A DNA stretch of 64,000 nucleotides, from positions 192,001-256,000 of the IMG/VR virus record IMGVR_UViG_3300021514_000002. One strand, given 5' to 3'. This document shows, in pieces, positions 1 to 64,000 of this stretch (positions are counted from its first letter, which is position 1; each line of letters begins with the position of its first letter). Source of the DNA: a virus (lineage: Duplodnaviria > Caudoviricetes). A program made the position numbers and the translations under genes. Below the pieces are notes generated by a model that saw only the letters and a program-made list of their open reading frames with translations, made no database searches and was not told where the DNA came from.

Positions 1-8
1 AGCAAAGC

Positions 9-33
9 AAAAAGCCCACAACGTGGGCTTTTT
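9..33. terminator. Intrinsic terminator downstream of rIIB
   Basis: AAAAAGCCCAC-aac-GTGGGCTTTTT, 11-bp stem with A/T tails, 5 bp past the rIIB stop. Confidence 0.85.
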
Positions 34-38
34 GTTAG

Positions 39-1124
39 TTATTCGTGATCGACAATGTCACCATCATCATGATCGTCTTGGGAATTAGGCCAATCATTAT
101 CTGCCCAAATGACATCAATATCAAGAGTAAAATCTTCAACATAATTATTCGGATTGTTTGATGCCCAACGCCAACCAAAACCACCAGCAGAACGACGAGT
201 GCCCATACATGCCTTTACAATACTCGCAGCATCAATACCGCTATCATTGCCTGCATCTTCAGGTGAATCAAACGTAGCAATAACGCTAGGATCTTTATCC
301 GATGATAGCGCTTCTGCTAAATTCAGTTGTTCTACTGCCGAACTAGAAACTACTGTACGCGAATCGCGGAAGGAACATTCTAAATTTTCAGTTGGAAGAT
401 TGCCATAAGAATCTTCATCAGTCGGCAATTCTCTTACCACAGTATATGCACAACATCGTCCTTTGGCGTTGTCGTAATCACTCGGAATCGCAACAACATC
501 ACGTGGATTAATTTTAATCATCACCACCTTATTACTATAGCTTGTACCATAGTGTGGAAGATAACTACGTGCACAAAAATGTAAACCATGTGAGCACGTA
601 TTGTGTTTATCTTCATTTACTGTATTACGTTGCATTTCGACGAAAGCACCGGGTGTATTATCTACACGACCTGTATAGATATCTTTGAAATGTTCATTGA
701 CACGCTTATATGCGAGGAAATGACCATCTTCTGTAATAGGAAGTTTTGATGCTTCCAAGAAATCGTATAATTCATTCACTGCACGATTTGATGGATTGTC
801 CATCAAGTTATCAAGAAAAATAGCCATGGGCGCAATATCAAAATCGTCAGCATACATTTCAAGCATTCTTGCTGTAAGTGTAGTATGTAGAGGTGTACCA
901 TTATATGTTACAAAACCACCTTCAATTGCAACGTTCTCAATTCCTGCAATCGATTTTTTTATTAATTCTACTGGCAATGCAAGTTCTTTCGCTAATTCCC
1001 AATCTTTGTTTCGTACTGCGTCGCAAACCGCGTCGTATTTGTTATTGGTGCTATAAACTGTTGCCGAATCACCGTCGTCAAATACAAGGGTTAGATGTGT
1101 GTCTGCTTTAATAAAAGCTGTCAT
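39..1124 (-). CDS. rIIB: RIIB-like protein
   Basis: LFLDNLMDNPS..AVNELYDFLE..LPITEDGHFLAYKRV and CSHGLHFC motifs; 4-bp overlap with rIIA. Confidence 0.9.
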   Translation of the reverse strand: MTAFIKADTHLTLVFDDGDSATVYSTNNKYDAVCDAVRNKDWELAKELALPVELIKKSIAGIENVAIEGGFVTYNGTPLHTTLTARMLEMYADDFDIAPMAIFLDNLMDNPSNRAVNELYDFLEASKLPITEDGHFLAYKRVNEHFKDIYTGRVDNTPGAFVEMQRNTVNEDKHNTCSHGLHFCARSYLPHYGTSYSNKVVMIKINPRDVVAIPSDYDNAKGRCCAYTVVRELPTDEDSYGNLPTENLECSFRDSRTVVSSSAVEQLNLAEALSSDKDPSVIATFDSPEDAGNDSGIDAASIVKACMGTRRSAGGFGWRWASNNPNNYVEDFTLDIDVIWADNDWPNSQDDHDDGDIVDHE

Positions 1125-3418
1125 TTTTTACTCCTGTCAATTAATTTAATATAGTCAAATAGAACTGACCAATCTCCATTATACGCTAATTCGGATACTA
1201 ATGTCAACATTGGATATTTAGTAAACGCAGTATCATCATAAAATGATGGTTGATCAATATCAACCGTGTCCAGTAATCTATTGTATAACGTTTCGATTAC
1301 CTTAATCTGTGACATTACTTCTGCAGAATATTTTTCATTTCCTTCGATTAACGGCAGAACTTGCTGCTTAAACACAGAATCTGAATCTAATTTTTTAATA
1401 TTTTCTACGAACCCATCCTCCATGATGTGTTTCTTTATACCCAGTATTCCAGATGTCTTAGAGACTTGTTTATGGAATGTTAGTTCTTCAATATAATTGG
1501 GTAAAATTTCTTTAACAAAACTAAAAATGTCAACCCAGTCATCTAATTTCTTAACTTTATTATACGTGATTGTTGGCAATGCCATGATAGCTGATACTGT
1601 ATAGTCTGTATCATTAATATCATTATATGCACTTAATATAAAATGGATAGTTGGCGCAAACATTTCCACGCCAAGATGTAACGGTTCAAGCTTGCCATCT
1701 GAATTAATAAAAGAAGGTGATGATGCATATTTTAATGGTATATATAAACCACCATCATCAATATTGCCAATTATGGAGTTCCATGCAATTTTATCATGAT
1801 AATAATGCGAACCTGAGCCAGAATACGTCCCGCCATAACGATAAAATGATAAAGAACGGGAAATAGATTCTCTTATAGGTTCTTCTGTAATTTCGGATAT
1901 TTTATGAACATCAGGGGAACCCAACTCTTCAATTAGTCTAGAAAATTCTAAATCGTATCCTTCAAATTTTACAGGGTTGCAATTGTTGTCCAAACGTTCA
2001 AGTGGCACTAATCGTTGTGTGATTACAATCGCATCATTATAGTGGCTCTCCATTAAATATTCTTTAAGACGCGCAAGACCACCTCTTTTTACATCATTGA
2101 TAACGATAAGGGTAGTGTCATTAGGATCAACTGTACTGGAAACATCTGAACGTTTAAGCTTTGATGATTTTGTATAATAACCATTAATTCTATAACGATT
2201 GAGATCATGACCTAAGATTTGTTTATATCCAACCCTACCATTATCTTCAATATACCTTTTTAAATTTTTATTATGAACTTCATCGGCTTTAAGAAATGAC
2301 CGAATAGCATCTTCCCTATTAAATAGTTCATTGGATAATTTATTTAATTCAATACATGCAAACCAATATTTTTTATTAATGTCGCCAAATTTTTTCACAA
2401 CTTCACTCGTAAATTCTTTATTAAGTTTCTTCAACTTATTGGCGATAGCTTCTACAGATTTTGCATCATACCGAATTTCTTCGCGATTAGCAGATACTTC
2501 AAGCTCGCCGATATTATAAAACATAACAATATGTGAGCGATTGATAAATGCATATAAATCATCATCTACTTTGTCTTTGATTTGTTCACTATTTACACGG
2601 TAAGCGACATTTCCCTGTACAGCAATTAACGAAGAAGAACTATAACGCCCTGCAGATGAAAGCATCCATTCATCTGTTTCAATTTTATACTTCGGTAATT
2701 GGTCAAATTCAAAATTAAGCGCCCCCGTAATTTTTGGTTTAACGGGGAAATACATTAACGCGGTGGCTGTTTTATTTTTGAACTTATAAAAATCATTGGG
2801 TTTAATAGTTATTTTAACTTCAAGACCACTATGTTCATCTGTATCAATATCGCCCATTTTTGCAATTGTTGGGATACCATCCTCATTAAGGAAAATCGCG
2901 TAGGTACGTTTCTTGCCATTATATCGTGAAATAACTTCAAACGCATCAGAATAACTAAATGGACTTTTTGAACCAAGCCCCAGTGCTCCAATGAAATCAT
3001 TAGAATTTGTCTTCGTAGAATCAAAATAAGTTGTATATAACCCACCAGTACGATTAAATTGTAACGTTCCATCTTCATTGGTTGCAGTTATTAATTCACC
3101 AGTGGGGTCTTCTACCATTACAGGAACCATCTCGCCTTGGATATCTTCATCAGACAATCCGATACCATAGTCCTTAATTGAAAGGAACGGCTCTAACTCA
3201 TTTGGTAAATGGATCTCGAAAGGGGTATTACTATTTTTTGCGGCAATATGTGCATCGTAAGCGTTACAACTTAATTCGCGGACGATAGCCATTTCGGGAT
3301 CGGTATATAGTCCGCTCGAAAGGATACTAAAAGAAAGTGCGTTGGTTTTGATAGTAAACGAAGATTCGGCTTGCACGCCGCCACGTTCAATATTTGTATG
3401 ATTTGTATGAAGTTTCAT
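1121..3418 (-). CDS. rIIA: RIIA-like protein (N-terminal GHKL/HATPase domain)
   Basis: IVRELSCNAYDAH, IKDYGIGLS, STKTNSNDFIGALGLGSKSPFSYSD motifs. Start moved to the ATG at 3418, which has an AGGA Shine-Dalgarno (SD). Confidence 0.9.
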   Translation of the reverse strand: MKLHTNHTNIERGGVQAESSFTIKTNALSFSILSSGLYTDPEMAIVRELSCNAYDAHIAAKNSNTPFEIHLPNELEPFLSIKDYGIGLSDEDIQGEMVPVMVEDPTGELITATNEDGTLQFNRTGGLYTTYFDSTKTNSNDFIGALGLGSKSPFSYSDAFEVISRYNGKKRTYAIFLNEDGIPTIAKMGDIDTDEHSGLEVKITIKPNDFYKFKNKTATALMYFPVKPKITGALNFEFDQLPKYKIETDEWMLSSAGRYSSSSLIAVQGNVAYRVNSEQIKDKVDDDLYAFINRSHIVMFYNIGELEVSANREEIRYDAKSVEAIANKLKKLNKEFTSEVVKKFGDINKKYWFACIELNKLSNELFNREDAIRSFLKADEVHNKNLKRYIEDNGRVGYKQILGHDLNRYRINGYYTKSSKLKRSDVSSTVDPNDTTLIVINDVKRGGLARLKEYLMESHYNDAIVITQRLVPLERLDNNCNPVKFEGYDLEFSRLIEELGSPDVHKISEITEEPIRESISRSLSFYRYGGTYSGSGSHYYHDKIAWNSIIGNIDDGGLYIPLKYASSPSFINSDGKLEPLHLGVEMFAPTIHFILSAYNDINDTDYTVSAIMALPTITYNKVKKLDDWVDIFSFVKEILPNYIEELTFHKQVSKTSGILGIKKHIMEDGFVENIKKLDSDSVFKQQVLPLIEGNEKYSAEVMSQIKVIETLYNRLLDTVDIDQPSFYDDTAFTKYPMLTLVSELAYNGDWSVLFDYIKLIDRSKK
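1178..1207 (-). promoter_or_regulatory. Sigma70-type promoter inside the rIIA 3' end, pointing at rIIB
   Basis: TTGACA-18 bp-TATAAT, perfect hexamers. Confidence 0.7.
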
Positions 3419-3453
3419 AGTGTTCCTATACATTAATTATTAATATTGGAACT

Positions 3454-3482
3454 ACTATATCAAATTAGGTTATAACAGTCAA
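3454..3482 (-). promoter_or_regulatory. Sigma70-type promoter for rIIA
   Basis: TTGACT-17 bp-TATAGT. Confidence 0.75.
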
Positions 3483-3492
3483 CCTTTTATTT

Positions 3493-3636
3493 TTATTCTT
3501 TTTCTTCTTGTTGTATATCAGTAAGATAATCTGCAACTGTCTTGCCTGTAGGTTCAGCGGGTTTAGTTGCTTCAATTGCGGCTTCAACTGCATCCTTTTC
3601 GCGTGCTGTGTTATTGATATCTTTTATTAAATCCAT
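3493..3636 (-). CDS. Small hypothetical protein (47 aa, not in ORF track)
   Basis: MDLIKDINNTAREKDAVEAAIEATKPAEPTGKTVADYLTDIQQEEKE; fills the gap between co-oriented genes. Confidence 0.6.
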   Translation of the reverse strand: MDLIKDINNTAREKDAVEAAIEATKPAEPTGKTVADYLTDIQQEEKE

Positions 3637-3638
3637 GG

Positions 3639-3875
3639 TTAATTATCCAATTCTTGTTTTATTTGTTGTTTGACTTCTTGACGTTGTGCTTTAGCTTTAG
3701 CATATTTACCTGTTTCTTTATGTGCGCCTGCGCCTGATTGTTGGGCGAACTTAGCCACTGGATTATTAGGTGCATCCATAGTTGGTTTTTCTGCCTTGTT
3801 TTTACGTGCACGCTTGGCTTCGCGCTTACGCTTTGTGCTACTTTTCGCCATTTCCAATAATTCAGCAACTTTCAT
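3639..3875 (-). CDS. Small basic hypothetical protein with MKVAELLE leader
   Basis: Lys/Arg-rich; ATAAATA late-type motif just upstream. Confidence 0.7.
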   Translation of the reverse strand: MKVAELLEMAKSSTKRKREAKRARKNKAEKPTMDAPNNPVAKFAQQSGAGAHKETGKYAKAKAQRQEVKQQIKQELDN

Positions 3876-3908
3876 AACTGCTCCACAATAAAGATTATAT
3901 TGTATTTA

Positions 3909-4232
3909 TCATACAGTAAAACTTTCCCCACATCCACATTCGGCAGCAACATTGGGATTATTAAACTTAAACCCTTCATTAAGACCTTCTTTGGTGTAAT
4001 CTAATTCAGTTCCATTAATATAAATAAGACTTTTTTGGTCAACGATGAGTTTAACTCCGTTTGATTCAAACACTACATCATCTGCGTTAACAATATCAAT
4101 AAATTCAAGAACGTATGCCATTCCTGAACATCCTGTTGTTTTTATACCTACGCGCAAACCTAAGCCTTTACCACGACTTGTAAGATAATCCTGAACTCGT
4201 TGCGCGGCAATCTCTGTTATGGATAGTCCCAT
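3909..4232 (-). CDS. iscA: A-type Fe-S carrier protein
   Basis: [20 protein letters not shown] and [15 protein letters not shown], with all three conserved Cys. Confidence 0.95.
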
Positions 4233-4513
4233 TAGTATTCAAGGCATCCAATAAACGGTGATATTCCACCAATATTTATTGCATCGTATCCACGTTCTGA
4301 AAGGTATGAAGCCGCCGCGCCGCTGCGCGCGCCGCTGCGACAGTAAAGTAAAAGCTTACTATCTTTTTTAAGGGTTAGTAGTTGGTTGGGTAGTGCGGCA
4401 AGAGGAATATTAACAGAGCCAGTAATACGGCTGGCGGTATGTTCATTAGGTGTACGCACATCAATAACATGTGCACCACTGTTTACCATGGCTTTTAATT
4501 TTTCGCAATTCAT
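4232..4513 (-). CDS. Single-domain rhodanese / sulfurtransferase
   Basis: [16 protein letters not shown] and active-site loop LYCRSGARS. Confidence 0.9.
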
Positions 4514-4890
4514 TTATTTTTCTCTTGATAATCATTTATAGCGGCTTTAATCGCATCTTCTGCCAAAACCGAACAATGAATTTTTACTGGAGGCAGTTCT
4601 AATTCATTTGCAAGGTCGACATTTTTAATCGTACTTGCTTCATCTATTGACATACCTTTAACCCATTCAGTTAAAAGGCTTGATGATGCAATAGCTGAAC
4701 CACATCCGTATGTTTTAAATACGGCGTTTTCGATTATCCCGTCATCGTTGACTTGAATTTGTAGACGCATTACGTCACCACAAGCGGGTGCGCCTACCAT
4801 GCCTGTACCTACTGTTGAATCGTCCTTATCTAATACCCCTACATTTCGTGGGTTTTCATAATGATCCAATACTTTATCTGAATATGCCAT
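4510..4890 (-). CDS. iscU: Fe-S cluster scaffold protein
   Basis: MAYSDKVLDHYENPRNVG, GAPACGDVM, FKTYGCGSAIASSS, LPPVKIHCSVLAEDA. Start at 4890 has an AGGAG SD and an upstream TTGACT-17-TAATAT. Confidence 0.97.
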   Translation of the reverse strand: MAYSDKVLDHYENPRNVGVLDKDDSTVGTGMVGAPACGDVMRLQIQVNDDGIIENAVFKTYGCGSAIASSSLLTEWVKGMSIDEASTIKNVDLANELELPPVKIHCSVLAEDAIKAAINDYQEKNK

Positions 4891-4944
4891 AATATATCTC
4901 CTATGGAAGTATATATTATGGTAACATAGTAAAATAGTCAAGTA

Positions 4945-5367
4945 TTATTTTAGCTTTTTATGTTCTACTATCCAGCGAGTTGCGGCTTTTACTACAGGTC
5001 TATGAAGTTCACGACCAACCCCAGAAAATTCATCTGGGGTCATCCAAGTAACTTCACCAGTTTCACTGTCTGGATCGCCAAACATATTGGGGTCTTCAAT
5101 TTCTGCAAGGTAAATCCTTGTTCTTCCAAGGAAATTTCCGAGATCGTGTTTGTTTATAACATTACCGTTAAATAATCCTAATTCTTCACCGGCTTCCCTA
5201 AATGCTGTTTCTTTATCAGATTCACCATCTTCCTGTTTCCCCTTAGCTACTTGAAAACATTTCCCACCAAATTTTGGATTCGATGGTTTCATGAACATCA
5301 TTTTGATTTCATTTTCTTCTACGTAGTAAGGGATTACACCCGCACGATATATTTTTTCTTTATTCAT
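4945..5367 (-). CDS. NUDIX hydrolase
   Basis: Nudix box AKGKQEDGESDKETAFREAGEELG. Confidence 0.9.
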   Translation of the reverse strand: MNKEKIYRAGVIPYYVEENEIKMMFMKPSNPKFGGKCFQVAKGKQEDGESDKETAFREAGEELGLFNGNVINKHDLGNFLGRTRIYLAEIEDPNMFGDPDSETGEVTWMTPDEFSGVGRELHRPVVKAATRWIVEHKKLK

Positions 5368-5443
5368 TTGAACCTACTTACCTTTGGTTACTTTTACTAT
5401 ATTTATCAAAAAGAAATATAATAAAAAACAATGGGTTAGGATA

Positions 5444-5737
5444 TTACTTTTCTGCAGGTTCACGCCAAATCATCATTGTTTTAGTTAGTTTGTTTTTACG
5501 AACGAATACTTTGCCTGTTTCCACATAGCGGTCATGTCGCTTAATTTGGCGAAGAACCTTAGTAGAAACACTATGTGATTTCGCATATTCTTCAAAATTC
5601 ACGGGGGTAGAAGGGACTTCTTTAAAAGCGGTGGCAATATTGTTTCCTTTTCTACCGCGTTTTTTTAGCTCTTTTGTAGCAGATTGTGCAGGAGCATTTA
5701 ATACATGTGTTGTTGTGTTGTCGTTAGACATAATCAT
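5444..5737 (-). CDS. Hypothetical basic protein
   Basis: ORF with upstream TTGACT-17-TATAAT at 5767-5795. Confidence 0.65.
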   Translation of the reverse strand: MIMSNDNTTTHVLNAPAQSATKELKKRGRKGNNIATAFKEVPSTPVNFEEYAKSHSVSTKVLRQIKRHDRYVETGKVFVRKNKLTKTMMIWREPAEK

Positions 5738-5826
5738 TTTTTCCTTTTAAAAGTTTTTGCAAATTAATTATATGGTAATAAAAATTAAAAGTCAAGAATT
5801 TTAGGTTATTAAAATAGGTTACATAT

Positions 5827-6162
5827 TTAATTTTCGTGTTTCTTTTTAAAATCAAGAATAGTCCCTGATTCTAATTTTTCTATAGGTTGTGCTGATATAC
5901 TAGCACAGTTTTTCGTAACCTCAACAAATTCATTTACGCCTTCCCAAAAGATGGCAACCATCCTATTCATTCGTTCTAACGGATCTTTAATCTTATCAAG
6001 TTCTTGCTTAAGTCGCCATTGTTTTCTGCGATACAACTCCTGATTTTCAGCCCGCATATTACTAATAGCGTTTTCAATCATCGCCGATGTAACTTTTTCA
6101 AATTCATCGGGACTTTCAATGTACAGATTTTTTAAGTAATCAAAATCGTATTCCATTGTCAT
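5827..6162 (-). CDS. Hypothetical protein
   Basis: Co-oriented ORF in a tight gene array. Confidence 0.65.
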   Translation of the reverse strand: MTMEYDFDYLKNLYIESPDEFEKVTSAMIENAISNMRAENQELYRRKQWRLKQELDKIKDPLERMNRMVAIFWEGVNEFVEVTKNCASISAQPIEKLESGTILDFKKKHEN

Positions 6163-6167
6163 TACCT

Positions 6168-7517
6168 TTAGAATATTAACATGTTATTGTCGATCCTTGT
6201 CCATGTACTAAAATCCCAACCCGTTAGAAAGTCAGCGCAAACTATGTTATGTTGCACTATTCTCCTATTTTCTACAGTATCACCAACTAATTCCAATAAT
6301 CTGCGGTGACACAATTTAACGTTATCTTCCATTAAATCAATTCCAAATGTTGTCTCCAATGCTTCTTTGGGAGATTGTCCACACCTCAACTTTTCCTTAA
6401 TTATTGCTAAGATAAAATTGCCATCACCACAAGTAGGTTCAAGTGTTATTTTGTCACTATCACATAATCCAGCTTCTGCTAAGTCTGCAATAATATCAGC
6501 GGTGTGTTGATGTGACGTAAAAATTTCACCTGTAATTTTTACTCTTTCAGATGAGCGTTTTATTTCACTAACAATTAAATCATTTTTAAGATTAATAGTA
6601 TTATAATGATCCGAACCTACCGTTCGTACCCATTCAATTAATTCAATTGATAAATTTTTTGATTTATAATAAGCACGCTCATATTCTTCCTGTGAACGAT
6701 ACGCCTTGCCCGTTAATATATCATATGGCATCGATCCCAAAGATTGACGATTTACATGTGATATTGTTGTTGTCATGCACAACAATAATCCAAATATCCT
6801 CATCTTAAAATGATAATAGGCGTTCACTGCTTGAAATTCATCATCAAACGTGAGCATGTATCGTTTCGCTGCGTTGTCGGTGTGTGTGCCGTTCTTTAAA
6901 TCTGGAATCCACACAACGGAACCATCTAAGTCTAATTTGACACCTGTTAATAATTTACTACCAGTTAAAAATTCAAGAGGTTTTGAACCGCCAATATAAT
7001 TTATATCCAGTTTACTATTAAAATGAATCTTTGGTTTAGTAGAAGGTTGGTAAGGAACAAGTGGCATTCTTTTTTGACCAACCGTACAAATATTCCATAA
7101 TTGTTTCCCTTCTTCACCTAAATATAATATAGTTCCATTAGATGTAGTAAAAACTGTCGTGGTATGCAATGCCGTGGTACCAAAATATCTTATCAACTCA
7201 GTTTCTTTTTGACTTTCGCCATTAGCGAAGAATATACAAGCACCAATACCTTTGATTGGTTTATTTGTAACTGGACTTATAAAAGCAGAGCCAGGATACG
7301 TACTTATCTTCTTAACGTTACCACTTAAAAAGGATGACCTTAATTCTTTATTACTATTACTACCACCGCGCAAATAACTGGCGCTGGTAATCAGTGCCAT
7401 TTTACCAGTATCGCTTAATAAGTCATTCTTACATTTTTGTAAAAATATCTTATCAATTTCCTTGTCCCATGGGACATTTCCAACAATAAAGTCAAACATT
7501 TTACTCTGCGGTGGCAT
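6168..7517 (-). CDS. Amino (N6A/N4C) DNA methyltransferase with permuted motif order
   Basis: N-terminal FDFIVGNVPW (motif IV-like); C-terminal TGEIFT, LEPTCGDGNF, GIDLMEDN, NIVCADFL (motifs X, I, II, III). Confidence 0.75.
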   Translation of the reverse strand: MPPQSKMFDFIVGNVPWDKEIDKIFLQKCKNDLLSDTGKMALITSASYLRGGSNSNKELRSSFLSGNVKKISTYPGSAFISPVTNKPIKGIGACIFFANGESQKETELIRYFGTTALHTTTVFTTSNGTILYLGEEGKQLWNICTVGQKRMPLVPYQPSTKPKIHFNSKLDINYIGGSKPLEFLTGSKLLTGVKLDLDGSVVWIPDLKNGTHTDNAAKRYMLTFDDEFQAVNAYYHFKMRIFGLLLCMTTTISHVNRQSLGSMPYDILTGKAYRSQEEYERAYYKSKNLSIELIEWVRTVGSDHYNTINLKNDLIVSEIKRSSERVKITGEIFTSHQHTADIIADLAEAGLCDSDKITLEPTCGDGNFILAIIKEKLRCGQSPKEALETTFGIDLMEDNVKLCHRRLLELVGDTVENRRIVQHNIVCADFLTGWDFSTWTRIDNNMLIF

Positions 7518-8361
7518 TAGCTCTAAGTTTCTCAGTCTCGTTAAATTTTTTAAAGTGTGTTTTTAGATAATCAGTTCCATGTGGATTGCATGGGATAGAT
7601 AATACCTTTTCAGTTAGATCGCGGCAGATAATTGGGTCATGTAAGTATTCACTTACGACAATCTCATAAGAACTTGGATTTATAGTAAAGTGATAGTTAT
7701 CATATGCGCTATGAATATCGCGTCTAAGAAAAATCCCATTATTACTATCAGAACACTCCGTTGGCGTAGCATCACCTACTTTGAGGTTTTCAGTTAATAC
7801 ACTATCCGGTATAATATGTGCTGCTTCACATGTGCCATATTCCCCTAAAGCTCCCGTTATTTGGCACATGTTGTTTGCATTATCCGCCACCTGATTTTTA
7901 AATTCGGGTTGATATTGCCTCACCGGTCTTGCGGCACCTAACTTTATTTTATAGTTTTTTGGGTTTTTCACTACATGATGATATGGATTGATGTTATTGC
8001 AAATAATCGCTGGCGAGGCCGCATCGAAGTCCAATAACTCTTCTTCTTTAGCGTGGATACGCGCTCGCATATCACGGGTCGTCCACCCTTTACTAATTTT
8101 TTTTATCCCCAAATCTTTTAATAATTTACTATTATGTGAAACTAAATTATTAAGCGCAGAACGCAAATTAGTTTCTCTAGGTTGTCCGTCAAGGCTGACA
8201 GTTTTCAAATCATCAACTTTGGGGATAAAATACTTAGACTGTACTAAGAGAAAATTATATATTTCTTTATGTGTCATTGGGCGATCAAAATGATCAAGAA
8301 TCTTAGGAAAGATTGTTGCTAATTCTTTTTCAGTAGTTCGTTTGTTTTTTGTGTGTATCAT
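7501..8361 (-). CDS. HNH endonuclease (restriction-type HNH) with N-terminal putative DNA-binding domain
   Basis: CQITG..CEAAHIIP..NGIFLRRDIHSAYDNYHFTI; overlaps the MTase start. Confidence 0.8.
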   Translation of the reverse strand: MIHTKNKRTTEKELATIFPKILDHFDRPMTHKEIYNFLLVQSKYFIPKVDDLKTVSLDGQPRETNLRSALNNLVSHNSKLLKDLGIKKISKGWTTRDMRARIHAKEEELLDFDAASPAIICNNINPYHHVVKNPKNYKIKLGAARPVRQYQPEFKNQVADNANNMCQITGALGEYGTCEAAHIIPDSVLTENLKVGDATPTECSDSNNGIFLRRDIHSAYDNYHFTINPSSYEIVVSEYLHDPIICRDLTEKVLSIPCNPHGTDYLKTHFKKFNETEKLRANATAE

Positions 8362-8382
8362 ATATTATCCATTATGTTATGA

Positions 8383-9054
8383 TTACATATCGAACTTAGC
8401 AAATGCACGGAACGCAATCTTCTTATAGAGTCCTTGGAATCTACCATACATCCAATTCGCAAGTTTAACAAGTGGATCATTTAATATCGTCCAGAAAGCA
8501 GACGTAGGCCACCACAGAATCCATGTAACGATTTTTTCTTTATGATTTTGGGCAGATGGGATAACACCATCAAGTTTATCTTCGTCGTAGTCGTATCTAC
8601 TACCATCTATAAAATACCGTTCTCTTAGAAACGTATTAAAGGCGGGAATAAAATGCACAGGAAGTTTTGTTTTAGTATTAACTTCTAGTTTTTCATCATC
8701 TGCGATTTCATTTTTACCAATCTGTCTATTACAACGCTTAATAAATTCTAATTTCAATTCACCAAAAGCATCAGCTTTCTTGTTAATAAATGAAAACCAT
8801 TTGACGAATGACCAACCACCACCTACAACAAAATACACAACAAAGTAACCAATCAATGCAATAGGATCGTTAAAAATTGTAACGACAATACCAGAGTGAT
8901 ACATAATCCCCATAAAAATGCCAACTGTTAAAAATGCAAAAAAGTTTTTCTCATTTTCCGCGAATGCTAACACTAATACGAAACAAACTGCTGCCCAAAT
9001 CCAAACCCAGACTCCTGCGGTAATAATTAATGCTGCTGCTAACCATTCTATCAT
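8383..9054 (-). CDS. Membrane protein
   Basis: Several hydrophobic N-terminal segments plus a late Trp-rich hydrophobic segment. Confidence 0.75.
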   Translation of the reverse strand: MIEWLAAALIITAGVWVWIWAAVCFVLVLAFAENEKNFFAFLTVGIFMGIMYHSGIVVTIFNDPIALIGYFVVYFVVGGGWSFVKWFSFINKKADAFGELKLEFIKRCNRQIGKNEIADDEKLEVNTKTKLPVHFIPAFNTFLRERYFIDGSRYDYDEDKLDGVIPSAQNHKEKIVTWILWWPTSAFWTILNDPLVKLANWMYGRFQGLYKKIAFRAFAKFDM

Positions 9055-9063
9055 TTCTTTCTC

Positions 9064-9513
9064 CTATAATTCCCAAGGGAATATTAATTTTGTATTATAT
9101 TCTAAATGTTGCCAAAAACAATCAGGAACAAATCCATTACAATTAAATAATGTAATAACATTCAGTTCATGGCCACGATCTTTGTAAGTATCGGCAATTA
9201 ATTCAATTTCAGATACGATGGTAACCATAGAACTTACTATGATTAATTTTGGAAGTACTGGCGCTACGCCATGGCCAGACTGTATTGGCTTACATATGTC
9301 AATAAGTTTTTCTGTTGGTCTTCTACAAAGTTCAGATTTATTAATTACGACAAGTGGTAGGCTGACTAGATTTGCAACAATGGAGGCGCTTACAAGATCA
9401 TCAGATAACGCAAGAACTGCTTCTGATGAATTAAGCGCTTCTGCGTTATTCATTACAAGGGAAAGACACCCTTTAGAAATTTGTTCCCATGAAATGTATC
9501 TTTCATTATTCAT
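9064..9513 (-). CDS. Divergent phosphoribosyltransferase-like protein
   Basis: RYISWEQI N-terminus and IFPWE C-terminus typical of Gpt-like PRTases; PRPP loop degenerate. Ends in TAG. Confidence 0.5.
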   Translation of the reverse strand: MNNERYISWEQISKGCLSLVMNNAEALNSSEAVLALSDDLVSASIVANLVSLPLVVINKSELCRRPTEKLIDICKPIQSGHGVAPVLPKLIIVSSMVTIVSEIELIADTYKDRGHELNVITLFNCNGFVPDCFWQHLEYNTKLIFPWEL

Positions 9514-10147
9514 ATGCGTTGACGCCTATATTAGCATTCCATAATGTTCTAATTCTACGACACGAATCAAGTGCTAATCTGGCATCTTCTAATGCGTTAT
9601 GACCATCTCTATCGTCGTACCCCATAGTAGAAAAGAAATCATCTGATATGAATGAGCCAACAGTCGCAAAGCCGATTGAATTAGTATCATAGTGTCTACT
9701 ACCGAATGGAATCTCGACACCATGGCGTCTTAACATTTTCCGTAAGAATGGAACATCAAAAGTGTGTACATTATGACCCAGCGTTTTAACTTGCGAGGTC
9801 GGCCCCCAATACTTAACTATTAAATTGGCAATTTGTACTACGGCTTCTTCTTCGGCAATACCATACTTTTCAAGATGTTGTAATGTTAAACCATGTATTT
9901 TTGCAGCCGCTTTGCCAAATTCTGGATCGGCAATACGTGCAGCTAAACTTTCTTCATTCCACTTTATTTCAACGTAGAGTTCTTCTATGGGTTTTAATGT
10001 CTGACCATCCGCAACTATAATACCCCAAGAAATTGCTTGATGTCCATCAGATGGATTATCCGAATCCCAATCAAGTCCCGTGGTTTCACAATCTATCGCC
10101 AGAAGATGTTTAAAGTAACCTCTTGGTTTGTTTTTTAAATCTACCAT
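9506..10147 (-). CDS. DEDDh 3'-5' exonuclease
   Basis: AIDCETTGLD, GHNVHTFDVPFL, HNALEDA. Confidence 0.9.
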   Translation of the reverse strand: MVDLKNKPRGYFKHLLAIDCETTGLDWDSDNPSDGHQAISWGIIVADGQTLKPIEELYVEIKWNEESLAARIADPEFGKAAAKIHGLTLQHLEKYGIAEEEAVVQIANLIVKYWGPTSQVKTLGHNVHTFDVPFLRKMLRRHGVEIPFGSRHYDTNSIGFATVGSFISDDFFSTMGYDDRDGHNALEDARLALDSCRRIRTLWNANIGVNAYE

Positions 10148-10151
10148 GTTT

Positions 10152-10475
10152 TTATCCGATTCCCCAATTTACTATTTGTTTTGCCCAGTTTGGCTGTTCG
10201 GTGTGTATCCAACATTCTACGCCATCATCCCATTGATACCAAATTTCTTCTTTTGGTATTGAGTGCAACCCTTCTGGGATTTTTTCTATTATTAACCAAT
10301 TGTACATGCATTCATGCATGTCTGCCCAATTTTTATCTGCAGCTTGTAATGCTTTTTGTTTATCTGAAAAATATCCAAAACAACGTTCATGTTTTGGTTG
10401 GGGTTCGAACCCTTCTTCCGCTTTGGCGAAGATTGCTGTTAAAAAATACATTATACATCCACCGCTTTTTCCCAT
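10152..10475 (-). CDS. Hypothetical protein
   Basis: Co-oriented ORF. Confidence 0.6.
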   Translation of the reverse strand: MGKSGGCIMYFLTAIFAKAEEGFEPQPKHERCFGYFSDKQKALQAADKNWADMHECMYNWLIIEKIPEGLHSIPKEEIWYQWDDGVECWIHTEQPNWAKQIVNWGIG

Positions 10476-10708
10476 TGGGCAAATTCTATTTCACCGTCAA
10501 TTAGGATAGGTTTGTCACATGCTTCTGCCATGCGTTCAAATATTGTTTTTAGTTCTTCTATATCGTTACCTGATGGTACGATAGGGTTTTCAGTAATGGC
10601 ACAAAGTTCACCATTTTCATTATAATGCGCCTCGTGAATTTCATAATAAAATTCATCTTCGCAATGGGCATCGCGTTTCCGTACTACTCTATGATTCCAT
10701 GTTGTCAT
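10451..10708 (-). CDS. Phage hypothetical protein
   Basis: MTTWNHRVV..YEIHEAHY..G; TTGACA-17-TATAAT upstream at 10740-10768. Confidence 0.65.
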   Translation of the reverse strand: MTTWNHRVVRKRDAHCEDEFYYEIHEAHYNENGELCAITENPIVPSGNDIEELKTIFERMAEACDKPILIDGEIEFAQWEKAVDV

Positions 10709-10771
10709 AAAAAATCCCCAGCTATTTTCATAACTAGGGATTATATAACACAATTATTTAATTGTCAAGGA

Positions 10772-11116
10772 TTAATCTTTAACTTTACCTTCTTTCATCA
10801 GGTACTTCTTGATACGCTCATCAATTACTGGCATCTTCATACGGAGCATTTCTAATAACATCATTGCATGATCGGCTTCTTCATCGCGATTATGTTCAAG
10901 GAGTTCACGTAGAGCTTCATCTTCCGTGGCATTCATGCGCATATTGTAATCATTAAACGCAGCAAATTCTTCCATCATTGAATGAATAATACGTGAAATA
11001 TCAATATTTTCACTACTTAATTCATTATATGGTTCATCTTCTGCTACCATGGCTTCGCTAATTGGTAGTGTGCTATCATTAAGCATTCTAAATATCCCAA
11101 ATTTCTTCTTTTTCAT
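10772..11116 (-). CDS. Encapsulated-ferritin (EncFtn/Flp)-like protein
   Basis: SMMEEFAAFNDYNMR..LEHNRDEEADHAMMLLEMLR matches the EncFtn half-ferritin signature (EE.EA...Y.QR / HNRDEE.EH.AM.LEWLR). Confidence 0.8.
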   Translation of the reverse strand: MKKKKFGIFRMLNDSTLPISEAMVAEDEPYNELSSENIDISRIIHSMMEEFAAFNDYNMRMNATEDEALRELLEHNRDEEADHAMMLLEMLRMKMPVIDERIKKYLMKEGKVKD

Positions 11117-11139
11117 ATCCTATCCTATTTTATGATTAT

Positions 11140-11397
11140 TTATGAAGGTAAGATAATAGTTTTCTTTGAACCATACGTCAGTTCTTGTTGAAATATTTCT
11201 TCAAGTTCATCATTCCATTCATCTAATTCTTTAAGGAGTGTTTTGGCCAATTCAAAATCACCACGCTGATGATGCATAAATGCCAATTCGCGTTTTTGCA
11301 TAATTACTTGTTCACAAGCTTCAAGATAAGTAATTTCATAAATTTCGCGTAAACTTTCAATGATTTCTTCTTCTGGTGGGGAAAAATATACTGTCAT
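11140..11397 (-). CDS. Hypothetical protein
   Basis: Co-oriented ORF. Confidence 0.6.
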   Translation of the reverse strand: MTVYFSPPEEEIIESLREIYEITYLEACEQVIMQKRELAFMHHQRGDFELAKTLLKELDEWNDELEEIFQQELTYGSKKTIILPS

Positions 11398-11409
11398 CTT
11401 AATATGTTC

Positions 11410-11976
11410 TCATTTTGTATTGATTTTATCTATAATCAAATTTATCCTTTCTGACAAATCCAATGTCTTTATAGTAGTGAGATTATCATTAATTATCATC
11501 TGTTTGGTAATGTCCATCATTGTATGATTAATTAATTTACTATAATATTTATTAGTACTTCTAACACCATCATGCTCCACAGCATCAAACACCGTTTCTA
11601 TATAAAAGACATGCGCATATGATTGACAATAATTATAACAAGTTTGAAAATAATCACCCAACCATGTATCATATTCATTGTATTGCCCAAATGAAATTAA
11701 TGAATATGTGAAAAGGTCTGAATATGTTCTTTCTGTAAAAAATATTTCCGAGCTTAGGCTGGCTTCCAGTTCATCATTATATTTTCGGCGAACGAGTTCT
11801 TCTTGGAATGCCAATTTTAAATCAAAATCCGAATTAACAACATCTAAAGATACCCCCCAATCATCTAAAATTGAACGAGCTGTTTTTCTTTCTATGACAG
11901 GATATCCTAAAGATTTCAGTTCATTTAGAACTGTGGTTTTTCCTGAACCTTGTGAGCCTGATATTGCTATTAACAT
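11410..11976 (-). CDS. P-loop NTPase / nucleotide kinase-like (NadR/AAA_28 type)
   Basis: IAISGSQGSGKTT Walker A; FTERTYSD; EHDGVR. Confidence 0.8.
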   Translation of the reverse strand: MLIAISGSQGSGKTTVLNELKSLGYPVIERKTARSILDDWGVSLDVVNSDFDLKLAFQEELVRRKYNDELEASLSSEIFFTERTYSDLFTYSLISFGQYNEYDTWLGDYFQTCYNYCQSYAHVFYIETVFDAVEHDGVRSTNKYYSKLINHTMMDITKQMIINDNLTTIKTLDLSERINLIIDKINTK

Positions 11977-12018
11977 ATTTTTCCAATTATTGTAAGCTTT
12001 ATAATATTTTTCATTATC

Positions 12019-12219
12019 TTAGTCATTATAATTGGCTTTTTCCACTTTGTCAAGCGCTACAACTAAATCGGCTACAATTTTATTGTTCTTTTTAAGTTTC
12101 TTGAGATAAACGGCGGCTTTTGTTTTTGTTTTGGCTGATTTAATTTTAGATGAATATTCGGTTGATAACGCTATTGACGATTTCAATTCTTCCACTAATA
12201 TGTTTTTTACTAAACTCAT
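12019..12219 (-). CDS. Hypothetical protein
   Basis: Co-oriented ORF. Confidence 0.55.
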   Translation of the reverse strand: MSLVKNILVEELKSSIALSTEYSSKIKSAKTKTKAAVYLKKLKKNNKIVADLVVALDKVEKANYND

Positions 12220-12497
12220 ATTAAAATCTGCTCATCCTTAGATGCAGCCTCAGCCTTTTGTTGAAGAATAGCATCAATAGTATTAATGCCTACTTGTAAT
12301 TGTTTGGCTATTTCTGCATGGCCAGCTTGTAATGCCATTACTGAACGATTATTTAGTATGATACGCTGATCCCAAAGAGCATTAATATCCATTTTACCCC
12401 AGTTTTCTGGAGACACTTTTTCTATTTTTTGTCGCGTGATTGGTGTGATATCACCATTAATATTTACTGCACCGGTAAAATCTTTTACATCTGCCAT
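12216..12497 (-). CDS. Hypothetical protein
   Basis: Start at MADVK has an AAGGAG SD. Confidence 0.6.
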   Translation of the reverse strand: MADVKDFTGAVNINGDITPITRQKIEKVSPENWGKMDINALWDQRIILNNRSVMALQAGHAEIAKQLQVGINTIDAILQQKAEAASKDEQILI

Positions 12498-12543
12498 TAT
12501 ATTCTCCTTTATTGTTGTATATATCAACTTAAAACGCAACTAG

Positions 12544-12551
12544 TATAAATA
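12544..12551 (+). promoter_or_regulatory. T4-type late promoter TATAAATA
   Basis: Exact TATAAATA ~40 bp before the 12591 gene. Exact minus-strand copies at 14478, 16125, 41023, 44664, 47954, 50543 and 60609, each upstream of a gene start. Confidence 0.7.
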
Positions 12552-12590
12552 ATAGACATAGCACAGATTTTATATATTAAAGGGCATAGT

Positions 12591-13574
12591 ATGAAACGTA
12601 AAACAACCAAGGAATTTATAGATGAATCTATAGCGATTCATGATAATAGATATGACTATTCGTTAGTTAAATATAAGAATAATAAAACTAAAGTAGAAAT
12701 TATTTGCCAGCTACATGGTAAATTTTTACAAGTAGCTAAAAGTCATTTAATGGGTTCTGGTTGTATTAAATGTCACCATACAGAAACCTCGAAAAGGTTA
12801 CAATACAACAATGCCGATTTTATTAAATTAGCAAAAGAAAAACATAATAATAAGTATGATTATTCTACAACGATTTATGTTAATAGCCATTCAAAGGTTA
12901 ATATTGTTTGTCAGGAACATGGAACATTTATGATGTTGCCAAGTAACCATATATACGGACAAGGTTGTCCAAAATGCGGTCAAATGATAACAGGTAAGTA
13001 TACAACCGCACAATTTATACAAAAGGCGAAACTATGTTACAATGGTAAATTTGACTATTCGTTGGTAGAATATAAAAATTCAACAACGCCCGTGATTATA
13101 AAATGTCCAGAACATGGGAAATTTAAACAACGTCCAGATTATCATTTGACAAATACCATATCTTGCCCCACGTGCGTGAACAATATACGTTCCGAAAATG
13201 GTATAGGTGGGTATTCAATGGCTTTATTCGAGGCGAATTCAGACTTAAAAACTAAAGCTGCATTGTTATATGTAGTAAAAATATATGACAACAACGAATC
13301 TTTTATTAAAGTTGGAATAACTATACAATCATTGAGCGCAAGATTTTCAAAATTTAATATCAATGGTTACAAAATAGTTCCAATTTATACATCGGCCTAT
13401 TCGTTATATGATGCTTTTATAAAAGAACAATCTATTATACAACATTTTATTGGAAGTACTTATAAACCAAAAAGGAAATTTAATGGTTGGACGGAATGTT
13501 TTGTATCAAACATAACACAAAATATTATCAATTTTGTAGACCAACAATGTGCAGAAGTTGTCCATTACCCATAG
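12591..13574 (+). mobile_element. Free-standing homing endonuclease: three DUF723-like zinc repeats plus GIY-YIG-like domain
   Basis: Repeats of H.NKYDYS...Y.N...KV.I.C..HG.F...P..H..G.GC.KC; C-terminal LYVVKIYD..IKVGIT..GWTECF. Opposite strand to neighbours, with its own late promoter. Confidence 0.75.
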
Positions 13575-14454
13575 TAGTAATACTATAAGATTGGTTACGA
13601 TCTGCTGATTTCGTCTTTTTGACAGGTATATCAGTACCTGCTAATATATCCCTACGAATATCTAATTCATCATGTGTGGCATCGTGAAGATTGTATATCC
13701 ACAATTCTTCATATGTTCCAGATTCGGATTGGCGCTTGTAAATTAAATGCGCATCTTTGACCGTTCTAATAATACCTGCACGATTAGGATCAACGGGTTC
13801 TTCCATATTTACATCATCAACAGGTGGGGTCAATACTTCTTCGCCGTTGCCCTGACTTGGTTGGTCCATACCACCGCCCATAGAAACCCCTTGTCCAAGG
13901 CTTTCAGCTCCTTCCTTGGAACTTAGTCCAAATTCATCAAGGAAACGGGTATAATAACTAACTGCTGTAGAATTAGTCACACCGACTTCTTTCATAAACG
14001 AATTGATTATATCTGCACGGGTTGCATTTGGGCGATTAAACATTGCTTGAAATAATTGTCTAGCTTGATCAACCTTAGCAGCCTTCATTTCTGGTTCTTC
14101 TTCTTTTGGTGTTTCGCTAGGATATGTAGTCATCCCAGCATCAGCATCATTATTGTTTTTCCCATATGCTGGTCCTGAAAGAACATTAGCCGAAAAAGAA
14201 CTTGGAGTTATACCTGCTAATAATTCTAAAATGAGGCTTTCGCCCACAATACCACCAGAGGAACCTGCATACGAACCTGAGCTTGAATCAGCGCCTGCAA
14301 CACCTGCGGTAAACCATGCGTCAGCTAGACCCCCTGGATTATATTCGCTTTTGTTGTATTTGATTTTCTTCAATTTTGGCTTTTTAAGAAGTTTCTTTTT
14401 AGAAATAGTCTTATTTTTAATAAAGTCTTTAAGTGATAATTTTTTGGTTGTCAT
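13528..14454 (-). CDS. Hypothetical late protein
   Basis: TATAAATA at 14478-14485; low-complexity linkers. Confidence 0.7.
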   Translation of the reverse strand: MTTKKLSLKDFIKNKTISKKKLLKKPKLKKIKYNKSEYNPGGLADAWFTAGVAGADSSSGSYAGSSGGIVGESLILELLAGITPSSFSANVLSGPAYGKNNNDADAGMTTYPSETPKEEEPEMKAAKVDQARQLFQAMFNRPNATRADIINSFMKEVGVTNSTAVSYYTRFLDEFGLSSKEGAESLGQGVSMGGGMDQPSQGNGEEVLTPPVDDVNMEEPVDPNRAGIIRTVKDAHLIYKRQSESGTYEELWIYNLHDATHDELDIRRDILAGTDIPVKKTKSADRNQSYSITTMGNGQLLHIVGLQN

Positions 14455-14547
14455 TACAATTCCTCATGTACACTAGGTATTTATACAACCTGTTGAAGAT
14501 GGTGAAAAATTGCAGCGATAAATATATTAAAACAACGAGGGAATGTA

Positions 14548-15000
14548 ATGACAACCAAAAAACGCGTACGAGGTAATCCACTACCTTTAATTGTTGAAGA
14601 ACATCCAGAAAATTATGACGGTTACCCATTTATAACATTAATCCAGTATCGCGACCAGCATTTATTGGGTATAATTGATAATACTACAGATAAAATGATA
14701 AAAGCGTATATTTTAGACTTGTGTGGGCCTGCTCGCGTGAATGAAGAACAGGTTATTGAGATTGCTAGTCAATGGTACGCTACAGCAAAGGATAGATACC
14801 CGTTATCGTTTGAATTTTCAAAGCGTGGACTTTCCGAAGAGGTGAAGGGAATTTATAGATCGTATGCTGTAGGATTCGTCACGCGCATTATTGGACCACT
14901 TCCTCGATTTGAAATGTCAGAAGTTAAGAGCGTGAAAAGACGCAGAAGAAAGCCAATTTCAAATAATATTGAAGTTCATAATAAAATTATGAAATTATAA
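14548..15000 (+). CDS. Hypothetical protein
   Basis: 150-aa ORF with GAGGGA SD, divergent from the 13528 gene. Confidence 0.7.
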   Translation: MTTKKRVRGNPLPLIVEEHPENYDGYPFITLIQYRDQHLLGIIDNTTDKMIKAYILDLCGPARVNEEQVIEIASQWYATAKDRYPLSFEFSKRGLSEEVKGIYRSYAVGFVTRIIGPLPRFEMSEVKSVKRRRRKPISNNIEVHNKIMKL

Positions 15001-15507
15001 GCTGGTTTTAATCTTGTGGTTTTTTAGAAATTTCTTTTCGGATAAATCCTGTTGAATATCTGAAATCATTGCCCATGATTCTGTTGCCATATTAGTATCT
15101 TCTTGTGAACTAATTCCCATAGGATTTGCAGGGGTTTCCATATCGTGATCAGTTGCAGGAAGTTCTGGTGCTTTGGTTTTAGCTGCAATTTCTTCAATAG
15201 CTTCTAAATTTTCAGCATAGGCATACTGTTCACCTAAGTCTGTTAAATTTCCCGTATCATTTGTAAGTCCTTCATTTCGCATAGCATCTTTACCTTTTTC
15301 AGTAATTGCTGCTTCATTTTCACCGACCTGCACCATGCCAAGTTTCACAAGAACGTCACGATTAGCAACGACGTTTTTATCATTTGAAATACTTGAATAA
15401 GCTGTCAGGGGCGTAGATTCAGGCAAGCTGAGTTTAGCTAACACAAATTTTTGAGCATGTGATAGCCGAATATTAGTAAGAATTTGAACTTCGTTTATTT
15501 TATCCAT
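14995..15507 (-). CDS. Hypothetical protein
   Basis: Co-oriented ORF; CATAAATA upstream. Confidence 0.65.
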   Translation of the reverse strand: MDKINEVQILTNIRLSHAQKFVLAKLSLPESTPLTAYSSISNDKNVVANRDVLVKLGMVQVGENEAAITEKGKDAMRNEGLTNDTGNLTDLGEQYAYAENLEAIEEIAAKTKAPELPATDHDMETPANPMGISSQEDTNMATESWAMISDIQQDLSEKKFLKNHKIKTSL

Positions 15508-15524
15508 GAAGGTATTTATGATGA

Positions 15525-16103
15525 TTAAATAATATTTGCTTTTATTAGGTGTAATTGTAAAACTATATTTAATGCATATGCCAGCGAATGGCTTCTTTTG
15601 AAATAATATTTCTTAGGATCTTCTGGTTTTTTATATAATTCTTCTCTAATTTTTTCTTTATCGTTTACATAATAATTGATAAGGTGTTTCTTCGCGGGTC
15701 TTATAAGAGAGATGGCATCGGCCAATTCTTCGGTTGATTTTGGTTTAATTTTAAATATAACATCAAAATGTCTATGAATTTGGAACATTTTTTCAACTGA
15801 TTCACGATCTTCTAATATAGACCAATCAGGTTCCACCTTTAATAAGGTACGAATTTCTTCTTTACTTTCAAATATATCTAATAGTGACAAATGTAAAAAA
15901 TCTACTTTGAAGTAACCTAATTCGTCTGCTTTTTTATACGGAATTGCTGCTAACTTAGATATTGAATCTTTGGGCATGTATTGAAGATACGCGCCTGCGG
16001 GATGTTTCTTTAATTCATCCTTGTCGACCATAGCGGCTCGAACCGCTTGTGGAAAATACTCAAGCGGATCAAAATCTGTTTTAAAATCAATATCAATATC
16101 CAT
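15525..16103 (-). CDS. DnaE (Pol III alpha)-like catalytic-core piece
   Basis: MDIDIDF (cf. PDIDIDF), KHPAGAY (cf. HAAG), GYFKVDFLHL (cf. GLIKFDFLGL), LADAISLIRPA, YFKRSHSLAYA (cf. F.KSHA.AYA). Confidence 0.8.
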   Translation of the reverse strand: MDIDIDFKTDFDPLEYFPQAVRAAMVDKDELKKHPAGAYLQYMPKDSISKLAAIPYKKADELGYFKVDFLHLSLLDIFESKEEIRTLLKVEPDWSILEDRESVEKMFQIHRHFDVIFKIKPKSTEELADAISLIRPAKKHLINYYVNDKEKIREELYKKPEDPKKYYFKRSHSLAYALNIVLQLHLIKANII

Positions 16104-16109
16104 ATATTA

Positions 16110-16138
16110 ATTATACACGGCTATTATTTATATGTCAA
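16110..16138 (-). promoter_or_regulatory. Composite early/late promoter
   Basis: TTGACA-17-TATAAT with an exact TATAAATA (16125-16132) inside the spacer. Confidence 0.7.
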
Positions 16139-16153
16139 ATATACCAACCGATA

Positions 16154-18655
16154 TCATGCTAACGCCATCTCCTCGTCTGTTAGTGCATATGTCCAATCTC
16201 TGTACCTGATTAAAACACCATTCATATAAGATGTATTTTTTGTGCCAAGTTCAATACTGGATGTGGAAATATCATTCGGTGTTCCGTTATAGGTGGAACC
16301 ATCCTGAACGCCGTTCAACCACATTTTAAAAACGCCGTTAGTATGTGTTATACCTACTCTTATAGGAACCCCAATAGGCAAAGGGGTTGTTCCCGTTATT
16401 CGAGCGCCTGTGTTATAGAACCATTCTAAATAGAAGTTTATACCATCAGCAGTAGTGTACACCAATGAATCATGGGTGTTATTATAAACATATATACCAC
16501 CAGTGGAGAACGTTGTACCATACAACACAATATCTAAAATCCTTGTGTAATCATAAATAACTTGTAATGTAACATTGTCCTTCTGCAATGAAATTGTAGG
16601 TGAATGTTTTCTAGTTACCGCGACGGTAGTAGTTTCTATTCTGGATGATGGACCAGATGCATACTCTAGTTGATTATAGTCTATTGCTAGTTTATCACCA
16701 GAGGTGCTTATCTTAATTCCAAACTGGGGATCAAGTTGAGTTTGATTCATCCACACTCTTACCCATGGACGATTTAATATATTCAACTGAGCTGTCACAT
16801 CTGTATAAGTAGCCCCACCATCCATCGTTATGGATATTGTTCCTGTACCAACCAGTCGTTTTATATCACAACTATATGCTCTTCTGGCTGAAGAAGCAGT
16901 AAAAGTTTGAAACACCGTAGCATCGGCTGCTGTTGCTAAGATAGATGATGCTGCACTCGCAACATTGTCCATACCTAGTTGATCAAACAACGCGGTCATG
17001 TTGGTCTTAACCCATGCAGCATTCGACATGTCACGTGAGTAAAGCACCTCATTAGTACGGTCATCTTCACAAACAGTACCGCGAAAATTCTTACCCTCTG
17101 TAGATATTGGGAAACTCCCAACTGTGTATGCTTCGGTAGCAACAGGAATACCGTCAAAAGGTCTGTTCAAAAATAATTGCGTGACATTATTGCCAGTTAT
17201 CCAACGTGCTTCGCCGTCACCACTCCACCATACTAGCTTGTCTTTGTGTTCTCCAGGAGTCCATGTTTGTGTGGTGTCTTCCAATATAGACTGAGTTGAC
17301 CCCGCGCCTGTCAGCGTACCTGAAAATTGTACAAGTGTTTCTACATACTCAAAGCGGTCTTTCTGTGTGAATGTACTTGTTGATGTAGAGTGTACTATAG
17401 GCTCTGGGAACCCGCTATTTATAACTGCGTTATAGTTTGTAAAACTATGGTCGTTAGTAGGAATTGCTATTGTACCAACAGAACCAACAGGAACACCACC
17501 TCCACTAGCAGGTGTTTCATTAACCCATTTACTAGTACCACTATCATAAGTAAGTACCTGACCATCTACAATGTCTAACGGTGAACCCGTTGGTGTAAGG
17601 GTAACATCAGTTAAACCATTTAATGAAGTAACACTGCTCGCACCACCAATACTAGTAAATTTTGCAGCTTCTATAAAGACCGCATCTGCGCTGTCGGATA
17701 AATCTATCGCACCACCGCGAATAATTAAATATCCACGGGTTATTCCTGTGGCAAATGCTGGATTGTATAGGTGATTAACATCCGGCAAATCTGCAAGTGC
17801 CTCGGCGAAGCTTCCATAATCCGTTTGCCCATATTCAATGCGATGACCTGCACCAGGACAATGGTTTATAATCTGGACTGTCCATGTGTTTGAACCAACA
17901 GTACCAGGTGCGCCGTCACCATCATCCCATTCATCAGGAACAATGGTATTAGTCTTGTTTGTTAATGTATATCCGCCAGAGCCATCTTGGTAACTATAAA
18001 TCCATTCGAATGCTGTTTCTGCGCCATCTGTTGTAATATCGGGGACTGCTTTATTAATATGAAAATTGTTACCAACGCGATAACTTTCGCCAATGGATTT
18101 ATCTAAGTTTAAATTTCCACCATTTGCACTATATACGTTACCACTAATGTTAAAACTTCCAAGAGCTAGACCAAGATCGGACAACCGCGCAGCTGTATCA
18201 AATGCAGCAATAGGATCACTTCTTATACCAAGAACATTAGTATTATTTGCATGGCCGATAGTACCAAGAATAATATAATCCCTTGTATTGGCGGGTGTGA
18301 AATTTGTTGTTTGTTGTATAAGATTAACTGAAGGCGAGCCGGAAATATCAATGGCAATAAAAGTTTGTGGCTCGGTCGCAATATTTGTAATTGCAACATC
18401 CGTATAAGCTGACCATGATACAAGTTGATATGTTGGATTTTCAGGATCGGTATAATTATTAACTACAATACCAGACCCTGCTGTTACTGAAAATGTTGTT
18501 GTTGTTAATGGAGAACCAGACAATGTACCAAACGAAAGCGCGCCGCCCGTAAACAATCCTGTTGAAATTTTACTTAATTGTATTGGCAATAAGCCATTTG
18601 CATCAGGAAAAACAACTTCACCTGGTTCGATTTGAAAACCTTTAATACGTGCCAT
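16154..18655 (-). CDS. Virion fibre / receptor-binding protein with C-terminal LamG/ConA-like domain
   Basis: Gly/Thr/Ser-rich beta protein; DGQVLTYDSGTSKWVN fibre motif; RTNEVLYSRDMSNAAWVK; C-terminal VGITH..MWLNG..IELG..ALTDEE; 3 GSP motifs. Confidence 0.75.
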   Translation of the reverse strand: MARIKGFQIEPGEVVFPDANGLLPIQLSKISTGLFTGGALSFGTLSGSPLTTTTFSVTAGSGIVVNNYTDPENPTYQLVSWSAYTDVAITNIATEPQTFIAIDISGSPSVNLIQQTTNFTPANTRDYIILGTIGHANNTNVLGIRSDPIAAFDTAARLSDLGLALGSFNISGNVYSANGGNLNLDKSIGESYRVGNNFHINKAVPDITTDGAETAFEWIYSYQDGSGGYTLTNKTNTIVPDEWDDGDGAPGTVGSNTWTVQIINHCPGAGHRIEYGQTDYGSFAEALADLPDVNHLYNPAFATGITRGYLIIRGGAIDLSDSADAVFIEAAKFTSIGGASSVTSLNGLTDVTLTPTGSPLDIVDGQVLTYDSGTSKWVNETPASGGGVPVGSVGTIAIPTNDHSFTNYNAVINSGFPEPIVHSTSTSTFTQKDRFEYVETLVQFSGTLTGAGSTQSILEDTTQTWTPGEHKDKLVWWSGDGEARWITGNNVTQLFLNRPFDGIPVATEAYTVGSFPISTEGKNFRGTVCEDDRTNEVLYSRDMSNAAWVKTNMTALFDQLGMDNVASAASSILATAADATVFQTFTASSARRAYSCDIKRLVGTGTISITMDGGATYTDVTAQLNILNRPWVRVWMNQTQLDPQFGIKISTSGDKLAIDYNQLEYASGPSSRIETTTVAVTRKHSPTISLQKDNVTLQVIYDYTRILDIVLYGTTFSTGGIYVYNNTHDSLVYTTADGINFYLEWFYNTGARITGTTPLPIGVPIRVGITHTNGVFKMWLNGVQDGSTYNGTPNDISTSSIELGTKNTSYMNGVLIRYRDWTYALTDEEMALA

Positions 18656-18669
18656 TTTTTATATTCTCC

Positions 18670-20922
18670 TTATACCAATAATATGTTTTCAATTTGATTA
18701 CCACTAGGAATAGTGTAATTAAATGTAACGTAACTAGAAAACTCACCAACTGGTACAATGTTGCCGCTTATATCTGTTTCCGCGTAATCGCCGTCTGTGC
18801 CTGCTATGGCAGCTTCTAATTGTGCAAACCCACCCATAGGCGTAAAGTGCACATCCCCATACGGCGATGGCGCGGGTGGTGTTGGTGACGGTGAGCCACC
18901 AGGTATATATGCACCTAATAAAGGTACATTTAATGTGTAATCTGCAACCCAACCGATTGGAATTGTCGTAACGCCTGGTGAGCCGCCAAAACTTGGACCT
19001 GATTGATATACCGAATAAACACTATCAAAGTTGCCATATGTAGCATCAACGGAGCCGCGAATTGTAAATGTTTTTCCTGCTGGGAAAAGTGCAGTTACAT
19101 CGCCACTTATTATAATTTCATCTGGAATTATTGGCGAGCCAGAACCCATACTTGGTGCGCTTATAAAATTCGCGCTTATAATTACTGTAGGACTAGGATC
19201 GGTCGCGAACAAATATGTTCCATCAGGTGAACCAACACCTGGATCAGTTATGGCAATAGAACTAGTCGAGCCTGCTGAATCTGTTGTAAACTTTTCAAGA
19301 TCATCATCTTCGAGTTCAAATAACACATGTGCTAAGTGCGGACTTCCTGAAGACATAATACTATTAATTGTTGCTATAAGACTGCCGTGTGTAACCACAG
19401 ATGCCCCTGCTGGGATAGTTACGGTTACAGCACCACCTCCATTGATGCTTACGGCAAAATCATACGTCACTGTTGCATCTAGACCTGTATAAGTCGTTGA
19501 AGAAATAAGTCCTACGCTTGTATCGTATCTAACACGCTGTACACCATGGGTATGTGCATATTGTTTTAATCCATTTATCGTAATGGATAATTTGTTATCA
19601 TTAACAACATGTGCTAAAATTTCATACGGCGCAGGAGTTGTAAGATCGGCAACAAGTGTTTCAAGATTACGGATAACAGAAAGTTCCGTTGGTTCCGTTG
19701 ATGTTCCACCACTGCCAACGGCTGCGACATTATCAACATAATTTTTTGTAGCAAGATCATTACTGGCTACTGGTTCGGCAGCTGCCACTTGTCCGCCAAA
19801 ATTAGCACCACCCGAAGATGTTACCGTACCAGTAAACGTAGGTGAGGCTCTATTGGCCTTAATTAAATCAATATTTTCAATGACAGCTTGTACTGACGCG
19901 CCCGCAATATCAAGGATTGGGGAACCAGTATTATCAAACGTTATTTCAGTCGCAGTATGGGCATGTCCTACCCGCGATACACCATCTATTGTAAGTATGC
20001 CTATATTTGGCGAGCCTGGATGTGTTATTGTAAATTGTAACGAAGTTTCAGTTATATTTGGTAAGGGTGAACCGCCAGCTGCTGCAATCCAATCGACTTG
20101 ACTTAATACGCCATCGCCCCCAGCACCAGTAAGAACAAATGATTCAACATAGGCTTTAGAAGCTGCCTCGTCTGGATCGGTTGGAGTAAGTGGTAACCCT
20201 GTAATAGTACCACCACCTACAGTAACTGGTGACGCTGGACTACCAAGTGGTGCAACTATTAAATTGCCACCATTTATAGTTAAATTAGCACTGACATCCA
20301 TTGTATCACCAGTGCGACTGATTTTACCATCAAGTTGGTTTTGAATAGTAATTGAACCAATCGGGGAACCAGTGACAATACCTTTTAACGTATTAACTTC
20401 GTCGGCGGTTAACGTTGGCAAATCCAATGAATCTAAGAATGTATTTTGTGTTGTTGTGAGGTGAATAGTATCAAGAACAGTATGGGCATCAACATATTGT
20501 CTAGGTACTGCTCCAAGCGCACTACTGGGGTTACCATCCAATATCAGTTCACCTGTCATAGCAGATGTGCCTGTGGCTAAAATAACAGCATCCCAAGCAG
20601 TTGCACTATTACGAATAAATAACTCTGGACCAAGAATAGGACTTCCAGTACCAATGTTGTTGTACCATAATTGGCCTTCTATCGCAGAACCAGGTTCAGT
20701 ACCTGCTGCGAAGTTTTCAAGCATGTAGATTAAATCTTGCTCAATTCCCTGACCATAATCTTGCATACCTTTACCATACAATTTTAAGGTTGTAGTTGCA
20801 GCTACTGCATGATCAATAAAAATAGGATCGGATGGACTTGTTGGTCCATTCGTGGTATACGGATAAACGGAAAATTCCGGTTTCGTAGTATCTGAATAAA
20901 AAAACGTATATTTTGTTGCCAT
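18670..20922 (-). CDS. Virion structural protein (baseplate/fibre family)
   Basis: N-terminal LKLYGKG..YGQGIEQDLIYMLENFA..IEGQLWYN; DLATKNYVD fibre repeats; 11 GSP motifs. Confidence 0.75.
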   Translation of the reverse strand: MATKYTFFYSDTTKPEFSVYPYTTNGPTSPSDPIFIDHAVAATTTLKLYGKGMQDYGQGIEQDLIYMLENFAAGTEPGSAIEGQLWYNNIGTGSPILGPELFIRNSATAWDAVILATGTSAMTGELILDGNPSSALGAVPRQYVDAHTVLDTIHLTTTQNTFLDSLDLPTLTADEVNTLKGIVTGSPIGSITIQNQLDGKISRTGDTMDVSANLTINGGNLIVAPLGSPASPVTVGGGTITGLPLTPTDPDEAASKAYVESFVLTGAGGDGVLSQVDWIAAAGGSPLPNITETSLQFTITHPGSPNIGILTIDGVSRVGHAHTATEITFDNTGSPILDIAGASVQAVIENIDLIKANRASPTFTGTVTSSGGANFGGQVAAAEPVASNDLATKNYVDNVAAVGSGGTSTEPTELSVIRNLETLVADLTTPAPYEILAHVVNDNKLSITINGLKQYAHTHGVQRVRYDTSVGLISSTTYTGLDATVTYDFAVSINGGGAVTVTIPAGASVVTHGSLIATINSIMSSGSPHLAHVLFELEDDDLEKFTTDSAGSTSSIAITDPGVGSPDGTYLFATDPSPTVIISANFISAPSMGSGSPIIPDEIIISGDVTALFPAGKTFTIRGSVDATYGNFDSVYSVYQSGPSFGGSPGVTTIPIGWVADYTLNVPLLGAYIPGGSPSPTPPAPSPYGDVHFTPMGGFAQLEAAIAGTDGDYAETDISGNIVPVGEFSSYVTFNYTIPSGNQIENILLV

Positions 20923-21040
20923 GTAATAAATCCCTATAAACCAATTACTTTCCAGTATTTATTACTTTGTAATTTAAACACTCTACTAACCTTTTTGGGG
21001 GTCAGTTGTATTGATTTAGGGGATATTTAGTACATAACTA

Positions 21041-22249
21041 TTATTGTCTGTTTAGTCGCTCCGCAAGCAGCATTACGTCAGAAAGGGTTGGCTCTTCAAT
21101 AAACGGTACGTCGTAACTATCATCAAATTCAAATGGTCGGGACATAACTCCATATAATTCGTTCAGGAATACGGGATTCTGTTCGGCAAGCAACCCATTT
21201 TGCATTTCTTCATACGTGTCTTTATGCACGAATGGGAGTTGACAATATCCGTTGACGGGTGCTAAAAATTCATCACCATTTAATAGTTTATTTGCAAGAT
21301 GGCATTTTGAACAAAATTGTCTAGCTTCACAAGTACCACATCGTATATCTTTTTGTGGTACTGGAATATCCAAACTATCCTCAAGTTCTTTTAAGCTACT
21401 AACTTCAAGAATGTTACCAAACCCATACTTATCTTTCTCTTCTGGGTGTTCTTGTGCATACGCATAATACCTATGACATGACCACAAACCACCATCGGGC
21501 GATAAGGCAAGCAAGTATTTTCCTGCACCACATCCGTAATGATCTTGGTTGGTTGAACGGAATGGTGATAAATGTGTAATAAATACAGACGCACCATCTC
21601 TATAAGATTTTACGACCATATCTTTTATGCGCCTAAATTCTATGCGGTATTTTTCTGCATCTTCCATCGTCCATTTATCAACTTCAATAACAGGAACAAT
21701 ACCAATAGATCTAATACCAAGATTGATCATTTTTTGAATACCATCTGCAACACCATCTATTGTATCTGGGGTTACGGTAGTTTCAATATGTAATGTTCGT
21801 TCATTACCCGCTTCGCTTTCGCAACGCATACAACCAGTACCTTGGTATTCTTCTACATAACGCTTAATATTATCTTCGACATTTGTTAAATTGATGCCAC
21901 CCATGGGGTGAACGAAATCTTGTCTAGTACCATCATAACTTATTTGTACCATAATATTTCTTTTAGTTTCTCTAAGTTTTTCCAATAGTGGTTCTTTCAT
22001 GAAACTACCATTTGTGAAAATCTTAATATATGACTTATTGCCTTTTTCGTCTAAGCGATTAAGGATATCAATAATCATATCACTGAATAGAAGTGGTTCA
22101 CCACCAAAAATACTCAATACATCGTTATCAGTCAATAGTTCGATAATTTTATCAACTACTCGTGGTTCTGCTTCTTCATTCTTAAATGGTACATAACAAT
22201 ATGTACATCTAAAATTACAGCGTCGGGTAAGATATAACTTAAGCTCCAT
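21041..22249 (-). CDS. Radical SAM/SPASM peptide-maturase-like enzyme (rSAM-1)
   Basis: CNFRCTYC, FGGEPLL, SPASM Cys set GCGAG..LSPDG..SCHRY..CGTCEARQFCSKC..GYC. Confidence 0.93.
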   Translation of the reverse strand: MELKLYLTRRCNFRCTYCYVPFKNEEAEPRVVDKIIELLTDNDVLSIFGGEPLLFSDMIIDILNRLDEKGNKSYIKIFTNGSFMKEPLLEKLRETKRNIMVQISYDGTRQDFVHPMGGINLTNVEDNIKRYVEEYQGTGCMRCESEAGNERTLHIETTVTPDTIDGVADGIQKMINLGIRSIGIVPVIEVDKWTMEDAEKYRIEFRRIKDMVVKSYRDGASVFITHLSPFRSTNQDHYGCGAGKYLLALSPDGGLWSCHRYYAYAQEHPEEKDKYGFGNILEVSSLKELEDSLDIPVPQKDIRCGTCEARQFCSKCHLANKLLNGDEFLAPVNGYCQLPFVHKDTYEEMQNGLLAEQNPVFLNELYGVMSRPFEFDDSYDVPFIEEPTLSDVMLLAERLNRQ

Positions 22250-23441
22250 AATATTTCCTTAGTGCGTAATAAACGCTTACTATTGTTTTTAGAACTTGTG
22301 TGGTACAATAACCGGGTTGTGTGGCTTCAACTGGACACGATACCCCGCAATATTTTAATACGTTACATGTTTTACACTTATCAGCAACAGAAGATGGGGA
22401 ATCCTCTAAACCCACCTGTGTACAACGTTGAAATGTTGACGCTTTTGATGTTTCTGGTGTTACTACAGGAACGTCACCAACATACAATCTACATCCTCTT
22501 GCTAAGAAGAAATTAGAATCGTTGGCTTTTAATCTCTCGTAAATCTGTTCACCGCGTTCAATTGCACTTAGTGGCATTTCGGTACGCTTGCCATCAATTA
22601 TTGCATTTACGTCAATAAGCAACAATGCCAATAGTGTATCAAACTCATTATCGGTTGGTAAGAACTTATCTTCTGAAACTACTTCAAATGTTAATGACAG
22701 TTCACGATTTAAGTCTGGCTCAAATTCCTTACGAATTTCTGTATAATCATAACTACCATTACACAGTGTCGCGCGAATACCAAAGTCATCGCCTGTTAAT
22801 TTGGCTAATTCTTTCGCTCTGGGTATAATGTTTTCTTGGAATTTTCCTGGTCGGTATTTGTTAGTAGGGTCTAAACTAACTTGAAGAGCTATCCTATTTG
22901 GATATTTGTCTAAAACATCAAGTAAGTTGTTATATTCTTTATCACTCACAAATAGGCCAGTTGAGATCGATACCACATATTCTGTCTGTTCTAGAATATC
23001 TTTTATTAGTTCAAAATTTAATAATGGCTCACCGCCTAAAATCGTTATATCTTTTAAAGTATCTACACTATCAATAGCTTCTAATGATTTCATTAGATAT
23101 TCAAATGTTACAACTTCACCGTTTATCATCCATGGCGTAGCGTAACAATAAGTACACTTTCCGCGACAAACGTTTGTAGAATTAACATAAATTGATTCCA
23201 CACGGCTTGGTGTAAATTGACCCAATTCCACTTCTAACTCGGCAAGAAATTCTGTTCTTGCCATGTCTGCGTCTGTTGTGTCGCTTACAATATTAACGTC
23301 ACCATGATACAACAATTTAACTGGTTGCTTTAGTGGATAGTCTGGTAGTTCTTGAAACATAGCAAGTTCTAACGAATAGGCAATATTTTTATCACCTATC
23401 TTAAACATCACAAGTTCAGGAATTTCATTTCTGCGGATCAT
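22239..23441 (-). CDS. Radical SAM/SPASM enzyme (rSAM-2)
   Basis: CRGKCTYC, LGGEPLLN, C-terminal GC..RC..CKTCNVLKYCGVSC..GYC; ~80-aa N-terminal extension. Confidence 0.9.
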   Translation of the reverse strand: MIRRNEIPELVMFKIGDKNIAYSLELAMFQELPDYPLKQPVKLLYHGDVNIVSDTTDADMARTEFLAELEVELGQFTPSRVESIYVNSTNVCRGKCTYCYATPWMINGEVVTFEYLMKSLEAIDSVDTLKDITILGGEPLLNFELIKDILEQTEYVVSISTGLFVSDKEYNNLLDVLDKYPNRIALQVSLDPTNKYRPGKFQENIIPRAKELAKLTGDDFGIRATLCNGSYDYTEIRKEFEPDLNRELSLTFEVVSEDKFLPTDNEFDTLLALLLIDVNAIIDGKRTEMPLSAIERGEQIYERLKANDSNFFLARGCRLYVGDVPVVTPETSKASTFQRCTQVGLEDSPSSVADKCKTCNVLKYCGVSCPVEATQPGYCTTQVLKTIVSVYYALRKYYGA

Positions 23442-24648
23442 TTATTACTCCTTTTCGTGTGATGAAAAACGTGGCATATAAACTAAATACATAATCAATA
23501 ACTTTAACGTAACAATATAGTTCTTTAAATTTCTTAATCCCACATGAGCCACCACATAGCTTCAAGTAATTACATTCTTTACAAACGCCCGACGTTTCTA
23601 CAACTTCCTCGACCATGCTTTCATTATATAATGATTCGTCTAAAATTGGACGATTTGGACTATCACAGTAAGATAAACTGCCGTCTGGTAATAGCGTAAA
23701 GTAATTAAAACCACAGCCACATGTGCGCATATTTTTAACAATACCTTCATCATGGAACATAGGGAAAACATTCATCATAAATGAAGTTCTTTCGGTTAGG
23801 TCGCCAGCTAAAAACGCATCGAGTTCTTTATCATACAATCCACGTACTTGATCTAATGTATTGTGATTAGATAAGCGGATATCTTCAAATCCATATCCCA
23901 CCCCATCAAAGTTCACCTGAGCGCCGTCAGGAAGTTCACTACGTAAGGCATGGATGTCGTACGCTTCACGGTTTATTGTGGTTTTAACCCTAATGCGCGA
24001 ACCAAGAAATTTATATAATTTATGGAACAATCTTATATTTCGTTCGCGCTTACCTTGTTCGCTACTTGCCTTATATCGTAGCGAATTGGGAGGATCGATG
24101 CTTAATGAAATTTCAACATTATCACGGAACATTAAAAAGGTTAATAGGTCATCTATCTCGCCATCTGAACAAGGAAATGATGTACAAATTGTCCAGTCTG
24201 TATTGGGAAATAAATCAATGATATGTTTTACAATTCCAATATTCTCAAGTGGGTCACCACCAAGGAACATTCCACCCTTAATGTCTTCTGGTACAATATT
24301 ATATCGTTTAATGAATTCAGCTACGGTTTTTTCAGTTAAGACAGTCTTATCATTTTTTTCAGAAGCGGCGTAACAATATGAGCATTTAAGAGAACAATAC
24401 CAAGATGGTATTACAGTAAGGCTAGTTATTTTGCGTTCTGCAAATTCACAACTGCGAGATTGTTGAATATTATTATATATTTCATTTTGTTTGTTTTTAT
24501 TATCTTTTATGTCGTTGCATACATCCAACACTATTGGTTGATCGTATTTCCTTGGTGATACTTTCCAAGTAAGATTGATTAGATCAACCTCAACGGTAGT
24601 GTCGTCGTGGGACAGGAATGCCGTGTCCCATTTCATTAAATCTTTCAT
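23425..24648 (-). CDS. Radical SAM/SPASM enzyme (rSAM-3)
   Basis: CSLKCSYC, LGGDPLEN, TCGCG..LLPDGSLSYCD..CKECNYLKLCGGSC..YC; N-terminal extension. Confidence 0.9.
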   Translation of the reverse strand: MKDLMKWDTAFLSHDDTTVEVDLINLTWKVSPRKYDQPIVLDVCNDIKDNKNKQNEIYNNIQQSRSCEFAERKITSLTVIPSWYCSLKCSYCYAASEKNDKTVLTEKTVAEFIKRYNIVPEDIKGGMFLGGDPLENIGIVKHIIDLFPNTDWTICTSFPCSDGEIDDLLTFLMFRDNVEISLSIDPPNSLRYKASSEQGKRERNIRLFHKLYKFLGSRIRVKTTINREAYDIHALRSELPDGAQVNFDGVGYGFEDIRLSNHNTLDQVRGLYDKELDAFLAGDLTERTSFMMNVFPMFHDEGIVKNMRTCGCGFNYFTLLPDGSLSYCDSPNRPILDESLYNESMVEEVVETSGVCKECNYLKLCGGSCGIKKFKELYCYVKVIDYVFSLYATFFITRKGVINDPQK

Positions 24649-24660
24649 TCTAACCTTCTT

Positions 24661-26232
24661 TTATAAGGATGATATGTCTATATTATTATCTATAAGTGGA
24701 AGCGCTTCGCCAATATTTGCGTAAACTTCTGGATATGTATATGTTTCTTTATTTTTTATTACCCCGTATACATGTTTTGCTCTACCCATCATGATTACTC
24801 TGAATGGGAAGTTATGAAACGTATATACTGCAACCAAACTCTCAGGATCGATTTTTAAATAACTTCCTTCAACCCCGTAACTTTCTTCAAATTGATGGAT
24901 TTCTAATACGCGAACATCTTCGCCATTTTGGTCTTTGACATATTGATCGTCGTTACAAAAACCATCAGTGGCCATAATATTTCGTACAGAAATTCCAATC
25001 TTTGAAAACATACGAACAATAGACATGTAAGTAAATTCCATTTGTGGAATTAATGCATCTATTGCAACGAGTTGCTCACCTTCATTTACTTTACTAGTAA
25101 GAATACGCTTAAAATTAATCATGGCATGATATAATCCCATGATGCCATTAACTCCTTCTTCTAAATTCCCACCAAACTTGTCAAGTATATTAACACCCAT
25201 TATAGAATATGTCAAGCGTTCTAATATGTCATAATTTGCTGGCATATTAAATTTATTAAGAATAGAACAAACATGGGCAGTACCTGCCGAAACTGTCATT
25301 TCATTATTAACATCTGTAATTATTTGGTCATGTTTACTTAACACATCAAGATCTTTTCTAAAGGTGCAAGTAGATATTTTACCAAATTGTTTAATTACAA
25401 CATTACCATTTAAGCAAGATACAATAGGAAATAGTAAGCTTGTCGGGGAATACATTTTTTTCATTTCTGGAACAACGTCTAATAGATGTTTAATATGCTC
25501 AACTTCATATCTTTCATCATTTTTCCAGAACCCTTCTATTTCATTTAATGGTTGTATTGCAACGTTAATACCTTGTCGCTTAACATCATCCATTAATGTG
25601 CGAATTTCTTCAGGTGTTTGTTTATCTGACATCATTAGGTTGGTCTGTACGCGCGTGGGATCGATATCCGACACCGCTTGAAGTGTTCGGCGTACATCAG
25701 CATATTGAATAAATCTTGGATTAACCATACGAGGGTCAGACGAAATAGTAATATATGAACGAGGATCTGAAAAATATTTAGTAATAGTATTGGTATCCAT
25801 TCCGTTGGAAAACAATTCTACTTTAATGTGTTTATCAGGATCAATTTCATCAAGAAACCCATATAACTTTTTTAGAGCTGGTTCATTTTTGGCTTGTAAC
25901 AGTTCACCACCAGATGTTTCAAGAACAGAAGGTTTAAATTCTGCAATACGATCCATGGTGTCTTTAAGTTTAGGGTAGTTGTTTCGCACTTCTGGGAAAT
26001 TTTCAACAAAAAAACGTTCCAAACAATAATCACATGTAGTATTGCATTGTTTGTAACTTGTAATTTTTGTTTCCATTCGGGAAATATCTACTTTCGGAAG
26101 GGCGGCGATTTCGGATTTATTAAACCCATCGCCAGATCCATGAACACCCAAAGTATTTACCCAATGTTGGTCTGCTTCTGAATTACAAGGGTCGTTGAAG
26201 AATAGCTTGGTGCCATTTTTAAATGTTATCAT
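24661..26232 (-). CDS. Radical SAM enzyme with truncated auxiliary-cluster region and extra C-terminal domain (rSAM-4)
   Basis: CNTTCDYC, SGGELL, LFSNG, VSCLNG..KISTCTF; ~170 extra C-terminal residues. Confidence 0.8.
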   Translation of the reverse strand: MITFKNGTKLFFNDPCNSEADQHWVNTLGVHGSGDGFNKSEIAALPKVDISRMETKITSYKQCNTTCDYCLERFFVENFPEVRNNYPKLKDTMDRIAEFKPSVLETSGGELLQAKNEPALKKLYGFLDEIDPDKHIKVELFSNGMDTNTITKYFSDPRSYITISSDPRMVNPRFIQYADVRRTLQAVSDIDPTRVQTNLMMSDKQTPEEIRTLMDDVKRQGINVAIQPLNEIEGFWKNDERYEVEHIKHLLDVVPEMKKMYSPTSLLFPIVSCLNGNVVIKQFGKISTCTFRKDLDVLSKHDQIITDVNNEMTVSAGTAHVCSILNKFNMPANYDILERLTYSIMGVNILDKFGGNLEEGVNGIMGLYHAMINFKRILTSKVNEGEQLVAIDALIPQMEFTYMSIVRMFSKIGISVRNIMATDGFCNDDQYVKDQNGEDVRVLEIHQFEESYGVEGSYLKIDPESLVAVYTFHNFPFRVIMMGRAKHVYGVIKNKETYTYPEVYANIGEALPLIDNNIDISSL

Positions 26233-26262
26233 ATTATCGTCCTATGTTAAGGGTATAAATTA

Positions 26263-26577
26263 TTATATGTTCTTAATTATTACGGAACGCGGAGCACCAT
26301 CAATTAATAGTTTTAATTGTGCAAACGGTGTTTCTTTTTGAATTAAAAGATTATATACAATATCTTTTGTATTTTCGCCCGTATCTAAAGTACGATTATC
26401 CGTGAGTTTAATATTATTATCGGATATATCAACATCGATACTCATATCAAGATCAGCCGATATAATTAACTCTAACCTATTAAAACCTTCGGTATCTAAA
26501 GCGCTATTAGCAATCTCTACTACGACCACATCAGATGATGTGTTTACTACATCTACTAAAAATTTATTATTGTCCAT
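26263..26577 (-). CDS. Hypothetical accessory protein in rSAM cassette
   Basis: 104 aa, AAGGA SD, tightly spaced. Confidence 0.7.
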   Translation of the reverse strand: MDNNKFLVDVVNTSSDVVVVEIANSALDTEGFNRLELIISADLDMSIDVDISDNNIKLTDNRTLDTGENTKDIVYNLLIQKETPFAQLKLLIDGAPRSVIIKNI

Positions 26578-26590
26578 GATATATCCTTTA

Positions 26591-27247
26591 TTAAATTACA
26601 ACTAATGTGTAGGTATATGTAGTTGGTACGCTAAATTCCATAAAATTATTTTTTGGAACTGAAGCTTTACCAATGGATATAACGTACATTCCAGATGTTG
26701 TTAAATTAAATTGCTTTGTTGTAGGATCATAATAATCCACTGTATTGCCCGTATTCATACGGAAACATTTAATAGATTTTAATAACTCTGGGGTACGAAT
26801 ATCAGAGAATGGACTAAGATCGAAACCGTTCAATGAATATGTTCCAATAGAACATATGTTACCATACGACGTTTTCATTCTAAGTTTTGTTGTTGTTTCC
26901 GTGATATCAATCTTCGGCGTAAGCATTTCTATCAACATAGAATATGTTCCGGCCATCATTCGTGCTTCACCAGTATCACTAAACTGTGTAGCAGGTGACA
27001 AAATAACTACCTTTTCTGAATATCCATTAAATTCTTCAATACTGCCAATTAATTCATCAGTTGGTAATATTACATCTTTAACTTCAATCGCTAACGTATT
27101 TACATTGAAAACGATATATTTTCCAACCGTACCATCACCTATCATGGTATCATCAAAACTGATAGTATCAATTGTGGCAATCGCATTTAATGAAATCTTG
27201 GAAAAAGATAACGATTCAACAACGTCTGTTAGTACAAATATTCTCAT
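26591..27247 (-). CDS. Hypothetical accessory protein in rSAM cassette (218 aa)
   Basis: True start is probably MRIFVL at 27247 (TAACATG coupling to the upstream stop); the track's upstream extension is an alternate frame of the Cys repeat. Confidence 0.7.
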   Translation of the reverse strand: MRIFVLTDVVESLSFSKISLNAIATIDTISFDDTMIGDGTVGKYIVFNVNTLAIEVKDVILPTDELIGSIEEFNGYSEKVVILSPATQFSDTGEARMMAGTYSMLIEMLTPKIDITETTTKLRMKTSYGNICSIGTYSLNGFDLSPFSDIRTPELLKSIKCFRMNTGNTVDYYDPTTKQFNLTTSGMYVISIGKASVPKNNFMEFSVPTTYTYTLVVI

Positions 27248-27248
27248 G

Positions 27249-28904
27249 TTATCCCCATTTAGCACATTTACTATGTGCGCAGTTACAAGTGCAAGTGCAA
27301 GTGCAAGTGCATGTACACCCACAAGTATTATTAGAACTTGGTATATATTTTGTAGTAGCACCAAATACTACTTCTAGTGAATTACCTACGAGGTTACTAG
27401 CAGAATCATAATAAGCTGCCCCATTATATGTAACTGTAGCGCCACCCGTAACTACAAAATTAAGTTTATTTGCACCATCATCATATGTTACATCAATTCC
27501 AGATTCGAAGTTTCCACTTATCATTGCACCGACAATATCCTGCAAACTTTCGGTTTTTTGTGTTTCAAAATTTGCGGCGGTTAATACTTCCGCACCACTA
27601 ATGGTAATATTAGTACCATCTAATGTGGTTGGTCCAATCCACGAAATCGTTGCACCTATCGTACCTGATATTGCATGATATATCTCAATACCCGTAGTAT
27701 GTATTCGCAGCATCACAGCTGGCTCGCCGGATTTTGCGTATGTGTGTACAGCACCTGTCCATGTAGCATTCCATAAATGTTCTACCCTACCTGAGCCATC
27801 GTCTTGGACAATTGAGTATTTGCCATTGGTTGATGTTTGTTCTAACAAGGTCGCAACAGCAGAAAATGCTAAGGTGCCTAACATAGTATCGCCAGTATCG
27901 TTTACATATCGTCCATCTGCATAATCTCGGTTTATTCCATCTGTGCCAACAACAGGAGTTCCAACATTATTAATTTGATTCGTTGCCATATCCAAGTCGC
28001 CTGCCATGGCATCGCCTGTTACATTAACAAATCGGTTGTCAGCGTAACCAAGATTTACAGCATCGTCTGCCGAATCAGGATCAGCAAGATTTTCAATTTT
28101 ATGCGAGTCCATGTTGAGAGCGCCTTGCATAGCTTTACTACCGTCACGCGGTAAGTAATTTGCGGAAACGCGTGTCCAATCTGGGGAACCACCTGTAAAA
28201 ATTCGTAAATTTCTTTCATATTCATCACTGCTAATGGCGTATGTTGAAGTTTCCCACCATAGATCGCTTATCGATGGTGCTGTTGGTGCTGTATCAGAAA
28301 AAGTAATACCACCAACACGTTTCCATATTCCTGTGAGTGGTGAACCTAAAAATTCATAAACGTAGATTTGTCCCCGTGTTTGGTTATACCACATCTGTCC
28401 TTCTATTGGGGTAGTTGCGCTAAATTGGCCTGCTTTATTTGGAACGCCAAGTTCGCCCGCACTAGCTGAAATTGCACCTGATGTAAGGTTCGGTGCAGTA
28501 AGAGGACTACCCGTAGATGCTAATGTAATTGTTGTTTCTGTAGAACCATTATATACTGCTGACTGAACGACATACGTTCCATCGTCTGTAGGTGACCCAG
28601 TAGAACCCCAAATATTAAAACTCCTTGTTGGGGGGAATGCTCGTTCAACGTCACCCACAATAGTAAAAGTTGTCCCTGTTGGAACACTAGTTATAATATG
28701 AATGTCTTCTTCCGATGAAAAATTTTCCAACATATGGATGAAGTTTTCGAGGATAGTTTCGCCCCATAGCGAATGCCCCATGCCAATAAGGTCTATGTCT
28801 GTTTGTCTGTTTCCACCGCGTGGACCAGCAACAGCATTGGGTAAAACGTTGAGAGTACTTTTTGTTGGATCAACAAAATTTATAGTGTAATTCTTAGCGG
28901 CCAT
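27249..28904 (-). CDS. Virion structural / fibre protein with C-terminal poly-(Cys-Xaa) tail
   Basis: Same N-terminal family motif (LIGMGHSLWGE..MLENFS, PIEGQMWYN), fibre repeats (DAVNLGYAD, GINRDYAD), ends TCGCTCTCTCTCTCNCAHSKCAKWG. Confidence 0.85.
   Translation of the reverse strand: MAAKNYTINFVDPTKSTLNVLPNAVAGPRGGNRQTDIDLIGMGHSLWGETILENFIHMLENFSSEEDIHIITSVPTGTTFTIVGDVERAFPPTRSFNIWGSTGSPTDDGTYVVQSAVYNGSTETTITLASTGSPLTAPNLTSGAISASAGELGVPNKAGQFSATTPIEGQMWYNQTRGQIYVYEFLGSPLTGIWKRVGGITFSDTAPTAPSISDLWWETSTYAISSDEYERNLRIFTGGSPDWTRVSANYLPRDGSKAMQGALNMDSHKIENLADPDSADDAVNLGYADNRFVNVTGDAMAGDLDMATNQINNVGTPVVGTDGINRDYADGRYVNDTGDTMLGTLAFSAVATLLEQTSTNGKYSIVQDDGSGRVEHLWNATWTGAVHTYAKSGEPAVMLRIHTTGIEIYHAISGTIGATISWIGPTTLDGTNITISGAEVLTAANFETQKTESLQDIVGAMISGNFESGIDVTYDDGANKLNFVVTGGATVTYNGAAYYDSASNLVGNSLEVVFGATTKYIPSSNNTCGCTCTCTCTCTCNCAHSKCAKWG
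27285..27326 (-). repeat. Hexamer repeat (ACTTGC/ACTTGT) encoding Thr-Cys
   Basis: Plus strand ACAAGT GCAAGT GCAAGT GCAAGT GCATGT ACACCC ACAAGT. Confidence 0.9.
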
Positions 28905-28915
28905 GTTTATTCCTC

Positions 28916-29551
28916 TTATGTCCTTATGATGTATATTAAGTTATCGCCAGGTGACGCAATATTTGGCACATCAAATGTAGTTACAGACAGCGGACTTCCT
29001 AAACTAAAAGTATCACCAATTTCAATATAAAGTGCAGCAAATCGTGCTTTGTTTACAGATTGTCCAGAACATTCTAGTTCATTTGCCGACATTGTATTTC
29101 TTGCATCAATCCGTATGGTACCCGGTGAAATATTAACAGATACCCAATGGGTACCATTAAAAGTAAAGTGGTCTTTTGATGTCGTGTCGTACCAATGTTG
29201 TCCTATGATTGGTGTAGTTATTCCATTACCAATCCCAAGGTCGTTTTCGTCTTTTGGCATTACTGGATGAATAGTTTCATCATAAAGCGTCGTAGGGGAA
29301 CCTACAATAAAAGTGTCGCCTGTTACTTTTCGTGGGCAGGAAAAATTTTCCAACATACGGTATAAATTTTGATCTACGCCTTCGCCCCATTTTAGTGAAC
29401 CAAATCCAAATAAGCGCAGATCTGTCTGTCGGGCTAATCCAGCCGGACCATTTAACTCACCTGGTCCAATAACAAACGAATTGGCTTCCTTTTCAGATAA
29501 AATAGCTGCGTCATTGAAGGCTGTTTTCTTTATTACGAACGTTTCTGACAT
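28916..29551 (-). CDS. Virion structural protein (same N-terminal family)
   Basis: LRLFGFGSLKWGEGVDQNLYRMLENFS, PIIGQHWYD, collar-like LECSGQSVNKARFAALYIEIG; GATAAATA at 29583-29590. Confidence 0.75.
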   Translation of the reverse strand: MSETFVIKKTAFNDAAILSEKEANSFVIGPGELNGPAGLARQTDLRLFGFGSLKWGEGVDQNLYRMLENFSCPRKVTGDTFIVGSPTTLYDETIHPVMPKDENDLGIGNGITTPIIGQHWYDTTSKDHFTFNGTHWVSVNISPGTIRIDARNTMSANELECSGQSVNKARFAALYIEIGDTFSLGSPLSVTTFDVPNIASPGDNLIYIIRT

Positions 29552-29605
29552 AATATATCCATTAAATAATTAATTATATGACTATTTATCACAGGCATAT
29601 AATCT

Positions 29606-30292
29606 TTATAATCCTAATTCAGTCACGTATTGTTTCACGATTTCTACCTCGTTTGGTTGTTTGTTGAATCTTCCTGTCCAATAATCTGGATTTACGATAG
29701 TTTCCAGTACTATTCTTTCTTCCGAGGAAGTGGTATTAATATAGAATTTTGCGAATTTCTTACTATTTAATAACATCCATGGCGATAACCTGCGTTGATG
29801 TAATAATTGTATCACTTCATTTGGCGTTAATATATTAAATACTTCGCTTACATCTACTTCCGCCGCATCTGCGATATCAAATAGAGTTTTTATTGTTATT
29901 TTGACCAGTTCCCTAGTTGGCAATTTTCGTGTAATATATTCAAGATATTTTCGATATGCTGTGTCACTTGACCAGTAATTAGGATCTATACCCGAACCTA
30001 CCATTAATTCTATAAATACGCCAATATCTGGTAATTGGGTTTTTTTCACAAATTTTGTGAAATTGAAAAATGTAGTGAAGTACCTAGATTTCTTAAAAGC
30101 CATTGCTGACGAGGGCACGCTTTTATGTTTCACTTTCATCCAAGATTTATAATAATTCCACGCAGCTTGACCTGCAACCGATTTAAAATCTTTCTCGCGA
30201 ATCATTGCAGTACATTCATGTCGTAAAAATCTTGCTTCGGTTGTAAATGTTGCCCTGCAAAAATTACACCTATGTAAAATTTCTCTTGTCAT
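29606..30292 (-). CDS. Conserved phage protein with N-terminal C2H2-like zinc finger
   Basis: CNFC..F..E..F..HEC; adjacent to the clamp-loader small subunit. Confidence 0.65.
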   Translation of the reverse strand: MTREILHRCNFCRATFTTEARFLRHECTAMIREKDFKSVAGQAAWNYYKSWMKVKHKSVPSSAMAFKKSRYFTTFFNFTKFVKKTQLPDIGVFIELMVGSGIDPNYWSSDTAYRKYLEYITRKLPTRELVKITIKTLFDIADAAEVDVSEVFNILTPNEVIQLLHQRRLSPWMLLNSKKFAKFYINTTSSEERIVLETIVNPDYWTGRFNKQPNEVEIVKQYVTELGL

Positions 30293-30293
30293 A

Positions 30294-30773
30294 TTATGCC
30301 TGTCTCGTCTTTAATTCCCTTTTTATTACAGTGATTTCTTGCGCTTGCCTGCCAAGTTGTTCTGCAAAAGAAAGTATATCGTCATTTGAGATTACGGGCA
30401 AGACATCTAATGCATCAATAGTATTATAACTAAAAAATTCTTTTATAACTCCAACAACTTTTGGCGTTGAAGTCGTTTTTTTGCTTTTTGTCTTATTGAA
30501 CTTATATCGCTGAGTTTTACCTGACGCGCACAATGTTATAAGATTAACTAACAATTCTTTATGTTTGCCCAAATTAAAAACGAACGGATTAACTAATTCG
30601 TTTAAAAAATAAACCTGACGTGCATCGTCCGTACCAGACATCCATCTCATTAAAATTAATGGACTGATCTCTTTGGCTTGATCTTCGGTAAGCGATTTAT
30701 AAAATTTTCTGTTCTTCCTACTTAGATTAGGAAGAACTTCATTAAACAAATCTAATTTATATTGTTTAACCAT
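30294..30773 (-). CDS. Clamp loader small subunit (gp62-like)
   Basis: PLILMRWMS..LNELVN..RYKF..K..VIKEFFSYN..A..L pattern of gp62-like proteins. Confidence 0.65.
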   Translation of the reverse strand: MVKQYKLDLFNEVLPNLSRKNRKFYKSLTEDQAKEISPLILMRWMSGTDDARQVYFLNELVNPFVFNLGKHKELLVNLITLCASGKTQRYKFNKTKSKKTTSTPKVVGVIKEFFSYNTIDALDVLPVISNDDILSFAEQLGRQAQEITVIKRELKTRQA

Positions 30774-31101
30774 TTGCTGCGTTTATCCGACGGTTACAGA
30801 ATTTGCATTCCACGTAACCATCTTTTTGAACCAAATGCTCATAAGGATGGATACAGTCTTTAACCATTACTTGTCGCAATGCTTGTATTTCATCAAGCAT
30901 TGGTTGTTTTTCATCCTTAATAATATTAAGGATTTTTTCTTCAATCGGTCGAAGCTTTTCAATTAACTTTTCCATATTAGCAAGTTTACGCTTCCACGCA
31001 GTTTTTTCACTACGATCTGCATGGTTCGATATGCTCTCGAATAAATTACGTTCTACCGCCTGTTCTGGTGTTTCATTTTCTGGTTTTTTTCTTCTAGCCA
31101 T
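30766..31101 (-). CDS. Hypothetical protein with C-terminal zinc-binding motif
   Basis: Coiled coil followed by CIHP..CKFC. Confidence 0.65.
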   Translation of the reverse strand: MARRKKPENETPEQAVERNLFESISNHADRSEKTAWKRKLANMEKLIEKLRPIEEKILNIIKDEKQPMLDEIQALRQVMVKDCIHPYEHLVQKDGYVECKFCNRRINAANG

Positions 31102-31298
31102 TATTTTATTAACTCCTCAGAAACGACATCTTTTTCATGACAAACCATATTCAATTTTATATTAATTTCGGTTGGTAACCCAAATAACGTGATTGATGAA
31201 GCTACTGTTTCAAATTCTGTTATTGTTCCTTCAAGATTGTGTTGTTCTAAAAATACAATCAAATCTTCAGGTGTTGTTGGCATTATCATGCTTTTCAT
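31101..31298 (-). CDS. Hypothetical protein
   Basis: Overlaps both neighbours. Confidence 0.55.
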   Translation of the reverse strand: MKSMIMPTTPEDLIVFLEQHNLEGTITEFETVASSITLFGLPTEINIKLNMVCHEKDVVSEELIK

Positions 31299-32602
31299 TT
31301 TACTAACTCCATTGCATCATCAAATTTGTTCACTCTAAGTTCTTTGATGAATTGTTTTCCAATATCAGAATCTTTATCAACTATCATACTTGGTTTAGTT
31401 TCAAGTTGTGCTTTTAGAACCTCATATTGAAGTTTCGTTCTTTCCATGTAAGATTCTGGAACCCTCATGGCATCAGAAACTTTGCGTTGGAAATATTCAA
31501 GATCATCTAACATACCAAGACCTTGACCACATGGTAATGTTTCAACAAGTGAACCCCGCCCTTCTGGATTTGATGAAGAAATGAAATCTTCTGTTATCCA
31601 TTTACCATCACGGACAACTTTTGAGGTCATTTGTGGTATATACGGTGCATAAAAATATCCAGTATCTAATTGTTTCGGTTCTGTTTCAAAATCAAACACG
31701 AGTTGTTTTTCACAATTTTCTTCGTCTATATTAAGCAACTCTACCCCTAATGACTTTATGTGAATTGGTATGTGAATGAATTCTGCGGCATCATTTGGTT
31801 TAATAGTAACATCAACGTGCAATTTATTGTTATCAATACGACTAGGCGTATTATTGGTTTCATCACAAACTACCGAATAGTCAACGATGCTACTGTTTGA
31901 AAGAATATTAGTAATATCACATCTCACCCGCTCGTGGGTTAATGAATCATTTGGTTTGTCTATGTGGACTGCCAGTCCCGCTTGAATGTTTCTTTTAAGA
32001 TCTATAAGCTGTCTGCGTACGTTTACCTTATCGAAAGATGAAGTGTCAGATAGTGCTTCACTTTTTATAGTTGTTAAAGTTAAAATCTCTGCTTTCAATT
32101 CAACAATCTCATCTTTAAGTTTACAAATGGTATCCTTGTCGTCCCTCATGTCGACTAAATCATCATAACTATACCCAAACGCCGTGTTATAATGCGTATG
32201 GTCAAAAGACCCATAAGGTATATTCATTAATGTATTTGTTGTAATATTATTAATTTGCGTTTGCACATCATCTGTGATTTTTGCTGTATGCATTATTGGA
32301 ACGTGAACGTCTTCGATATGTTCGGAAGATGGTTTTGGCATACAACCACGTGATGATACACCGAGACTAATCGGTTTATTGAGCAATTTCATTGCTTCGT
32401 GTATTGTTTCTATATTTACTTCTGGTGCTGGGGTATTAGAATAAGTGCAGGGCGAAGCTGGATAATCAAACATATTTAAAAATGAAAAATTATCATCTAT
32501 AGCCGATACACATGGACTTTTTAGTTTTGGTTTGGTTTCTTTTTTGTTAATCTCTGGTAAGAACTTATCGAACTCGTCTAAGAAATTTTGATTTTTTATC
32601 AT
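31295..32602 (-). CDS. Mosaic protein with tail-sheath, major-capsid and portal-like fragments
   Basis: SSFDKVNVRR..VVCDETNNTPSRIDNN..IKP (gp18 C-terminus), DTGYFYAPYIP (gp23 motif), EDF..GRGSLVETLPCGQGLGMLDDLEYFQRK..MRVPESY (gp20 segment). Confidence 0.75.
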   Translation of the reverse strand: MIKNQNFLDEFDKFLPEINKKETKPKLKSPCVSAIDDNFSFLNMFDYPASPCTYSNTPAPEVNIETIHEAMKLLNKPISLGVSSRGCMPKPSSEHIEDVHVPIMHTAKITDDVQTQINNITTNTLMNIPYGSFDHTHYNTAFGYSYDDLVDMRDDKDTICKLKDEIVELKAEILTLTTIKSEALSDTSSFDKVNVRRQLIDLKRNIQAGLAVHIDKPNDSLTHERVRCDITNILSNSSIVDYSVVCDETNNTPSRIDNNKLHVDVTIKPNDAAEFIHIPIHIKSLGVELLNIDEENCEKQLVFDFETEPKQLDTGYFYAPYIPQMTSKVVRDGKWITEDFISSSNPEGRGSLVETLPCGQGLGMLDDLEYFQRKVSDAMRVPESYMERTKLQYEVLKAQLETKPSMIVDKDSDIGKQFIKELRVNKFDDAMELVK

Positions 32603-32612
32603 TATTGTTCTC

Positions 32613-33545
32613 TTATACTTGTGATAGCCGTATGAACATCGCGGCGGCGTTTATTTCCTGGTCTGCAATGACGGCGTTTTTGTAAAGATGATCGGTAAGT
32701 ATAACAATACCAGCTTCCCAATTATCTTCGTTGCTATATTTTTTTGATTTGTGTAGATTTTCATATAGGAATCTATATAGATCTTCCCATTCTTCTGTTG
32801 CAACATTCGCACACGTGAGTGATCTGGCACCTTTCCAATTATCTGCGCTAATCATATCCAATAACTTAAATTTATAATCACCTGATTCACTTTCCATGAC
32901 AAGGGATTGAAGACTACCATCAATTGAATTCTGTTGTAATAGATTTATAATTTTTCGGATATCGGGATATCCGACTGCAATATACTTGTCTAATAAATCA
33001 ATACCGAATTTTATTTTTTCAGATAACAATATTGTTGCACAATATTCTGCGATCTCATCGCGATCTGAGGCTTTAAATCTAAATTGCTGACTGCGGGATT
33101 TAATTGCTGGCATTATTTTATTTTCATAATTACAAGTAAGTATGAAACGTGCTGGACAATCTGGATCTTCCATGTACTTTCGAAGAACAGCTTGAGCGTT
33201 TTGTGTAAGGTAGTCCGCTTCTTCTAATTGTATAACCTTAAATTCGCCCATTGCGAAAGTGGTTATAAAACTTTTGATTCTATCGCGCATGAAGTCAACA
33301 GAATTATCGTCACTTGCATTAATAAGAAGAACGTCTGTTGGATCAACATCGAGTTCCTTTATTAAGATTTGAGCTATTGTAGTTTTACCACTGCCCTGCA
33401 CGCCAGATAATAGTAAATGTGGAATAGTTTTATTTTCGACCATTTGTTGAAATGCTTTCTTATGGGATTCGTCATGAAAAATATACTCGTTGAGAGTAGC
33501 AGGTCTAAATTTTTCAACCCATAATACGTGTTTATTGGATTTCAT
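32613..33545 (-). CDS. Clamp loader large subunit (gp44/RFC-like AAA+)
   Basis: LWVEKFRP, HLLLSGVQGSGKTT, INASDD, ARFILTCNY..IMPAIKSR. Confidence 0.93.
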   Translation of the reverse strand: MKSNKHVLWVEKFRPATLNEYIFHDESHKKAFQQMVENKTIPHLLLSGVQGSGKTTIAQILIKELDVDPTDVLLINASDDNSVDFMRDRIKSFITTFAMGEFKVIQLEEADYLTQNAQAVLRKYMEDPDCPARFILTCNYENKIMPAIKSRSQQFRFKASDRDEIAEYCATILLSEKIKFGIDLLDKYIAVGYPDIRKIINLLQQNSIDGSLQSLVMESESGDYKFKLLDMISADNWKGARSLTCANVATEEWEDLYRFLYENLHKSKKYSNEDNWEAGIVILTDHLYKNAVIADQEINAAAMFIRLSQV

Positions 33546-33604
33546 TATAATTATTATTCTCCGTATTATGGATGAATAATACTATAATGGGTAACCGTTG
33601 TCAA

Positions 33605-34609
33605 CTACTTTTGTTTATTAAAATTAATTTGTTCAGTGTTGCTTGGTTGCTTGGTTACTTTTTCATGAACTGTTCTTTGTTTTGTTAATCCTTCTTCTAC
33701 CAATTCAGCAATTTGCCATTCTTTTAATGTTGGGTTTGGGATATTACCTACTGGTTCAGTTTTATTAGTTGCAGGAACATCAGCGGGTCGCTCAGATTTA
33801 ATAGGCGCAATAGGTTCATCAAGGGTATCGTCATCTGATAACGTATATTCAACAATCTTATGTTCATGTTCTACATGTCCAAATTCTTTCTTGCGCTCAC
33901 GTATTGCATGATTCACCCCTAACGTGAGGGCAACAGCTAATGGATCAAATGCAAACATTATTAATATTATCATCCATTTAGTTGCATCATCTGTTTCAGT
34001 TGAGAATGCTTTGGCAATGAAGATAATTGGACCAGTATGAACTTCGTTTATTAGTTTTTTCTGCTTAAGTTCAGAAATTTTTATTGTTTTTTCACTAATC
34101 TGTCTGGTATATAATTGAATATCATTGCGCAAGCGATCATATTCCGCCGCATTTGCGGCGATAAGTCGTTCTCTACCCTTAATATAATTATTTGGCAGAG
34201 ATGCGATGTCAGCATCTATTTGTTTTCTTCGGACAAGTCTTTCTCTCTTAAAGGTTTGCAACTCATTACGTTCTGTTTCCAATAATAATATTTGCTGTTC
34301 TTGCTGCTTTAATGGTAGCGCATCTTGTTGGTAACCCATTGAAAGAAATCCGAATATACCTGCAGAGGTAATTAACATCAATACCAAAATTGCTAAAATA
34401 AGGTACCATTTCATTGCTTGTGAAATACTATCACGATATCGATAAATATATGATACTGCAACTAACTTACCGGCTTCAAGCGATGTCCCCATTGTGACAA
34501 CAGGCCAAAAAATTCCTGAAAATATGGCAGCTAGGCCGTATATACTAAAAAATGCGGCAGTTCCCGCAATTGCAAGTGTGGTTAATATAAGAATGACGAT
34601 AAAACCCAT
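33605..34609 (-). CDS. Membrane protein with coiled coil
   Basis: Three N-terminal TM segments, SLEAGKLV, GIFGFLS, coiled coil, GPIIFIA, FAFDPLAV. Ends in TAG. Confidence 0.75.
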   Translation of the reverse strand: MGFIVILILTTLAIAGTAAFFSIYGLAAIFSGIFWPVVTMGTSLEAGKLVAVSYIYRYRDSISQAMKWYLILAILVLMLITSAGIFGFLSMGYQQDALPLKQQEQQILLLETERNELQTFKRERLVRRKQIDADIASLPNNYIKGRERLIAANAAEYDRLRNDIQLYTRQISEKTIKISELKQKKLINEVHTGPIIFIAKAFSTETDDATKWMIILIMFAFDPLAVALTLGVNHAIRERKKEFGHVEHEHKIVEYTLSDDDTLDEPIAPIKSERPADVPATNKTEPVGNIPNPTLKEWQIAELVEEGLTKQRTVHEKVTKQPSNTEQINFNKQK

Positions 34610-34652
34610 AAAAATTCTCCGATTTTAGATATATTTATGGGTTTAGAAAAGT

Positions 34653-34982
34653 TTACACCAAATAATCTTCGTCGATTGCCATCAACTTAGAATCATCTGT
34701 GCCCCAATAAGATATACCATCAACTTCTAACGATTCTGTCCATTGGAGTGCTTCTATTAAAACTCTTGAGCCAACTTTAATATCTGACATTACTTCATTG
34801 CCAATTGATACAACTATTCCCCATCTTGGACCTTTTGCGCTTTCATCATAACTAGACATCTCAAATCCCCAGTCAGTTTTTTCTTCAAATTGTGAACGAC
34901 TTTGGCCGAAATCTGATTTTCTTACAATACTATCTTCAAATTGGAAGATGATACGATTGCGAATAGCTCTTAATGTTGACAT
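34653..34982 (-). CDS. GroES-like co-chaperonin
   Basis: LRAIRNRIIF..RWGIVVSIGNEV..IKVGSRVL pattern of Cpn10. Confidence 0.75.
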   Translation of the reverse strand: MSTLRAIRNRIIFQFEDSIVRKSDFGQSRSQFEEKTDWGFEMSSYDESAKGPRWGIVVSIGNEVMSDIKVGSRVLIEALQWTESLEVDGISYWGTDDSKLMAIDEDYLV

Positions 34983-34984
34983 TA

Positions 34985-35305
34985 TTATTCCTTATTTTTT
35001 ATAGTTTTTTTCTTTCTTGCTTTCTGTTTAGTTGTTGGTGGTGTATCCGCTACCACGTTGTTTGTTACTACTGCTTCGGTGGCAGGTAAATTTTCTTCTG
35101 CCGCTGGAAGTATTGGTGCAACCTCAACAGCCAATTGTTCAACAACAGGAAGCTTCTTCTTCAATCTACGCTTTAATCGATTTTCGATAAAGTTTTGACG
35201 GTTCTTAACTTCTACTGGCGTTGGGGCAGCTGCAAGTTGTGCTTTGATTTTCAAGTAATCAAAATCAATAATTTCGCCTTTTGCGCTTTTAACCTTCTTT
35301 CCCAT
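34985..35305 (-). CDS. Hypothetical protein
   Basis: AGGAG SD; co-oriented. Confidence 0.65.
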   Translation of the reverse strand: MGKKVKSAKGEIIDFDYLKIKAQLAAAPTPVEVKNRQNFIENRLKRRLKKKLPVVEQLAVEVAPILPAAEENLPATEAVVTNNVVADTPPTTKQKARKKKTIKNKE

Positions 35306-35326
35306 TTTAATCTCCTATTAAACTGA

Positions 35327-35884
35327 TTAAGTTCGTAAAAAATCTTTTATATCTAGGTCATAGTAGAAACTGTCAACATCATGAACACCAATGACGTATA
35401 ACACGTACGAAGATACACTACTTCCACGTCCTACTCCCCAAACTATATTTTTTTCTACTAACGTATTTATAATATATATCACGGCTTTAATAGTGTCAAA
35501 AAGTCCCATTTTGTCGTAAAGTACTAATTCTTCGGCACATCGTTGCTCACGAAGCGTAATATCATCCTCTGAACCCGATTGTTCTAATAATTTATCTGCA
35601 ACATACGTGACAACATTTAATGTTTTGTATTTTTCAGGCATATTCCAATCAAATGATAATTCACTGACGTTGGTTTTAACTGAAATCTTTTCCGACGCTG
35701 GAACCAACTTATTATATTGTACAATATCGTCTGTTAAACTCTCAACGAATAAATGTTCAATACTGTTACCATTCGTAATATTATTGATTATATTATTAGC
35801 ATCAACGGTAGAATCTCCATCAAACCATAACGTGCGATTCTTTAATTTGATGCTATTATTCGAATGGGCTTGAAACATTTCCAT
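35327..35884 (-). CDS. DnaE-like N-proximal piece (GRGS motif)
   Basis: R..EEL..IVWGVGRGSSVSSYVLYVIGVHDVDS..YDLDIKDFL (cf. [32 protein letters not shown]). Confidence 0.8.
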   Translation of the reverse strand: MEMFQAHSNNSIKLKNRTLWFDGDSTVDANNIINNITNGNSIEHLFVESLTDDIVQYNKLVPASEKISVKTNVSELSFDWNMPEKYKTLNVVTYVADKLLEQSGSEDDITLREQRCAEELVLYDKMGLFDTIKAVIYIINTLVEKNIVWGVGRGSSVSSYVLYVIGVHDVDSFYYDLDIKDFLRT

Positions 35885-36251
35885 CCGACGTATCTATATT
35901 TGGTGTTACTGCCTTACCGCCATTTGCCGCAGGATCTAATAGTTGACGAGCAGCCGGTGTCATTTCCACGTTGGTTGGGATAAAACCACCAACAGGTGGT
36001 GGTGGCTGAAACCCCTGCGGAGGTGCGGGTGCAGGCGTTGGCGTATTATATACGGGTGGCATTGGTTGTGTTGTTTGTACTTTTTCGATTACAATTTTCT
36101 CTTCTATAATTCCATCAATTTTATCACGGATTAATTTCCATTGATCAAAATTAGGACTCCATTCATCGGATTGTAGTTCTTCAACGCCCTGTAACCACGC
36201 TCTAAATTCTTTTAAACTTTGTTTAATTTTTCTTCTTCTTGTCGCTGCCAT
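35856..36251 (-). CDS. Hypothetical protein
   Basis: EFRAWLQGVEE..WSP..QWK.I..KI followed by a Pro-rich tail. Confidence 0.65.
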   Translation of the reverse strand: MAATRRRKIKQSLKEFRAWLQGVEELQSDEWSPNFDQWKLIRDKIDGIIEEKIVIEKVQTTQPMPPVYNTPTPAPAPPQGFQPPPPVGGFIPTNVEMTPAARQLLDPAANGGKAVTPNIDTSDGNVSSPFE

Positions 36252-36292
36252 TTTTATTATTATCCTACATTTATTAATTTATTTCATGTTAC

Positions 36293-36778
36293 TTATATTA
36301 TGTCGCCGACAACTTTATCTTTAAGATACTTATTGTATGAATCAGACGGTGAGATATTTATCCACGCATCTGGTGATATTGGGTGACATAGCATTTGATA
36401 TTTATTTAAAGATGGTCCAATGTTTTGGAAGTTTGGATAATAATCATTTACCGTAATCGTTTCCAGTTCTGGTAATTTCATATTCATGCCATATATCATC
36501 GCTTTAAATTCTTTGCCTGCCAATTCAGCAACTTCTACAACATCCAATTGGTAAGTTTCATCATCTGAAACCAAAATATTCCAATTTGCGGGTAAATTAA
36601 AAGTAAATCCTCTAATTGTAACCGAAATAGTTGGACAATTGATTTCTTCAAATACTAACAAGGGCGCGAGCGTGAAGTCCATCAAGGTCAAATCAAGAAC
36701 ATACATATATTCAGATAAGGTTGGACCTTGAATACTATCGAGAATTATTGGATCGTTATTTTCATTAAATATTAACAT
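36293..36778 (-). CDS. Hypothetical protein
   Basis: Co-oriented ORF next to uvsW. Confidence 0.7.
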   Translation of the reverse strand: MLIFNENNDPIILDSIQGPTLSEYMYVLDLTLMDFTLAPLLVFEEINCPTISVTIRGFTFNLPANWNILVSDDETYQLDVVEVAELAGKEFKAMIYGMNMKLPELETITVNDYYPNFQNIGPSLNKYQMLCHPISPDAWINISPSDSYNKYLKDKVVGDII

Positions 36779-36831
36779 TATTATTCTTATTCTTATTTTA
36801 TAGTTATTATATTATAATACACTAATATACT

Positions 36832-38337
36832 TCAATAGTCAATCTTTCTTTTATTATGAGGGTATTTAGCTTCAGAATAATATCGTATGCGTTGTCTTAG
36901 ATGTTTTTTACTATATTTTAAATCTGAACATATATCGCTAATATTAACAAAATCCTTATCATGTGCTTTTCTTAGACCGCGACCAATCGCCTGTATTACA
37001 CGAATGAACGATTTACCAATGTCTACTAAGACAAGATTAAAGATCCTTTTAATGTTTAATCCTGTGCCTGCGATATTGACAGTAGCAATAACAACAAGAT
37101 TATCATTATCGTTAAAAGATTGGTATATTTCTTTTCTAACATCGTTGTGATCTTTACCATGTAGGAATACTGCTCCAGGTATTTCTTTAGCCAGTTTTTT
37201 ACCAAATGGAACCCCATTGACGAGACATAACACATTTCCCTTGTCCAACAAACTCTTAGACGCAATATGGTTTGCAATCCAACGTAAACGCGATTTTTCG
37301 GAATGCAGAAATGCTTTTTCAGCGGTAAAATCTGGAAAATATGAATCTTTAAATTTCGTATATGTTAACTTTGGTACATCTGGATCATCTTTCGTATCCT
37401 CTACAAATTGGGCATATTGTGCTGTTAGATTGACTTCCAATTGTACTATATCGATTTCTAAATTAGATAAATGTCCTTGAGCAATTAGTTCATGGGCAGG
37501 TATCGTATATTGTACGTCACCAACCGCGATTCTTATTGACATTGCATCGTTTTCATCTTCAGGCAATGTACCAGTACAACCAAATCTAATCGGAATATGT
37601 TTTCCATGATCAATTAATAATTCATTTAATACCGGACCACGTAAGCCCTGACATTCATCAACGATTATCATATCAAACTGGGATATAACAATAGGATTAT
37701 TTTTTAACGTCTGCCATGTCGATACTACATGGGTATGATTCAAGTCTTTAGAAGTACCACTATATTCGCCAACGTCTACGCCAAAAAATTCATACTCAGT
37801 TTTTGTTTGATCGGTTAATGTAGTATCAGGAACAACGATAATAGAACGATAATTCATCGCCCTTTCATATGACAGTGCCAATGCCGCACACATAGATGTT
37901 TTACCACCGCCTGTTCCCGCGATGCCAATTCCACCGCCGTTATTTATAAGGGCATTAACCATATCCACTTGATAATCCCTGACTTCCCATGGTTTATCTG
38001 TATCAGGATCGATAACATGAGAAAAGAAATCTTTAGTTATCAGAGGGATAGAAACAGGCATCGATTTACGATGATCTTCAAGTTCTAATTTATACCCAAG
38101 GTTAGCAACCTTGGGTATAATTTCACTAAGAAGATTAATAAATGTTTTGCCGCTTTTATGAAAATACCGAATTTTACCATCCCATGAACCTAATTGAAAT
38201 TTGGGATTGAAAAAATGACTAGCTGTAAAAATACCATACATTTCATAAAAATAAATAATATGATCAGGATGCATCCCTACAAATATACAGTTTACTTCAT
38301 CTAATAGTACTATTTTACATTTTTTATTTTTTATCAT
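36832..38337 (-). CDS. uvsW: UvsW-like SF2 helicase
   Basis: VRDYQ, AGTGGGKT, IIVDECQG, RFGCTGT, QAIGRGLR. Confidence 0.9.
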   Translation of the reverse strand: MIKNKKCKIVLLDEVNCIFVGMHPDHIIYFYEMYGIFTASHFFNPKFQLGSWDGKIRYFHKSGKTFINLLSEIIPKVANLGYKLELEDHRKSMPVSIPLITKDFFSHVIDPDTDKPWEVRDYQVDMVNALINNGGGIGIAGTGGGKTSMCAALALSYERAMNYRSIIVVPDTTLTDQTKTEYEFFGVDVGEYSGTSKDLNHTHVVSTWQTLKNNPIVISQFDMIIVDECQGLRGPVLNELLIDHGKHIPIRFGCTGTLPEDENDAMSIRIAVGDVQYTIPAHELIAQGHLSNLEIDIVQLEVNLTAQYAQFVEDTKDDPDVPKLTYTKFKDSYFPDFTAEKAFLHSEKSRLRWIANHIASKSLLDKGNVLCLVNGVPFGKKLAKEIPGAVFLHGKDHNDVRKEIYQSFNDNDNLVVIATVNIAGTGLNIKRIFNLVLVDIGKSFIRVIQAIGRGLRKAHDKDFVNISDICSDLKYSKKHLRQRIRYYSEAKYPHNKRKIDY

Positions 38338-38345
38338 TAGTTTTA

Positions 38346-38804
38346 TTAAATTTCTACAAATTCTAGCTGTGCGACTCTAATTTTAGTAATATTAGATAAC
38401 GCATAATTACGTGAAATAAATGCATTCACTGTACTTTGATATAATTCGTATCTTTCTTCGACTTCAAGCAACAACGAATGAACGTATATATACGCGTCTT
38501 CATTGTCAATATATTTGTTAATTTCGCGTTCACCTAACGCTCTTGAATAATTTTCTTTGTATGATTTAAACAGACTGCCGCGTACGCGTTCTTCTTCAGC
38601 CGCGAAAAATTTAACCAATGTATGTAATTCAATCTTGCGCTGATCATAATAATGCAACCATGCAGAATTCTCACTGTTCGCAATTTCTAATTTCTTACCT
38701 CTTATTTCCAATTGTTCACGTGCGTGTAGAAGATCGTTTTCATATACTTCTAATAACGCGGGTAAATTTTTATAATCCTTACCTACATCGGCTATTCTAC
38801 TCAT
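38346..38804 (-). CDS. uvsY: UvsY-like recombination mediator
   Basis: Helical protein next to uvsW; EINKYIDNE..AFISRNYALSNITKIR. Confidence 0.65.
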   Translation of the reverse strand: MSRIADVGKDYKNLPALLEVYENDLLHAREQLEIRGKKLEIANSENSAWLHYYDQRKIELHTLVKFFAAEEERVRGSLFKSYKENYSRALGEREINKYIDNEDAYIYVHSLLLEVEERYELYQSTVNAFISRNYALSNITKIRVAQLEFVEI

Positions 38805-39301
38805 TTAACTGCTGCCTTCATGTTGTAAAATTTTAACGATTGGAGTTGTTTATCTGATAACTGGGTTAAATCAAATTCCGTGGCAACAGGGTTGGAATTG
38901 TCTATTGTTTCCGAAAATTCCTCCATGCTTTTTTCTTCATGCATAGTATATAAAAAATCCATAATAGCATCTTCATCATTGGTGGTTGCCAGCTCGAGAG
39001 GAATATTCATATGCACTACCCGCTGAAAATATTCAAGATTTTCTTCTGTAATAGTAATCTCGTTGCCATCTGATTCAAATGTAGTACCTGGCGCATAATC
39101 TACCGAGCCCATGACAACTAGCAAGTCATCTACTATATTAGCGTCTTCCCACGTAAACGTGCCTGCACCACAGAGGGGATCGATATCTGATAGGAATGTT
39201 GTAACACAAACAAGTGTTGTGTTGATTAGTTTAAATATTTCTAATGTTTTTTCTTCGAAAGCAGAATTCCTTGCTTTTAACATTTTCTGTAAATCTTCCA
39301 T
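38801..39301 (-). CDS. Hypothetical acidic protein
   Basis: Overlaps uvsY start. Confidence 0.65.
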   Translation of the reverse strand: MEDLQKMLKARNSAFEEKTLEIFKLINTTLVCVTTFLSDIDPLCGAGTFTWEDANIVDDLLVVMGSVDYAPGTTFESDGNEITITEENLEYFQRVVHMNIPLELATTNDEDAIMDFLYTMHEEKSMEEFSETIDNSNPVATEFDLTQLSDKQLQSLKFYNMKAAVK

Positions 39302-39339
39302 TGTTAGTTACCTTATTATTATTATTATTTATGGTAATT

Positions 39340-40374
39340 TTATGAGTCACAATAGTTCCCTAGTTGTGTTATTGCTTCAAAACCTGTAGCTTTGTTTTCC
39401 ATAATACTTTTTAAAACATACATCTTACCATATTTTTTAACAGCATCGCTCATATCTTTACAATTTGATCCAATATCTGGTGTAGATATACTCCATCCGA
39501 ATTCAAGTGCTTGTTCTGCTGGTCTTTTACCATCACCAAACTTATCTGGAATATATATTTTTTCGCGGGACGAACGATTTAACCATTGTTCTTGATATGG
39601 TGTTATAACATTACCCAATGTAGCCACCCCATCAATCGCATATCCATCAAACCATCCTTCAGTTATTAATAGCGGCGATTCAACATGTTCAAACAATCTA
39701 TCGAACCCATATAATACGCGTTCTTTTGGTGAAGCGGGGGTTTCGTACTTTTTGGCGGCATCGTATAATGCTCGACCAACATAATATATTAACTTATTAT
39801 TTTTATATATTGGCATAATAACACGTCCAAGCCATTTATGCAACTTAGGATTTTCGGCCTTAGTGGATAGCATAAAGGGATAACTATCAGGATCAACGCC
39901 GCGCTCATCACGAAGATATTCGCGGGCTGCATCTGCAACATAATCATCTGGTTTGGCATCTTTTAATAGATAAAATATTTCAGGCAATTTTAATTCTTTT
40001 GGTTCAATGTTAGTAAACTTGGAAGTTTTATTGTTGGACTTTCTTGCGCCGTTAATGTAGGCATGGCTTGTTAAAATAACCTGTTGCCATTCATCCGCAG
40101 GAATGCCAAAAGATTCCAAAGTTTTGATCATTTTCTTTGGCATATATTCATGTTCATATGAATCATACACGGATGTATGGCCACAATTCCAACATTTGTA
40201 TACTACTTTATCGTTATCGAATAAAAATGCACCACGTAACCCTTTAAGAGTGTGATCGTTACAAACAAGACATCTAACTGCGTGCCAGCCTTTGTGATTT
40301 GGTGTTTGAAGTTGAACGTATTGTCTTATTATTTGTTCAAGTGTTGGTAAATCCATTTCAACAGCATAACACAA
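39340..40374 (-). CDS. DNA primase (gp61-like)
   Basis: Zn finger RCLVCND..YKCWNCG; RVIMPI, YVGRAL; Toprim ITEGWFDG. Confidence 0.88.
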   Translation of the reverse strand: MCYAVEMDLPTLEQIIRQYVQLQTPNHKGWHAVRCLVCNDHTLKGLRGAFLFDNDKVVYKCWNCGHTSVYDSYEHEYMPKKMIKTLESFGIPADEWQQVILTSHAYINGARKSNNKTSKFTNIEPKELKLPEIFYLLKDAKPDDYVADAAREYLRDERGVDPDSYPFMLSTKAENPKLHKWLGRVIMPIYKNNKLIYYVGRALYDAAKKYETPASPKERVLYGFDRLFEHVESPLLITEGWFDGYAIDGVATLGNVITPYQEQWLNRSSREKIYIPDKFGDGKRPAEQALEFGWSISTPDIGSNCKDMSDAVKKYGKMYVLKSIMENKATGFEAITQLGNYCDS

Positions 40375-40392
40375 GTACGATATTTTAGCAAC

Positions 40393-40989
40393 TTACTTTC
40401 GTTGTTTTCCCTTATGCGCTTTCGTCATCATTTTAACCATTTTATTTAGGCGCTTACGAATATCGTCTGCTTGTAACCATAAATCTTCACCCTTTAAAAT
40501 ATCTACAAGCTCAGCTTCTGTTATGAATGGGATATAATAATCGCGCGTTAAGGTATTGAACCATTTAATAGTTGCTTCAAGTTGCTGTACTTGCTCATTT
40601 CCCTTGCCATATATTCCACCACTAAAATTATGAATCATCATAGTGCTATGGTCATGTATAAGAAATTCATCAGCCGCTAAAAATATTAGTGAACCAAGCG
40701 AATAGGCTTCACCTTCTAAGCTACAGACAATGTGCGCTTCTGAGTATTTCATAGCATTGATAAGTTGGATACCTGTGGATAAATCGCCACCTTGTGTATT
40801 TAGATGAATAATTACGGTTTCATCTGAACTGGCAAGGCGAATTTTGTGTATCATGTCAACATACAAGGCGGGAATATCAATATAACCACTTAAATAATAA
40901 TGCTGAATCTTTGAAACTAACGTCTGTTCATAATATTCATATGCTTTTATTTCACTTTCTACTTCTTCTTCCGCGATTTCTGCTTTCAT
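40393..40989 (-). CDS. ClpP-like protease
   Basis: IHLNTQGGD, GEAYSLGSLIFLAAD (catalytic Ser), MMIHN (His); exact TATAAATA at 41023. Confidence 0.85.
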   Translation of the reverse strand: MKAEIAEEEVESEIKAYEYYEQTLVSKIQHYYLSGYIDIPALYVDMIHKIRLASSDETVIIHLNTQGGDLSTGIQLINAMKYSEAHIVCSLEGEAYSLGSLIFLAADEFLIHDHSTMMIHNFSGGIYGKGNEQVQQLEATIKWFNTLTRDYYIPFITEAELVDILKGEDLWLQADDIRKRLNKMVKMMTKAHKGKQRK

Positions 40990-41140
40990 ATATCGACCCG
41001 TGTTAAATTAGTATAATAAATGTATTTATACACTAGCGAGTAAGGGGTTTAATGCTTTTTTAGGTTATTTTTTAAATAAATTATGGTAAATAGTTAGGCT
41101 GCTAATGCAATATACATATATACATCAGAGGGAATTAACT

Positions 41141-41890
41141 ATGGAAAAGTATTATGGCTATGTCTATATCTGGAGAGATTCTAAATGCAATATGTATTGC
41201 ATTGGATCGCATTATGGAACCATTGAAGACAGTTACATTACATCTACGGGGTGGATGGTAGCCGCTTATAAGAAACGACCAAACGATTTTAAAATGCGAG
41301 TTTTAGAATATTTAAACGAGGACGATAAATCGCTTTTATTGGATATTGAACAAAAATACTTAGATATGATAAAGCCAGATGAATTAGGGAAGCGTTACTA
41401 TAATCTTAAAAAATATGCATCAGGCGGCGGAAGGATAATTGGTCAAAAAAATAAACAAGACCATTTAGCGGGTGGTTGGAATAGAGGTTTAGATAAAGAA
41501 ATGATGCAGTTGCGTAAAACTGGCAAATTTTGCATTTTAATAGATAATCCAAAAAGGAAAGCACCAGTAAGGCGAAAGAGTGGATGGCAACATACAGAAG
41601 AAACTAAGCAAAAAATATCGAAGGGGCTTAAAGGAAAGCGAGCGTGGAATAAGGGAATATCACTGACTGATATACAGCGGGCTGCATTGTCTGCTTCATT
41701 AAAAGGCAGAACAGCATGGAATAAGGGCAAATCTAGTTCCGTATCTGCGGATAATGGTAAAAGTGGTGCAAAGAAAATGAGTAAAACCGCACAGGGAAGA
41801 AAACGGCATTATAAAGAGGATGGTAGCTGGACATGGATTTATAATGTTAACGGCGAGTGGAGATTAACCCCACCCACCAATAACGATTAA
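41141..41890 (+). mobile_element. Seg-like GIY-YIG homing endonuclease with NUMOD3 motifs
   Basis: YGYVYIWRD..YCIGSH..DSYITS; HTEETKQKISKG and AWNKG repeats. Confidence 0.85.
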
Positions 41891-42185
41891 CTATTCTGTT
41901 GCCAGGTCGTCAAACCCCGAATCGATCACGCCGCGAGGCGAGTTTCTTCAAAAAAAGCGTCATTAGCTGCTTTTAATTTAATTTATGCCATTTACGATGG
42001 TCATCTGTCGTATCATCCACTAGCCGTTCTTAACCACGTCGAATCCATTTCATCCCCGTTGTACGTCGGCTGAGCCTTTTACAGCGTCGTAAGGCTGGAA
42101 GCCGTTCCAGTCCCCTTACCAGTTGTTCGGTGGAGATGTGGGCGTCGAAGCCCAGTCCGCAATTCTTACTAAATTCGCTTCATAT
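41885..42185 (-). ncRNA. ssrA: Circularly permuted (two-piece) tmRNA
   Basis: Acceptor piece ..GGAC TGGGC TTCGAC GCCCA CATCTCC A CCG (3' end 42128) lies upstream of the coding piece GGGGATGAAATGGATTCGAC (5' end 42057). 7-bp acceptor stem with G3:U70 and A73. Tag ORF 41926-41970 encodes (A)ANDAFFEETRLAA. Outer ends approximate. Confidence 0.88.
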
Positions 42186-42195
42186 GATAGTATTC

Positions 42196-42717
42196 TTATT
42201 TATCATCCTTCGTATTATCTTTTGCCCAATCTAAATTAAGGTCTTCGGCATATTCTTCCACGATTTCAATAGGTTCTTCAAATTTAGGAAGATCTTTACA
42301 TTGTAAACTACCAACATCATAAGAAAGTGTTACATGTGGCTTATAGTCAGGAAAATCGTATGTTGCCTCGTGCTCTTTCATTAATTCCTTATGTCTTTTT
42401 GATAAAGCAGTGCAAGTATACTTCAAAACCAAACACATTGCAACCTTTCCATCATCATCAGGTTGCGACGGCCATTTTTCGAAGCCCGATGGTGTACCTT
42501 CTAATATATCATCATACTTACCTTTGGCCTTATAGTCTGGTAAATATTTTCTACTGTATAATAAAGTGGTATGCATTTTTTCGGGTTCTATGGGATTTGG
42601 TATATCATTATCTTTAATAAACTTTTTAATCGCATTGATAGTTTTGTTACTTAGTCTTACTCCAGCATAAGTTCCTTTTTGTATTTTTTCTTCAATAATC
42701 TCGGTCAATTTCATCAC
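42196..42717 (-). CDS. 2H phosphoesterase, Acb1 / T4 gp57B-like
   Basis: Two HxT motifs (MHTTLLYS, PHVTLSY), GTYAG N-terminal motif; leader MKLTEIIEE. Confidence 0.8.
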   Translation of the reverse strand: MMKLTEIIEEKIQKGTYAGVRLSNKTINAIKKFIKDNDIPNPIEPEKMHTTLLYSRKYLPDYKAKGKYDDILEGTPSGFEKWPSQPDDDGKVAMCLVLKYTCTALSKRHKELMKEHEATYDFPDYKPHVTLSYDVGSLQCKDLPKFEEPIEIVEEYAEDLNLDWAKDNTKDDK

Positions 42718-42919
42718 TCTTTTCTTCTATTTTTATTATAGTGTTATTTACCCAATCATGGGCAGCTTGCCAACAATTACATTTTATTTTATGTATTTCA
42801 GTTGGTGTAGTTACTGTGGCATTAAATTCAATACCGTGTCTTGCGTCATATCCAGAATCTTGTGGAAATATCAAAAATCGTGCAAATTTGACACTTCCAA
42901 CACTTACCAGTTTTGTCAA
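42692..42919 (-). CDS. Hypothetical protein (TTG start)
   Basis: In frame with DHFR, two codons after its TAG. Confidence 0.4.
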   Translation of the reverse strand: MTKLVSVGSVKFARFLIFPQDSGYDARHGIEFNATVTTPTEIHKIKCNCWQAAHDWVNNTIIKIEEKSDEIDRDY

Positions 42920-42925
42920 TATATT

Positions 42926-43528
42926 CTACCTTTTCTTATAAGTTACAAAATATAATTTTTCAGTTTCTTCGCCATTTACTATCCTATACTCTTTATTTAG
43001 TATTTCTATAGGAAATTTCTTATCACATTGATATCTTTCATTTTTTATGATAGTTAAATATATTGTGGTTGTCCATGATAACGCCTCAATGAACATTCTG
43101 TGGCCACCAACCACAAAAATCTCACGATTATCTTGTTCATCTAGTTGCTGGATTGCTCCCCGAATGGTTTGTACGGCAGTTGCACCTACTGGCGTATATT
43201 CAGCATCGCTTGTTACAACAAACGATTGCCTACCATGTAGGATTGCATCTGGTGGTATCGCAGATTGTTTTATATTTACTGTATTCTCAATAGTTTCTAC
43301 CTCTTCGTCGACATCAATAATTTTTGGCTTCTTCCTATCCATAAACATGGCGTGCATATCTTCGTATGTCTTTCTCCCCATAATACAAACACCACCAGAC
43401 GTAACTTCTTTGAAATGTCGTAGATCTTCGGGGATATCCCATGGGATTTTTCCATCTTTGCCAAAACCACCATCCTCGTCGACTGCGACTACAATTGATA
43501 AAGATGGTATTATTGTTTTATTATTCAT
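42926..43528 (-). CDS. folA: Dihydrofolate reductase
   Basis: IVVAVDEDGGFGKDGKIPWDIPEDLRHFKEVT, IMGRKTY, FVVGG; internal insertion; ends in TAG. Confidence 0.92.
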   Translation of the reverse strand: MNNKTIIPSLSIVVAVDEDGGFGKDGKIPWDIPEDLRHFKEVTSGGVCIMGRKTYEDMHAMFMDRKKPKIIDVDEEVETIENTVNIKQSAIPPDAILHGRQSFVVTSDAEYTPVGATAVQTIRGAIQQLDEQDNREIFVVGGHRMFIEALSWTTTIYLTIIKNERYQCDKKFPIEILNKEYRIVNGEETEKLYFVTYKKR

Positions 43529-44045
43529 ATTTTTGTGCCCGCATTGCTTCTTCTATTCTCTTGTGATTTTGGAAATACTTTTCTGATGTTAAATCCACTA
43601 TAATTCTAGCATACCTCATGGCACGCGTATTCACACGATCTGCTGTTGTAAAGTAAAAATTAACTGCGGGGATGGCTGTCGGTTTTTTAAAGAATGCAAC
43701 CAGTTTACCTATAATGGACGTAGGGGAAGGGGGTAATGGAAACTCTGCATTAAATGTCAACGTGGATGGGGAATATTGGCAATAAGCGCCACTATCCAGA
43801 ATCCAATGGTGGAACGTATGATAAATGTCACGTACATGGTTTTGATTTTCCCCAATAAAAAGATATTTATTGCCACCGTGGTGTGGTTGTAAATAGGAAA
43901 GCAACGTCACCATTTTTTCTATGGTTTTACCACAACCACGCCCGTATAACTTTTCGTCACGGACAAGCTTAACGCGTGCTGGATCTACTTCGTATAGAGG
44001 TATCATCCTGTAATCGTGTAGCGTAGCACTGTAACGTTGTAACAA
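43521..44045 (-). CDS. Hypothetical protein
   Basis: Contains a YGRGCGKT P-loop-like segment; overlaps neighbours. Confidence 0.55.
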   Translation of the reverse strand: MLQRYSATLHDYRMIPLYEVDPARVKLVRDEKLYGRGCGKTIEKMVTLLSYLQPHHGGNKYLFIGENQNHVRDIYHTFHHWILDSGAYCQYSPSTLTFNAEFPLPPSPTSIIGKLVAFFKKPTAIPAVNFYFTTADRVNTRAMRYARIIVDLTSEKYFQNHKRIEEAMRAQKYE

Positions 44046-44323
44046 TTACGTTGACGATAATATACGTCAAGATGTGTTATTTTTTTGTTAATATCAGATT
44101 GTTTATTATTTCTAGTATCACAAATTATATTCCATTGCTCTATTTTATTTTCATTAACCATATATTCCATGTGGTCATCAAGAATTCCCAATACAACAAT
44201 GCGGTGCGGATCACTATCCCATATGACATTAAAATCTACAATCAACACTTCAATAAAACTGGATATGTTATTACATAATTGTTTGCTATTGACATGTTGT
44301 GTTTTTAAAATAAAATCGGTCAT
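44003..44323 (-). CDS. Small protein resembling the tail-sheath C-terminal domain (paralog A)
   Basis: IEQWNIICDTRNN..LDVYYRQRNCYNVTVLRYTI. Confidence 0.55.
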   Translation of the reverse strand: MTDFILKTQHVNSKQLCNNISSFIEVLIVDFNVIWDSDPHRIVVLGILDDHMEYMVNENKIEQWNIICDTRNNKQSDINKKITHLDVYYRQRNCYNVTVLRYTITG

Positions 44324-44328
44324 TGCAA

Positions 44329-44649
44329 TTACTTCTGTATAGTATAAGATAAGTGCGTTGTATTAAAACAATTTTTATGTTTATAGTAAATGTCAATAAT
44401 GAATTTATTTTTTTTAAGTTCTGAAAATTTATTATTTCTCGAATCGGCAACTACATTTAATTGTTCAAGTTTATTACTTTCCGCTTCGTCTTCCAACATC
44501 ATTTCAATTAAATTAATCGCAGAGTTCATATCTATCGATAAATCAAATAACATTACCACCGCACGCATATGTTCATCAATGCTTTCAAAAATTGATTTAC
44601 TATGTACGTTTTTAGTTGTTGATGTAATTTTCACGTTATAAGGTTCCAT
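44329..44649 (-). CDS. Small protein resembling the tail-sheath C-terminal domain (paralog B)
   Basis: LEQLNVVADSRNN..IDIYYKHKNCFNTTHLSYTI; TATAAATA at 44664. Confidence 0.55.
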   Translation of the reverse strand: MEPYNVKITSTTKNVHSKSIFESIDEHMRAVVMLFDLSIDMNSAINLIEMMLEDEAESNKLEQLNVVADSRNNKFSELKKNKFIIDIYYKHKNCFNTTHLSYTIQK

Positions 44650-44666
44650 TAAAAATATACCTATAT

Positions 44667-45518
44667 TTATACACTAAATGCATACTTAATTGCAGGGTGG
44701 TGTTCATACCCCTCAAGTTCAAAATCTTCTAATGTTACCCATGTTTCCAAGTCTTCAAGACTTTTAATATCTGGATTAATTTTCAGAGTCGGCAATGCCA
44801 GTGGTTCTCTATTAAGTTGAACTTCTGTTAATAATTCAAGTTGGTCTTCGTAAATGTGAGCATTTACAATTTTATGAAATGCCTTTGCAGGTTTAAGTCC
44901 TGTAATCTGTGCCATAATAATAAGCAACCATGCGACTTGCACTTGGTTGAAACCGTGTCCTAACGGAATATCATCACTACGCTGATAACTGGTAAGATAT
45001 AAGTTACCGTCTAAGATACTAAAAGTGTGCGTATGCATACAAGCTGCAAGACATGCCCTGTTTATTTCGGCAGGATTCCAAAATGTCAAAATTTCACGCC
45101 GATCATCATAGCCTTTACTTAGGTTATTTACAATCTTTTTAAGTTGGTCAAATGGCTTGCCGCGGCGATCCATAAACCTACGGCCTTGGGCACCATAGCA
45201 GTCGCCCATGTCATCTTCGCCCTTTCGGTAAGGATTATTAAGCCATGCTTCATTGTCGTTAGCGTTAGCGTTCCATGTATTACAACCAAGAGCGCGAAAT
45301 TGTGCTGCGTTGGTATACCCACGCAGATAACCTAACATTTCTGCGATTGCTGGTTTCCAAAATAATTTTTTGGTTGTTAAAACAGGTAATTTTCCTTCAC
45401 TAACATCGTAAGTGAAGTTTGCATCAATGACAGTTAAACAACGCTTGCCCGTGCGTTTATTTGTTACCCATTGACCTTCATTTATTATTCTATTGCATAG
45501 GTTAAGATATTCTTTCAT
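44667..45518 (-). CDS. thyA: Thymidylate synthase
   Basis: [48 protein letters not shown]. Confidence 0.96.
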
Positions 45519-45524
45519 TTATTA

Positions 45525-45719
45525 TTATTCTTCTATTTCATATAAATCTGTTAGGCGAACCCATTTCTTCCATGAACCATGTTCCGCATTGGCAGGTTTT
45601 ACTTCGTGCCGTTCATCTATTCTATTATTTTTTAATTCGCGCTTAGCAGTTCTTCCCGTAAAAACAACTTCAATATCATCCAATAGGTATGTCTTTGTCT
45701 GCTCTGATGAGTTTGGCAT
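45525..45719 (-). CDS. Hypothetical protein
   Basis: Co-oriented ORF. Confidence 0.55.
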   Translation of the reverse strand: MPNSSEQTKTYLLDDIEVVFTGRTAKRELKNNRIDERHEVKPANAEHGSWKKWVRLTDLYEIEE

Positions 45720-46032
45720 ATTTCATCCCCTTTTTCTGTACTGCTGCAAACAATTCATCTGTTAGTTCGCGTGGTGTTTTATCGGGATTATGCATGGCCA
45801 ACGTACCTATTAACACATTTATAATATCCGCTGCTTCTTCGGCAGGCGTATCTTTCCATTCTTTATCTTTGTGGCGAAGGTATCCCATTTCATGAAGCAT
45901 TATTTCGCTAAACTCACCAACTTCTTCTGCCAATTTAATCGTCAATGCTTGTGGCGGCATGGTTTCATATGCGTGCGTCATTTCAAATAAATCACCAATT
46001 AACTTATTCCAATCTTGTGTTGTATCAGTCAT
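45676..46032 (-). CDS. MazG-like NTP pyrophosphohydrolase
   Basis: KLAEEVGEFSE..EEAADII. Confidence 0.8.
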   Translation of the reverse strand: MTDTTQDWNKLIGDLFEMTHAYETMPPQALTIKLAEEVGEFSEIMLHEMGYLRHKDKEWKDTPAEEAADIINVLIGTLAMHNPDKTPRELTDELFAAVQKKGMKYAKLIRADKDIPIG

Positions 46033-46237
46033 CGTCTTTTTCTCCGTCACCATTTCTATATATTTCAAGCATATTTTCAAGCTTGTACAGTAAGTCTATC
46101 TGTTCTTCATCGTAACACCCAATATGTAAATCGTCGGCGTTATTAGTTAGAAAAAATATCGCTTTTTCAAGATTATATAGATGCCATTCAAGTTCACGAA
46201 AACCTTTTTCTGTAAATACTTCTTTAGGATTCCGCAT
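46025..46237 (-). CDS. Hypothetical protein
   Basis: Probable start at MRNPKE. Confidence 0.5.
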   Translation of the reverse strand: MRNPKEVFTEKGFRELEWHLYNLEKAIFFLTNNADDLHIGCYDEEQIDLLYKLENMLEIYRNGDGEKDDD

Positions 46238-46520
46238 CTTCGTTTCCTCTGAAATTGCGTAACGCCACGCTAATATCATGCCACCAATCTGCTTCAATTT
46301 GAAACTCTAAAGAAATTCCATCTTCATATGTGGTGCCTGGTTCTTCGCCATATTCGCTATCAATTTCCGCGCAGAATCTTGATTTGTAATATCTGTCTAA
46401 CTTTTCACAGGCTTCCATTAATTCGGTAATGTTTGCTTTTTCAGGTGCGTTCTTCAAATCTTCTTCAACAGTCGATAATAGTCGCTTAGCTTGTTCAATG
46501 TTCCATAATACGGTAGTCAT
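46224..46520 (-). CDS. Hypothetical protein
   Basis: Overlaps the Thg1 stop. Confidence 0.55.
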   Translation of the reverse strand: MTTVLWNIEQAKRLLSTVEEDLKNAPEKANITELMEACEKLDRYYKSRFCAEIDSEYGEEPGTTYEDGISLEFQIEADWWHDISVALRNFRGNEDAES

Positions 46521-47227
46521 TCATCCGCTCCCAGTAATTGTTCAATGTAATTTCTATCCTTCGTAAATATAGGAATATCCTTATCATATCCACTAGTAGT
46601 GACACAAAATCCGCGTTTTTTCCAAGTATCCACATCGTTCCAATTTTGTTGATGTGATTTCATTAACATGTCTTGTACTTGCGAGACATTCTTACCGTGT
46701 AATTGTTTATGCGAAAAATAAAACTGACCAAGCATATTAATACTATTACGTGTAGCATCTTGTTGACGCCAAACGAAGTAATTAACCACTTCTTCTTTAG
46801 GAACATTAAACACTCGTGCATCAAATAACGCTGTACTTAAATCTGTGTCTTGGTTAAAAGATGCAGTTGCCAAAGAAGATGAAATGGAAGTAATTTTTTG
46901 GATATTACCATCAAACCATTGATCTGTAGCCAATCGTTTCCAATCGTTTAATAAAATTGATATTTCGTCACTTTGTGAATAGGCCAATACCGCATTCTGG
47001 ATATTGTCCATTAGGTACTGTGTAGTCTTGCGCATTAATCTATACATTACACCACTATATGGTTCATTATTCAATGATTCATCCACAGAAAATAATTGCC
47101 GCGTCCATGTATGAAACGCCTTACCATCCAAGCGAATGATGACAGGGGTACGGCGAAGCAATTTAGATTTTGAAACTGCTTCATATCCCTTCATACGCGA
47201 TCCTAAATTATCTGATTTGTGGCTCAT
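46517..47227 (-). CDS. tRNA-His guanylyltransferase (Thg1)-like protein
   Basis: IIRLDGKAFH, YSQSDEISI, FDARVF, YFVWRQQDATRNSI. Confidence 0.92.
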   Translation of the reverse strand: MSHKSDNLGSRMKGYEAVSKSKLLRRTPVIIRLDGKAFHTWTRQLFSVDESLNNEPYSGVMYRLMRKTTQYLMDNIQNAVLAYSQSDEISILLNDWKRLATDQWFDGNIQKITSISSSLATASFNQDTDLSTALFDARVFNVPKEEVVNYFVWRQQDATRNSINMLGQFYFSHKQLHGKNVSQVQDMLMKSHQQNWNDVDTWKKRGFCVTTSGYDKDIPIFTKDRNYIEQLLGADE

Positions 47228-47933
47228 GACTCCCCCAATTTTGATGTATTTTTTTGTGACATGTTCTGCATAATGTTAACCCATTTTTTAAATCTTTATC
47301 TGCAATTTCTGGTTGAATAATCAACCAATCAATTTTTTCTGATTCCGTTACAAATGTATTTTCTTTTAATAAATTTACTATAATCGTAGATATTGGTGAA
47401 ATATGGTGTGCATCAAGATTCTTAGTTGCACCACAATGTTGACATATACATTTATCTCTATCCATAACTTTGTGAAACCATTTATTTTTTCTTTGTAATG
47501 CGCTTTTAACCCTTTGGTTGAGACTCTTTTTGCCGCCCTTCCATGCTGTTGCATTTTCGCCAGTTTTACCAATTCGCGATTTTGACATTTTATTCTTTGT
47601 TTTTTCTGTGTGTCTTTTCCCCCACATGGGATTATTTTCGCCTTTAAGGGAAGGCCGGTTCGCAATAGCATTATAGTATAGAACACTCGATTTAATGCTC
47701 TTACTATGATTTCTCTTTCTTTCTTCGTTTTGCCAAAAATCTTTACCACATTGTGGATTTTTTCTCGATGCAATTTTCGCAGCACAGTTGACACAATAAT
47801 CTTTATCTATTTCTCTTTTCTTTCTACTTGCTTTTACTGACGATATTCTTCTATTATTAATTTTCCCACAATCGTCACATTTTACTGCAACTTTGATTTT
47901 TACCTGCAGGCCTTCAATATTGATCATAAACAT
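47208..47933 (-). mobile_element. HNH homing endonuclease with NUMOD3 motif
   Basis: KGENNPMWGKRHTEKTKNKMS; RDKCICQHCG..LDAHHI..NGLTLCRTCHKKIH; own TATAAATA. Confidence 0.85.
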
Positions 47934-47995
47934 TATAGATCTCCTTCTTATAATATTTATAAGTTATATTAATTCAATTACCAACAAATGTCCGT

Positions 47996-48220
47996 TTATA
48001 AGTTATCTTTGAGATATAACCATCGTGTTACGGCAAGGGATATAAAATATGCCCATCCCAGTAAAGATATAATGGCAGCATCTGCGGTTATTAATAATAA
48101 TCCCACAAACATTACACCCCATAGCGGCCAAAACTGTGAAACTTTGCCTTGATCATCGTACCATTGGTTATATTTCTTTAAGTTATTTTTTATTGTCTTC
48201 CACATAATTTCTCTTCTCAA
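47996..48220 (-). CDS. Small membrane protein
   Basis: Two hydrophobic segments. Confidence 0.55.
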   Translation of the reverse strand: MRREIMWKTIKNNLKKYNQWYDDQGKVSQFWPLWGVMFVGLLLITADAAIISLLGWAYFISLAVTRWLYLKDNL

Positions 48221-48467
48221 AACAGAATGTTGAACCTTTATTTGTACCTACGATAAAAATGCATTGCATATAATGTGCAGTCTGCAGTGTAAATTCATAA
48301 AGGCGCATATCGCCACCTGCGGCGGCGAGACGTGTTACACTGTCGGCGCTAACCGTAGCGGTCGTAAAAACACTACCATCATCAAACCATTGCTTTTTCA
48401 CATAGTAAAGACCTGATAGGATAATTACTGTTGCTACAATATAAAAAGTTATTTTAAATTTGCTCAT
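48183..48467 (-). CDS. Hypothetical protein with N-terminal TM helix
   Basis: Hydrophobic N-terminus; two C-terminal Cys. Confidence 0.55.
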   Translation of the reverse strand: MSKFKITFYIVATVIILSGLYYVKKQWFDDGSVFTTATVSADSVTRLAAAGGDMRLYEFTLQTAHYMQCIFIVGTNKGSTFCFEKRNYVEDNKK

Positions 48468-48952
48468 TTTGCCATCCCAAATGTGTTAAGTTTATTCATG
48501 AATTTTGCTTCCCATTTAGTATATTCTTCTACACGCGCAAAACCTGTGTCAGAAAAAAGAGTAATAGTACCATCTTCTGTTAAACTTTCTGACGCCAATT
48601 GTGAGAATCCTGAACGAAGAACCGCTGCCCCTTCATAGATCTTCTCGGGAAGAACGATACCTGCACAGGTTAACGCCCCATCTAGCGCTTCGTGAGATTC
48701 ACAGAAATCTGTCCATGGGTATGGGTTTTGAGGATCATCTAGATCTACCAATAGATTACGAATGTTATCACCGTATCCACCATTTAACAAAATCATAGTC
48801 TTGTGATTTTTCGCCCAATCATATAATATTTCGGTTTTTTCCTGATGAAAGGCGATATTATATTTTACGAACATGTCAGAAATGACATGTGCACTTTGCA
48901 ACCCAACCTGTATTGACGATAAATACATATTAGAAAAAGAATAGAATCTCAT
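48464..48952 (-). CDS. Peptidyl-tRNA hydrolase 2-like protein
   Basis: SIQVGLQSAHV, KTMILLNGG, FCES..LDGALTCAGIVLP resemble the PTH2 fold. Confidence 0.55.
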   Translation of the reverse strand: MRFYSFSNMYLSSIQVGLQSAHVISDMFVKYNIAFHQEKTEILYDWAKNHKTMILLNGGYGDNIRNLLVDLDDPQNPYPWTDFCESHEALDGALTCAGIVLPEKIYEGAAVLRSGFSQLASESLTEDGTITLFSDTGFARVEEYTKWEAKFMNKLNTFGMAK

Positions 48953-48985
48953 ATTTTACCTCTTAATTTATAGTGATAGCATAAC

Positions 48986-49849
48986 ATGAAACCTTTAATA
49001 GGTCAACAAGAAAGTAACAGAAAACACCAAGAAAAACGCAGACGTGCGGCAGGAATTCCAACAAGAGAACAAATACGTGCAAGAAATATGCAAATATTCG
49101 TTCAAGTATCTGAAAAGGTTCATAAAAACAAATATAATTATTCGGATGTTGTTTATGTTAATAGTTTAACAAAGGTAAAAATTAAATGTCCTAATCATGA
49201 CATCTTCCATCAAATCCCGCACGCACATAAAGATGGACAAGGGTGTCCAGAATGCGCATTACGAAAAAAACATAATGGTTTTAGAAAATCATTAAAAAGT
49301 TTTATTAGTGAATCTAATATAGTACATGACAACAAGTATGATTATTCGGAAACATTCTATGTTAATAATAAAACTAAAGTTGATATCATATGTCCTGAAC
49401 ATGGAAAATTTTCACAACAAGCCAAAGCACATCTACATGGGCAGGGTTGTCCTTGCTGTGGTGCGGCGGCGAGAATATCCATAACAATGTCAAAAGGCGA
49501 GACAAAAATCTTAAACTTTTTAAAAAACCACCATGTTGATTTCATACCACAACAAACTTTTAAGGATTGTAAATATTAAAGCTTTCTCAGCTTCGATTTT
49601 TACTTACCAGAACAAAATATGTTAATAGAGTTCGATGGCAAGCAACACTATGAATTTGTTAAGAAATTCCATGATAATATAGAAGGGTTTAAAATACAAC
49701 AGGCGAGGGACAAGATAAAAACACAATATGCCCTTGATAATAATATCACGTTAGTAAGAATACGCTGGGATGAAGAGAGCGCGATCCATGATATTCTTTA
49801 CAAATCAATATTTTTCCATTCCAAACAAGCGTCGTTATCTCAAGTCTAA
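48986..49849 (+). pseudogene. DUF723-repeat + PD-(D/E)xK homing endonuclease broken by an in-frame TAA
   Basis: ..FKDCKY*SFLSFDFYLPEQNMLIEFDGKQHY; TAA at 49577-49579, and the 49619 ORF is in the same frame. Confidence 0.8.
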
Positions 49850-49855
49850 TAATGC

Positions 49856-50218
49856 CTACTTATGAAAATGGACTAACGGGATAACAGATGATTGTTTGGG
49901 GGATATTTTAATATTACAAACTGGCTGCTGTGCTGGCGCATATGATACATGATATAAGAAAGTAGCATACCAAATTTCAAGAAATATAATGGTCGACATA
50001 TGAAATGCCGCGAAGGTAGTAAAAACGAACAAAATAAAAATAAGGGAAATGGCAATAACGGCGATTAGCAACATGCACCACCCGTTTGTAATCTTTATTG
50101 TTGGGTCAGTGGTTTCTGAATCACCAGTGAGTTTATATAATAAATATGTACTCCACGCGATCAATATTCCACTCATAAAACTAAAAATCGTAGGTAATAG
50201 TAAAAGTACTGTTTCCAT
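49856..50218 (-). CDS. Membrane protein
   Basis: Three hydrophobic segments; ends in TAG. Confidence 0.6.
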   Translation of the reverse strand: METVLLLLPTIFSFMSGILIAWSTYLLYKLTGDSETTDPTIKITNGWCMLLIAVIAISLIFILFVFTTFAAFHMSTIIFLEIWYATFLYHVSYAPAQQPVCNIKISPKQSSVIPLVHFHK

Positions 50219-50229
50219 GATAGTTCCTC

Positions 50230-50508
50230 TTATTGGTTTTCATTATTTAATCGACGCTTAACTTGTGTTAAATTTTTTTTAATGCCGACAATGTTTTTTT
50301 CTATATCACTAAGTTTTTTCAATATTTTAATAGTATTTTGATCATGTGTGTTATTTTGTTCAATTAGTAGCACATTGGGGGGTAATTCAACAACACGCAA
50401 TGCCGCGAAGCCGATTACGCTTCCAATAATTATAATAATCATAATCTTAAAACCAATACCATGAGCACAAGATTTACACTTTTCGGTATTATTTCCAAAA
50501 TGTAGCAT
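50230..50508 (-). CDS. Membrane-anchored coiled-coil protein
   Basis: TM helix followed by coiled coil; TATAAATA at 50543. Confidence 0.6.
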   Translation of the reverse strand: MLHFGNNTEKCKSCAHGIGFKIMIIIIIGSVIGFAALRVVELPPNVLLIEQNNTHDQNTIKILKKLSDIEKNIVGIKKNLTQVKRRLNNENQ

Positions 50509-50596
50509 GTATTCCTCCTGATGAATATTGTGATTGCAATTATATTTATAATAGTTGTATTTTTAACCCAAAAAATATTATGTATCAAGGTTAAAA

Positions 50597-50992
50597 ATGT
50601 CCATAAAGAATGTAAATGAAATAAATAATATCAAGTACGCAAAGGAGCACATGATGACCAACCCGAACCAATTAGAAAATAACGATAGCGATCACGATAA
50701 GGCTCCTATGACGTTGACTCTTCGTGATGTGGTACTTATTATCGCTGCGGTAATATCAATGGCGACAGCATGGGGAATGTTTGGAACGCGACTATCTGTG
50801 GTTGAGCAGAAAGTTATATCTATCGGCGGGAATTTGGTACAAATAAGACAAATAATTAAAGAGCTGAGAGTGGAAGATATAACCGATCATACAGGATTGC
50901 ACCTAGAGTTAGAAAAACTCGAGGCCAGGCTGCGAGCGATTGAGAATGAGCAGGCAGAACTAAAAGGGTTATTGCATTTAAATAAAATATAA
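50597..50992 (+). CDS. TM helix + coiled-coil protein (possible lysis accessory)
   Basis: VVLIIAAVISMATAWGMF followed by heptad repeats. Confidence 0.6.
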   Translation: MSIKNVNEINNIKYAKEHMMTNPNQLENNDSDHDKAPMTLTLRDVVLIIAAVISMATAWGMFGTRLSVVEQKVISIGGNLVQIRQIIKELRVEDITDHTGLHLELEKLEARLRAIENEQAELKGLLHLNKI

Positions 50993-51010
50993 ACCCCAAG
51001 TGGGGTTTAT
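50989..51010. terminator. Bidirectional hairpin between convergent genes
   Basis: ATAAACCCCA-ag-TGGGGTTTAT. Confidence 0.75.
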
Positions 51011-51027
51011 ATTTTATTTAATAACCG

Positions 51028-51786
51028 CTATGAAGTTTCTTCTGATGCAACAATCCAAGATTTAACAAATTGACTTCGTACAATATCATGTTTCGTGAAT
51101 TGTACTGATTCAAATTCCGTCATCCTATCAAAGACATTAAGAGCGTGGCGCATACCAGACACGCCATTTTTCTTACCATCTAAATCAGATTGTTTTATAT
51201 CACCAGTGAAGATAATACGCGTATTTTTGCCAATTCTCGTCATAATAGAATCAATTTCATGGAACGTCATATTTTCACCCTCATCAACAATGACGATTGC
51301 ATTATCCCATGTTAATCCACGGATAAATGATGTTGTCATGAATTCTATTAGTCCGGCTTCTTTCATATCATGATAGGTAGAATTTCGTCCAATAAGTTCA
51401 TACATAATATCATGGTATGGTAATTCGTATAGGGCAGTTTTTTCTTCAAGGGTACCAGGAAGATATCCGACTTCCCTTGTAGGAACTGCCGAACGAACTA
51501 TTATTATTTTATTTTGATGTTTTCCGAGGATTTCGTGTATTGCTAGATATAGTGCTAAGAATGTTTTTCCTGTCCCTGCTGATCCGTGAGCACAAATGTG
51601 TTTATCATCATACCAAGCGTGGAACATGTCTTCCTGCGTTGGTGTGAGTGGTTTTACTGCCTTTACGTCGTGTTTTGACCAATGTTTCCTTTTGCTTCCT
51701 TCTTCCATTGCTCTCCCATTTTGAACTAATGCTAATGATATTGTTTCTAACTCAGCCTGTCGGCCATTGCGATGCTTCTTTCTCAT
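51028..51786 (-). CDS. phoH: PhoH-family ATPase
   Basis: GSAGTGKTFLA, IVRSAVP..GYLPG, SFIRGLTW..IVDEGEN, TGDIKQSD, DIVRS. Confidence 0.95.
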   Translation of the reverse strand: MRKKHRNGRQAELETISLALVQNGRAMEEGSKRKHWSKHDVKAVKPLTPTQEDMFHAWYDDKHICAHGSAGTGKTFLALYLAIHEILGKHQNKIIIVRSAVPTREVGYLPGTLEEKTALYELPYHDIMYELIGRNSTYHDMKEAGLIEFMTTSFIRGLTWDNAIVIVDEGENMTFHEIDSIMTRIGKNTRIIFTGDIKQSDLDGKKNGVSGMRHALNVFDRMTEFESVQFTKHDIVRSQFVKSWIVASEETS

Positions 51787-51855
51787 AAAGTTAACCCTCC
51801 GGTTTTGTTTTAAAGAAGATTATACTTATTTATGTTCTTTTGCTACAAAACGAAA

Positions 51856-51879
51856 AAAGGACGCCATGTGGCGTCCTTT
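51856..51879 (-). terminator. Intrinsic terminator after spoVR-like gene
   Basis: AAAGGACGCCA-tg-TGGCGTCCTTT with a T tail on the minus strand. Confidence 0.85.
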
Positions 51880-51917
51880 ATCGGATTTATTAAATAAATA
51901 ACAAGATTGTATTACTA

Positions 51918-53459
51918 TTAATCATCTTCTTCTAAGAAAATATCAAGGACAGGTTCATCCTTCTCGTCAACGTAGTACACTGCTCTAACTTCTTCAGATT
52001 CATCAACAGATTCAAGAACTACCTTATAACCCCATAAATATTTCATATACCGTAGGGTATCTATTGTTGTTTCAGTCTCCAATGGTCGCTTATTAACCAT
52101 ATAATGACGAAGCGTTAAAGTACGGTCACCCCATCGATCAACATCATATACCTGAATATCAGGTGTCTGATATCCAATATTATATTGTTTCGAAAGTGCA
52201 GAACGTATAGTGGCGTAGCCTTGTTTATTATGAATTCCGCTAATAGTCAATTTTGGATCTTGTTCATCATCATGGACAGCAAACATTCTAAAATTACGCA
52301 TCACCTTTGGGGATAAAAATTGTTGGATAAAACTTTCATCTTTGAAATTTTCAACTGCCCATTTCACATTTTTCAACCAATCGCCATTACCAACCCATTC
52401 TTGGTTACCAAACCACTCGCGGTCTTCTTCTGTTGGTTCCATTGATATGCGTTCAATATCTTGATACATGGCGAAGCCAAGTGCATATGGGTTAATTCCA
52501 CTAAAATAATCATCATCAAAATCACGTTGATGAATTACACCAGTATGTGAAGTATAGAATTCAAGCATAGCTCCATCATCCAAAATCCCCTTATCATATA
52601 AGTCATGTACAATTTTATGATGAAAGAACGTAGCACACCCTTCATTCATGACTTGTGTCTGACGTTGTGGATAAAAGTATTGTGAAATTTTCCGAACAAT
52701 GCGGATAATTTCACGCTTCCAATCATCTAAGCGTGGAGCGTTTTTTTCAATAAAATAAAGGATGTTTTCATGTGGTTCTTTTGGAAAACGATCTTCTTCT
52801 TTTTCATCTTCTTTTTCTGTTGTCCCTGGAACCGTCTTCCAGATATCGTTTAATTGTGATTGGATGTAGGCATCGCGTTCTTTTCTAAGTTCTTCGCTTT
52901 TTTCAAAAGAAAGATGATTAGGACGACTATACTTATCAACCCCATACACTTGCAAAGAATGTGTAGCATCAATTAAAGCTTCTACTTCATCTGTGCCATA
53001 TCGTTCTTCACAATCACGTATGTATTTTTTAGCAAATACAAGATAATCAATAATACCTTCTGCATCTGTCCATTGTTTGAATAAGTAGTTATTAGCGAAG
53101 AAATGATTATGTCCAAACGATGCGTGCGCAATAACTAGCGTTTGCATCATCATGGTATTTTCTTCCATTAAATACGCAATACAAGGGTTAGAATTGATTA
53201 CGATTTCATATGCTAATCCCATACGGCCACGCTTATAAGCTTCTAATTCTCGCACAAATTGTTCACCAAACGACCAATGGGGATAGTATAGAGGCAATCC
53301 TACAGCAGAATATGCATCAAGCATTTGTTCTGAAGAAATAATTTCCAATTGGTTAGGATAATAATTTAATCCGTATTTCTCGTTGGCAATTTTCTGAATT
53401 TCAACATAGATTTCATCTATTTTATCAAAATCCCATTCTTGTCCTGATGTAATTTTCAT
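51918..53459 (-). CDS. spoVR: SpoVR/YcgB-family protein
   Basis: YPHWSFG, GLAYEIVINSNPCIAYLMEEN, AHASFGHNHFFANN, TQVMNEGCATFFH, INPYALG. Confidence 0.95.
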   Translation of the reverse strand: MKITSGQEWDFDKIDEIYVEIQKIANEKYGLNYYPNQLEIISSEQMLDAYSAVGLPLYYPHWSFGEQFVRELEAYKRGRMGLAYEIVINSNPCIAYLMEENTMMMQTLVIAHASFGHNHFFANNYLFKQWTDAEGIIDYLVFAKKYIRDCEERYGTDEVEALIDATHSLQVYGVDKYSRPNHLSFEKSEELRKERDAYIQSQLNDIWKTVPGTTEKEDEKEEDRFPKEPHENILYFIEKNAPRLDDWKREIIRIVRKISQYFYPQRQTQVMNEGCATFFHHKIVHDLYDKGILDDGAMLEFYTSHTGVIHQRDFDDDYFSGINPYALGFAMYQDIERISMEPTEEDREWFGNQEWVGNGDWLKNVKWAVENFKDESFIQQFLSPKVMRNFRMFAVHDDEQDPKLTISGIHNKQGYATIRSALSKQYNIGYQTPDIQVYDVDRWGDRTLTLRHYMVNKRPLETETTIDTLRYMKYLWGYKVVLESVDESEEVRAVYYVDEKDEPVLDIFLEEDD

Positions 53460-54739
53460 TGTGCTTCTCTTTTCTCGAATAAACTTCTAAAAATAGGATA
53501 TATTTCAGTAACATCCCGAACATTTGCCATTTCAAGGTTTTTAAATTCGCCTTTTAGTGCTTCATAGTGCGGCCACAAATCACTTTCTTCACCATTGCGC
53601 CACTGGTCAACTTCAACGTATGCAAAATATTGGCTTTGTGGTAAAAGATATTTTCTCATAATATCACATGCTTCAATATTATCGCGACCCCAATTATCGC
53701 CGTCAGAAATCTGACAACCAAAAATATTCCATTGGTTTGTTGGATATCTTTCTGCTATAATTTCTTTCATTAATAACAACGCAGAGGATACAACAGTACC
53801 ACCTGTTTCATGTGAATGAAAAAATTCATCTTCATCAACTTCCGAAGCACGTGTATGGTGGCGTATCCAAACAATATCAACACGTTCATAATTATAATGA
53901 AGAAATAACAACATCAACATAAAGAAGCGTTTTGCCATTTCTTTTTCCCATTCACCCATACTTGCCGATACGTCCATAATACCGAACATGACCGCTTGCG
54001 TAGTAGGCGTTGGAACTTTTTCCCAGCGATTATAACGAAGATCCATATCATCAATAAATGGCACTGCTTTAATCTTACGCTTGAGTGCATTGATTTGATC
54101 GTTTAACTTCTCAATACGAGACATGTTTTGTTCAATAACATCAATACCAGCTAGTTCCGCAAGAAGCAATTTTAATTTTTTCTTCTTCGGAGAACGGAGA
54201 GCTAAACGTCTACCCTTTGCACGCTTCATTGATTGTAGAATATTTAAGCGACTAGGGTTACCATCTACGGAAAATCCCGCCCTGTGATTTTCATATTCTT
54301 CTATCTTGGTGATAGTCTTTTTTACCATATCTGGTAATTCAAGGTCTTCAAAAAATAAATCAAGAAATTCTTCTTTTGTTAAATGAAAAGAAAAATCGTC
54401 TTCGCCTTCACCTTCTGGTGTACCTTCTTTACCAGCACCAGCACCACCTTCGGGCGGGCGGGCATGGCGATCACCTTGATTAAATTTTTTATTTCCTGGA
54501 GCAACAAAATCTTTAATACCACCTTTTTTGTCGTGGTGAAACGTAGGTTGATCTAGCCCTTTTCCTGGAATTTTAACTTTCTTTTCTTTACTATTAACGA
54601 TATCGCCAATACTTCCATCGCGAATGGTATCTTTAACAGCATCACGTACTTGTTGTTTTACGCGCTTAACAAACCGACGACGATTATCGGTACTTTTACC
54701 TTTATCGTTCTTTCTTCTGTCTATTATAATATGTGCCAT
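53456..54739 (-). CDS. yeaH: YeaH/YhbH (DUF444, vWA-like) protein
   Basis: IIDRR..KSTDNRRRF, LFFEDLELP, AVMFGIMDVSASM, ETGGTVVSS, SDGDNW. Confidence 0.95.
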   Translation of the reverse strand: MAHIIIDRRKNDKGKSTDNRRRFVKRVKQQVRDAVKDTIRDGSIGDIVNSKEKKVKIPGKGLDQPTFHHDKKGGIKDFVAPGNKKFNQGDRHARPPEGGAGAGKEGTPEGEGEDDFSFHLTKEEFLDLFFEDLELPDMVKKTITKIEEYENHRAGFSVDGNPSRLNILQSMKRAKGRRLALRSPKKKKLKLLLAELAGIDVIEQNMSRIEKLNDQINALKRKIKAVPFIDDMDLRYNRWEKVPTPTTQAVMFGIMDVSASMGEWEKEMAKRFFMLMLLFLHYNYERVDIVWIRHHTRASEVDEDEFFHSHETGGTVVSSALLLMKEIIAERYPTNQWNIFGCQISDGDNWGRDNIEACDIMRKYLLPQSQYFAYVEVDQWRNGEESDLWPHYEALKGEFKNLEMANVRDVTEIYPIFRSLFEKREAQ

Positions 54740-54788
54740 ATAAACTCCTAGTTTATTAATAGAAGGGGCATTGCTGCCCCGAATACTA

Positions 54789-56744
54789 TTAATTGTTCTT
54801 AGTATATCGCATATACCATTCTACGGCTAAGCGGACTTGCTTTTGTGTATAACCTTTTTCCATCATACGACTTACGAAATCGTTATGTTTGTCTTCTTCT
54901 TCGGCAGTCGATTTGGTATTAAATGAAATTACTGGAAGAAGTTCTTCTGTATTAGCGAACATCTTCTTCTCGATTACTTCACGTAACTTTTGGTAGCTCT
55001 TCCAATCTGGGCTTTCGCCATTATTGTTCGCTTTTACACGAAGAACAAAACCAACCACTTCATTACGGAAATCTTTCGGATTTGTGATTCCTGCAGGTTT
55101 TTCCATTTTTTCTAATTCAGCATTTAATACTTCGCGATTAAACATACTACCAGTATCAGGATCACGATAATCTTTATCTTGTATCCAGAAGTCAGCGTAT
55201 TGAATATACCGTTCAAATAAATTCTGACCATATTCGTGGTAAGATTCGAGATAAGCTTTTTGTAATTCATCGCCAAGGAATTCAGCATATTTTGGTGCCA
55301 ATGTACCTTTAATAAAGCTGATACGTGCTTCTTCCTCGTCTGATTTAAGTTGTTCTTGTTGAATCTGTTTCCCTAACACGTACATTAAGTGGATTGGATT
55401 CGCAGCAACTTCGTCAGAATCATAATTAAATACTTTAGATAAAATCTTAAATGCGAAACGCGTAGACGAACCATTCATTCCTTCCGAAACACCACCGGGT
55501 ACGTCACGATATTCGTCTAGTGATTTTGCTTGCGGGTCTTTGTCTTTTAGATTTTTACCATCATAGATTTCCATCTTTGAAAATAATTTACTATTTTCAG
55601 GTTCAATTAATCGCGTAAGTACAGAATACTGTGCCATCATTTCAATTGTTCCGGGTGCGCAAATTGCATCTGATAATTCTGAACTAGAAATTAATTTTTT
55701 ATAAATTTCTGCTTCTTCTGTGACACGGAGACAATAAGGGACTTTAACAATATAAACACGGTCTAAGAACGCTTCATTGTTTTTATTGTTGCGGAAAGTT
55801 GTCCATTCTGATTCATTAGAATGTGCAACGATAATGCCTTGGAACGGAATAGCACCAAATTGTTCAGTACCATTATAATGGCCTTCTTGTGTGGCAGTTA
55901 ATAATGGGTGGAGCATTTTAATAGGGGCTTTAAACATTTCAACGAATTCCAAAATACCTTGGGTAGAAACGTTTAAGCCACCTGCCCAATTATATGCATC
56001 TGGGTCATGCTGCTCATGATCTTCTAATTCGCGAATGTTGACCTTACCAACCAAAGATGAAATATCTTGATTATTTTCATCACCAGGTTCTACTTTAGTA
56101 ATACCTACTTGTTTTAAAATCGATGGCCAAACTTTAACTACTTTAAATTTAGAAATATCGCCTTCTGCTTCTTCAAGTCGTTTAACTGCCCAAGGCGACA
56201 TAATGTGTTTGATATAGCGCGGTGAAATATTGTATTCTTCTTTTAAAGTTTTAGCATCGTCAGTAGAATCAAATACATTAAGTGGTGATTCATAGATAGG
56301 AGAAATTTCCCATTCATTTGTTTCATGGTTCAATGCCTTTAATGCAAATACGGGAATATCTTGCATAAGTTCTTTAAGACGTTCTGCTAAGGATGACTTA
56401 CCGCCGCCCACAGGACCGAGTAAGTAAAGGATTTGTTTTGATTCTTCCAAGCCTTGTGCGGCATGGCGAAAAAATGCCACAATCTGTTCAATGGTTTCTT
56501 CCATGCCATAGAAATCGGTAAATGACGGATAAATTTTGATTTTGCGATTAGTAAAGATACGACTTAAACGATCATCTTTGCGGGTATCAACGATAGTGGG
56601 GTCGCCGATTGCCATTAACATCCGTTCTGCTGCTGATGCATAGTAACTTTTATCATTCTTACAACCTTCAAGATATTCTTCAATAGACATCTCTTCGGTT
56701 TGTTTTGTTTCATAACGTTCGTGATAGTTGGTAAATATATTCAT
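54789..56744 (-). CDS. prkA: PrkA/YeaG AAA+ serine kinase-family protein
   Basis: LLGPVGGGKSSLAE, EPGDENNQDISSLVG, EFVEMFKAPIKMLHPLLTATQEG, FLDR. Confidence 0.96.
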   Translation of the reverse strand: MNIFTNYHERYETKQTEEMSIEEYLEGCKNDKSYYASAAERMLMAIGDPTIVDTRKDDRLSRIFTNRKIKIYPSFTDFYGMEETIEQIVAFFRHAAQGLEESKQILYLLGPVGGGKSSLAERLKELMQDIPVFALKALNHETNEWEISPIYESPLNVFDSTDDAKTLKEEYNISPRYIKHIMSPWAVKRLEEAEGDISKFKVVKVWPSILKQVGITKVEPGDENNQDISSLVGKVNIRELEDHEQHDPDAYNWAGGLNVSTQGILEFVEMFKAPIKMLHPLLTATQEGHYNGTEQFGAIPFQGIIVAHSNESEWTTFRNNKNNEAFLDRVYIVKVPYCLRVTEEAEIYKKLISSSELSDAICAPGTIEMMAQYSVLTRLIEPENSKLFSKMEIYDGKNLKDKDPQAKSLDEYRDVPGGVSEGMNGSSTRFAFKILSKVFNYDSDEVAANPIHLMYVLGKQIQQEQLKSDEEEARISFIKGTLAPKYAEFLGDELQKAYLESYHEYGQNLFERYIQYADFWIQDKDYRDPDTGSMFNREVLNAELEKMEKPAGITNPKDFRNEVVGFVLRVKANNNGESPDWKSYQKLREVIEKKMFANTEELLPVISFNTKSTAEEEDKHNDFVSRMMEKGYTQKQVRLAVEWYMRYTKNN

Positions 56745-56782
56745 AGTAACCTCTTTATTGAGTTGCTCTTCTGTTAGCAGGG

Positions 56783-56811
56783 ACTATATAACAAAAGTGT
56801 TGTGTTGTCAA
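56783..56811 (-). promoter_or_regulatory. Sigma70-type promoter for the prkA operon
   Basis: TTGACA-17-TATAGT. Confidence 0.8.
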
Positions 56812-56838
56812 GATGTAACAAATAAATTTATATTAAAT

Positions 56839-57408
56839 TTATTTAACATCCATCCGCTCAAGGACTTCACGTTCTTTATCTAAATCTCGATTGATTGCGT
56901 TTTCGGAAGTAAAATTTTGTGGATATCTAGCTTTTAATTTTGCAATAACGGCTGCAAGAATTGAATCCCATTCAATATCTAGTTCATCAACACCAATTGC
57001 CTTATACCAGTCTATGTCACCAAATTCTTCAGCAATATTTACATTATCCATAGTTGAGCCTGTAACATCAAGAGCTTCTAATAACTCAGTTGATTCGGTG
57101 GCAATGCCAACAACAGAATGAAATATGCGTGGGTTAATATCCAATTTTGTTTTATCGTTAACAGTATTGTCCAACTCAAGGCTGTCAAGAGAAGCTACGG
57201 AATCTTTCAACCCCGTGATGAGAAGTTTCAATTTAAAAATATCATACGGTTTATCGTAAAATACATTCTTCTTTATTTGATCGAGAATATTACCGGCATC
57301 TATTAATGCATGAAGGGTGTTTAAAAGAAGTTCTATATTTGCATTAACAGAATCAATCCTGCTTTCTGTTTTGATCGCGTCTTCGACGAATTGGTCTAAT
57401 TGTGTCAT
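56839..57408 (-). CDS. MazG-like NTP pyrophosphohydrolase
   Basis: HSVVGIATESTELLE..NIAEEFGDIDWY..KLKARYP. Confidence 0.85.
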   Translation of the reverse strand: MTQLDQFVEDAIKTESRIDSVNANIELLLNTLHALIDAGNILDQIKKNVFYDKPYDIFKLKLLITGLKDSVASLDSLELDNTVNDKTKLDINPRIFHSVVGIATESTELLEALDVTGSTMDNVNIAEEFGDIDWYKAIGVDELDIEWDSILAAVIAKLKARYPQNFTSENAINRDLDKEREVLERMDVK

Positions 57409-57447
57409 TTTTTATCCTTTATTATTATTTTTTATATTTTTATATAG

Positions 57448-57519
57448 TGGCCTCAGATAGAATCGAACTATCATCTGTAAGTTAGGAACAAACTATGTTA
57501 TCCGTTACACTATGAGGCC
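57448..57519 (-). tRNA. tRNA-Arg(CCT), weak anticodon stem
   Basis: GGCCTCA/TGAGGCC acceptor; T arm GATAG-TTCGATT-CTATC; loop TTCCTAA; two U-U pairs in the anticodon stem; no encoded CCA. Confidence 0.7.
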
Positions 57520-57528
57520 AATAGGTAA

Positions 57529-57819
57529 TTACTTACGTTGTTTTTTGCGAGCTTGTTTTTGCGCTTTGCGTTTTGATTTGCGTTTCACATTAGAAACTTT
57601 TTTTCTAGTAAAATCGCTTTGAAAAATGCCCATTTCGGTACGCATCTTCGTTACCTGTCCTTGGCCAATATGGCCTCTATCAACAGCTTCGCTTAGTGCT
57701 TTAATGATTTCACTTTTTGATAGTTTAGGGGCAGTTGTGGATACTTCTTCATTTTCTTCGGCTTGTACATTGTCGTCAATTTCTTCAAAATCAGCATCAA
57801 CGATATTTTCTTCTTGCAT
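57529..57819 (-). CDS. Hypothetical protein
   Basis: Acidic N-terminus, basic C-terminus. Confidence 0.65.
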   Translation of the reverse strand: MQEENIVDADFEEIDDNVQAEENEEVSTTAPKLSKSEIIKALSEAVDRGHIGQGQVTKMRTEMGIFQSDFTRKKVSNVKRKSKRKAQKQARKKQRK

Positions 57820-57848
57820 CTGTATTATCCTTTTTTATTGTATTAATT

Positions 57849-57882
57849 ATAAATGTGCCTTATTAAAATAAGGCACATTTAT
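57849..57882. terminator. 16-bp perfect inverted repeat
   Basis: ATAAATGTGCCTTATT-aa-AATAAGGCACATTTAT. Confidence 0.7.
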
Positions 57883-57948
57883 CTACCTCGCCATCTACAG
57901 AACCGACAAGTTTGGTTAAACCATAAACCCTTACTCGCCGTTGTCCTT

Positions 57949-58533
57949 TTATCCATTAGAATCATGCAAACGGCTAACTTTTGGTACACGCTTCATTAAA
58001 AATTCCATTTGATCGGCAAGTACTTTACGGTTTTGTAATAACAACCATTCTGCGCGATTTGGAACATATGGAACATAAAGCAATTGCATATTAGTATCAG
58101 CGAGTAACTTATCGTCCTTCGCTTTATTACATCCTGCACATGCAGTTACAACATTCGTCCACTTATTAAGACCACCACGTGATACAGGGTGAATATGATC
58201 ACGAGTTAAACGTGCAGACGAAAACGTAGTTCCACAATACGCGCATAAATTCTGGTCACGACGAAACAATGTCTTGTTCGTTAACGGAACTCTGTTGTAG
58301 TGCTTCATTGCCTTTGGATTAGGATGACCTTTAATAGCAATAATGGTATTAATCGTCAATATGCTTTTGATTCCTGTTGCAGCACAAACACCACCATGGA
58401 GATCAAAATCCACTTCACCCATTGACCATGCAATATTACCTTTAGAGTAATGATAGGCAGAATCCTGGAATGTAATCCATTGTTGTGGGTTACCTGCAAC
58501 ATCAAGTTGTAATATGGTGGGGAATTCGTTCAT
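57949..58533 (-). CDS. HNH endonuclease
   Basis: LFRRDQNLCAYCG..TRDHIHPVSRGG..NVVTACAGCNKAK. Confidence 0.9.
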   Translation of the reverse strand: MNEFPTILQLDVAGNPQQWITFQDSAYHYSKGNIAWSMGEVDFDLHGGVCAATGIKSILTINTIIAIKGHPNPKAMKHYNRVPLTNKTLFRRDQNLCAYCGTTFSSARLTRDHIHPVSRGGLNKWTNVVTACAGCNKAKDDKLLADTNMQLLYVPYVPNRAEWLLLQNRKVLADQMEFLMKRVPKVSRLHDSNG

Positions 58534-59462
58534 TTCAATCTCCTATTAATATATTTTAGAATTTTATCTTTTGTATTTATGGTAAAGCATTCAGTATAAC
58601 CACCGAATTTTATATTGGGCGTATGTTTATCCATAACGAACATTTCTAGAATTGCATTTTCTATTGAAGCAGCGGTTGCCATTGGCAATTTTTCTTCAAA
58701 TAAGTTATTAATTTTATATCCTCTGTGGGTAGTACCAAAGCGCGTAATTACACCAGCACCTGTCGTTATTCCTATTTTTACGAATTTTTCATTTTCTTGA
58801 CTAAATTCGGCGAGATATATTATACCACTTTCATTCTTATTTGCAAGCCTTATTTCTCTACCAGCGTTATATGTTTTCGATCTGTTAAAATTTGCACATA
58901 TTGGGCATCCACTACCATTACGCATATGATTTTCTGGAGTTTGCCAAAAACTTCCATGTTTATCACAAACTATTTCAATTTTTTTCTTTGAATTTATATA
59001 CTTAATTTTATGATATTTATATAAATTATCATGACGAAGATTTGCTTCAATTATAAATTTTGATGCGATTTTAGTTCTATTTGATATATCGCATTTTGGA
59101 CAACCAACAACAGATTTTAAATGTACTTGTGGTATCTGCTCAAAAATCCCATGATTTTGACATATAATTTTTATCTGCGTATAACTATTTACGTATACAA
59201 CTTTACTATAATCATAAGTATCACCATGTTGTTCCTTTGCCCTGTCAACAAATACATTTGCACCAGATTGTGCTTCTCTGCTACATGTTGGACATCCACT
59301 ACCATGATAAATGTGATCATGTATGCGCGTCAAAAACCTCCCGTGCTTGTTACAAATCGCAATAATTTTATCTTTTACAATAACAGTATCTTCGTATATT
59401 TCATATTCGTATAAGTTATTATGAATTTCTTTTGCACGATTAATAAATTTTAACGTTAACAT
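58530..59462 (-). mobile_element. DUF723-repeat + GIY-YIG-like homing endonuclease (paralog of 12591)
   Basis: Three zinc repeats; IYLAEF..VKIGIT..GYTECF. Confidence 0.75.
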
Positions 59463-59514
59463 AAATCATCCCCATAATAAAGTATATATGGGGATTGTTA
59501 TTAAGTTATCCAAT

Positions 59515-60054
59515 TTATACCCTATCTTGTAATGCTGCGTGAATCTGCGTAAAATTACTAGGTTTAAACTCCCCATTGATGATTTTATCGGCAACCTGTT
59601 TACTTTTACCATAATTGGAATAAAGTGGTGCCACGGTTGGCAATTCAAGGGTTGCTAACATATTTACCATATCAGCAACCATATCGTCGGTAATGCTATC
59701 ACTTAATGGTGCAAAAAATTCGCGCAAGCGGTCAACTTCATAATCTGCTGCCTTCTTGCCAAAAAATTTATTACCTGCACCAATTTTTTTAGCAAGTGAT
59801 TGCATATATGTAAGATCAACCATGGCATAATATAACCCATGGTTAAGATATGTACCATTTTTTAGTTTGTTAATATTTGTTATCGGCGTAAAACCATTAT
59901 CAAATGGTTTGTTGCAAAGAAGATTGAATAATATATGATGGCTCGCATGTAGCCAAGCAACGGGTGGTCTCGCCTTGTTGTTATTGACGGCTGAAGCCCA
60001 TGATTTGCGGAAAGTAAAGTATTGTTCTTTAGTTTTAAAAATTGATGTAGTCAT
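59515..60054 (-). CDS. Hypothetical protein
   Basis: AGGAG SD. Confidence 0.7.
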   Translation of the reverse strand: MTTSIFKTKEQYFTFRKSWASAVNNNKARPPVAWLHASHHILFNLLCNKPFDNGFTPITNINKLKNGTYLNHGLYYAMVDLTYMQSLAKKIGAGNKFFGKKAADYEVDRLREFFAPLSDSITDDMVADMVNMLATLELPTVAPLYSNYGKSKQVADKIINGEFKPSNFTQIHAALQDRV

Positions 60055-60270
60055 TGTAATTCTCCTATTAAATGTGTTGTATTTGACTATTAAATTTGAT
60101 TTAAATAGAAATACACACGGAGGATCGTGACCACTATGATGGGGATATACCTATGTGTGACTTGTTGACCATTCTTTAGTCATGGGTTTTACCTTTCTAA
60201 TTGTACCAGTGTCAACTGGATCTGTTAATATTGATTGTATCATAATTGTATATATCATCTGCGCAAAAAC

Positions 60271-60344
60271 TGGTGCCCACGGTGGGATTCAAACCCACGT
60301 ACAAGGATTTAGAATCCCCTGCTATATCACTCAGCTACGCGAGC
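60271..60344 (-). tRNA. tRNA with CUA anticodon (amber suppressor-type)
   Basis: GCTCGCG TA GCTG AGTGATA TAGC A GGGGA TTCTAAA TCCTT GTAC GTGGG TTTGAAT CCCAC CGTGGGC A CCA. Confidence 0.85.
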
Positions 60345-60355
60345 ACTTCAAATTA

Positions 60356-60571
60356 TTAATATGGTTTTATCGTGCGTACGGTGCTTTGATGTTGTTTTTC
60401 GGTACGTTTTTTCGCTGCTGCTTTAGCGCGTTTACGTTTTGAACTCGGTTTTTCGTAAAATTCGTTTTTACGGAAATCTTTTAAAGTGTCTTCTTTATCA
60501 ACAGCCTTTTTAAAACGGCGTAATAATGAATCAAAATATTCGTTAGGATGTTTAAGTTTTACTTTTGGCAT
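60356..60571 (-). CDS. rpsU: Ribosomal protein bS21
   Basis: [33 protein letters not shown]; TATAAATA at 60609. Confidence 0.92.
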
Positions 60572-60627
60572 ATTGAATTATTAGTCATTAAGTTAAATGT
60601 TGAACTTCTATTTATAATCAAAAAATT

Positions 60628-61515
60628 AAAGGTTGAGATTATACCTTCTTCATTTGTACCTTCGAGTCATTATCCCATCACCTGCGACAGTTAGGGTTCT
60701 ACTCTTATCCACACCCCCAAGGGGTGTCTACAAACATGACTGCATTTTTTAAAGGGATGCGATACCCTTACCATGATAAACTACTCAAAGTTTTATCTAC
60801 CGTCAATCCTATCGGACTGTTAAGGGTTCGACCCCAACGTGCGACTCTGCTTTAAAACCATAGACCTTGCGGGTTGTCTGGTCACTACATTCACCGAAGT
60901 GTGTAGTATTAAGCCATTTTAATTTATCACTGGAAGTGACTTTGCTTTTTTAAAAGATAGTCGGGATTGAACCGACAGTCTTCTGCTTTAGAGGCAGATG
61001 CCTTACCATTTGGCTATATCATTACCAACGACGATGTGCACTTCCAATAGCTTCATGTCTTTTTAGGACACAAAATACTACACACCGAATGTCTTTCTCC
61101 TACCGGATACTTGACTGTCTTTCAAGACTCATGGGTTTTTACACCCGCGAACCTAACAGGAACATCCGAAGATGTCACCTAAACTGAAACAACGCCCTTG
61201 ATTGTAGTCTCGGACTATTCATTTCTACCCTTTATTCCTTATGGTTCGTGTTTTTGCATGATTGGTGATAACTGCTACACTATTCTTAATTAGCTCGTGT
61301 TCCCTATGTATCCGAAGATAAACACAGGCACGTCAACTAACATTCTTTACCAATCTAACACTTCACCACTAGCACCGCTGCTCTTGTCAACGATGCCACC
61401 CTTTCAGGGGGAATGAGGCTTGCATTAGTTTACCATTTCTGGCGATGGTTAAGTTGGATTACCATCTTTCCCCCTGTTGCCAAGGTTTATATCCCAATGC
61501 GATAATTCTTAAAGT
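60628..61515 (-). ncRNA. Large structured RNA, GOLLD-like, with embedded tRNA-like element
   Basis: No ORF >=60 aa; tandem sigma70 promoters; many UUCG/GNRA-type hairpins; long-range 12-bp and 8-bp helices around a tRNA-like element; 3' hairpin AAGGT-ataatctca-ACCTT. Confidence 0.65.
60952..61023 (-). tRNA. Second CUA-anticodon tRNA-like element
   Basis: D arm GCC-AAATGGTAA-GGC; anticodon arm TCTGC-CTCTAAA-GCAGA; T arm GTCGG..CCGAC; AT-rich acceptor AATGATA/TATCTTT with one mismatch; no CCA. Confidence 0.7.
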
Positions 61516-61521
61516 TCGTGC

Positions 61522-61653
61522 ATTATATAGAAAAATCTACCAATGTCAAGAACTTTTTGAAACTTATAAAAAAATATTTTAAACCTGCGAACAACTTTAA
61601 AACATTCCCCTAATCAGTGGTTGGCATTATACACAGTTTTTCATGTTTGTCAA
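61522..61653 (-). promoter_or_regulatory. Tandem sigma70 promoters upstream of the large RNA
   Basis: TTGACA-16-TATAAT at 61522-61549 and again at 61626-61653. Confidence 0.8.
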
Positions 61654-61690
61654 TACCTTTTTAAAATATTTTTAAAATATTTTAAAAATT

Positions 61691-61882
61691 AAAAAGTCGT
61701 TGATGGTGTAACTAAGAACCACCAACAATATCTATCCTCCATCTTAGTATGGTGCTGCCTTTGGCGGCAACGTACCCCCTCATGATCTTCGGTTCTACGG
61801 GACGAATCCCTCCCCCTACATGTCACACAGGCGTCTAACACGTCACGAACAAGGAAGTGCGCATTCCCTATCGTCCAATCGC
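61691..61882 (-). ncRNA. Putative structured small RNA (~190 nt)
   Basis: Own promoter TTGACT-17-TATAAT (61889-61917); GC-rich hairpins; terminator stem 61699-61726 plus T tail; no credible ORF. Confidence 0.6.
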
Positions 61883-61920
61883 GCGCTGATTATATATCAA
61901 CGAAAATATGAAGTCAATAT

Positions 61921-63084
61921 TTAATTGTATTCGGTTGCGTTTTTTCTAAGAATATACTTTTCGCTTACGCTTTTTAGAAAAACCCGACCAATAGTAGTAT
62001 CACGTCGTTCAACCATAGGCTTAATTACAATACCTTCGCGCATATGCGAGCCAGAAATGGTATCATTCCCGTCAGTATGTTCAGCAACAACTGTTTTACT
62101 ATATTTGCCAATATAAAGAACAGGTACAGTTTCAAGTCCAAGAAATGAGGCAATGGCACGCATCTCTAATGGATCAAGATAACGTCCTTCGCTAGGATTA
62201 CCAATATAGATGTCAAATAAACGAAAACTTGGTGCAATCCCACCATATGTTAAGTCTTGTATCCCAGCACCAAAAATTTCACCAAACAAATAAACTGGTT
62301 CTTGTGTTCCCATTATATATTGTGCATCTTCAACAATAGTAGCACCATCTTTGGTTAATGAATGAAATGCGCGTACATATAAATTGTTGTCATTAGCTTC
62401 ATTAAATTTAAAGGCTAATCCCTTATTACTTAATCCTTTAGATGTTACAATTGGGGTATCGACTTCTGGATGTGTACCCATGCAACACCATGTACCATGA
62501 AGTTTTTCAGTAAACGAAACTTCTTCACCATCTTGGAATATATCTGGGAAGCGTTTTATATTTTCAATATCGTACTTTGGCGTATAACCAAATGCATTAA
62601 AAATTTCACCTGCCATGTGAATTGGAATAGGCGGTTCCCATTTTGTAATACCAAGAAATTCTGTTACGTCCGTACCTTCTGGTGCAAACTCCACATACGA
62701 TGCGTCATCCCTTTCAAGGTCAGGTTTACGTAGACCAAGCATCATACCTTTCGCATCATATCCAATTTTATCAACGTAAGTATGGAATGGATATTCGACC
62801 AAAGGGACGATTAAGCCTTGTGATAATATCCCGCGCAATTTAATCGCCTTAACGCGATTCTTATCTTTACCTGCAAGCTTACCTTCGAGGCCAAGTTCTG
62901 CGATTAACCAATCGGGCACAATAGCAGCTTCTGGAATATAGACACCAAGGTCACCAGTTTTAAACTGTCCCTTTCTTACAATTGAACGATAATCCCCTAC
63001 TCTTGCTAATTCAATAACATCAGCGTTAGGATGTTCTTCAATTTCTAAGCGATATACTTTTACTTCAAACGTTGCCATTTTCAT
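61921..63084 (-). CDS. RNA ligase, DRB0094/Rnl2-like with N-terminal OB-like domain
   Basis: IEEHPNAD.IELA..VRKGQF..GVYIPE, LRGILSQGL, motif I TEKLHGT, FGEIFG, FRLFDI, REGIVIK, KSVS. Confidence 0.9.
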   Translation of the reverse strand: MKMATFEVKVYRLEIEEHPNADVIELARVGDYRSIVRKGQFKTGDLGVYIPEAAIVPDWLIAELGLEGKLAGKDKNRVKAIKLRGILSQGLIVPLVEYPFHTYVDKIGYDAKGMMLGLRKPDLERDDASYVEFAPEGTDVTEFLGITKWEPPIPIHMAGEIFNAFGYTPKYDIENIKRFPDIFQDGEEVSFTEKLHGTWCCMGTHPEVDTPIVTSKGLSNKGLAFKFNEANDNNLYVRAFHSLTKDGATIVEDAQYIMGTQEPVYLFGEIFGAGIQDLTYGGIAPSFRLFDIYIGNPSEGRYLDPLEMRAIASFLGLETVPVLYIGKYSKTVVAEHTDGNDTISGSHMREGIVIKPMVERRDTTIGRVFLKSVSEKYILRKNATEYN

Positions 63085-63376
63085 CGGTTCCTATATTTAA
63101 TAAACAGTCATATTCTTGAGCGCGCTCTTCTTTAGTTTCAAAATACCATGCTCTACTACCCTGAGAAAAATAAAACACAATCGTATAAACGGTTGCTTCG
63201 GGTACTTGTGGATTCTCTTTGTGTCCCTTTCCGAGTGCTTCTACTAAAGATATATTCACGGGGATATTACTATAATCTTTATTAATAACAACGGGACGAA
63301 TTTCAGGATCTTCACCATAGGTGCGCACCGTGTACGTTCCCAATGTAAACTTTGTAGTTTTTGGTAATATAAACAT
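63065..63376 (-). CDS. Hypothetical protein
   Basis: TTGACA-17-TATAAT at 63384-63412. Confidence 0.65.
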   Translation of the reverse strand: MFILPKTTKFTLGTYTVRTYGEDPEIRPVVINKDYSNIPVNISLVEALGKGHKENPQVPEATVYTIVFYFSQGSRAWYFETKEERAQEYDCLLNIGTDENGNV

Positions 63377-63408
63377 ACAGGAAATTATATGTTATTTTTT
63401 AGTCAATG

Positions 63409-63624
63409 TCAACGTTTTTTATTTTTGCGTTTCTTCTGTAAGCGGAAATTATCCGAAACCATGCGGATTGCGCGCCCAATAGTAACAGGATTTATTCGTG
63501 GGTCTGAACCCGTTTCTTGTAGAACCATTTTATCAACATCTTCAATGGAAACGTAATTAGGTTGTACAGTTTCAAAGATGGTACATCCTTTGCGGGTGTC
63601 AGTATAAGTGTAATGTTTGGCCAT
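63409..63624 (-). CDS. Hypothetical protein
   Basis: AAGGA SD; sigma70-like promoter upstream. Confidence 0.6.
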   Translation of the reverse strand: MAKHYTYTDTRKGCTIFETVQPNYVSIEDVDKMVLQETGSDPRINPVTIGRAIRMVSDNFRLQKKRKNKKR

Positions 63625-63716
63625 AGTTATGTCCTTATCTGGTTGGTTTTACTTATAATAAATACTATAATATGACGGTATATATGTCAACTGATATACA
63701 ACAATAAGGCTCTAAT

Positions 63717-64000
63717 ATGTTTACACACATTGAAATTCCAGAACTACCTAAAATTATACAACATACACTACCGAATGGCAAGCGGCATTATATTACCCCC
63801 GACGGCAATAAATATCCTTCCGTAACGACAGTATTGGGGGCAAAACCTAAGCCATATCTTGATAATTGGCGACATATGCTTGGCGATAAAAAAGCCGACA
63901 GGGAAACAAAGCGGTGTACTGATCGTGGGACTGCGGTGCATGAATTGGTCGAAAAATACCTAAATAACAATGAAAATTTTACTAAAGGGTATAAACCTGA
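63717..64000 (+). CDS. PD-(D/E)xK / Cas4-like exonuclease, N-terminal part (runs off window)
   Basis: My translation: MFTHIEIP..RHYITPDGNKYPSVTTVLG..W..G..RGTAVHELVEKYL, the typical N-terminus of this phage exonuclease family. Confidence 0.75.
   Translation, partial: MFTHIEIPELPKIIQHTLPNGKRHYITPDGNKYPSVTTVLGAKPKPYLDNWRHMLGDKKADRETKRCTDRGTAVHELVEKYLNNNENFTKGYKP

Follow-up and report, generated by a model that had tools for sequence, protein, structure and literature searches.

Two GOLLD cages were solved in 2025, the 14-mer of env-38 (PDB 9MEE) and the 12-mer of Streptococcus agalactiae (PDB 9L0R). The phage locus analysed here resembles GOLLD (Rfam RF02032) in its match to the full model, its conserved 3' domain with a UAAUCUCA loop, its variable linker, its variable 5' domain with a GNRA/GAAA hairpin, and its phage setting with tRNAs nearby. 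It differs from the solved GOLLDs in belonging to a 364-kb jumbo phage of possible vent origin, in having its own tandem consensus promoters rather than lying within a tRNA array, and in having bS21 and an amber-suppressor tRNA directly downstream. Hallmarks of the GOLLD family are a homo-oligomeric nanocage of 10-14 copies and expression as one long RNA that rises in lytic growth. The linker is about 90 nt long and holds a tRNA-like module, whereas that of env-38 is a disordered stretch of 42 nt. ROOL, which likewise is giant, occurs in association with phages, forms cages with the linker inside and often lies near tRNAs, is unrelated in sequence and fold. The suppressor tRNAs of stop-codon-recoded phages, reportedly described by Borges et al. 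in 2022, share with the present element their phage origin and CUA anticodon; this genome, however, is not TAG-recoded, and the embedded element is without a normal acceptor end. The 3' TLS of plant viruses, mascRNA, and the tRNA-like domain of tmRNA are tRNA mimics that do not decode, and in elements of this type a working acceptor/CCA end is usually retained, or else RNase P cuts the element out. The insert has in common with them a conserved L-shaped core inside a larger RNA and differs in that its acceptor end is degraded while its anticodon arm is intact.

GOLLD linkers that hold a tRNA have been published before (PMC12286853, PMC12990946, PMC6582537). The linker faces the cage interior and sometimes contains a tRNA (PMC12286853). 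For Mycolicibacterium, a review of 2026 refers to Morgado 2020 for a GOLLD with tRNA-Phe in its linker, J13/15, and proposes 'inhibited storage' (PMC12990946). In Mycobacterium, the element embedded in GOLLD was called a pseudo-tRNA and was undetected on a Northern blot (PMC6582537). As in these mycobacterial and Mycolicibacterium RNAs, the locus described here has a tRNA-shaped element in the linker that is predicted to face the cage interior; unlike the mycobacterial GOLLD, it has an amber-reading CUA anticodon, a separate canonical tRNA(CUA) in the phage, and UAG or UUG in close relatives. Four points go beyond the literature that could be searched: the insert has an amber anticodon, linker tRNAs have defective acceptors throughout the family, anticodons turn over rapidly among close relatives, and one clade has the gene order GOLLD-bS21-tRNA(CUA). 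These points represent leads on GOLLD function rather than a new kind of element.

A GOLLD RNA in a jumbo phage

The phage record comprises 363,531 bp with 36% G+C, is estimated to be complete, and contains 45 tRNAs; the window, i.e. the whole 64,000-nt stretch of DNA that was analysed and whose numbering is used below, represents bases 192001-256000. The phage may originate from a hydrothermal-vent metagenome, which contains all sampled words of the record. On the minus strand, positions 60630-61088 matched RF02032 from end to end (model 1-416 of 416; 199.3 bits against a gathering score of 150 bits, E 9.5e-55), covering the 3' domain and the linker. The region is therefore an additional member of the known GOLLD family, as the initial annotation, which had proposed a GOLLD-class or new large RNA and had named Rfam searches for GOLLD and ROOL as the check, had anticipated in its first option; ROOL gave no match at E<=1 within 60200-62100 in the same Infernal scan, GOLLD being the matching model. 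In the cmscan alignment, every consensus helix of the 3' domain was formed, including the long-range helix, with few non-canonical pairs. A related phage locus, L002, has a GOLLD scoring 198 bits and the same gene order as this phage.

As RF02032 spans only the 3' half of GOLLD, the upstream 430 nt were examined separately. With iterated nhmmer searches, homologues of the 5' domain were identified in 31 phage loci, where they immediately precede a GOLLD 3' domain. For alignment A1, made up of 25 sequences, RNAalifold predicted 39 pairs, 33 of which showed double compensatory changes, and 93.5% of the cells were canonically paired, versus 37-42% with partners slid by 1-3 columns. Homology and covariation place the 5' domain at 61089-61514 (-), including the CCCU-GAAA-GGG hairpin at about 61409-61399. 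It is followed by the first hairpin of the Rfam model (61029-61088, minus strand), which is composed of an outer and an inner stem with a 9-nt 3' bulge; both stems, basal pairs included, covary between clades when the alignment is read directly. The conserved 3' domain ends in the UAAUCUCA hairpin; the terminal hairpin, which is the last of the Rfam model, reads AAGGU-AUAAUCUCA-ACCUU, is followed by UAAUUUUUU and occupies 60629-60647 (-). The hairpins named in the initial annotation can all be read directly in the sequence, among them the terminal AAGGT-ataatctca-ACCTT at 60647-60629.

The upstream promoter P1 (61626-61653) and the proximal promoter P2 (61522-61549), both on the minus strand, each match TTGACA-16-TATAAT at 12/12 consensus positions, in agreement with the tandem pair that had been described (61653-61626 and 61549-61522). 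Transcription from P2 is predicted to start near 61514, which would give an RNA of about 890 nt. An identical arrangement, with a tandem pair of perfect promoters upstream of GOLLD, was found in locus L227, and one perfect promoter apiece precedes GOLLD in L002, L007, L155 and L217.

The initial annotation had made its reading depend on covariation of the helices and on the region not being translated into short ORFs. Compensatory changes were seen in both halves of GOLLD, and no minus-strand ORF of at least 30 aa was found from 60571 to 61689, in keeping with the description of the stretch as ORF-free; the plus strand of the region contains several ORFs of 30-48 aa. These opposite-strand ORFs are what could be cited for the view that the locus is not one RNA at all, i.e. 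that an ordinary phage tRNA gene lies in a spacer whose hairpins are due to chance or regulation, or that small peptides are encoded. The probability of this view is brought close to nil by the match over the full RF02032 model, the covariation of both GOLLD domains, the minus strand free of ORFs of 30 aa or more, and the fold of the 896-nt RNA, with z = -4.25 against dinucleotide shuffles. Because the Rfam match in the 3' part is joined by a homologous, covarying 5' domain, the stretch from about 61514 to 60629 is taken to represent one GOLLD RNA of about 890 nt.

Together, the best explanation of the locus, and one that is very probably correct, is that a jumbo phage encodes a complete GOLLD RNA some 890 nt long, running from about 61514 to 60629 (-) and equipped with a tRNA-shaped module. 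The tandem pair of consensus sigma-70 promoters would drive its transcription, which probably runs on into bS21 and the canonical amber-suppressor tRNA. The RNA would be organised, from 5' to 3', as the 5' domain, a hairpin, a variable linker closed by a 7-8-bp pseudoknot helix, and the 3' domain with the UAAUCUCA hairpin. By homology with the env-38 and Streptococcus agalactiae GOLLDs, it may assemble into a 12-14-mer RNA cage with the linker pointing inward, to which the CUA module would be joined by short single-stranded tethers. The locus represents a clean, self-contained GOLLD with strong promoters of its own.

When the GenBank phage collection was searched by blastn with this region, there were zero matches, and exact-word scans of IMG/VR with two words of 21-22 nt matched solely the L002 contig. 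No RNA run was found to contain this phage. In four metatranscriptomes, parts of 60634-61472 are covered by contigs of Logan assemblies, which come from other organisms, are mostly less than 95% alike, and are assembled from runs rather than being raw reads, so that transcript ends and processing are not readable from them.

The linker-closing helix and the outer inverted repeat

The tRNA-like element had been described in the initial annotation as clamped inside nested helices. Both inverted repeats on which this was based are perfect, at 61039-61046 / 60931-60938 and at 61074-61085 / 60899-60910; the inner, 8-bp part of the clamp stood as a conserved and covarying helix, whereas the outer 12-bp part proved to be clade-specific and not conserved. 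The 5' strand of the inner helix, UGGAAGUG (61039-61046, minus strand), lies within the 3' bulge of the first hairpin, and its 3' strand, CACUUCCA (60931-60938, minus strand), just 3' of the conserved GCAAAG motif. The corresponding 7-mers pair at 7/7 positions in 103 of 119 IMG/VR GOLLD loci, with 43 distinct 7-mers, compared with 17.5% in a mismatched control. The inner repeat is thus a pseudoknot helix by which the linker is closed and which covaries throughout the family. Its pseudoknot nature accounts for its omission from the Rfam model, and it may well be one of the published GOLLD stems.

The 12-bp repeat competes with other structure, its 5' arm (61074-61085, minus strand) overlapping the stems of the first hairpin and its 3' arm (60899-60910, minus strand) the 5' arm of the conserved ACUACACAC-UUCG-GUG..GUAGU hairpin. 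It could be explained as one state of a conformational switch, in which the 12-bp helix stacked on the 8-bp helix would form an alternative fold that unfolds the first and post-linker hairpins, gating cage assembly or exposure of the tRNA module. The minimum-free-energy fold of both the whole RNA and a 213-nt core is indeed the nested one, although it is roughly isoenergetic with the local fold (-61.7 kcal/mol, compared with -48.5 for the local helices of Rfam, to which the clamp duplex adds about -10.5), and since the two folds are near-equal in energy in this phage, there is room for a clade-specific alternative conformer. In addition, a perfect 12-bp inverted repeat within 400 nt was reached in only 5 of 300 shuffles, and the repeat, perfect in this phage only (12/12), is nearly so in L002 and L197 (10-11 of 11 scored positions) and in L227 (11/12). 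Elsewhere in the same subclade, however, complementarity drops to 4-9/11, and much of the 12-bp match is accounted for by the conserved GUAUU / AAUAC motifs. The 12-bp helix also excludes two local helices that are both part of the Rfam consensus and that covary between loci, ACUAC/GUAGU here being CCUUC/GAAGG in L199. With these points weighed, a switch that would operate by way of the modelled alternative fold is improbable.

The tRNA-like insert and linker tRNAs of the family

The CUA tRNA-like element at 60952-61023 (-), 72 nt long, was called by both ARAGORN and the Rfam tRNA model (67.9 bits), which bears out its initial identification. It falls into the unstructured RF02032 columns of about 65-130, corresponding to the variable linker of the GOLLD family, here about 90 nt long. 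The core of the insert is canonical, with D, anticodon and T arms, U8, A14, the D-loop GG, U33, and the T loop UUCAAUC. The acceptor stem, AAUGAUA/UAUCUUU, has a U3.U70 mismatch, 6/7 pairs and a single G-C, and the 3' end consists of a discriminator U followed by AAAAAA, with no CCA, which is not the acceptor/CCA end of a canonical elongator tRNA. An encoded CCA and a G/C-rich acceptor are found in at least 42 of the 45 phage tRNAs, the second tRNA(CUA) among them; 40 end in CCA within the ARAGORN span, and Ala-GGC and Arg-CCU show CCA one base earlier.

The acceptor defect of linker tRNAs is family-wide, as determined from 18 distinct linker tRNAs and, for comparison, the 42 tRNAs that flank GOLLD in these loci, with pairs counted from bracket strings. 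Linker tRNAs had on average 5.83 of 7 acceptor pairs versus 6.67 in flanking tRNAs (p=4e-5) and 1.5 versus 4.0 G-C pairs in the acceptor (p=3e-8); the acceptor stem was fully paired in 17% versus 69%, and CCA was encoded in 11% versus 40% (p=0.034). The combination of a defective acceptor and a missing CCA argues for a tethered tRNA-like module, and the sequence is read here as that of a module in which selection has acted on the L-shape and the anticodon arm and not on the ability to be charged. The true suppressor is more likely the canonical tRNA(CUA) encoded 600 nt downstream. It is most likely, at a confidence near the midpoint, that the insert stays covalently attached as an L-shaped tRNA mimic displaying an amber anticodon arm in the cage. 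Such a module could act as a bait or competitor for a factor that recognises tRNA or the anticodon arm, and would not be matured into a charged suppressor. Against the tethered mimic, RNase P, 3' trimming and the CCA-adding enzyme could yet yield a chargeable tRNA.

Among the GOLLD loci examined, about 140 in number, about 23 had a tRNA in the linker; 6 came from 121 loci picked by a 3'-domain pattern, and a targeted second scan together with the truncated L007 added about 17. Their anticodons include CUA in this phage and in L227, UCA, UAG (three loci), UUG, CUU, UUU and AUG (two each), and AUU, GUU, GUC, GCA and CAU, with four further loops of 6 or 8 nt. The odd ones among them are the stop-reading CUA and UCA, the A34 anticodons AUU and AUG, and the 6- and 8-nt loops. 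In close relatives, the homologous inserts have UAG (L002) or UUG (L199 and L007). The insert of the syntenic L002 differs from that of this phage at 11 positions, 5 of which fall within the 7-nt anticodon loop (CUCUAAA here versus UUUAGAC; p=6e-4). In L227, the CUA anticodon arm is identical to that of this phage despite changes at about eight other tRNA positions, and its recurrence in this second lineage suggests selection on the anticodon itself, with which a decoding role would fit too. The fast change of linker anticodon loops (CUA, UAG, UUG), including stop-reading and non-standard anticodons, offers a handle on function.

The main competitor of the tethered mimic is a stored and released suppressor, in which the insert would be an amber-suppressor precursor that is shielded by the cage from RNase P and 3' processing until the cage opens, and is then excised, receives its CCA and is aminoacylated, the two GOLLD halves being held to each other by the pseudoknot helix. 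The high tRNA score and intact tRNA core would fit such a precursor, as would the CUA arm maintained in this phage and L227; a UAG-interrupted leader 300 nt downstream would offer local use, and the covarying clamp helix could join the halves after excision. On the other hand, the element conserved across relatives is the CCA-encoding canonical tRNA(CUA) 600 nt downstream, homologous inserts in close relatives have UAG or UUG instead of CUA, and the insert stands apart from the other tRNAs of the phage, 45 in all, in having neither CCA nor a G/C-rich acceptor, a defect common to the whole family. In-frame TAG use in the genome is, furthermore, no more than chance gene adjacency. Storage and release is accordingly viewed as rather unlikely, if well worth keeping in mind. 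The acceptor defect, the anticodon turnover and the universally covarying linker helix together favour a tethered tRNA mimic over a tRNA cargo.

UAG-type loops recur among linker tRNAs, with the anticodon UAG in L002, L164 and L192 and an 8-nt UUAG loop in L197; UAG is the complement of CUA, and the two account for about 6 of the about 23 linker tRNAs. Kissing of the embedded loop with the loop of the free suppressor was considered and rejected: UUUAG of L002 complements CUAAA, and this phage, L227 and L007 do not fit. In one metatranscriptome (run X24), several GOLLD variants with a common 3' domain diverge precisely where the linker tRNA has its 3' border (60950-60953), and have different tRNA T-arms there; this suggests that the insert is swapped among GOLLD variants like a cassette. 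Cleavage was rejected as the cause of contig breaks at tRNA borders, which reflect different linker cassettes or loss of similarity instead.

Neighbouring genes and amber codons

The gene for ribosomal protein bS21 (60356-60571, minus strand; Pfam PF01165, 1.2e-15) begins 58 nt past the 3' end of GOLLD, and no promoter or terminator was detected between the two, making co-transcription likely. In relatives, bS21 also lies directly 3' of GOLLD (L002, 10093-10221; L227, 2146-2277; L199, 6153-6275). The linkage of GOLLD and bS21 is clade-specific, and no description of it was found in the literature searched. The canonical tRNA(CUA), which follows at 60271-60344 (-), has G1-C72 in its acceptor stem, A73, and a CCA that is part of the gene; it accompanies GOLLD/bS21 in L002, L227, L006, L007 and L055. 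Near GOLLD, the tRNAs of the phage lie at 60271-60344 and 57447-57519, and a tRNA-Arg(CCU) is encoded downstream of GOLLD. An HNH endonuclease gene (57949-58533, minus strand) is located downstream, an RNA ligase gene (61921-63084, minus strand; PF09414 and a PHA02142 OB domain) upstream, and a PrkA-type kinase gene (54789-56744, minus strand; PF08298, 3.6e-167) flanks the GOLLD/tRNA cluster. The neighbours bS21, the canonical amber suppressor and the RNA ligase are related to translation, and a phage tmRNA lies farther off.

Directly 3' of the canonical tRNA(CUA) is a leader ORF (60054-60258, minus strand) with a single in-frame TAG; on read-through of this TAG, the leader is open in frame into a 179-aa gene at 59515-60054. 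It is conceivable, if quite doubtful, that the caged CUA module forms part of an amber read-through circuit that times read-through of the UAG-gated leader. The roughly 12-14 amber anticodon arms displayed in the cage would then store, titrate or decoy factors acting on the canonical suppressor tRNA, which might be a modification enzyme, a host anticodon nuclease, or the ribosomal A site with bS21. If true, such a circuit would be the first defined function of a GOLLD, and would lie in translational reprogramming.

Genome-wide recoding of TAG was considered and rejected, as the gain in ORF coverage with TAG as a sense codon was no larger than with TGA as sense, and, once stop usage is taken into account, ORF pairs joined in the same frame by TAG were no commoner than pairs joined by TGA or TAA. 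The three largest pairs of this kind, joined by TAG, were likewise dismissed as read-through genes, two of them being separate genes (endonuclease / PurZ-like and AAA ATPase / DprA-like) and the third having a domain on one side only.

Upstream of GOLLD, an unassigned structured region of about 190 nt at 61690-61917 (-) ends in a hairpin and a U-run and has its own promoter, TTGACT-17-TATAAT, at 61917-61889; it had no Rfam match at E<=1. A sequence resembling it lies after the RNA ligase at about 7395-7615 in L002. A permuted two-piece tmRNA is encoded at 41835-42219 (-) (Rfam tmRNA_permuted, 105.8 bits), for which ARAGORN gives the tag AANDAFFEETRLAA; its alpha-proteobacterial type may hint at the host. 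Elsewhere in the genome, a PurZ-like adenylosuccinate synthetase of the 2-aminoadenine pathway (L235, C1:94456-96618, minus strand; phrog_1211, 6.9e-60) follows a homing-type endonuclease, and the phage genome may, judging from this gene, be modified (Z-base). A further protein (L234, C1:140707-142686, minus strand) contains a Cas5fv helical domain (PF20158, 3.4e-61), and one in-frame TAG is all that separates it from an upstream ORF of 315 aa.
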